This document shows positions 1 through 39,237 of a stretch of DNA of 39,237 bases, piece by piece. The stretch spans positions 22,534-61,770 of the forward strand of contig JALTLO010000076.1 of NCBI GenBank assembly GCA_027001995.1. The letters run 5' to 3'. This DNA comes from Planctomycetota bacterium (lineage in GTDB: Bacteria > Planctomycetota > GCA-002687715 > DRQF01). Positions within the stretch are counted from its first letter, which is position 1; every line of letters starts with the position of its first letter. A program made the translations under genes and the position numbers. Under the pieces are notes generated by a model. That model was given only the letters and a program-made list of their open reading frames with translations, was not told the DNA's origin and did no database searches.

Positions 1-872
1 CGGGACAAGACCGCGTCTCTTGTCTGCAACAACAGGGAGAATCATCTGCTCCCAATGCCATGACTTCGACGGCAACTACGATTTCAGGCGAGTTGAGTAA
101 CAAGATTCGTGAGCAACTGAGGTCCGGCAACAATCGAATCGATCATGATGAACAAACATGGGTAGAAGCTGACAGAAAAGACACCCTCCAAATGCTTGGT
201 CATTCTGACCAAACACAACTGAGCGAGCCGAACGAAGCAGCAATTCGGCGAAGAGTCAGCCAAACCACCAAAATAGGCACTGTCCTGTTCTGTGCAATCT
301 TAGCATTGGCTGGGATTCCATGGCTCATGGAACACGATTCAGAATTCGATGAGGTCAAAGAGATTCGCACTTCCATGGATCTGGATGAGCCGCCGAGCAA
401 AGCTTCATCAGATGAACCCCAAAAACCAGTTGCCAATGAGAAGGACTCCACAGAGGATCCAAGTGATGAGCCAACATCCTTGCCGATTTTTCAACTCGAC
501 AACTATCCTAAGTTCGTCAGGACTGGCAAGATCGTCATCCACGGTTTCGTGAATCGCGACGACAAAGTCCAAATTCAGGCCAACCAGAAGAATTGGCCCA
601 TAGAGCAAAACGGAAACTTCAAGATCATTCTTCCACTCAAGCGAGGACCGAATCACTTCACCGTCTTGGGAAAAGACCAAAATGGCAAAGAAGAATGCAG
701 GGAGATCGTGGTCCATTGGCTCCGGGATCGAGAATTCAGAAAAAGAGGTGGACTCCAGGAGCGACGCCCCATCGGTCCAAAAGGACCTCTTGGCAATCGT
801 CCGCCTTTGAGGCCTCAAGACCGCCCCATTCGGAAGGCATTTCCTCCACCTCGCCGGGGGCGCAAGAACTAA
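1..872 (+). CDS. Membrane-anchored protein with a C-terminal Ig-like (glucodextranase domain B-like) module, probably 5'-partial
   Basis: The frame is open from base 3 through ATG 60, so the gene may begin upstream of the window. It has one TM helix (IGTVLFCAILALAGIPWL), an acidic/Pro linker, a beta-sandwich pattern (GKIVIHG...NGNFKIILPLKRGPNHFTVLGKDQNG) and an Arg/Pro-rich tail. Confidence 0.6.
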   Translation, partial: GQDRVSCLQQQGESSAPNAMTSTATTISGELSNKIREQLRSGNNRIDHDEQTWVEADRKDTLQMLGHSDQTQLSEPNEAAIRRRVSQTTKIGTVLFCAILALAGIPWLMEHDSEFDEVKEIRTSMDLDEPPSKASSDEPQKPVANEKDSTEDPSDEPTSLPIFQLDNYPKFVRTGKIVIHGFVNRDDKVQIQANQKNWPIEQNGNFKIILPLKRGPNHFTVLGKDQNGKEECREIVVHWLRDREFRKRGGLQERRPIGPKGPLGNRPPLRPQDRPIRKAFPPPRRGRKN

Positions 873-1283
873 GTCGAAGTCACTGTCCATCGACTTTCAT
901 GCCTTCGTGTTCACATCAATGTGACTTCCTGTGATCCTCCTATTCCCCACTTCACACAGCCACATTGGCAGTAGAATTGGCAGAACTCTATCTCCTGCAA
1001 AAACGCAGAGGCTCACTTTCGCCCTTTGATCTGACCTCCCGAAATCGACGAGCGGGCGAATCGCCCGAAATGTTCATGCCGAATTGGGACCACCCCTATA
1101 GCTAACCCGAAGAATTCACGACTCCGCCGCCGATCTCATGAACGAGTCAGATTGAGACCTCTCGGGATTGCATTGCAGACGATCTCCACAAACGCGGGAC
1201 ATGTGCAGAGAAGAAGAAAGTCAGAAGAGAACTGAGCTCAACGACGTAAAGCCCAATAAGCACTACAATCACAATCTCGTGAA

Positions 1284-1337
1284 TAAGGCAGACAGTCAGC
1301 TCAAAAACTTGACTTCGGAGCCTAAGGCAGACATCAT
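1284..1337 (+). promoter_or_regulatory. Candidate sigma70-type promoter with an 11-bp direct repeat, upstream of the oxidoreductase operon
   Basis: TTGACT (1309-1314), a 17-nt spacer, then CATCAT (1332-1337). TAAGGCAGACA occurs at 1284-1294 and 1323-1333. Confidence 0.3.
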
Positions 1338-1398
1338 TCCTCGGTCCAGAAGAACGCCATCGACCACTTAGGAAAGATTCGGAGCACTTGAGATCAGC

Positions 1399-2253
1399 AT
1401 GAACACGAATGAGAGCGACAAGAACGAAGCCCAATCCCCGAATCGACGGGAATTCGTCAAGAAGACTGCAGCCGCACTCGCCGCCACATCGATTTCCGCC
1501 TCAGACCAAGAAAAACCCCAAGTAAAATTTTGGCCAGAAGCGCACTGGGGCGAACGCATGAAGGCACCGGATGATGGCAAACACTATGCTTGGCTAGTCG
1601 ACACCCGTAAATGCTTCGGTTGTCACGGCTGTGAAGTCGCTTGCAAAGCGGAGAACGATGTCCCCTTGGGCAACTATATCCGCCAGACCATCTACCAAGA
1701 CTTCGAACGTGAAAATGGGCAGATGGCTCGTATCATGGTTCCTATGGCCTGCCAACACTGCGAAGATGCCCCCTGTTTAAAGGCTTGCCCTTGCGGCGCC
1801 TTGCACAAAGGTGCTGGAGGAACCGTCCAAGTCGACTATAACTCCTGCTCAGGTCATGGTGCTTGCAAAGAAGCCTGCCCCTATGGTGCGATCTACATTG
1901 ATCCCGTCGCCAACCAAGCGATCAAATGCCACAACTGCACCCACCGACTTGATGTTGGCCTGGAACCCGCTTGCATCACAACCTGCCCAAGTGAGGCTCT
2001 TTACTTCGGCGACCTCAACGATCCCAAATCAAAAATTTCCCGTATGCAAAAGATGATTGATGCAGGAAAAAACACAGGATTAGAAGTGCTGCGAGACAAC
2101 AAGAACACCCAACCAAGGATGCAGTTCATCGTTGACGACAATCATCCCATGGATGTCTGGGAACCCAAGATTCCTCGAGAGGGCGAGAGTTACTCAAATG
2201 ACGCCTATAGTGTTTTCGAATGGGGCCAGCAAGCTGAGGGAAATGACAAATGA
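1399..2253 (+). CDS. 4Fe-4S dicluster electron-transfer (beta) subunit, NrfC/TtrB/PsrB/DmsB-like, with a Tat motif
   Basis: NRREFVKK twin-arginine motif. Four cluster motifs: CFGCHGCEVAC, CQHCEDAPCLKAC, CSGHGACKEAC and CHNC...PACITTC. Also the ALYFGDLNDP signature. The stop overlaps the next ATG (ATGA). Confidence 0.95.
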   Translation: MNTNESDKNEAQSPNRREFVKKTAAALAATSISASDQEKPQVKFWPEAHWGERMKAPDDGKHYAWLVDTRKCFGCHGCEVACKAENDVPLGNYIRQTIYQDFERENGQMARIMVPMACQHCEDAPCLKACPCGALHKGAGGTVQVDYNSCSGHGACKEACPYGAIYIDPVANQAIKCHNCTHRLDVGLEPACITTCPSEALYFGDLNDPKSKISRMQKMIDAGKNTGLEVLRDNKNTQPRMQFIVDDNHPMDVWEPKIPREGESYSNDAYSVFEWGQQAEGNDK

Positions 2254-5036
2254 CTGACGCGGAAAAGTCTATCAAGAGACGACGATTTCTGAAGCTGGGC
2301 GGACTCTTGGCAGCAGGTTCGGCTTTTGGATCCTGTTCAACAAACGACGACCAATCGAACGGTGAACGTAAGCGCCCGACAAAGACCGAAAATTTGGCGG
2401 TTTGGAAGAAAAATGCCGCTACTCCCTACGCGGTCGGCGAAATCGACATGCCTGGGGTCTGCCACTTGCCTGGGCCTTACAGCAAGTCGGTCTTTCCTGA
2501 CCCGAACAAATACAAGAATATCGAGAAAATCCATGGCATGTGCCAGCTTTGCTCGACTGTTTGTGGCATCACCGGCATCATCAAGAACGGCAAGATCATC
2601 AAGATCGAAGGCAACCCCAATGATCCGAATACGCAGGGTCGGGTTTGCGCTCGGGGTCAAGCCGGGTTAAATCACCAATATCATCCGGAACGACTCCTCC
2701 ACCCCATCCGTCGGGTTGGCAAACGGGGAGAAGGTAAGTGGCGCCGCATCACCTGGGACGAAGCCTTGGATGAGATTGCCACCCGCCTTAAACAAGTACG
2801 GGATGATGGCAACCATGAACAGTTTGCCTTCCATCAAGGACGCAGCCGAAGCAAAGACGCCGTCGCTGGTTTCTTGCGCGCCTTTGGCACCAATACCCAG
2901 CTCAATCACCGAGGTCTGTGTTCGGCAGCAAGACGGGCCGCCAACTTGACCTATCTCTTCGAGTCCGACTGGGATCTAGGAGATTACGAGAACTCAAAAT
3001 ACATTCTCAACTTCGGCTCCAACATGTTCGAAGCCCATCAAGGCCATGTGGCAGGGGCCCAAAGAGTCCAAAGGGGACGATTCCAAAACGGTGCCAAGTT
3101 GGTCACATTTGATGTGCGACTTTCGAATACCGCTGGCAATTCGGATGAATTCTTCATGCCCTCCCCCGGCACCGATGGTGCTATCGCTTTGGCCATGGCT
3201 CATACCATCATCAAGGAAGATTTGGTTGACAAGACCTTCTTCGACGAATGGGCCAACTGCTCCTTAGACGAACTTTGGCAGGAAGTAAAAACCTACACCC
3301 CCAAATGGGCTGAAGGTACTAGCACGGTTCCAGCCAAAGATATCGCACGTATCGCCAGAGAATTCGCCGCCGCCGCACCACGGGCTACGACCATGTGTAA
3401 CCGAGGAAGCTCGGCACACATCAATGGCTACTACAACGATCGGGCGATTTTCCTACTCAACGTCTTGGTTGGCAGCGTCGGCAAACCAGGAGGGGTGTGT
3501 TGGATGTACACCGGTGGCTACGACAAGGATTATGCCAAGCCACCCAAGGCCGCCCCAAAACCTAAGACCCCAAGTATGCTGGCAGACCCCCCAGAATTCG
3601 TTCTCGCGAATCGCTGGAACAAGATGCGGGTGGGCGAAATTATCTATTGGTACCTAGAACAAGAACGGGCCAAACTGCAAGTCTATATGACCTACAACTT
3701 GGACAGCCCTCTCACCTGGCCAGAAACAGAAGTGACAAAGAATGTCTTGCTCGATGAAGACAAAATCAACTTCCATGTCTGCATTAACCCATTCTTCAAC
3801 GAAACGGCTAGTTTTGCCGACATGGTCTTACCTTGGGCCACGTTCATGGAGCGTTGGGATGTGGATGCCCGGGGTGCCTACAACCTAATCCCTTACATTT
3901 CCATGCGGCGCCCGATGGTGGAACCCTTAGGCGAAGCCCGCGATATCCGCGACTTCTTTCCAGAACTAGCCCGGCGCATCGGTGGCGGCATGGAGAAATG
4001 GTTCCCCAAAGATCAATCCGTCGAAGACTATATGACGGAGTTCGTTTCCAAAGTGCCATACGACAAGAAGAAGTACTCTAGTCCCATGGATTTCTTCGCC
4101 AAGGTCGGAGCATTCGAAGACCCTAAAAAGAAGCGCTATATGGAAACCTACTTGGAGCCTCTCTCCAAGGAAGACATGAGCGGTGCAGTCATTGACCCTA
4201 AGACTAAAATCATCACCAAAAACGGCAAGGGCATTGGCATCATGTATCGGGGCAATCCGGTTGTAGGCTTCAAGACCCCAAGCCGATTGTTAGAGGTCAA
4301 GTCGGATTTCGTCGCAAAGGTAGCAAGAAACGAAGACGTTTCCGATCTCATTGCAGCAGCCAATTCGAAGGGCAAGAACCGCCCCGCGAGCCACAAACCT
4401 TATGACTACGAAATCTCACCATGGCCCATGTGGATGCCAGTAGCGGAGCACCAAGGTCTGGATGACGATCAATTGATCATGACATCCTTCAAATGGAATG
4501 TCCACAATCATGGACGCACGGCAAACTTAAAATGGTGCTCGGAAATCGTTCACTCCAACCCAGCTTGGATTCACCCAGACACAGCAAAGAAGTTTAATCT
4601 CAAAAGCGGCGACTGGATTGAGCTAATCGGCTACCGTTCAAAGGACGTCGACAGCAAAATCAAGTCGCTCAAATTGGGAACCGGAGAAACAGGAAAGCTT
4701 GAACTCCCTGTTGTCGTGACCAAGGGTGTCCATCCCCACGCAATCGCCATTTCAAACTCCCTTGGGCACAAAGAATACACACGGGTGGCCCAAGCCAAGC
4801 GCAATGACGAAATCGGTAGCCAATCGAAAGGCATGATGACTGCTGCCATGCACGATGCAGATTGGGAGCGCAACATGTGGTGGGAAGACAAGTCAGAGGG
4901 CGACCACAAGAAGTGGAAACGCAACACCGGAAATGGTTGGGCTCAAAACAACATCCTGCCGATTTCTCCTGACTACATTTCTGGCCAACAAGCTTTCAAC
5001 GATACGGTTGTTCGCATTCGAAAGATTTCTGAATGA
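2250..5036 (+). CDS. Molybdopterin (Mo/W-bisPGD) oxidoreductase catalytic subunit, DMSO reductase family, PsrA/PhsA/SrrA/ArrA-like; predicted Tat lipoprotein
   Basis: KRRRFLK Tat motif and lipobox-like AFGSC (Cys29). FS0 motif CQLCSTVC-x27-CARG. RGEGKWRRITWDEALDEIA. Putative metal-ligand Cys224 (NHRGLCS). C-terminal dinucleotide-binding domain (AWIHPDTAKKFNLKSGDWI). Confidence 0.93.
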   Translation: MTDAEKSIKRRRFLKLGGLLAAGSAFGSCSTNDDQSNGERKRPTKTENLAVWKKNAATPYAVGEIDMPGVCHLPGPYSKSVFPDPNKYKNIEKIHGMCQLCSTVCGITGIIKNGKIIKIEGNPNDPNTQGRVCARGQAGLNHQYHPERLLHPIRRVGKRGEGKWRRITWDEALDEIATRLKQVRDDGNHEQFAFHQGRSRSKDAVAGFLRAFGTNTQLNHRGLCSAARRAANLTYLFESDWDLGDYENSKYILNFGSNMFEAHQGHVAGAQRVQRGRFQNGAKLVTFDVRLSNTAGNSDEFFMPSPGTDGAIALAMAHTIIKEDLVDKTFFDEWANCSLDELWQEVKTYTPKWAEGTSTVPAKDIARIAREFAAAAPRATTMCNRGSSAHINGYYNDRAIFLLNVLVGSVGKPGGVCWMYTGGYDKDYAKPPKAAPKPKTPSMLADPPEFVLANRWNKMRVGEIIYWYLEQERAKLQVYMTYNLDSPLTWPETEVTKNVLLDEDKINFHVCINPFFNETASFADMVLPWATFMERWDVDARGAYNLIPYISMRRPMVEPLGEARDIRDFFPELARRIGGGMEKWFPKDQSVEDYMTEFVSKVPYDKKKYSSPMDFFAKVGAFEDPKKKRYMETYLEPLSKEDMSGAVIDPKTKIITKNGKGIGIMYRGNPVVGFKTPSRLLEVKSDFVAKVARNEDVSDLIAAANSKGKNRPASHKPYDYEISPWPMWMPVAEHQGLDDDQLIMTSFKWNVHNHGRTANLKWCSEIVHSNPAWIHPDTAKKFNLKSGDWIELIGYRSKDVDSKIKSLKLGTGETGKLELPVVVTKGVHPHAIAISNSLGHKEYTRVAQAKRNDEIGSQSKGMMTAAMHDADWERNMWWEDKSEGDHKKWKRNTGNGWAQNNILPISPDYISGQQAFNDTVVRIRKISE

Positions 5037-5623
5037 AGCCAGAGGGAAACGAAATGCCGCCAGCTGGCCCCCACTTGGGCGCCGCACCAGGAGTCGCTGG
5101 CGCCGATGTTCAACTTCAGGCGGCTGCCAGGCTGTTGTCTCATCTGCTACTTTATGAAATCGACAGTAATCTCATTGCGGAGCTCGAACAATCAGGGGCC
5201 AATGAGGTCTTGAAGGAAATGGGAATTCCTCTTCCTGCACTTACCGACAAAGAGGCGGTCGACAACTTGTCCGTCGAGTATTTCGAGAGATTCGTCAATC
5301 CAGCCGTGGGCGCCCCCCCCATCCAATCATTGGCGGAAGAAGGTAAGTATGCGGGAAAGGCATCAGAAAGCATGGAGAAAATCGCCATTGCTGCTGGCCT
5401 CACTTTCGCCTCCGACCGTACGCGAGGGGCCCCCATGGACCACTTGGGTTCCCAATTGGCTATGTGGTCCGAACTCAACGAAAGAGATCCAGCTGCGGCT
5501 AAGGATTTTTGTCGCCGTCACCTCGTCTGGGCAACACGTACCTTAGAAATCGGGTCTCCCCAGGGTTTCTATGGGCAACTAAGCCGCACAGTTTGCGAAT
5601 TTATCAAGGCGATCAACCACTGA
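5033..5623 (+). CDS. TorD/DmsD-family redox enzyme maturation chaperone
   Basis: PMDHLGSQL matches the E-P-x-D-H-x-x-x-x-L motif, and the protein ends with F...HLVW and FYGQL. It overlaps the catalytic subunit stop (ATGA). Confidence 0.85.
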   Translation: MKPEGNEMPPAGPHLGAAPGVAGADVQLQAAARLLSHLLLYEIDSNLIAELEQSGANEVLKEMGIPLPALTDKEAVDNLSVEYFERFVNPAVGAPPIQSLAEEGKYAGKASESMEKIAIAAGLTFASDRTRGAPMDHLGSQLAMWSELNERDPAAAKDFCRRHLVWATRTLEIGSPQGFYGQLSRTVCEFIKAINH

Positions 5624-5874
5624 TTGAAACCTCAATACCCCGAACTTTGTCACCAAGGATTACTCCTTTGCATCGCAGACAAAAAAGACGAGCAAATCAG
5701 GTGTCTCAAACGCGACAACGAGGTAGTCCCCGGTCATAAATCACTTGTTCGACATGAGAACCGCAGCGTCATGAAGACCGACTCATCTCGCAGATGGCCA
5801 CAACCTTTCCTCCCCTGTCCTCGATCAATGCAATGTGCTAACCTCTGGCCGTTACACTCCGGAGCTCCAACGAA

Positions 5875-8337
5875 ATGAATAGTTCAAGTACTGCCGAAGG
5901 CAAGGCACCAGGGATTCTACTATTTATCCTCTCCCTCTCTACTTTGGCGGTCCAGATCGCCCAAGTGCGAATCTTTTCGTATTCCCTGAACCCGTCCTTT
6001 GTTTACATGGTCATTAGCTTAGCCCTATTGGGTTTTGGTGCCAGCGGGACGCTTCTTTCAGTGGTCCCAAAGCTCAAGAATGCACCCCTGGCAAAAACAT
6101 TGCCCATGTGCCTTGCACTCTTCGCCGGCTCATCGCTCTTAGCGAACTTCCTTTTTGCCCGAGCTTCCCAATCTATCGCAGCTGAACGCGGCATATCCCT
6201 CCTTTCTTCAACCACCCTTATTTTCGCCAGTTTCTCGATACCGTTCTTCTTTGCGGGCATGGGTGTCGCGTTAGTCTTGCTGTCGAATAGAGAACTTCTG
6301 AGCCGCCGCTATTTCGTCAACTTCATTGGGAGTGGCGTCGGCAGTTTCATTGTCTATCCATTCATGGAGATTCTGGGGTCAGATACGTTGGTCGTCGCAG
6401 CAGTTCTTCCCACAGCCATAGCTGCATTCTGGGTGGGGAGACACCAAGGAAACGTGATTCGGTTTGCGACAGGATCCATTGCGGCCTTGGTTCTGGTGAG
6501 TTGTTTCTTTGCGCCCTCAATCTTGCCATTTCAACCTGACGAGTCGGATTTCTACGCTGATCTTAAGAACACGATTGAGACCAAGACCGGAGAGCCTCTC
6601 GAGACCAAGACTCTCTATTCAGAATGGGACCCAGTCGGACGTATTGAGATCTTTGAGTTCCCTGAACCCTGGGGCCTATTCTCAGAGAAGATTCCGGCTC
6701 TCCTCTTCGTCCAAGACGCAGGTGCCCCAAGTATTCTTTACGACATCAAGAATTTTCCAGAGATGGAGTATATTCTTGCAAAGAAGAGCCTCTACGGCAT
6801 TGCCACTTCAATCCGCCCGAAGGCAAAAGTACTCATCATGGGACTGGGGGGCGGACCAGATCTCATTGCCGCACTTGGGGCGGGTGCAGCCCATGTAACA
6901 GGAGTCGAGATCAATCGGGCTGTCATCGATGTCCTGGGCAACAAGTTCCGAGACTATCTTCAACTTCCGAAGCCAGGTTCAAAGAAACTCGACCTCGTTC
7001 ATTCTGATGGACGAGCCTATGCCATGCGCTTCAAGGACGAGTTCGACGTCATTCAAATGACTGGGGCTGACACCTATGCGGCAGGGGCCATATCAGGATC
7101 AATTCTGTCAGAGAACTACCTCTACACGGAGGAGGCCTTTTCAGCCTACTTGGATGCTCTGAAACCAGACGGATTGCTGGCCATCACACGCTTTGGCCTT
7201 GAACCCATCAAGATCATGACGACAGCTGAGGCTGTCCTTAAGAAACACGGGATCAGCGATCCCAACAAGCACGTGATTTCAGTAAAACAAGGCGATATCT
7301 GGTTTCTGACCCTAGTCAAGAAGTCACCCTTCACTGATGACGAAGTTCGGGCGGTGAGAAATTTTGTCAAGGAGGCACAGGAAGCAAAGCCTAGCTACAC
7401 CTGCCCCATGTACGATCTCATGAAGTTCAGCCAAGAGCGCTATTTAGAGATCAAGATGGACCCGGGTCTACCGGAAGACAAAAGTCCAGCTGCTGGCTTC
7501 GCTGGTCTCAAGAAATTCGTCGATGCAATGCCAGACCACGATTTTACTCCCTCAACGGACGACCGCCCTTTCTTTCTTCAGCTCAACAAATTCACCTGGC
7601 CATCTCTTTCCGAGATCTTCGCGGACGAGGAAATTGACAATCCCCTCCTTTGGAGTATGACAAGATACTCAGCCATTGTTGTGCAAATGGGCATACTCGC
7701 TGCTTTCCTCATCTTAGGGCCTCTTCTGATTCTCGCTTTCAAGAGAAAGTCTGCGCCTTTAGCCCATGCTCTGCCCATGGCACTCTACTTCTTCTCCATC
7801 GGTCTCGGTTTCATGTGGGTGGAAATCGGATTGATGCAGAGGTTCTCTCTCTTCTTAGGCCACCCCAACTACTCGATTTCCGTGGTCCTCTTTACGCTCC
7901 TGGTTTTCTCCGGCATCGGTAGCTATGTGAGTGGCAGATGGCGTCTTGGACGTACAGCGACCATCTCTTTGGCCACCATCGCCATCGGCCTTTTCATCTT
8001 CATGACAACAAGCGCCACAGATTGGATCTTGGGAACCATGTACGAATCCACCATAGCGGTGCGCGTTGTCATTTCGATCTTGCTGCTTGCCCCTGGTTCT
8101 TTCTTCATGGGGATGCCATTGCCAACCATGCTTAAATTCATGGATGAAAACGATTCTGACTTCTCGCCTTGGGGCTTAGGAGTGAATGGATTCGCCTCGG
8201 TTATGGGCTCACTCTCAACCATCCCCTTAACGATCATCATTGGATTCGAAGCGACTTTTCGTTTGGGTGCCCTGGCCTACGTCACGGCCCTCTTGGCCTA
8301 CTTCACCTATTGTGCCACGATTCGTCTCAAACGATAG
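5875..8337 (+). CDS. Multi-pass membrane protein with a central spermidine synthase-like class I SAM-binding domain
   Basis: About 7 N-terminal TM helices, then VLIMGLGGGPD, VTGVEIN, DGRAY, FDVIQ, ENYLYTEEAF..YLDALKPDG and PSTDDRPFF, then 6-7 C-terminal TM helices. Confidence 0.85.
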   Translation: MNSSSTAEGKAPGILLFILSLSTLAVQIAQVRIFSYSLNPSFVYMVISLALLGFGASGTLLSVVPKLKNAPLAKTLPMCLALFAGSSLLANFLFARASQSIAAERGISLLSSTTLIFASFSIPFFFAGMGVALVLLSNRELLSRRYFVNFIGSGVGSFIVYPFMEILGSDTLVVAAVLPTAIAAFWVGRHQGNVIRFATGSIAALVLVSCFFAPSILPFQPDESDFYADLKNTIETKTGEPLETKTLYSEWDPVGRIEIFEFPEPWGLFSEKIPALLFVQDAGAPSILYDIKNFPEMEYILAKKSLYGIATSIRPKAKVLIMGLGGGPDLIAALGAGAAHVTGVEINRAVIDVLGNKFRDYLQLPKPGSKKLDLVHSDGRAYAMRFKDEFDVIQMTGADTYAAGAISGSILSENYLYTEEAFSAYLDALKPDGLLAITRFGLEPIKIMTTAEAVLKKHGISDPNKHVISVKQGDIWFLTLVKKSPFTDDEVRAVRNFVKEAQEAKPSYTCPMYDLMKFSQERYLEIKMDPGLPEDKSPAAGFAGLKKFVDAMPDHDFTPSTDDRPFFLQLNKFTWPSLSEIFADEEIDNPLLWSMTRYSAIVVQMGILAAFLILGPLLILAFKRKSAPLAHALPMALYFFSIGLGFMWVEIGLMQRFSLFLGHPNYSISVVLFTLLVFSGIGSYVSGRWRLGRTATISLATIAIGLFIFMTTSATDWILGTMYESTIAVRVVISILLLAPGSFFMGMPLPTMLKFMDENDSDFSPWGLGVNGFASVMGSLSTIPLTIIIGFEATFRLGALAYVTALLAYFTYCATIRLKR

Positions 8338-8422
8338 TTCCAAGAGGACAATTTTCCGCAAGAATTCCTCTTCATCTATCGCCTTGCCACAAATCCTGTT
8401 GGTGAAGATCCCTTGGAGACTA

Positions 8423-9733
8423 TCACCGTTTCATTTTCTTCTTCCAATCGGGGAAAAGATCGTTGAGATCGAATTTGAGAGACTTGAGGCGCTCAGCCCC
8501 TTCCACATAGCGCTGAAAGTGGCTCACCCGGGTGTCAATAAGCTGAATGCCCTTCTGTCGGGCCCATGATGCTGGGGAATCGAGGATTTCCACCAAGTTG
8601 CAGCCGACAAAAAGATGATTACCTCTTCCGCCAGCCCCGATTGAAATATGGCTCATGCGACAATCTTCGAATCGGCTCACCAACCCTTCGCTCCGCACGT
8701 CAATCAAATTGCCGGAACCAACTATGGCTCGGCTATATCCCCCTTCAATCCGGCAATGGCGAAAGTAGAGAAAACTCTGGTTAGCACTCACCATGCAGGA
8801 GCCCCCAGCCCCCATGTCAAAGCCAACCACTCGAACAAATTCCGCTTCCATGGTGACAACACCACGTCTTTGATCGAAAAGATAATTGTTGTTGCAATGA
8901 ATCGTGCAGTTCTTCACATGCAAGCGCTCAATATGCCCACCTGGACTCAAGTCTGAGTTGAGTACCAGAAGGGTTTGATCCATCCCTGCACCCCGAATCG
9001 TGAGGTCCCTAAGCCCACTCCTCTTCATGCGCAACACTCGTTGAAGAGCCCCTAAGTCAAACACCCCAGGCCCAAACTCCAAAGTTGCTCCATCCGTCAA
9101 AGACTCGGCCATTTTTCTTTTGTCGGAATTGAGTTGAATGAGTTTTTCGGGGTTCTTCGACAAGAAGAATTTCTCAACCTGTTCCTTGTCTTCGAGTAAA
9201 CTCATAGGTGGAGCTGTGCTGGACTTGTCGGCAGCCTCCAAGAGATCGACGCCATTCCCCTCGCGAATAGCTCTATTCCATTTCTCCACGTCATTCTGTT
9301 CTTGTGCAAGAGCTTCACCGATGGTTAAAGGTATTCTCAAGACTGTGTCTTTAAACCGCTTAAGTCCAGCGGTCAACTTGTCTCGGGAGATCTCCTCTTG
9401 CCGGGATTTGCTCCAGCCGTCTTTAATTCCCTGAATCGCATGGTCCATGAGAGCCTGGGAGAAAAGAACACCTGCATCCGTCCTTTCCTGGCCTCTGGGG
9501 GAGGTAGACCCCTCAGAGCCGTTTTCTCGAAGCAATGGGGCCCGGCGCCTGGGGATGACAGCATCACGAATGGCCGGAGATCTTTTCGAAGCGCCTCCAG
9601 ATTCCAAATCATCAACGTCAGGCTCGAACTCTGATCTGAGAATCAGCCCACCCAAGATCATCCCCGCAACAAAAATAGTCGCGCCAACTGCTAACATCGG
9701 CATGAAAGGTCGTGACAAGATTCTTCTCTCCAT
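8423..9733 (-). CDS. Membrane-anchored protein with a pectin-lyase-like right-handed beta-helix domain
   Basis: N-terminal TM helix. LEFGPGVFDL...DLTIRGAGMDQTLL is a typical beta-helix entry, followed by repeated xFxxCxI turns. Confidence 0.65.
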   Translation of the reverse strand: MERRILSRPFMPMLAVGATIFVAGMILGGLILRSEFEPDVDDLESGGASKRSPAIRDAVIPRRRAPLLRENGSEGSTSPRGQERTDAGVLFSQALMDHAIQGIKDGWSKSRQEEISRDKLTAGLKRFKDTVLRIPLTIGEALAQEQNDVEKWNRAIREGNGVDLLEAADKSSTAPPMSLLEDKEQVEKFFLSKNPEKLIQLNSDKRKMAESLTDGATLEFGPGVFDLGALQRVLRMKRSGLRDLTIRGAGMDQTLLVLNSDLSPGGHIERLHVKNCTIHCNNNYLFDQRRGVVTMEAEFVRVVGFDMGAGGSCMVSANQSFLYFRHCRIEGGYSRAIVGSGNLIDVRSEGLVSRFEDCRMSHISIGAGGRGNHLFVGCNLVEILDSPASWARQKGIQLIDTRVSHFQRYVEGAERLKSLKFDLNDLFPDWKKKMKR

Positions 9734-9921
9734 CTATCCCGTTTCTCTCTGGCAGAATGATGAAACGGTCCAATGTCGATTCATTATTGTCTTAGCCACA
9801 ATATACCTGAGAAAGCCAACAATTCTCGGCGAAACTTGGCAAATGTGACGAAGACGGATGCAAATGAAGTAGACAACATTTGCATACGATCTTCCTTTTG
9901 AGCAAGAATCACGACAGCGAG

Positions 9922-11649
9922 TCAAGCGTCTTTGTTCTTAATCCTGTTTCTTGTGACAAAGGTCAGGGTCTCCATATTGCGAGTCTCTCCCCCAGTGAGG
10001 ATACTCACAACAAGACCTGACACCGTACACGAAGCGGTGCCCACAGCGGCGTACAGCAAGAAATTGACGTCTGTGTTGAAGGCAACGAAAACAGTTGTGG
10101 CAGTGCCAATGACAAGACCAGCGAAGGCACCTTGGGAGTTCGCCCGGGTCGAGAAGACTGCGAGAATAAAGACACCTGAAAGTCCACCCCCAACGAACCC
10201 CACCAACTTCTGAAAGAAATCAAACAAATACTTCACCTCAAAAGTCGCCAGAATCATAGCTCCCCCTGTGCCGATCACGCCCAGTAGTACTGTCAATTTT
10301 CTCGCCAAAGGAAGGCAGTCTCTGCCACCTCTCTTGTTGTCCCCACGAGCAACGAAATCATTGACGATCGCACTTGTCATGCTGTTCATGGAGCTGTCCA
10401 AAGAACTCATGGCAGCAGCAAATATCCCGGCGACAATAAGCCCAGCTATCCCCGATGGCAGTTGCGACACAACAAACCAAGGGACCAATTGGTCAGGTTG
10501 AGAAGGCAAAGTCACCATCTGATCTGGATGGCTTGAATAGTAGGCGTATAAGGCCGTGCCCAATCCATAGAACAAGATCCCCGACGGAATAATAATTCCC
10601 ACGTTCAGCCACATGCTTCGAGCTGCTTCTTTTTCATTGGAGGTAGTCAGGTAGCGCTGAACAATCGTTTGATCCGTGGCATAAGGGACCAAATTAGAAA
10701 AGAAGAATCCAACGATGACAACCCAGGCCACCATGTCGCTATAGCTCCAGCGCCAATCGAGCATGTGAAACTTATTGGCCTCATTGGCAACTTCCACCAC
10801 CGCCCCCAAGCCTCCGGCGTCGACAGTTGCCACCACAAAACAAATGATGGCCCCGCTCAACAGAACTACAACTTGAGCAACATCCGTCCAAATTACTGCA
10901 GAAATGCCACCGAGGGCCGTATAAGTAGTCGCCAAGAATCCCATGAGCGCAATGCAAAGATAAGTATCGATTCCGGTAACGGCAGAAAGTGCCAAGGCCG
11001 GCAACAACAAGACGATCCCCATGCGCCCAAGTTGAAAGAAGATAAACAACGCACTGGCGCACCAGCGAATCGTCAAAGAGAACCGTTTTTCAAGATACTC
11101 ATAAGCCGTCGTCAGAGACAATCGGCAAAACATGGGAAGGAAGAAATAGATGACCACCAGAAAGACAGGCACGAGCAACAAGTAGCCAACAAATTTGGTC
11201 CAGTCGGTGCCAAAGGCAATAGCTGGAACTGCCATGAAAGTAATCGCTGAAAGCTGAGTCGCGAAGATAGACAAGCCAGCCGCCCACCAGGGGATCTTCC
11301 GCCCTCCTAAGAAGAAATCGTCGGCGTCAGATTTCCTTCTGGCAAAGAAAAAGCCGATACCCACCATCATGGCGAGATAAGTCCCAAGAACGATGAAGTC
11401 AAGCAGCTTAAGACCTACGCGCGGCTGAAGCTTTGTCGCTTGGGATTCATCGTTGCTCGGCTGAGTAGATGCGGCAATGCATGATTGGGAAACGCCATAC
11501 CCACTCCACACCGCTGTCGTCGGTGTGCCTCGACCAAGAGAAGGATTCCCAATCGAAGAGGCAAGTAGTAGCACGACCATGAGGAGAGCGGTCTTGGGAG
11601 CACAAAATAGTCTCAATTCCAAGGTCCAACTTAAGGGACTCAAAATCAT
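9922..11649 (-). CDS. Sodium:solute symporter (SSS family), similar to SiaT-type sialic acid/sugar transporters
   Basis: DDFFLGGRKIPWWAAGLSIFATQLSAITF, TAYEYLEKRF, GGISAVIWTDVAQ, DQTIVQRYL, GIFAAAMSSLDS. About 13 TM helices and an ~80-aa N-terminal extension. The start is uncertain. Confidence 0.93.
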   Translation of the reverse strand: MILSPLSWTLELRLFCAPKTALLMVVLLLASSIGNPSLGRGTPTTAVWSGYGVSQSCIAASTQPSNDESQATKLQPRVGLKLLDFIVLGTYLAMMVGIGFFFARRKSDADDFFLGGRKIPWWAAGLSIFATQLSAITFMAVPAIAFGTDWTKFVGYLLLVPVFLVVIYFFLPMFCRLSLTTAYEYLEKRFSLTIRWCASALFIFFQLGRMGIVLLLPALALSAVTGIDTYLCIALMGFLATTYTALGGISAVIWTDVAQVVVLLSGAIICFVVATVDAGGLGAVVEVANEANKFHMLDWRWSYSDMVAWVVIVGFFFSNLVPYATDQTIVQRYLTTSNEKEAARSMWLNVGIIIPSGILFYGLGTALYAYYSSHPDQMVTLPSQPDQLVPWFVVSQLPSGIAGLIVAGIFAAAMSSLDSSMNSMTSAIVNDFVARGDNKRGGRDCLPLARKLTVLLGVIGTGGAMILATFEVKYLFDFFQKLVGFVGGGLSGVFILAVFSTRANSQGAFAGLVIGTATTVFVAFNTDVNFLLYAAVGTASCTVSGLVVSILTGGETRNMETLTFVTRNRIKNKDA

Positions 11650-11824
11650 GGATCTGCCATGGATTCGATAGCCGTCGATTCGAAAACTCCTGTGCTCACA
11701 GTCCGATCATTGCTTTCCCACGGGTTCAAATTCCCCAGGCAGCAAAATCCAAGGGCTATGACAAGATCATATCCACACAAACGAGTATCCGAAAGGCAAT
11801 GAAGAGTCTACTGCCCGGTGGGCT

Positions 11825-12124
11825 TCACCTTGCCCCTGACTTATCTGAGCAGGCTGACGCACCCCTAAAGTCCCCAGCCTTGAGCCGTCGGTGCATACGA
11901 CGAACAAAGAGAAATCCAGGAAAGACAAGGAGGAGAGCCGAGGGACCCAGCCAAATGTGCACAAGGAAATTGGGTTGGCCTCCTTTTCCGACAAACGAGA
12001 TCCCAATCAGAAACGCAGAAACCAATGCCCAATTCAAGTAGACAAAGAACATCGCTACTCTGTTCATCACGATTCTGCTTGGTGAACCCATGTTTTCTCT
12101 TCCGACCTCCGCAAGAACGCTCAT
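11825..12124 (-). CDS. Small hypothetical membrane protein with two TM helices
   Basis: Two hydrophobic segments followed by a basic RRMHRR stretch. It lies 41 nt downstream of the selenoprotein gene on the same strand. The start is uncertain. Confidence 0.45.
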   Translation of the reverse strand: MSVLAEVGRENMGSPSRIVMNRVAMFFVYLNWALVSAFLIGISFVGKGGQPNFLVHIWLGPSALLLVFPGFLFVRRMHRRLKAGDFRGASACSDKSGAR

Positions 12125-12165
12125 GATTCCAATTGTCGCCGCGCCATCTCACCAGCCAGCCTACA

Positions 12166-13239
12166 CTACTTCTTCTCGGCCAATTTCGCCTCCAATGTCT
12201 TGAGATCTGCGAGTCCGAGAAGACGTCCCTCTGGATCAATCAAGATCTGGGTAGGAAAGAATCCAATCTGCCAGTCGTCGAGTGTGGAGCCGCTTGCATC
12301 AAGAAGAACTGGAAAGGGCAAACCCTTGCCGCCCCAATATTTCTTTCTGATCTCGATCAATTTGGCATCCAGCTCCTTGAAGCTCTTCACGGAAGCATCA
12401 TGAAAGGCGATGAGTTCGAAGCGATCTCTTTTGTCTTTATGCTTCTCATAGAATGCGATCATTTCCGGCAAACTGCCGGCGTAACATGGGCCTCACCAAT
12501 AACCCCAGAATTCGACCAGAACCCACTTGCCCCGGAAGTCTGCGACCTTGGTTGCACTGAGATCCAATCCCCGGGATGCGGAAACAGTCCATTCTGGCAT
12601 TTTCTTCCCAGTCCGCTTGGAGATGACCGTCGGGTCGACATGGATCGTCCCGAGATCGACATCGTGGCGTCCAACAGCAAAACGCCCTCTCTTTCCCAAG
12701 AAAGACATCCCATAAAGTTTATACTTGTATTTCCCTTTGGGAAGCCGAATCGAGAATCGACCATTGTTGGCGACCGTCCCGTCCTTTCCTACTTGAGAAT
12801 AGTAGGATAGAAACGGCTCGTCCCCAGGTCCTGCCGACACTTGAAAACCAATCCACGGGACGCGGTCCAATGCTGGAAGATAGACACGGCCTGTGACTTC
12901 AACGGTTGGTCCAAGAACAATTTGGATGGACGAAACATCTGCTTCGGTTCCGAGGCGCTTCATGCCCATCTTTTGGCCATCTTTAGAAAACGCAAGCAGC
13001 GTCATGTGTTCGGACCAGACTTCCGCCTCAACGGCGAACGCTCCGGATTCGTCTGTCAAACAGGATGAACCAGAAAAAAACTGGCGTTTCCCATCACGCA
13101 CCGAACACCCCCACCCCACCTGAGCACCGACAACCGGGTTGCGCCCGCCATCGACCACCTTTCCTGACGCTTTCCAGGTTCTATCTTGCCCAAAACACGT
13201 GAGTGCCAGGAACGTCATCGCAACGATATAATAGCGCAT
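12166..13239 (-). CDS. Exported selenoprotein: signal peptide, carboxypeptidase-regulatory-like beta domains, then a TlpA/thioredoxin-like domain with a UxxC active site (Sec249)
   Basis: ORFs 12493..13281 and 12166..12471 are in the same frame and separated only by TGA (12495-12493). Read-through gives DFRGKWVLVEFWGYW-U-GPC...FPVLLD...FFPTQILIDPEG, a complete TlpA fold. SD GGGAGG precedes ATG 13239. Length is 357 aa. Confidence 0.92.
12465..12479 (-). promoter_or_regulatory. Bacterial SECIS-like hairpin
   Basis: Minus strand CCGGCA-GUU-UGCCGG is a perfect 6-bp stem beginning 13 nt after the UGA. The loop G falls at +20 and is followed by U, consistent with the bacterial SECIS consensus. Confidence 0.8.
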
Positions 13240-13284
13240 CAAATCCTCCCTAAATTCACACATCTCGACAGGGTGTGGCATACG

Positions 13285-13782
13285 TTAGAACCACATTCGT
13301 TCCAATCCACTGGCACGGCGAGCGTCTGCCAGTTGCCCTCGATGCATGAACCAATGATCCCCTACGAACTGAAAACAATGGCGGTAGGTGCCAAAGATCT
13401 TCTCTTGTCCCTCTGGTACCTTCGCGCCAACTTGATCAAGGTCCTCTTCTGACAACGTCCCAAGGAGAGTCAAAGTCGAAGCCCGCATCTGCCGGCACTT
13501 ATGGAGAACTTCGTCAAAAGAGGGATAAACGTTCTCGTCATGGGAAACAGAGTTGCCGTCAAAGATGTCTTGCCAACCAGCCAGAGGATTGGTCTCGCCC
13601 AGGGCAAAGGTACGAATCACCAAAGCTTCAATGAATGCCAAGTGTCCCAAAACCCAGAGAGTGTGGCCTCCTCCATTGGAAGTCGGAGGCACCATGGCAT
13701 GCTCACCCATCTCATCAACACGAGCGAGCACAATGTCGCGACTGTTCTTCAGGTTAGTGACAATGAGATCGATCGAATTCAT
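13285..13782 (-). CDS. DinB/YfiT-family protein (thiol S-transferase / metalloenzyme superfamily)
   Basis: WVLGHLAFIE and DHWFMHRGQL provide the His triad. The likely start is MNSIDL (13782) after AGGAAAGAA. Confidence 0.88.
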   Translation of the reverse strand: MNSIDLIVTNLKNSRDIVLARVDEMGEHAMVPPTSNGGGHTLWVLGHLAFIEALVIRTFALGETNPLAGWQDIFDGNSVSHDENVYPSFDEVLHKCRQMRASTLTLLGTLSEEDLDQVGAKVPEGQEKIFGTYRHCFQFVGDHWFMHRGQLADARRASGLERMWF

Positions 13783-14099
13783 TTCTTTCCTCAAGTTCTG
13801 GGATGAAGGGATAAGGATACCGTATTCTTGGGGCAAATGGCACTCCTTGATTCGCTCCAAGGGGAATTTCCACAGCCGGACCGCAAGTGTCCACCCGATC
13901 CCTGCGACATTTTGACTCGAAGAGAATTGGGGCAGGAATGCACTTAGGTTTCAGTGAGATGGAGACGATGGCAAACATGGAAGTCCATTCCATGTAGTGC
14001 AGAGTGAAAGTCAAGGAACGAGCAAACAACTTACCTTTCCGTCTAGGCCAGTTCGCCTCATAGATCGTTTTGCGAGTAGTTGGGTGCAGGAAGAATAAA

Positions 14100-15299
14100 A
14101 TGGCAAAGATCAAGATCGCGACCCAAGCTCAGATTATTGACGTGGCTGGACGCCAACGCATGCTCAATCAAAAGTTGAGCAAAGAGTTGCTGATGCACTG
14201 TCTCGGTTGGGATATCGATTTCGCCGGCACCATGCGCCTCTTGAAAGAGACGGCATCCGGGTTGGCATCTGGTGGTACGATCACGGCGGGTGATGGAACG
14301 CCCATGAGGGCACGAAAGCCCACGGTGCCAGCTATTGGCGAACTCTACAAAGGGCAGGTTGCTATGCTGGCAACGATGGAAAAAGACATAAAAGCCATCG
14401 TCGCTCTCGACGCAACAAGTGACTCTTTTCGTGACCACATGCTTGGCTTTTCTAAGAAAGTCTCAGAATTTCACATCATCGCCAATGATGCAGTTGGCCA
14501 ACTTGCACGTAAAGCGTCCGCTGACAACAAGATCGTCTTTGAGACAATGGGTGGGCGCACCTCGGTCTTAGAATCCTCTGGTGAGGAGATTGCCCTGAAA
14601 ACCGAATCCCTCTCCACCGGGAGTGCTGAGCAAGCCGCGGCCATTGAGGAGATTGCCGCATCCATCTGTGAAGTGTCTGATCAAACGAGCAGCAACGCAG
14701 AGAATGCCGCCAAGGCGAGCGAGATATTGGAGAGTACAGAAGAGAGCGCCAAAGACGGCCAAAACAAAGTCGATGGCATGGCTTCTTCGATGCAAGAAAT
14801 TAGCGAGGCCGCCGAAGAGATATCTTCCATTATCAAGGTCATCGACGACATTGCATTTCAAACCAACCTGTTGGCCCTCAATGCCGCCGTGGAAGCTGCA
14901 AGAGCCGGAGACCATGGCAAAGGATTCGCCGTTGTTGCGGAGGAAGTCAGAAGTCTTGCCAATCGAAGCGCCGATGCAGCCAAAGAAACAGCGGGCATCA
15001 TAGACTTGACCATGAAGAAGGTCCAACATGGCAATCATGTGGCCCAAGAAGCCATGGAAGCTTTCCACCAAATCGTTACTCAAGTTTCGAATAGCTCATC
15101 CCTGGTAACAGGAATTGCGGAATCAAGTCAACGACAATCACGCAACATCAACGCAGTCAGTCAGGGTATGACTAAGATCAATACTGTTGTGATTGACAAT
15201 GCCCAAGCCGCGGAAACCCTCTCATCGGTGGTCAACGAACTCCTAGAACAAAGCCACGAACTGACCCAAGAGATCATCACATTGGAGCGCCGAGGATAG
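14100..15299 (+). CDS. Soluble methyl-accepting chemotaxis protein with an N-terminal PilJ/NarX-like sensor domain
   Basis: [13 protein letters not shown] sensor motif. Signalling hairpin [37 protein letters not shown]. No hydrophobic TM segment. Confidence 0.92.
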
Positions 15300-15444
15300 G
15301 CCCAAAGGCGAAGGGCAAGAACGGCATCAACGCCACGGTGTGACAATCTGTCAATCCTCAAAAGGAAAACTTTGGCACAATAGCGCAACTCAAACGAACT
15401 TGAGGGTTTCCAATGACGAAGCCAACCGTTTCTTGGAGAGTGCT

Positions 15445-17031
15445 ATGTCCTCAATGCGAATCATCGGCCTTCTGCTTATTGCCAGCACCATGGCATTTGG
15501 ACAGAAACAACTACCGGAAGACAGCTTCGGCGAACCTGAGGCCCGTCATCTTTTGAATCGAGCGGGTTTCGGCGGAACACCAGACGAAATCAAGTCCCTT
15601 TCGGACATGGGGCTGAAGAAAGCCGTCCAGTTGATACTGCATGGACTTTCCACATCGGAATCTTCCCCAACCGCTTTTGACATCGCCATGGTCGATCGAT
15701 CTGAGCGCCGCAGGATGAGATCTCTCCCTCAGAAGGAGAGACAGAAGATTCGCCAACAAATGCGGCAAGTAGACCGCAGGCAGATGGCACGCTATCGAAC
15801 CTGGTGGGTGGAACAGATGCTCGCCTCCCCCAACCCCTTCCAAGAGAAGTTAACACTCTTCTGGCATGGCTACTTCACGAGTTCCTTTCGAGCCGTTCGA
15901 AACTCCGAACACATCATCAATCAGAACAAACTCTTCCGCGAAGAAGGTCTTGGCAATTTTCGTACTTTGCTACGCCACATTGCCCGTGATCCCGCCATGC
16001 TCCGCTATCTCGACAACGACAAAAATCACAAAGGCGCTCCCAATGAGAATTTTGCCCGAGAAGTAATGGAGTTGTTTACTTTGGGCGAAGGCAATTACAC
16101 AGAGGAAGACATCAAGGAAACGGCACGAGCATTCACCGGGTGGATTAACCGACCAGGTGGTGCCCGATTCATGCTCCGACGCCACGACCGAGGCGAAAAA
16201 AGAATCTTGGGCCGCAAAGGCCGCTATGGGGTTGACGATGCTTTGGATGTCATCCTTGAGCGCTCGGCAGCCCCACTGTGGGTATCGAAACGCATTCTTC
16301 GCTATTTCGTCGGCTCGGAGATCCCCGATGGCATGGTGAAACGCTATGCACGCTTACTCAGGAAGAACGACTGGGATCTCTTGCCATTCTTCGAAACACT
16401 GTTCAGCGATGCCCAATTTTACAGCCCTCTTGTTGTTGGAAACCGCATCTCAAGCCCTATTGAATTCCTCGTCGGAATCGGTCGACGGCTTGGGGAAAGC
16501 CCTCCAGGCTGGCTCATCGTCACCTTCTCGGATCAACTTGGGCAGAGCCTCATGGATCCACCCAATGTCAAAGGCTGGGAAGGCGGCGACGCTTGGATTA
16601 CCACATCATCGTTCATGCAGAGAGGTAACTTCGCTCGCTATCTCATCGAAGGATTCGACCGCAGATCTGTCGTCGCCGACTTCGCCTCCGACGAAACTGG
16701 CAAGATGGACATGAAACAAGTGCGAAGCGGATTAGGCCCCATGATGAGGGCAATGAGACAGCGGCGATGGCATCCTGAGGTGAGGATGCGCGAGCTGCTT
16801 CTTGAGGCAAAAGTCACAAGCTCAGCTGGCATTGTCAACGTACTTTGCCAACGATTTCTTGGTGTGCCTGTGACTGAAGATGCCCGAAGATCCTTGATCG
16901 CATTCTTGGAGAACGAAAAGAAATCGGGGAAAAGCCGATTCCGAAAGGCGCGCGCTCTTGAAGTGCCCGAAGATCTACTGCGCCGCCTTGTTCACCTCAT
17001 CCTCAGTCTCCCTGAAGCCCAACTTGTTTGA
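15445..17031 (+). CDS. DUF1800 family protein, exported
   Basis: ARHLLNRAGFG, EKLTLFWHGYF, PAMLRYLDN, PNENFAREVMELFTLG, PPNVKGW. Signal peptide present. GGAG lies before ATG 15445. Confidence 0.93.
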   Translation: MSSMRIIGLLLIASTMAFGQKQLPEDSFGEPEARHLLNRAGFGGTPDEIKSLSDMGLKKAVQLILHGLSTSESSPTAFDIAMVDRSERRRMRSLPQKERQKIRQQMRQVDRRQMARYRTWWVEQMLASPNPFQEKLTLFWHGYFTSSFRAVRNSEHIINQNKLFREEGLGNFRTLLRHIARDPAMLRYLDNDKNHKGAPNENFAREVMELFTLGEGNYTEEDIKETARAFTGWINRPGGARFMLRRHDRGEKRILGRKGRYGVDDALDVILERSAAPLWVSKRILRYFVGSEIPDGMVKRYARLLRKNDWDLLPFFETLFSDAQFYSPLVVGNRISSPIEFLVGIGRRLGESPPGWLIVTFSDQLGQSLMDPPNVKGWEGGDAWITTSSFMQRGNFARYLIEGFDRRSVVADFASDETGKMDMKQVRSGLGPMMRAMRQRRWHPEVRMRELLLEAKVTSSAGIVNVLCQRFLGVPVTEDARRSLIAFLENEKKSGKSRFRKARALEVPEDLLRRLVHLILSLPEAQLV

Positions 17032-17053
17032 CCACGGATCAAAAGGAACCATC

Positions 17054-18307
17054 ATGACGATCAACCGACGCAAATTCATGACTTACAGCGCTGGAACCTT
17101 GGGAGCTCTGGCCTTGAGCAACAACATCCTGTCCGCGGCAGAACTCAACAAACTCCAAGAAGAAACAGACACACCCCAGAACATTTTGGTCATTCTTCAG
17201 TTGTCAGGCGGCAACGATGGATTGAGTACTGTCGTACCCTATGCCGACGATGCTTATGGACGAGCCCGAAGTTCAACACGAATCGCCCCATCTCAAGTCC
17301 TCAAGATCGATAACTACCGAGGTCTCCATCCCAACCTGAAAGGACTTCATGACCTTTACGGATCAGGAAAATTGGCGATCATCGAGGGCACTGGCTATCC
17401 GGATCCCGTTCGTTCCCACTTCAAGTCTCTCGACATCTGGCACGCAGGAAATAGTCGAGGTCGAAACGCAGGTTATGGTTGGGTTGGACAAACAATAGAT
17501 AAGTCCTATCCGGATATCCGCGATCCGAATGTCGTGGTCCACATTGGCAACAAAACTCCCTTTTCGTTGAATGCTGCGATTCATAAACCCGTGGCATTCA
17601 CAACCCCAGCAGCTTACCGATGGATCGGGGCAGAAAAGGATGCAGCGACGTTGCAGAAATCAGCCCCGCTGTGCGAGCACGAAAAACAAAGTGGCACGCC
17701 TAAGAGTGCTTCCGGCCGCGACCGCGCCCTCGCCCGTCTTCGGCGCATCCTCCATGAAGCGCAAGCGTCCTCCTCTCAGATCCGACAAGTTGCTAAGAAT
17801 TATTCGCCAAAGGCCAAGTACCCTCGTTCTGGACTGTCAGCGTCTTTAGCCACTGTAGCTGCCCTCATTACTGGTGGCATGAGCACCCGCATCTATTCCC
17901 TCGAGATGACCGGCTTCGACACCCACACGAATCACCGCAACAAGCATGACCGATTGATGACTCAATTGGACGGCGCGCTGAGCGCTTTCCAAAAAGACTT
18001 GCAAGCTCATGGCAAGAGTGGTTCAGTCACCACCATGCTCTTCTCTGAGTTCGGCCGACGGGTTCAGGAAAACGGCTCTCAAGGTTTGGATCATGGGGTC
18101 GCCGGGCCCATGTTTCTCTTAGGTGACAAAGTAAAAGGCGGACTTCATGGAAAACATCCAAGTTTAACGAAGTTAGACAAAGGAGACTTGATTCATACGA
18201 CTGATTTCCGCCAAGTCTACGCTTCCCTCATTGACAATTGGATTGGCGGCAACCATGCTCAAGTCTTGGGAAAGAATTACAAGAGCCTCCCCCTCTTCCA
18301 ATCATAA
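17054..18307 (+). CDS. DUF1501 family protein with a Tat signal
   Basis: NRRKFM, LVILQLSGGNDGL, RSHF, GFDTH, FSEFGRRV.ENGSQGLDHG, TTDFRQVY. It is the usual partner of DUF1800. Confidence 0.93.
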   Translation: MTINRRKFMTYSAGTLGALALSNNILSAAELNKLQEETDTPQNILVILQLSGGNDGLSTVVPYADDAYGRARSSTRIAPSQVLKIDNYRGLHPNLKGLHDLYGSGKLAIIEGTGYPDPVRSHFKSLDIWHAGNSRGRNAGYGWVGQTIDKSYPDIRDPNVVVHIGNKTPFSLNAAIHKPVAFTTPAAYRWIGAEKDAATLQKSAPLCEHEKQSGTPKSASGRDRALARLRRILHEAQASSSQIRQVAKNYSPKAKYPRSGLSASLATVAALITGGMSTRIYSLEMTGFDTHTNHRNKHDRLMTQLDGALSAFQKDLQAHGKSGSVTTMLFSEFGRRVQENGSQGLDHGVAGPMFLLGDKVKGGLHGKHPSLTKLDKGDLIHTTDFRQVYASLIDNWIGGNHAQVLGKNYKSLPLFQS

Positions 18308-18840
18308 GCCCACAGCGACTCAGCCACCGACGTGGCTTATTGAAGCGTAAGAGGAGACTAAGGCTCTGAAGCAGACGCCTTCTGCATTTAGACTGTCCCA
18401 TTCCACTGAGGACTTCTGCACCCTGGCGGGTGAAGCTCAAGGCGTATTCGTCTGCACTTTCTTTCACATCGAATGATAGTACCACTCTTCGATCAGTCAT
18501 CTACTTCTTTGCCAATCAGATTCATGTCGCAGAATCTTGCCGTCGAGTCGCCGGACTTTGTGACGGTGATGGTGTCAACGACTCTTGTATAATAAAAGCG
18601 AGGCTCAGTATCATTGGAGTTTCGCGGTCGCTGAGGTTTCTTGCCCAAAATCCGATCATCGCTGCTACCCAATTAAACGTCCAATTCATCGAGATTGCAC
18701 CAACGGTTCAGGCGTCCAATGGATTGCAGATTGTCGCGACTCCTTAGCACGCACGAGCAAACGCCATTTCAGGAGCAACCTTCACCTTCGAAGGTTGCCT
18801 CTTCGTAACTACATGGCACGCTCATTATCAAAACACTCCG

Positions 18841-19920
18841 CTAACGCCCCACGTTCAAGCATTGGCGAGGGTGCCTGGAAAACCCCACGCGTCCATCTTT
18901 GGCATTGACCACAACAAAAGTAGAAGTGCCTGATGCTGAAGGCGAGAATTCCACTCGGTAGTGCCCTAAGTTCGTTTTCGTCACACGAATAGGTTTCAAT
19001 TCTGAAAAGTTCGCTTCACGGCTCAAGAATGCCAAGGCTCGTTGAGAAGCGACACTCTTGTTCTTAATCGATACGAGTTCTGGCTCGCTCACCCTTGAGT
19101 TGCCCTCAAGCCATTCCTGGGTCCCAGGCTCACCTGAATAAATCCTCTCCACCAACCATTCCAGAGACGCACTCAGTTCTTTGCCAATCTCCCACTCCCC
19201 CTCCTTTCTAAAGCTAAGACGAACGCAACGGCCATCCACCCCCGCTAGGATTGCGCCTTCTCCCAGTTCTATGGCCATCGTCGCTTTGTTTACAATGAAT
19301 AGATCACTGAGCTCAGTTCCACTGGCCATCGGTACATGGTTCAAAGTTGTCCCTCCGCCTCCCCCTAAACTTCCAGCCTTCACCTCAACGGTACAGAGAT
19401 CAGCAAATTCGCCTGCAATCTTCTTCAGGCTCACGGAAATGCGCCCGACGTAGTTCCCTGTTCTTGGAGCAGGATTCACAGCCCTGTCAGGAGCAACCCC
19501 CACAGACATACCCGGCCCAACCATCAGATGAATTGGAGTTGCTGAAGTGACAAACCATGTCCAAGAAATCGATTCATTGCTGCTTTCGTTTAAGACCGGT
19601 GCATGGACGCGAAGACTCTCACGGGTAGGGAGCCCACCAAGAAGTCCGGGACAAATAAACGTAGAAGTCTGCGGGAAAGAAGTTCTTTGTTTCTCGATAT
19701 AGGCCATTATCTCAGCAGAGCCTACGTTCTGGGGCTCGACAGAAGACCTTTCTGGTTCAGGAGCCGAGCCCGAGTGAGGATTCTCGGGATGGGCGCGACC
19801 GCAAAGTTCGCAAACCCTGGCATCCTGCGTTGCTGCGGCCCCTGGTACTTCTTCACCATTGTACCCGCCACAAGACATCAACAATAGGAACGTTGTTGCC
19901 AAAACAAGAACCATTCGCAT
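18841..19920 (-). CDS. Hypothetical lipoprotein
   Basis: MRMVLVLATTFLLLMSC lipobox, SD AGAGGTG, 359-aa ORF, CELCGRAH motif near the N-terminus. Confidence 0.7.
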   Translation of the reverse strand: MRMVLVLATTFLLLMSCGGYNGEEVPGAAATQDARVCELCGRAHPENPHSGSAPEPERSSVEPQNVGSAEIMAYIEKQRTSFPQTSTFICPGLLGGLPTRESLRVHAPVLNESSNESISWTWFVTSATPIHLMVGPGMSVGVAPDRAVNPAPRTGNYVGRISVSLKKIAGEFADLCTVEVKAGSLGGGGGTTLNHVPMASGTELSDLFIVNKATMAIELGEGAILAGVDGRCVRLSFRKEGEWEIGKELSASLEWLVERIYSGEPGTQEWLEGNSRVSEPELVSIKNKSVASQRALAFLSREANFSELKPIRVTKTNLGHYRVEFSPSASGTSTFVVVNAKDGRVGFSRHPRQCLNVGR

Positions 19921-20125
19921 AGTTTCACCTCTTTAACCGCCAACCAAGAAAGCATTCCCGTCAAGACAGATGATACAATCAATCAGCAAAGCAAGAAAGC
20001 ATGGCCAAATTCGCTACTGAATTCAAAACCCCACCACCTGAAAACCTGAAAACGCCTCGTAGAAAAAGTGTTCTGCCGGATTGCCGTCAAGTTCTCTCTG
20101 GCAAGTCTCTTTGCTACTTTCCCCT

Positions 20126-20626
20126 ATGAAACCTACATCAGCACCCAGTTTTTTTTCAATTGCTCGCTACTTAGGCTGTATCACCTTCATTGCGCTAGGA
20201 TCTCTATTTCTCTACCAAGGCAACAAGAGCCTGGCATGGAATAGAATTAACGATTGGCCCGCCGCAGAAGGCACCGTTGAGAAGGCCATTCTCCAACAAT
20301 CTTACAGCAAGGGCGGCTCATCCTTCCGACCTTGTATTTCTTGCCGCTACTTCGTGGATGGCAAAGAATATCACTGTGAAAACCTAGACGAGAGTGTCAC
20401 ACCCAGGACTTTCTCTCAAACAAGAGATGCTCAAGCCATCATGCAGAAATTTTCCAAGGGCAGGAAAGTCCAGGTTTTCTACGACCCCAAGGATCCCTCT
20501 TCCGCTGTCCTCAGAAGGTTCAACCCATCAGGTAGCTATCAATCAATGGGACTCGGAGCGTTCGCGATCATCTGTGGCCTGGCTTTCTTCATCCTCTTTG
20601 GAAGAGTTTCCAAACCTCAGAAATGA
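20126..20626 (+). CDS. DUF3592-like membrane protein
   Basis: TM, then WPAAEGTV...YFVDGKEY...GRKVQVFYDPKDPSSAVL, then a second TM. Confidence 0.85.
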   Translation: MKPTSAPSFFSIARYLGCITFIALGSLFLYQGNKSLAWNRINDWPAAEGTVEKAILQQSYSKGGSSFRPCISCRYFVDGKEYHCENLDESVTPRTFSQTRDAQAIMQKFSKGRKVQVFYDPKDPSSAVLRRFNPSGSYQSMGLGAFAIICGLAFFILFGRVSKPQK

Positions 20627-20649
20627 GGGCGCCGACGAGATTCCTCTTC

Positions 20650-21102
20650 CTACTTCTCTTTCTGAATTCGGAATTCTTGAACACCCTCCCGAATCTGGAG
20701 CGACAAGGGTTTCAAGTTCTTCACAACAGTTCCGCGCCTTCGCCCAACCTGCACGACCTCCACACGGAACATGAACTTGCCGGTGCCACTCAATTGAAAC
20801 GTCGCTTTGCCGGATTCAAGAATGCGATCATACCTCGCCCCTGCGAGGAGTCTGGCATTCGGGTCAGGGAATGCTCGGAAATTTCGAAAGTCTCTGTACA
20901 TCGTCACTTTGATCTCAGTCCCTTTGGCCTCCAGGTCCTTAAATGATGGAAGTTCCAAATTAACGATAGGACCTGGCTGTAGTTGGACGGTAACATCCCC
21001 TTCCCTCACATTGACCGTTATTGGCTTGTACCCCCAAGCAACGATTTGAGAGACGGCCCTCCTGAGATCAAGATTATCCTTAGGTAGAAAGTGACCAGAG
21101 TC
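20650..21102 (-). pseudogene. Probable 5'-truncated fragment of a carboxypeptidase-regulatory-like surface protein
   Basis: The frame is open from 21102 with no good start or SD. AWGYKPITVNVREGDVTVQLQPGP resembles the end of such a beta-sandwich repeat and lies partly upstream of the first possible start codon (GTG 21009). Confidence 0.4.
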
Positions 21103-21186
21103 TCATTCTTCAATAGTCCCGAGCTCCAAAAACAAAGGCACTTAGCCCGGACTATGACTTTCCAAAGAAACTCGTTATTCTGCCCT

Positions 21187-22197
21187 ATGGACCCACTATC
21201 CCAAGCCGTGCTGGGCGCACTTTTGCCTCAAGCACTCAGTAAGCCAGAGACCATTCGCAAAGCAAGTCTTCTTGGCCTTGCTGGGGGCATGGCTGCTGAT
21301 CTTGACGTCTTGATTCGCTCCACACACGATCCGCTCCTGCAGATCGAATACCATCGCCATTTTAGTCATTCGCTCATCTTCATTCCCATGGGAGGCCTCA
21401 TCGTCGGTGCCGCTTTTTGGCCATTTCTGAAGAAGCACATGGACTTCTCCCAGATCTACAAGTGGGCCACGTTGGGATATGGCACGGGCGGATTACTGGA
21501 CGCCTGCACAAGCTATGGCACCCGCCTTCTCTGGCCTTTTTCTCAGACACGGGTGGCCTGGGATCTCATTTCGATCATTGACCCCATCTTCACTCTAACG
21601 ACTCTTACTTTGTCCATCCTGGCGGCAAGAAAACGGTCTCCAAAATTGGCGAAATGGGCATGGCTCTTCATTTTCTTGTACTTGTCTTTCGGGTCATTTC
21701 AGCAGCGGCGAGCCAAAAGCATCGCCATGGATCTGGCTGATAGTCGAGGCGACAAAGTCGAAAGAATCGTGTTAAAGCCAAGTTTTGGCAATCTGTTTCT
21801 TTGGCGAAGTACCTATGAGACCAAGAGTCGGTACATCCAAGTCGATGGCATCCGCCCCGGTTTCTTTGAAGAAGACCGCGTCTACCAAGGCGAGCGCTGG
21901 GCCCTGGTATCAGCCAAGCAAGCGGCGAAAGGACAAGAACACGATACTACCCTCTATCATGACATAGAACGCTTCGCCCACTTCTCCGATGACTGGTTGG
22001 GGGTTCACCCTGCAAACAAAAACGTCATCGCCGACATGCGCTACGCAAACATGCCAGACAAGATTAACCCTCTTTGGGGCATAGAACTCGACTATGATCA
22101 TCCCAACCGCCATGCAAAGTGGCGCACATACCGTTCGGTTGACAAGGCGAAAGTCAAACGCTTGTGGAGCATGATATTGGCAAGAGACCTGGAGTAG
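21187..22197 (+). CDS. Membrane-bound metal-dependent hydrolase (YdjM/DUF457-like)
   Basis: MDPLSQAVLGA, ADLDV, HRHFSHS, LLDACTSYGTRLLWPFS, IIDPIFTL. Confidence 0.9.
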   Translation: MDPLSQAVLGALLPQALSKPETIRKASLLGLAGGMAADLDVLIRSTHDPLLQIEYHRHFSHSLIFIPMGGLIVGAAFWPFLKKHMDFSQIYKWATLGYGTGGLLDACTSYGTRLLWPFSQTRVAWDLISIIDPIFTLTTLTLSILAARKRSPKLAKWAWLFIFLYLSFGSFQQRRAKSIAMDLADSRGDKVERIVLKPSFGNLFLWRSTYETKSRYIQVDGIRPGFFEEDRVYQGERWALVSAKQAAKGQEHDTTLYHDIERFAHFSDDWLGVHPANKNVIADMRYANMPDKINPLWGIELDYDHPNRHAKWRTYRSVDKAKVKRLWSMILARDLE

Positions 22198-22432
22198 TCC
22201 AAGAATACACTTCTTCCCAAATGTTATCGCCAGAGTTTCGGACGCCCCTTGTAAGGTTGCAATCCTAGGAGAGGATCTCCCTCACCCTGATTAGCCACTT
22301 AAGACAGCGCCCCTCGTTGCTCCAAGAATTTTTGTCGGAGGATAAGGCATGGAGTAGAGAGTCTCTTGGTGTAGAATGCATGAATGCAAATTTCGCCAAT
22401 GGCCCTTTTCATAGATCCAAGAGTATCACGTC

Positions 22433-22933
22433 ATGCCAAAATACCTCAGGCCACTTCTTATTGGTCTCTTGTTTATGGCCGCCTGCCAAACGACACCTGA
22501 AGACGGCCAGCAAAAACAGAATTCGATGAAAGGAGATAGAAACGTGGAACTGGGAAACTTCTCCATCAGTCTCAATGTCAAAGATATCGCTGCTTCTCGT
22601 ACTTTTTACGAAAAGTTAGGCTTTGTTCAGACCAATGGTGTTCAAGCTGACAACTGGCTCGTCATGCAAAGCGGAACTACAACCATAGGCCTATTCCAAG
22701 GCATGCTCACATCCAACATCTTGACTTTCAACCCAGGTTGGAACCACAAGAAGGAAACTTTGGACCGTTTTACTGATGTGCGAGATCTGCAAAGCAAATT
22801 CAAGAAAGCCGGCCTTACCCTCGTGACAGAAGCGGATGGGAATAGCACCGGCCCGGCACACATGATTCTGACAGATCCCGATGGCAACACGATCATGTTT
22901 GATCAACATGTCGACAAGCCCTCAACGCCCTAG
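22433..22933 (+). CDS. VOC/glyoxalase family protein with an in-frame N-terminal lipoprotein-like leader; alternative start GTG 22544
   Basis: Core (M)ELGNFSISLNVKDIAASRTFYEKLGF...IGLFQGM...LTFNPGW...DPDGNTIMFDQH. Leader MPKYLRPLLIGLLFMAAC. Confidence 0.9.
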   Translation: MPKYLRPLLIGLLFMAACQTTPEDGQQKQNSMKGDRNVELGNFSISLNVKDIAASRTFYEKLGFVQTNGVQADNWLVMQSGTTTIGLFQGMLTSNILTFNPGWNHKKETLDRFTDVRDLQSKFKKAGLTLVTEADGNSTGPAHMILTDPDGNTIMFDQHVDKPSTP

Positions 22934-23086
22934 CCCGTGTGATTGCCGACCTTGAAACTGCCAACTTTTGCAGAGCCTCCGACTTCCCGGCAGTCGGCCC
23001 TCGCGAGGCAAACACCACATCAACTCAGAAAAGACTTCGCTGTTTATCCCTATGAGGTCACCGAATTGGAAAGCCTGAGTACGAAT

Positions 23087-23127
23087 AGAGGGGGCCGACG
23101 GCATCAATACCGTCGCCCCCCTCTTTT
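23087..23127 (+). terminator. Intrinsic terminator between convergent genes
   Basis: AGAGGGGGCCGACGG-catcaata-CCGTCGCCCCCCTCT pairs 14 of 15 bp and runs into a T tract. Confidence 0.75.
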
Positions 23128-23243
23128 GCTCGGCTCATTCACGAGATCGTGGTCGTAAGAGGCGACTGAGGCAGAGTCTGGGTGCTATACCGAACCTGGC
23201 GACCCACGAGGTCATGAATTATTCTTACCCATCGCAATCAGAA

Positions 23244-25829
23244 CTACTTGTAGAGAATCGCCAAACCCGCACTGCAAGTGAAATTCCCAGGTGCCAGCGG
23301 ATCATAAGCATAGACCTGTTGATAATAAACCGTGCCAGACAAGTTCATTGGCACCAAGAAAGGCAAATCCCACGTGCCAACTCCAGGAACACCAAAATGA
23401 CCGTCGGCGACGAAAGGTAAGACTTCCGTAGCATTGGTATAATTCGTCAATGTTGGCAGCGGATATCCTTGCTGAACAACAGGTGTGTCACCATAGACGA
23501 AGTACAAAAGCGTACCTCCCCGAAGTCCGGTAACCTTGAGTGTTGCAGTATCACCAGCCCCCAATGCGCCCACGACGTTCAATCGGGGGACGAAACCACC
23601 ACCGCCCGCAGCTCCTTCACCGTATTGGAACTTGATGCCACTGTTAGCGGGGGTTTTCGTCAGATTCTTGTAGATACGATCACCCACGAGGTCCAAGTCT
23701 CCGTCTCCGTCAATATCAACCAGTGAATCGCCCGACATCACATGGGGTGCCACGATCTGCCAACCGGCGTTGGCAACACCAAAAGAGACATTCTTTCGCA
23801 TGGTCATAGTCCTCGGCATGTACCATTCTTGCACAGTACTTGAAATGATGTCCAACGTGCCGTTGAGATCAATATCAACGATGTCGATGAAGGGTCGCAT
23901 GTCAGGAGAAGAGTAGACTCCAAGACTTGGGCCAAGAAAGACTTGGAACGCTCGACCACCTAAATTTCTTAGGGCGACAGATGACGATCCCTGGTAAACG
24001 ACAATGTCCAAGAGTCCATCACCGTCAACGTCTTTCACACGATTGGTGGATGAAAAGGCAACACCGTAGGATTGCCCTAAGGTCCAATTGGCACCGGGGA
24101 GACCCCAACGCACAACAGAATTGTTCAACAGCAAGTCTGCCATGCCATCGGAATCAAGATCAACAACTGAAGAAACCGGACCAACAGCGGCGCCTGGAGT
24201 GAAGAAGCCAAGACCGTCGTTGAGCCAAACTCGGCTATCGTCACTGTAGTCTACCCTCCCTGCAACAAAATCGATGTCGCCGTCATCATCAACATCGGCA
24301 GCAAAGCTCCATTTCGGGTGAGCTGGTGCATTGCCCCCATCAAGAAACCTCTGCCCCGGAAGCGTGCAAGCTCCAGCAAGGGAAAAGTGACCGTTGCCAT
24401 TCCCCTTTACCAACTGGAGATTGATGAAAGAGAGACTGGATGCGTCAAGCAATTCACAAATGAAGTCAATGTTGCCGTCACCATCGAAATCCCCGAACCC
24501 GATCTGCTCACCAAAAACAGTTCCTGCTGCGGCTTGAGCTCCCAGCAGTTTCGAGACAAACCCACCAGCGGCACTGTTGAACATAGCGGAATAGGCGTCA
24601 TTCGGTAAATCGGCATCGAAGTCTCCATCAAGATCGATAACTCCAGCAAGACCAATGCCTCCCGAAGGCCCCATACCGACCACAGGCTGTGTGATTGGAC
24701 CATCGGCATAATAGACACATCGTCCGCCAACCAAGTCCAAGTCGCCATCGCCATCAACATCTGCGGCACCCGCTAACTTGTCAGCACCTAGTCCAGGCAT
24801 GGCCACCGAATTGGCGAAATTTCCACTACCGTCATTGTAAGCGATCAAGAAGTTCGAAGTGATGTCATTCCTGTCGTAAGACGTCGTAGAACCGCCACCA
24901 CAACACACTCCATCCAAGTCTCCATCGGAATCAATGTCCACAAGACGATCAGCTGGGCCACCCAGGGCAGAAGGCTGAACGGTGAAGTTCCCTGCTCCAT
25001 CCCCACGCAGCAAGACGTAACTTCCTAAGAAGCTAAAAACAACGATGTCAATATCACTGTCGCCATCAACGTCTCCGATGGAAGGGCGAACTGGCTTCCC
25101 GGCCTGCTGGGGGTTCCCGTGAACCCAAGTACTGCTCAAACTTGGAACCCCACCAGAGAAACTCCAGATTCGAATATCTGATGCCCCCAAAGCGACAACA
25201 TCTTCAAGGCCATCACCATCCACATCACCGCTTGTGATTTGCAATATTCCGGTGGCCGGAACAACTGGTCCGGCCGTCAAGAGGCCTGCCCCATTCCTAA
25301 AGTAGTAGCGAAGGGCCCCTTCATCGGAAACGGTGATATCGACATCTCCATCGCCATCGAAGTCGCCAACGGCAACGCCATTGCGCGCTGCAGCGATTGT
25401 CTCAGTGAAGAGTGGAGACGCCCAAAAGTTCACTATCGCAGCTCGATCAAGAACAACGAATTGACCACCAATGGCAAGAATGAACTCTTTCGTCCCATCA
25501 TCGTCGACATCCGCCATGGTAGAAGCCCAAGTCGTGGCCGGAGCCGAATCAATGTAGGGCACGGTGACACTGACGGAAGCAGAGCTTGTGGTAAAACCAA
25601 GAAAGCCGTTGTCGATGATCGATACAGCAACGGATGATCGATTCGAATTGGTCCACCACCAACCAATAGCATCGAGATCGCCATCACCATCCATATCAGC
25701 CAACTCATCCATTCGGTAGTACTCGCCAATAGCCACCAAGGGCGCGTCGAAGACTTTTTTGGATTCCTGAGCAGCGATGCCCCCAGAAAACAGGGCCAAG
25801 GCGCCAGCGACCAACAAGAACTTGTTCAT
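23244..25829 (-). CDS. Secreted FG-GAP/VCBS repeat protein with a C-terminal beta domain
   Basis: Signal peptide MNKFLLVAGALALFSGGIAA. More than 12 DxDGDGDxD Ca-binding repeats. SD GAGAGG before ATG 25829. Confidence 0.9.
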   Translation of the reverse strand: MNKFLLVAGALALFSGGIAAQESKKVFDAPLVAIGEYYRMDELADMDGDGDLDAIGWWWTNSNRSSVAVSIIDNGFLGFTTSSASVSVTVPYIDSAPATTWASTMADVDDDGTKEFILAIGGQFVVLDRAAIVNFWASPLFTETIAAARNGVAVGDFDGDGDVDITVSDEGALRYYFRNGAGLLTAGPVVPATGILQITSGDVDGDGLEDVVALGASDIRIWSFSGGVPSLSSTWVHGNPQQAGKPVRPSIGDVDGDSDIDIVVFSFLGSYVLLRGDGAGNFTVQPSALGGPADRLVDIDSDGDLDGVCCGGGSTTSYDRNDITSNFLIAYNDGSGNFANSVAMPGLGADKLAGAADVDGDGDLDLVGGRCVYYADGPITQPVVGMGPSGGIGLAGVIDLDGDFDADLPNDAYSAMFNSAAGGFVSKLLGAQAAAGTVFGEQIGFGDFDGDGNIDFICELLDASSLSFINLQLVKGNGNGHFSLAGACTLPGQRFLDGGNAPAHPKWSFAADVDDDGDIDFVAGRVDYSDDSRVWLNDGLGFFTPGAAVGPVSSVVDLDSDGMADLLLNNSVVRWGLPGANWTLGQSYGVAFSSTNRVKDVDGDGLLDIVVYQGSSSVALRNLGGRAFQVFLGPSLGVYSSPDMRPFIDIVDIDLNGTLDIISSTVQEWYMPRTMTMRKNVSFGVANAGWQIVAPHVMSGDSLVDIDGDGDLDLVGDRIYKNLTKTPANSGIKFQYGEGAAGGGGFVPRLNVVGALGAGDTATLKVTGLRGGTLLYFVYGDTPVVQQGYPLPTLTNYTNATEVLPFVADGHFGVPGVGTWDLPFLVPMNLSGTVYYQQVYAYDPLAPGNFTCSAGLAILYK

Positions 25830-26190
25830 GTTATTCCCTCTCAAACCTGATCGTAAAATTAGCCAGAGGCTTTCGTCGGACACGACCCGTCAATGTGCCA
25901 ACAACCCCACCAACTTTGCTTTCCAAGACACGCTCCAATCAGAAACGGTACAAGATGCCCCGACGATGAGGAAGAATTATATGACTAAACTTCCTGATAG
26001 TTCAGAATTCATGCTCAGAAGAGTGGATTTATCCTGCCAGAGTATCAGGGGACTCAATCAACCACGACTTAGATTTTGCCCGTGACAACTTGCAGAGATA
26101 AACGAAGAGTCAATCTGAGAAGATCAACGCATACTAAAGCAGAAAGCGAAGCCTTCCCAGACCGAGATAATCGCTTATGGACTTGCGTCC

Positions 26191-28377
26191 CTATCGCTTC
26201 ACGTTCAAAGCCCTGGCACGATGAAGTTTCCGGTAACTTTCAATGAGTTTCGCGTGTTTTTCCAAGCCTTCGAGTTTCATGCTTGTAGGAGCTAGCCCTG
26301 AAAACCGAACTTCCCCGGAGACAGAACCCAAGACTTCCTTCATGGTTTCACTGCCAAACATCCTGGTGAAATTTCCAACATAATGTTCAAGATCCAATTG
26401 ATCATCGACGGTGATTTCCAAAACTGCGCTGAGGGCCTGGTAAAAAAGGTTCCGTTCAGTGCTATTGTCGTTGAAGGCTAAAAAGTTGGCGACCATGAAC
26501 TTGGCTTCTTCGTATTCCTTCAGGGCAAGGAAGATAAGAATCTTGAGTTCACCAATATCGAGTTGGCCCCAAACGGTGTTCTCATCGAATGCCACACCAA
26601 TAAGCCCAGAGATCCTGGTGTAGTTGTCCAGCTGGCTTTCTTCGAGTTTTTCAACCAAGGAACGAAGTTGCTCATCGCTCAAAGAGTGAAGGTTCAAAAT
26701 GTCTTGGCGAAATCCAAGGGCTCTATTGGTGTTATCCCAGATTAGATCTTCGGGAGAATAAATCTCCGAATATCCCGGAACAAGAATGCGACATGCATGT
26801 CCGCCGAAGTCCTCATAGACAGCGACGTAGACTTCTTTGCCCATGGCTTTGAGAATGTCCATGAGATAGGCAGTCTCCTCTTCAGTACTACCTGAGAAGT
26901 CCCACTCGCAAAAATCAAAGTCACTCTGGTCGCTGAAGAACTTCCAAGACACCACGCCAGTTGAATCAATGAAGTGTTCAACGAAGTTGTTTGGCTCGGT
27001 GACCGCCAAGCTATTGAAAGTTGGTTGAGGAACATCATTGAGGCCCTCGAAACTCCTGCCCTGCAATAACTCCGTCAAACTGCGTTCAAGAGCCACTTCA
27101 AATTTCGGATGGGCTCCGAAAGAAGCAAATACACCACCCGTCCTCGGGTTCATCAGAGTGACGCACATCACAGGAAACTTGCCACCCATCGAGGCATCCT
27201 TGACCAAAATAGGAAAACCCTTGGCCTCTAGTTCTTCAATACCTGCAAGGATGCTTGGAAACTTTTCTAAGACGGACTTCGGCACATCGGGCAAGGCCAA
27301 TTCTTCCTCAAGAATCTGTTTCTTGACACCCCGTTCGAATATTTCTGACAGGCATTGCACTTGCGCTTCGTGAACGGTGTTACCCGCACTCATGCCGTTG
27401 CTCACAAAGAGGTTTCCGATCAAGTTCGCAGGAAAGTAAACGGTCTGTTTGTCTGATTGACGCTCGAAAGGAAGACCGCAGATGCCCCTATCACTTCGCC
27501 CGGAGTTGGTGTCAACCAGATGAGATCCTCGCAATTCCTGATTTGGGTTGTAGACACCGAGACAAGTTTCGTCCAAGAGGCCATCAGGCAACCGATCGTC
27601 TTCGCCAATTGGAAACCACTTCTCATCGGGGTAGTGAACAAACTCGCTGTTTGCTATTTCCTCCCCTAAGAAGTGGTCATTGTAGAAATAGTTACAAGCG
27701 CTGCGTTCGATGTATTCACCAAGGGCAGAGCAAAGCGCGCTATCTTTGCACGCCCCTTTGCCATTCGTGAAGCACATAGGAGAAGAGGCATCACGGATAT
27801 GCACAGACCAAACGTTGGGCACAATATTTCGCCAGGAAGCGACTTCGATGGTGATTCCAAGATCTGCCAAGATCGCAGTCATGTTCTTAATGGTTTCTTC
27901 CAACGGCAAATCCTTGCCCAAGATCAGAGTCTCTGTGTCAGGGGCAGTATGGCTGGCGTACATGAGACTCGAATCTTGACCCAATGACTCAACGGCCTCG
28001 ATCTCGAAACTCGGGCCGGTCTGAATCACCTTCTTGACGGTGCAGCGGTCAATAGACTTGATGATCCCTTCGCGGTCTCGCTGGGAAATGCTCTCAGGCA
28101 GCTCGGCATGAATCTTGAATATCTGATTGTACCTATTCTCAGGATCGATGATGTTGTGCTGCGAGATGCGAATATCTTCGGTGGGGATATCTCGAGCGAT
28201 GCAATAAATCCGAACGAAATAGGCCGCACAAAGTGCCGAGGAGGCTAAGAAATAGTCAAAAGGGTTGGGGGCTGAGCCATCGCCTTTGTAGCGGATCGGT
28301 TGATCGGTGACGACGGTGAAGTCATCAAACGTCGCTTCTTGTCTGAGATTATCCAAGAAACGTACTTTGATTTCCAT
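26191..28377 (-). CDS. OsmC domain / YcaO domain fusion protein
   Basis: N-terminal OsmC domain (DQP...GDGSAPNPFDYFLASSALC...DRCTVKK). YcaO ATP-binding motifs: TNGKG, SALGEYIER, SNGMSAGNT...SEIFER, ERSLTELLQGR. Confidence 0.95.
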   Translation of the reverse strand: MEIKVRFLDNLRQEATFDDFTVVTDQPIRYKGDGSAPNPFDYFLASSALCAAYFVRIYCIARDIPTEDIRISQHNIIDPENRYNQIFKIHAELPESISQRDREGIIKSIDRCTVKKVIQTGPSFEIEAVESLGQDSSLMYASHTAPDTETLILGKDLPLEETIKNMTAILADLGITIEVASWRNIVPNVWSVHIRDASSPMCFTNGKGACKDSALCSALGEYIERSACNYFYNDHFLGEEIANSEFVHYPDEKWFPIGEDDRLPDGLLDETCLGVYNPNQELRGSHLVDTNSGRSDRGICGLPFERQSDKQTVYFPANLIGNLFVSNGMSAGNTVHEAQVQCLSEIFERGVKKQILEEELALPDVPKSVLEKFPSILAGIEELEAKGFPILVKDASMGGKFPVMCVTLMNPRTGGVFASFGAHPKFEVALERSLTELLQGRSFEGLNDVPQPTFNSLAVTEPNNFVEHFIDSTGVVSWKFFSDQSDFDFCEWDFSGSTEEETAYLMDILKAMGKEVYVAVYEDFGGHACRILVPGYSEIYSPEDLIWDNTNRALGFRQDILNLHSLSDEQLRSLVEKLEESQLDNYTRISGLIGVAFDENTVWGQLDIGELKILIFLALKEYEEAKFMVANFLAFNDNSTERNLFYQALSAVLEITVDDQLDLEHYVGNFTRMFGSETMKEVLGSVSGEVRFSGLAPTSMKLEGLEKHAKLIESYRKLHRARALNVKR

Positions 28378-28797
28378 AATGAGCTCTTTTCTAAGGCATG
28401 GTTAAGCGAATCGACTTCCTTCTAACAAAAGAGATTATGGAAGAGGATGAGATTGACGAGAAACAGCCCTCCGACGGTATCGAGACTCCCGCAAGAGGAA
28501 CACGCCTGATATTTTGCCGATTGCACGCCGATCAACGACGAGTCGAAAGCACCACTCCCAACCACTCACGTCTCGCTGATTGAAGCCCTCGCCTCCGAGC
28601 CATAGCGAATTGGTAACGATTTCTGCCTACAAGCCTTTCAATTCCCACACCCGGGGGCCTTCAATCTTCGTCAAATTCCGGTCCGAGGACCCGTTTTAGA
28701 GTCATCAAAGAAGTTTCTTGGCGCCTGGCACGATTGTTGCTCTTTCGATTTCCATTCGAAGCAGCGCAGACCGAAGTAAATAAGACTATTGGGGTAA

Positions 28798-30453
28798 ATG
28801 ATGATTGCGTCCTATTGGCAAAGAATCGCATTGATTGCATTTTTCTACTCGTTGGTTTCGACAGTTGGTTTTGCTCAACTCATCCCGACCTATGGTTACT
28901 TTGGAATCGGTGTAGGAGCCCGGCTTGGACAGTCCGTAAGCGGCGCAGGCGATGTCAACAATGACGGCTATGACGACGTCATCGTGGGCTCCCCCGGCGA
29001 CAACACGGCTTTTCTGCGAGCTGGAAAAGCCACTGTCTACTCGGGTTTCGATGGAACCGTGATCCATTCGTTCTTCGGTAGCTTTTACCTCAACCAATTT
29101 GGACATCAGGTCAGTGGCCTGGGTGATTTGGACGGCGATGGGTTCGACGATGTCGTCGTCACCGACTTTCCCCTCATGAGCGGCAGCCCTCCCGGGTCGG
29201 CGAGAGTCTATTCGGGCCAAACAGGTGCCATGATTGCAATCTACCTGGGGGACGCCGTGACCGACGAGTTCGGTGGTAGCGTCAGTGGAGCAGGCGATGT
29301 CGACGGCGACGGTATACCAGACATCGTTGTTGGAGCAAAATCCGATAGCAACAACGGGACGTATTCTGGCAATGCCCGAGTTATCTCTGGAGCCAACGGC
29401 TTAACACTCTATTCATTCGACGGTAACTTCGGATTCGTAAGTTTCGGTCATTCGGTCAGCGGTGCTGGTGACGTCAACGGTGATGGTTTCGATGACATAA
29501 TCGTAGGAGCTCCAAACGAGACGCCTTTTGCCTCGGCCTCCAATTCTGGCGCCGCTCATGTTTTCTCCGGAGCGAACGGGAGCATCCTCCATACCTTCTA
29601 TGGAATTGGCTCATTCGGTTACACAGTCAGCAACGCCGGTGATGTTGATCACGACGGTTTCGCCGACGTCATCGTTGGCGCACCCCACGAGCAATCGCCG
29701 ACGCTTTTCGGCGCTGGTGGAAGTGCGACTGTTTTCTCGGGCCAAACGGGAGCTATCATCACGAAGTTTTTTGGCGCGAGTATCACAGCACGCTTCGGAG
29801 AAGACGTCAGCGATTGTGGTGATGTCAACGGAGATGGGAACCCTGACATCTTAGTTTGCGAAGTTGGTAACAATTTCATTCTACCAAGCGTTCATATTTT
29901 CACCGGCACTGGGGGAGCGCCAATTGAGACGATTGCTGCTCCCTTCGGAACTGGCAGCGACATCCGTGCGAGCGGCGCCGGAGATTTGAATCGAGATGGG
30001 TTCTCTGACATCGTCATCGGTCGACAATATGCCACTGATTTCGGCAAAGTGAATGTCCTCATGGCAACGACTCTCCCCGTCCTGAAATATCACTCGTCCC
30101 AGGGCTTGGACAGGATCAACTTAGAATGGCAACCACTTGGGGGCAGTCTCAGTAGCTTCAAAGGTTTCCTTGCTGGCAGCGGAGCAAGCTCCAACGCTTT
30201 AGGTCTCTATGGGGTCAGCTTGGCACGAGCAGACAATCTCGCATTCGGATTTCCACTACTCATTGCCATCGACACTACGGTCAATCTCATTGACAGCGGC
30301 ACGTTCAACTTCGACAATCTTGGAACCTTCGCAACGGGAATCATTGATCGTCAACAACCCGCTATTGCTGGTATCCTGATTCACATCCAATGGTTCGAAA
30401 TAAGCCCCAACCCTGAGAGTTCCAATGCTATTCGTCTGAGGATGGAACCCTAG
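28798..30453 (+). CDS. Secreted integrin-alpha-like FG-GAP beta-propeller protein with a C-terminal beta domain
   Basis: Signal peptide, then seven FGxSVSGAGDVxGDGxxDxxVGAP repeats. Confidence 0.92.
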   Translation: MMIASYWQRIALIAFFYSLVSTVGFAQLIPTYGYFGIGVGARLGQSVSGAGDVNNDGYDDVIVGSPGDNTAFLRAGKATVYSGFDGTVIHSFFGSFYLNQFGHQVSGLGDLDGDGFDDVVVTDFPLMSGSPPGSARVYSGQTGAMIAIYLGDAVTDEFGGSVSGAGDVDGDGIPDIVVGAKSDSNNGTYSGNARVISGANGLTLYSFDGNFGFVSFGHSVSGAGDVNGDGFDDIIVGAPNETPFASASNSGAAHVFSGANGSILHTFYGIGSFGYTVSNAGDVDHDGFADVIVGAPHEQSPTLFGAGGSATVFSGQTGAIITKFFGASITARFGEDVSDCGDVNGDGNPDILVCEVGNNFILPSVHIFTGTGGAPIETIAAPFGTGSDIRASGAGDLNRDGFSDIVIGRQYATDFGKVNVLMATTLPVLKYHSSQGLDRINLEWQPLGGSLSSFKGFLAGSGASSNALGLYGVSLARADNLAFGFPLLIAIDTTVNLIDSGTFNFDNLGTFATGIIDRQQPAIAGILIHIQWFEISPNPESSNAIRLRMEP

Positions 30454-30479
30454 AATCTTCGACTCAGCAAGAGCCTTAG

Positions 30480-32378
30480 TCAAACTTCAAGTTGGACGCC
30501 GATTTCGACAACGCGATCAGCCGGCACACCAAAATGTCGGCTGGCATCGTGGGCATTGCGGGACATCCAAACGAATAGTCGTTTGCGCCAAAGGGGCATT
30601 TTCCCGGTTGAGTCGATCCGCAATGACTCGCGGCTCAGAAAGAAAGTCGTAGCCTTCCGCGGAAACGGAACTCCCTTCTTTTCGCATTGAGTGAGTATGC
30701 GCGCCATGTTGGGTTGCTGCATGAAGCCGTAGTGGGCAAATATCCTAAAGATGCCTTCTCCAATTTCTTCAACTTCAACTCGTTTCTCGGATCGTACTCG
30801 GGGCGTCGGCTCGGTAATAATATGCAAAAGGCCAATTCTCTCGTGAAGCACCTTGTTGTGATCAAGGTTGTGGCACAAAGCACTGGGGACTCCATCGGAA
30901 TGACCAGTCAGATAGATCGCGCAATCTGGTACCCTTGGAGTCGCGTTCTCTTCAATGGTCTCCAACAATCTCGACACGGGAATCATCTTGGATTTGATGC
31001 GACGATTGAGAACCAAGCGTCCTTGTCTCCACGTTGTCATGAGCAACAAAGCAAGTGCGCCCACAACCAAAGGAATCCACCCTCCCGCAAAGATTTTGGT
31101 GAGATTGGCGGCGAAGAATGCAAGATCAATGATGAGAAAAATCCCCATGGCAATGGAACTGCTGATCTTAGACCAACCCCATTTCTCGCGAGCCACGACG
31201 TAGAGTAGAATGGTCGTAATCACCATGGTTGTCGTTACCGCCATGCCATAGGCCGCAGCCAAGTTGCTGGATGTCTGAAAAACGAAAACCAAAGTCACAA
31301 CGGCGGCGAATAGGATCCAATTCAAAGATGGAACATAGATTTGACCGCGCTCAAAGCTTGACGTTTGGACGATATTCAGTCGGGGACTGTAGCCAAGTTG
31401 GACAGCTTGGCGCGCCAACGAAAATCCGCCAGTAATGACGGCCTGCGACGCAGTAATTGTTGCCGCAGTTGCCAATAACACAAGGGGGATCTTGGCCCAT
31501 GACGGAGCCATGAGATAAAAGGGGTTAGTATGGGCTTCGGGCCGACTGAGCAGCAAGGCGCCTTGACCAAAATAGTTGATCAAGAGTGAAGGAAGCACAA
31601 CGGTAAACCAAGCCAAGCGAATGGGCTTGACACCGAAATGCCCCATATCAGCGTAAAGCGCTTCTCCTCCCGTAACCACCAGAAAAACGACTCCCAGAAT
31701 GACAAATCCAGCCCATCGATTGAGCATGAGGAATTGCATTGCGTAGCTTGGGTCAATCGCCCGCAGCACATCTGGTTGTTCGACTAAGGCACTCAACCCC
31801 AGGGCCCCGAGTGTGAGGAACCACATGAACATGATGGGCCCAAAGACGCCGCCGATTCGTGCAGTTCCACGATGCTGGAAGAAAAACAGGCCGAATAGAA
31901 TCGCCAGTGTAATGGGCAAGACAAAAGAGTCCAATGCGGGTGTGGCAACATGGAGGCCCTCCACAGCGCTCAAGACGGATATAGCTGGGGTTATCATGCC
32001 ATCACCTAAAAGAAGGCCAGCTCCGAACAACCCCAGAACCATCATCCATGGGCGCTCATTCCTTCTCTTCCCCCCAGCGGCCAAAGCTAAGAGAGCGAGA
32101 ATGCCCCCTTCTCCATGATTGTCCGCCCTCATTACAATACCCAGATATTTGATGCAAATGACAACCAAGAGTGACCACGAAATAAGCGACAGAACACCCA
32201 GAATATTGGCTTCAGACAATGAAACTGCTGCAGGCCCGTGAAAGCACTCACGCATGGCGTAAAGGGGACTTGTTCCGATGTCCCCATAGACGACGCCGAG
32301 GGCAGTCAGGGTGACGATTCCGAGCTTCTTACCTTGAGGATGACCATTGTCAGAGCCAATTCGATTCGCGCCCATCAC
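30480..32378 (-). CDS. kup: KUP/HAK/KT potassium uptake transporter
   Basis: LGVVYGDIGTSPLYA, ADNHGEGG, GDGMITPAISVLSAVEG, TGGEALYADMGHFG, GQIYVP. SD GGGAGG. Confidence 0.97.
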   Translation of the reverse strand: MMGANRIGSDNGHPQGKKLGIVTLTALGVVYGDIGTSPLYAMRECFHGPAAVSLSEANILGVLSLISWSLLVVICIKYLGIVMRADNHGEGGILALLALAAGGKRRNERPWMMVLGLFGAGLLLGDGMITPAISVLSAVEGLHVATPALDSFVLPITLAILFGLFFFQHRGTARIGGVFGPIMFMWFLTLGALGLSALVEQPDVLRAIDPSYAMQFLMLNRWAGFVILGVVFLVVTGGEALYADMGHFGVKPIRLAWFTVVLPSLLINYFGQGALLLSRPEAHTNPFYLMAPSWAKIPLVLLATAATITASQAVITGGFSLARQAVQLGYSPRLNIVQTSSFERGQIYVPSLNWILFAAVVTLVFVFQTSSNLAAAYGMAVTTTMVITTILLYVVAREKWGWSKISSSIAMGIFLIIDLAFFAANLTKIFAGGWIPLVVGALALLLMTTWRQGRLVLNRRIKSKMIPVSRLLETIEENATPRVPDCAIYLTGHSDGVPSALCHNLDHNKVLHERIGLLHIITEPTPRVRSEKRVEVEEIGEGIFRIFAHYGFMQQPNMARILTQCEKKGVPFPRKATTFFLSRESLRIDSTGKMPLWRKRLFVWMSRNAHDASRHFGVPADRVVEIGVQLEV

Positions 32379-32572
32379 TTCGACCCTCCCGTGTGTCTAC
32401 TATCGGACCATCTGCTAAGCACGCTAATACCGTATCAAACAAGATTCTCAAATCATTCATTGAAAGAAAAAGCCATTTGATCTCACCGACGGAAGAAAAC
32501 CACCACCGCCCAACAATTGAGCACAAACGGCGTCACTCAAGCCACAGTAAAGAAAGTTCTTCACAAGAAAAC

Positions 32573-33250
32573 CTAACCCAGACTACGTTGGAGAATACGC
32601 CCGCGGAGTAATTGACTCCGAACTCGCAACAACTCTTCAAAGTTCGGCACATGAACATGCAGGGGGATCTTGACCAATCGTTCATCTCGTTGGCCAAAGG
32701 GCGGAGCTGGACTCACGGAGAAGAGCTCAGGCCAGCTACGCAAAGGGCAACTATAAAATATACGATCGGCAGGACCTGACGCCCCCCACCATTCATGGAC
32801 CTTCTCATTGATGTCGACTAAGTGCTGCTGGGCATTGCGCAAGCGCAACCGCGATCCGTATCGTGACTTCCCCTTGGTCTTGGCATAAAGAGTTTGGGAA
32901 CGACCTCGACCACGGACGACGTAGGTCTTGATCACTTTGTGATGGATGACATCTTCACCGCACCACCACCCAAGCGCTGCTGCCCCTGCCTGAATCAGTA
33001 CCATGAGTTGGTCGCCCAAAACATCATCCAGCTGAGCGACGTATTTGAGAGGGTCCTGAGTCTCACTCGTCAGTGGAAAACAGGGAGGAGCATGAAACTC
33101 GAGAGCCGGGCGGCCTCCGACGTCATCTGAAGAAACAAAGTAATTGCCATTCGGACTTGCAACCATGTGACGCTGAGCAATCAGGGCGCCTAAACGAGCG
33201 GCGCAATCTTGCCAAAGAAAACTCTCTTGGTGTACGGAGTCCTCGTTCAT
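32573..33250 (-). CDS. Vms1/ANKZF1-like release factor (bVLRF1 family), putative ribosome-rescue factor
   Basis: LIQAGAAALG...HHKVIKTYVVRGRGRSQ...KTKGKSRYGSRLRLRN...IPLHVHVPNFEEL parallels the VLRF1 pattern HKxxxxYxxRxxQGxxQ...SxGSxLRxxN...RxPT. Candidate catalytic Gln119. Confidence 0.8.
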   Translation of the reverse strand: MNEDSVHQESFLWQDCAARLGALIAQRHMVASPNGNYFVSSDDVGGRPALEFHAPPCFPLTSETQDPLKYVAQLDDVLGDQLMVLIQAGAAALGWWCGEDVIHHKVIKTYVVRGRGRSQTLYAKTKGKSRYGSRLRLRNAQQHLVDINEKVHEWWGASGPADRIFYSCPLRSWPELFSVSPAPPFGQRDERLVKIPLHVHVPNFEELLRVRSQLLRGRILQRSLG

Positions 33251-33616
33251 GACACCTACGGCCCTTAACTATCGCCAAGTTCTTCGCCAGCATGACTTTA
33301 GTCGGAGGAGTTTCCCCTGTCCAGTACTGCGTCCCCATCCCCGCAGTTTGTTTTTAGAAGACTGAACTGTCGGCTTGGCTGGTCTCTCCAAAAGACTATC
33401 ACTTGCGAGACCAGAACGCTCCCTGATTTCTTCAGGGAGAAACCACAGATCGCATGCTCTTTCCCATGGCATAACTGACAATGACAGCCTCACTTCAAAC
33501 AAGAATCGTGCCGGATGATTTCGAGCTCATCAGAAACGGTCCATTCGAATCGGGAGTGATCAATGAACAATGCCAGGTCGCTGATTCTTCTCTAGTCCAC
33601 TTTCCAGAGATTCCCA

Positions 33617-36403
33617 TCATTTATTCGCCTTCAAAGCTTTTTCTTTTTCCAAGTAAGAGCGTCCGTGAGTCAACCATCTGGGAGCGCCCTTTCCTTTAAG
33701 GTAGTGATCAAAAAACTGGCGCAGCCGTTTCTGAAAATCAATCTGATTGACTCGCTTTCTCAATCCATGGCCCTCTCCGGGATAAGACAAAAGCACGGGA
33801 TTCTTGCCGTTAAAACGCAGAGCATTGAAGAGGTCAACAGCTTGAATCCAGGGAACCGTCCCATCTTTGGTTCCGTGCAAGAGCATCAATGGAGTGCTAT
33901 TGGAGCGTACGTGGTTAACTGGAGACTGGTCGAGATAAAGTTCTAAATTGTCGTAGGGGTTAGTCCCGTAGCGTCCTTGTCCAAAAATGTCGTAGCGGTG
34001 GTTATCATGACCACCGCGAGGCCAAAGGCTGTTGAAGTCGTTTAAGAGATTCGTTGTAGCGGCGCCAGCAAGTACGGCGGCAAACATTTTGGAGCGCATC
34101 GCAATATAGGCTGCCCCCATGCCAGAGAAGCTATGACCATGAAGCCCGACCCGCTTAGGATCAGCATATCCCATCTCGATCACCTTCTTCACAGCAGCCT
34201 CAACACACTCCAGCATGTCATCTCCGGTCTTGCCTATATTGAAATGAACATCTGGCTGCATCACGAGATAACCATTGCTTAGGTATCCAGCGAAATTGGG
34301 AGAGCCAGAGTGGCGTGGTGTGGGATAAAGATGGAGATTCTGCGACTTCTTTTCGTAAAAGTTCACCAACATGGGCAACTTTTGCCCCTCTTTGTAGCTA
34401 TCGGGAATACCCAACGTACCTTGCAGCCGAACACCATCCGCGTTCTTGTAATCAAAGAGAATCCGTCGTCCCCAGGAGAATTCAACTTGCTGGGGGTTGG
34501 CATCAGTAAAACGCTTAGGCATCGAGAAATCCATGTTCGACCGATAGTAGTTGGGAAATTCACTAAATGTCTGAATGGTGAAAATTACAACGTCAGCTTG
34601 TCTCGCTTTCGTGGGACGGGACACCCGTTTATCGAGGAAGAGCCGCTGCTTGAGCTCCCCACTATCCAAAGTGAAGAATCCTGACTTCTTGGTCCAGAAA
34701 CCTGTGGCCGACAACAAAATGGGCTTCGTGCAGTCGATGAACTTAGCCTCGCGATCCGTCTTGATGTAACGAAAAACAATCTCTTCTTTCGCTCCACGGC
34801 CCCCCGTCAAATTTTTGGCAGGGCCACCTGCCAGTGGTTGGAGATAAAGGTCATAACGGTGGTTCAAAATGACCGCCTTTTTGTCCTTCGTCCAGCCAGA
34901 CACACCATAGGGTGGCTTAGTGCCAAAACGATCATACTGCTCATTGACAAAGCTTATGCCTGAATTCTCGGTCAGATTGCGGTGCCTATCAGAGGCAATT
35001 TCATAGAGCCAAATGTGCCCTTCCTTCCAATAGAGGTAGTGCTGACTATCGGGGGATAGTCCTAAAGTCCGTCCCTGGGCCTTGAGGATCAAGTTCCTTT
35101 TGCCGGTCTCAGTATTGACTCGATAGTAATCGCCCTTGGATTCCTGCCACTGGTTGGAATAGGCTCGGCGATCAATTCCAATGCCCCATTTTCCATCTCG
35201 AGTCATGGAAATCGATTCCATTTTGTCACTCGACAAGGGGAAGAAAGTGCCTTGATTCAAGTTGAGGACACCACGATACGTTTTCTTTCGGGCAGTGGCA
35301 ATGCGTGCTTTCTGAGCAGACTGGAGCTGACGATCCTTCCAATGCCAGATATCGACGTCAGCTACTTGAGGAGACTTCTTCTTTTTCCTCCCCTTGGTTG
35401 CATTCTTCTTTTCTCCCTCTTCATGCTCCTTGGATTCGATCTTTTTCTTTTCATCGCCTGCTTTTCGTTCTTGCTTCTTAATCCCAAAGAACACTTTGCT
35501 GGCATCCGCATTGAAGGAAATAGACCCGGATTCACTGACGACCTGATCCTTGGGGAAGTCCGCAGATTCTGCTGGAACAAATTCAACCTTCTTCAACTCA
35601 CCGCCAACATTTCTGAACACAAGGAGCGAGTTCTCTTTGTAAACGCTCCCCTTCTTCTCGACTCCCTTCAGTACCGCAATCGCTTTGCCGTCTTCGTCCC
35701 AGATCATCTTTTCGTAGTCAGCCTTGCCGTTATCAAGTGGTCTCCGAATCCCGGTTTCGAGATCAAGTAGGTAAAGACCGTTTCCAACTTTGTCGGCAGC
35801 GGATACGGTGTAGGCTAGATGGCTTCCGGGCTTGTTGAAGGCAAGACTCGAGACACTTCCTATGAGTTCCTCATAGCCTTTCTCAAGGTGACGCAAGATG
35901 AGGTCCGTGCCTTTATGTTTAGCGTCCTTGGACGTCTTCACTCGCCGAATCGCGAGAAACTTCGACCCCTTGGAAAACATGAGTGCGCTGACGCCATCCC
36001 AAGTAATCTTATCACCGGTAGAAAGATTCATGAGCTCGCCCTTGTGAATGACAGGCTTCTTGGATTTCTTCAGTTTTTCAGCTTCTTCGAAAGGAACACT
36101 CAAAATGTAAGACACCCACTTAGAGTCGTCCGAAAGGAGTGCCCGGGAGCCCCGCTCAATTTTGTGCACCTTCTTTGTTTCGGGATGTTTAACAAAGAGA
36201 CTCCCGTCTTTTTCTCTTTGAGTCAGACTGTATGTCACCCATGAACCATCTTCAGAAACGGATGCAGCACCAATGCGCCGCCACTGAGCATACTCGTCAA
36301 TAGAAAGTGCTCTCTTGCTCGTAGATTCTTGACCCAAAACTTGGCCACAAGTGAGCGCGGACAAAACCACGAACAACAACGTTGGTAGGAAAACAGAGCG
36401 CAT
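33617..36403 (-). CDS. S9 family (prolyl oligopeptidase / acylaminoacyl-peptidase) serine peptidase, exported
   Basis: Signal peptide and beta-propeller region. Catalytic triad motifs GHSFSG, HGTKDGTV and GEGHG. Confidence 0.93.
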   Translation of the reverse strand: MRSVFLPTLLFVVLSALTCGQVLGQESTSKRALSIDEYAQWRRIGAASVSEDGSWVTYSLTQREKDGSLFVKHPETKKVHKIERGSRALLSDDSKWVSYILSVPFEEAEKLKKSKKPVIHKGELMNLSTGDKITWDGVSALMFSKGSKFLAIRRVKTSKDAKHKGTDLILRHLEKGYEELIGSVSSLAFNKPGSHLAYTVSAADKVGNGLYLLDLETGIRRPLDNGKADYEKMIWDEDGKAIAVLKGVEKKGSVYKENSLLVFRNVGGELKKVEFVPAESADFPKDQVVSESGSISFNADASKVFFGIKKQERKAGDEKKKIESKEHEEGEKKNATKGRKKKKSPQVADVDIWHWKDRQLQSAQKARIATARKKTYRGVLNLNQGTFFPLSSDKMESISMTRDGKWGIGIDRRAYSNQWQESKGDYYRVNTETGKRNLILKAQGRTLGLSPDSQHYLYWKEGHIWLYEIASDRHRNLTENSGISFVNEQYDRFGTKPPYGVSGWTKDKKAVILNHRYDLYLQPLAGGPAKNLTGGRGAKEEIVFRYIKTDREAKFIDCTKPILLSATGFWTKKSGFFTLDSGELKQRLFLDKRVSRPTKARQADVVIFTIQTFSEFPNYYRSNMDFSMPKRFTDANPQQVEFSWGRRILFDYKNADGVRLQGTLGIPDSYKEGQKLPMLVNFYEKKSQNLHLYPTPRHSGSPNFAGYLSNGYLVMQPDVHFNIGKTGDDMLECVEAAVKKVIEMGYADPKRVGLHGHSFSGMGAAYIAMRSKMFAAVLAGAATTNLLNDFNSLWPRGGHDNHRYDIFGQGRYGTNPYDNLELYLDQSPVNHVRSNSTPLMLLHGTKDGTVPWIQAVDLFNALRFNGKNPVLLSYPGEGHGLRKRVNQIDFQKRLRQFFDHYLKGKGAPRWLTHGRSYLEKEKALKANK

Positions 36404-36728
36404 AGTTTTTCTCTTGATTGGTCATAGGTGGGTTTCCCAAGAACGGGAAACATTGCCGTATCAACTGAAGCAGCCAATTTCGGCGTCGAACCATCAACCT
36501 TACGAAACCAATTACCGCGTGTCCAACCGCACTGAATGTCTCCAAGATGGATCGATGGAGACTACAATGCGCCTTAGGATTTCTTAGTTCTTGTCGGTGA
36601 GCAATACTTGCAGGTTAGAGGATTCGGATGTATCGTCGCAAGATGAACCCTCAGCTGTAACGGATTCAAGACAAATACCTGATCCTGAAACATCCTCAGC
36701 TATTCGCAGAATTCTGTTGGACAATTTA

Positions 36729-36810
36729 GACGTCAAACCAGACAACATCATCGTCGGGGCCTACGGCGAGAACTGAGAATGCGGACTTCCTTGGATTTGG
36801 TCGCGACAAG
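36729..36810 (+). pseudogene. Degenerate remnant of a Hanks-type Ser/Thr kinase catalytic loop
   Basis: DVKPDNIIVGAYGE (36729-36770) matches kinase subdomain VIb (DLKPxNIxVGxFGE). It is followed by a stop and TTGGATTTGG, which is one base short of L-D-F-G. Confidence 0.45.
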
Positions 36811-36872
36811 ATAGCCGCCGCGAAACCCAAGACACGGGTTTGCCAAGTTCTGCCCTGATACGATAGAGCCTG

Positions 36873-37334
36873 GTGACAACGGGAGAGCAAGAATTGACTG
36901 ACATACGTATCGAACGCCGCGATTTGACGGTGAAAGAGACCAATCGAATGAACTCAGGGTTCGACGAACTTTCACTCAAAGAAGGTGTCGAATTGGAAAG
37001 TTCCGAACGATTCAGTTTTGTGGCATCAAGAGAAAACGAGTTCGTCGGCTGTTCTTCAGGTCTCGCGTTCAGAAATGGTGAACACTACTCCGGTTGGTTT
37101 CATGTTACCGATCTATTCGTGGAGCAAGCAAGTCGTTCGAAAGGCTTAGGGGCAGAACTGCTGCGCAATCTAGAAGTTCAAATGAAAGATCTTGGGATAA
37201 GACATGTTTTCCTTTGGACTTCCGGCGACAAGGCACTGAGATTCTATGAGCGAGAAGGATATCGAAAATTCACCGAAATGGAGAGTTGGTATTCCGATGG
37301 ACGCAGTCGAGTTGGTTTGCGGAAAGACTTCTAA
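36873..37334 (+). CDS. GNAT family N-acetyltransferase
   Basis: VTDLFVEQASRSKGLGAELL acetyl-CoA motif A, and ALRFYEREGY. Confidence 0.92.
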   Translation: MTTGEQELTDIRIERRDLTVKETNRMNSGFDELSLKEGVELESSERFSFVASRENEFVGCSSGLAFRNGEHYSGWFHVTDLFVEQASRSKGLGAELLRNLEVQMKDLGIRHVFLWTSGDKALRFYEREGYRKFTEMESWYSDGRSRVGLRKDF

Positions 37335-37419
37335 ACTGGGGGAAGATCAGATGCCATCGATAGCAGATAGTAGGATTCTTGCAATTGGGGGTCGTGTGTT
37401 ACTGGCTTGTACATGTCAA

Positions 37420-37449
37420 GAAAGGGAAAGTCGTCCGTGACGAACGACT
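37420..37449 (-). terminator. Possible terminator hairpin
   Basis: Minus strand AGTCGTTCG-tca-CGGACGACT followed by TTCCCTTTCTT. It lies between convergent genes. Confidence 0.4.
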
Positions 37450-37729
37450 CGGCGGTCTTTTATCCTTCTATCGTCGCGCTGCCTGAAACCACCTTGGTTG
37501 GCGAAATTTTGTCTGTCTCGCGCCCGCCGTCCATCTAAATTCGGAACGTTGACAAGTTCGGTGCCAGTCACCGAAGCCTTGTCGACGCAAACCGAAAAGC
37601 CGAATCCGCCTATCCCCTTCCACCGACGTTCGCCTGGCCGCAAAGTGACATCGGCTGACTTCTTGCCCGCTACGGGCTCGAATCCCTGCTCTTGACTTTA
37701 TCAAAGCCACGGATATTTGGGGGAGCCTT

Positions 37730-39237
37730 CTAGCGCGCTTTGGCATCTTGGAGACGTGCGATCACTAAGGCTATTTTGCCATTCTTCAAGCCGAATTCGG
37801 CTAAGAGAGCGTATCGACCAGCTCGGCAACGAATGTGACCGGCAGCTTGTTGCCATTGTATTCGTGGCAAGACCAAGTCTTGGTCTTGGGATTTGAATTT
37901 GGCGTGCTTTAAGTTGGAGGATTCTTGATGATTGAGTTCAATGCGGAAGTCAAGGCCAAGTAGGTCGCCTTCGACGCAGGGAGAGAGCCTCAGGTAAAGT
38001 CCAGAGAACCCCACTTCCACTGAAGGCACAGCAATATCTGCTCCTTGAGCGACATCAACTTCCACACTCGCAACATAGGCGAATTCCAAACCATCAATCC
38101 ATTCGACCCGGCTCCCGGTCTCCCCGGCCCCCACCATGGAATGAAGGCGAAGGGTGTCGCTGTGGCGCAGCATTTGTCGAAGCCAATCGCCCTCCTTTGC
38201 TGAGCGCAGGTTCTCGACCACAGATCGGTCCACCACAAGAGTAAAACTCTCCATAGTTAAAGACCTTCCCCGGGAAGCAGCGAGTTCAACCAAAAGCTGG
38301 GCGATTCCCTTGTGCTGCTCTGGGCCAGCCGTCACCCAAAGTTGGTCGCCCAAAAGCTCCAAGGAATAGAGATTATCCTCCCAGAATCGTGGTGTGACAC
38401 TTTGACGAATCAGATCATAAACCGAATCAGGCGAAAAATAATTCCAATCAGAACTAAAAACGGAATCTTCCCGAGCCCAGCTATCATTCAACCGTGGCCC
38501 AGCAGTCACCCACCCCAATTCCACGGCGGGAGTGCCCAAGTAGGGCCGCACAAGAAAGCCAGCACTATAGACACGAGTCGATCCCCGAAGCCCTTGGAAA
38601 GCCGGTGTTTCCGTCATGCCGCCGGTCACACGAACAACGACAAAACGTGGTGCCCCATCTGCAGACCCAACACTACCCACCACCATGCCTTCGCCAATTG
38701 CAACTTTTCCTGAAGAGGTGAATTTCCGCGTTTGCATGCGGGGTAATTGAACTGTTGAAACACCGGCTGCTTGGGAAGCATAATCTTCGATGGTCAAACC
38801 GTCAGACAGTGAACCCTGAATACGACTATTCACTTTGCCGTTGGGAAGAGACGAGGGCCGAATAAAGAATTCGAATCCCACAGGTATTTTCACAATATTG
38901 GGTTCCGTCCTGGTGGCAGACTGAGCGATCTGAGGGGACTGAGCTCCGACAATGTGAATAATATCTTGATCACGAATGCGTACTCTCTGGCCATCGATGG
39001 CTTGTGCAGTTGCGCTTGATATCACCTCGATCCCTTGGTTCTTCCCGCCGCGAATGGCAGCGAAGCGCTTGCCATCAATGACGAAACGATTGGCGGCCAA
39101 ACTTGCCAAGGATCCGGCTGTTGCTTTCAGTACCAAGACTTCGACTTGAAATGTCTGGCGACGGGCAGAGGCGATGGAGGTGATGAATCTCTGAACCTTC
39201 TTGACCACATCACTATGATGACGCACGACCAATCTTG
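37730..39237 (-). CDS. Secretin/NolW-like outer-membrane-associated protein, 5'-partial
   Basis: The frame is open to the window end. NolW-like motifs LVVRHHSDVVKKVQRFI and DLIRQSVTPRFW...QLWVTAGPEQHKGIAQLL are each followed by a secretin-like beta region (...P.I..I.VG....I.P...VQLP). Confidence 0.6.
   Translation of the reverse strand, partial: RLVVRHHSDVVKKVQRFITSIASARRQTFQVEVLVLKATAGSLASLAANRFVIDGKRFAAIRGGKNQGIEVISSATAQAIDGQRVRIRDQDIIHIVGAQSPQIAQSATRTEPNIVKIPVGFEFFIRPSSLPNGKVNSRIQGSLSDGLTIEDYASQAAGVSTVQLPRMQTRKFTSSGKVAIGEGMVVGSVGSADGAPRFVVVRVTGGMTETPAFQGLRGSTRVYSAGFLVRPYLGTPAVELGWVTAGPRLNDSWAREDSVFSSDWNYFSPDSVYDLIRQSVTPRFWEDNLYSLELLGDQLWVTAGPEQHKGIAQLLVELAASRGRSLTMESFTLVVDRSVVENLRSAKEGDWLRQMLRHSDTLRLHSMVGAGETGSRVEWIDGLEFAYVASVEVDVAQGADIAVPSVEVGFSGLYLRLSPCVEGDLLGLDFRIELNHQESSNLKHAKFKSQDQDLVLPRIQWQQAAGHIRCRAGRYALLAEFGLKNGKIALVIARLQDAKAR

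Follow-up and report, generated by a model that had tools for sequence, protein, structure and literature searches.

A stand-alone bacterial VLRF1 protein from a branch of the bVLRF1 family with a shortened predicted catalytic loop

Known VLRF1 proteins and the bVLRF1 gene of the window

Bacterial VLRF1 proteins (bVLRF-1) were defined by Burroughs & Aravind in 2019 (PMC6514570) as mainly Bacteroidetes, stand-alone proteins carrying a GxuQ motif, and bVLRF1 has been proposed as the source of eukaryotic Vms1. The accessible member list of PMC6514570 holds about 96 entries (hand count), with one planctomycete (PIE24939.1, 222 aa), and also includes Lentisphaera, Pseudobacteriovorax, a Heimdallarchaeon and green algae. 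That paper, in the sections available, argues for ester hydrolysis and views GxuQ as a variant of GGQ, and Vms1 was described as a hydrolase (PMC5989216), but later work (PMC7026593 among the sources, available in part) reported CCA cleavage by Vms1 and ANKZF1, with a CCA repair enzyme acting after ANKZF1 in eukaryotes (PMC7026593). For bacteria, completion of RQC in B. subtilis has been attributed to Pth (PMC11633108, excerpt), and the available parts of two papers of 2022-2024 (PMC11317155, PMC9757039) know of no dedicated factor freeing chains from bacterial 50S-peptidyl-tRNA, leaving a non-GGQ factor possible, with one of the two allowing for a CCA-cutting factor. Our literature search found no activity, ribosome binding or expression reported for any bacterial member, nor any experiment on one, in agreement with the first-pass annotation, which knew of no biochemical characterisation of them.

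The window, a stretch of 39,237 nt, contains at 32573..33250 on the minus strand a stand-alone bVLRF1 gene of 225 aa (ATG to TAG), which its relatives place in a short-loop branch of the family. The motifs HKVIKTYVVRGRGRSQ, GKSRYGSRLRLRN and IPLHVHVPNF, by which it had first been noticed, are all present in this ORF, and its assignment to bVLRF1 was borne out by a Pfam match to PF18826 (E = 6.9e-24), which scored 84.9 bits against a curated cut-off of 27, spanned residues 82-219 and covered positions 2-142 of the 145 in the profile. No second Pfam family was found at E<=0.01, including the acVLRF1 family PF18859, and NCBIfam had no model for the protein. As 315 relatives of similar length were also detected at E<=0.001 among 659 candidates, the resemblance is not due to chance. 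Comparison with a 71%-identical relative (L002) gave a pS of 0.76, with synonymous sites saturated, versus a pN of 0.16, and the gene is therefore under purifying selection. It is present as a single copy in a 92%-complete genome, and its GC content (53.5%, against 51.7% for the genome) is ordinary; recent horizontal arrival is thus not indicated. In a separate scan of genome contigs, the single protein as query retrieved one locus. No copy was found in the viral contigs and plasmids searched, and a promoter and terminator scan remained at chance level. The nearest named relative (71% identical) is from Planctomycetota, which is also the phylum most often represented in the top ESM Atlas cluster, so the host very likely belongs there, as had been supposed. 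Its occurrence outside Bacteroidota had been implied to be novel, which is not supported, as the available PMC6514570 list already contains PIE24939.1; the gene is a genuine member of a catalogued family, planctomycetes included, and what is new is the short loop shared by its whole branch, of which our literature search found no description.

In the structure model, the N-terminal extension (residues 1-80, 33011..33250, minus strand) has strands at 5-12, 29-31, 38-40 and 50-53 and a helix at 13-26, and its start falls within the span aligned to the Vms1 N-terminal core segment (VIA alignment of model residues 8-222 with Vms1 13-397). Strands within residues 5-53, with no other fused domain, agree with the N-terminal beta-strand extension that bVLRF-1 has in common with eukaryotic VLRF1. 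Residues 82-219 (32594..33007, minus strand) correspond to PF18826 and form the predicted VLRF1 core, an eRF1-middle-domain (RNase H-fold) structure with Foldseek and VIA hits to Vms1 and a/eRF1; together with the single Pfam domain, these matches support the eRF1-type fold and stand-alone architecture anticipated earlier. PDB searches with the single sequence returned nothing significant, a profile being needed for a match. The segment G127-K-S-R-Y-G-S-R-L-R-L-R-N139 (32834..32872, minus strand) lies at the start of a long modelled helix (residues 126-158) and is predicted to contact large-subunit rRNA, based on R130, R134 and R136, which are invariant among relatives and whose role is taken from the available text of PMC6514570. 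The protein thus resembles bVLRF-1 as described there in its Pfam match, GxuQ, helix arginines, N-terminal extension, length of about 225 aa and stand-alone form. Yeast Vms1 and human ANKZF1 (eVLRF-1; PDB 5WHG, 6R84-6R87) are alike in fold, N-terminal core segment and four loop residues, but the 225-aa protein lacks their zinc finger, ankyrin repeats and VIM in Pfam. The acVLRF-1 proteins (PF18859) belong to the same clade and form the next-nearest ESM Atlas clusters, but their GGxSQ motif is absent, the loop reading GRGRSQ. Unlike classical a/eRF1, the protein has neither a GGQ motif nor the three-domain tRNA-mimic architecture, with only the middle domain aligning (model residues 77-216).

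The predicted catalytic loop and the short-loop branch

The predicted catalytic loop, Y110-V-V-R113-G114-R-G116-R-S-Q119 (32894..32923, minus strand), was placed by alignment and lies in a part of the model with low pLDDT (55-58 over residues 111-130). The conserved Gln reported by the first-pass annotation is residue 119, and GxuQ is present as G116-R-S-Q119, with u being A or S in 114/115 sequences. The Vms1 release residues Y285, R288, G292 and Q295 match Y110, R113, G116 and Q119, and this Y, R, G and Q are invariant in 115/115. The loop is one residue shorter than Vms1 Y285..Q295, with a spacer between Arg and GxuQ of two residues (G-R) versus three in Vms1; compared with Vms1 it lacks one residue before the Gly and one after the Gln. 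The loop had earlier been described as altered through loss of its first Gln; the alteration is real, but instead of a substitution it consists of a one-residue deletion together with a Gly following the Arg. Nor is it peculiar to this gene, since the pattern R-G-x-GxuQ, as opposed to R-x-x-Q-GxuQ in long loops, is common to the whole branch.

Searches seeded with short-loop proteins yielded 278 sequences, a set with some redundancy, in which the spacer was two residues in 219, always with Gly first, and three residues in 54; five were unparsed, one of these having a two-residue spacer without Gly. A search seeded with long-loop proteins gave 108 further proteins, all with a three-residue spacer, which is a descriptive trait measured here and not a published criterion. 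The residue before the GxuQ Gly is Gln in 150/160 long loops, and the named Bacteroidota members, Rufibacter, Bernardetia and Microscillaceae among them, all have the long loop (R-x-x-Q-GxxQ, 6/6), unlike the short-loop branch with its R-G-x-GxuQ and a Tyr in GKSRYGS (109/115 sequences). The six named short-loop members come from Planctomycetota (4), Acidobacteriota and Riflebacteria. Long-loop bVLRF1 records were also found in Calditrichia, Spirochaetota, Myxococcales, Deltaproteobacteria and Oligoflexia, a wider range than the published list.

In the main rival to the CCA-cutting reading set out below, the loop would be that of a codon-independent peptidyl-tRNA ester hydrolase and true release factor, with Q119 placing water in the peptidyl-transferase centre like the GGQ factors and the tRNA leaving intact. 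The presence of GxuQ, which PMC6514570 in its available text argued to be a GGQ variant, and the naming of Vms1 as a hydrolase (PMC5989216) would fit such an activity, and the extra Gly in 219/219 parsed short loops could restore a GGQ-like flexibility; we nevertheless regard it as rather doubtful, given the later finding of CCA cleavage for Vms1 and ANKZF1 and the Tyr and Arg that precede the Gln, which are invariant as in Vms1.

A FastTree phylogeny of 271 domains placed 212 of 217 short-loop rows on one side of a single branch. In an IQ-TREE analysis of 85 rows with the loop residues removed (40 long-loop rows and 45 short-loop rows, the five outliers deliberately among the latter), which was a quick, midpoint-rooted search on few columns, the main short-loop group had an SH-aLRT of 99, and the five other short-loop rows (P0204, P0207, P0231, P0238 and P0254, with YMxRGNG[KR]AQ) sat inside the long-loop group, behind starred branches, which requires at least two changes of loop length. 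The short loop therefore has at least two origins, and it marks a real, supported branch comprising some 200 sequences. No fused, eukaryotic or longer relatives turned up when 8000 crowded candidates were scored with the alignment, which is weak evidence; the trees accordingly contain no eukaryotic sequences, and we make no claim as to which branch lies nearer to Vms1. In the text of the PMC6514570 supplement, where alignments may be pictures, the strings YVVRG and YMVR gave no matches.

A short loop that defines a branch and has reappeared with an identical Gly would seem to be tolerated rather than disabling, although in the yeast loop deletion of one residue elsewhere, S294, abolished function. 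This bears on the idea that the protein is a weakly catalytic or non-catalytic ribosome binder, an A-site plug comparable to Balon, a hibernation factor with an aeRF1 fold, that would block RqcH tailing or protect idle ribosomes. Such a role appears unlikely, as the alignment with Balon is confined to a single domain (118-125 residues), all of the 115 sequences keep the Y, R, G and Q, and the repeated origin of a short loop that kept R-G and the four residues fits retained function better than decay.

Proposed action on 50S-peptidyl-tRNA and associated genes

On balance, we think it somewhat probable, by analogy with Vms1 and ANKZF1, that bVLRF1 of the short-loop branch acts as a rescue factor which cuts the CCA end of peptidyl-tRNA on the 50S subunit and so releases the trapped chain. 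A splitter such as MutS2, the gene for which is present, would leave 50S-peptidyl-tRNA, and bVLRF1 would enter the empty A site of the split 50S still holding this peptidyl-tRNA. Its basic helix may dock on 23S rRNA, as suggested by Vms1, allowing the Y110/R113/G116/Q119 loop to reach the tRNA acceptor end. Cleavage, as for ANKZF1, would leave a tRNA without CCA bearing a 2',3'-cyclic phosphate, which could be cleared by RNase Z (gene present) or, in other genomes, by an HD-bearing CCA enzyme, after which the CCA-adding enzyme (gene present) would rebuild the tRNA end. By this action, bVLRF1 may compete with alanine tailing by RqcH or bring it to an end, and serve as back-up to Pth, ArfB and tmRNA, and RqcH would not be needed. 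Weighing against this reading are the loop, one residue shorter than that of the enzymes of known chemistry, the loss of function on S294 deletion in yeast, the argument of PMC6514570 for ester hydrolysis, the retention of the gene in few genomes of the phylum and the part reported for Pth in B. subtilis. The predicted substrate, 50S-peptidyl-tRNA, is the same as that of bacterial RQC (MutS2, RqcH, RqcP, Pth) and of ArfB; Pth and ArfB hydrolyse the ester, unlike the CCA cutting proposed for bVLRF1.

A check of the genome for rqcH, arfB and smpB, as suggested at the outset, found all three, and it carries RqcH, MutS2, ArfB, SmpB/tmRNA, Pth, RNase Z and a CCA-adding enzyme. Hydrolysis is thus already supplied by ArfB and Pth, which argues against a further ester hydrolase, but the absence of RNase Z from 13 of the 21 carrier genomes is a point in favour of one. 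The gene is patchily kept, in 21 of 301 genomes of the window's phylum; RqcH is present in 18 of these 21 versus 120 of the 280 others, a comparison confounded by kinship. By two profiles, RqcH is missing from three bVLRF1 genomes, and MutS2 is missing from six; together with the genomes lacking RNase Z, these rule out a strict dependence of bVLRF1 on any of the three. HD-type CCA enzymes are common, and their presence therefore shows no more than compatibility with the CCA-cutting model. For the loci G000:C177:53187-54446 and C133:41234-42190, the CCA-adding-type enzyme lacks the HD motif, and RNase Z, rare in the phylum (51/301), was found in 18/18 sampled genomes of the window's order; removal of the cyclic phosphate may possibly have been handed over. 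The MutS2 matches at G000:C8:10287-12365 and in 14 other genomes stop near position 690 of the 790-position profile, the C-terminal part, which we take to be the Smr domain, being seemingly absent. RqcH (NFACT_N) scored over the cut-off in 138/301 genomes of the phylum, compared with rqcH in 7/211 PVC genomes in the available part of PMC11633108, which differs in methods and sampling.

One relative links the family to CCA enzymes. In P0234 (MBF0301121.1, a partial protein of 395 aa from an Oligoflexia bacterium), a long-loop bVLRF1 domain at residues 88-232 (111 bits) is followed in frame at residues 265-391 by a class II nucleotidyltransferase head (69 bits), for which the best NCBIfam match is the E. 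coli-type multifunctional CCA addition/repair protein (profile positions 1-125 of 409). It is a partial gene on a 3.5-kb contig and may represent two adjacent genes with a lost stop. Fused or adjacent, it joins the predicted cutter to the type of repair enzyme that acts after ANKZF1 in eukaryotes (PMC7026593, available in part), an arrangement that speaks against ester hydrolysis. P0234 is distant, lies outside the short-loop branch and was the sole such fusion among 364 proteins in a check that included a Pfam rerun on 14 longer proteins; as the searches were limited to near 400 aa, fusions are under-sampled. The available supplement of PMC6514570 describes the VLRF1 clade as free of genuine fusions, and our literature search found no paper combining VLRF, CCA-adding and fusion.

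We tentatively extend the CCA-cutting reading to that of a dedicated terminator of bacterial RQC, possible though not probable, in which bVLRF1 would be a CCA-cutting tRNA endonuclease acting after MutS2 splitting and RqcH tailing and coupled to CCA repair. If this were true, eukaryotes would have inherited the Vms1/ANKZF1 cut-and-repair cycle from bacteria. The in-frame fusion of bVLRF1 to a CCA enzyme could then serve as the Rosetta stone of this cycle, and the short loop would reflect repeated retuning of where the cut falls, with activity kept. The value of this minimal 225-aa member is as a test of function and not as one more member of a family: encoded alongside RqcH, MutS2, RNase Z and a CCA enzyme, it makes the question of nuclease versus hydrolase directly testable, and the natural pair of long and short loops can readily be compared to learn what determines the position of the cut.

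Gene neighbourhoods

In the window, the bVLRF1 gene is flanked on the same strand by a Kup potassium transporter on one side and an S9 peptidase on the other, neither shared with other loci. Homologues of cca, pcnB, rnz, rqcH and mutS2 were absent from the fetched flanks of all 102 loci. The recurrent neighbours in these loci were a DUF1080 hydrolase (24), a 640-aa protein without a Pfam match (19) and an oxidoreductase (19), in addition to glycosyltransferases and an RlmL-like methylase; all occur in a single, weakly resolved region of the tree, which includes the f46 genomes, and a conserved operon was ruled out. They reflect lineage synteny and have unrelated functions. The nearest neighbours of the 21 genome loci and of 37 of the 80 metagenome loci are unrelated to one another, the other metagenome loci belonging to the syntenic group or being near-duplicates.

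A ribosome-independent nuclease of tRNA or other RNA, or a stress or conflict effector, with the same active site could be suspected from the RNase H fold, the patchy presence (21/301) and scattered phosphatase neighbours (3/21 loci). We consider this very improbable, as the neighbourhoods examined contained no antitoxin-like or defence partner, no copy occurred in the viral contigs and plasmids searched, the gene matches its genome in GC content, and the synteny seen in family f46 is vertical.

The protein of about 640 aa (L066:4620-6563, L060:2757-4682 and 17 more loci) lies directly downstream of bVLRF1 in one lineage and has a lipoprotein-like start, with weak TolB-propeller similarity in one member. 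Elsewhere in the window, the ORFs at 18841-19920 and 8423-9733 (both minus strand; 359 and 436 aa) have no Pfam family, and the gene at 26191-28377 (minus strand) encodes an OsmC-YcaO fusion protein (TIGR03549, 1347 bits), which also scored over the cut-off of the model for the YcaO accessory protein of S12 methylthiotransferase.
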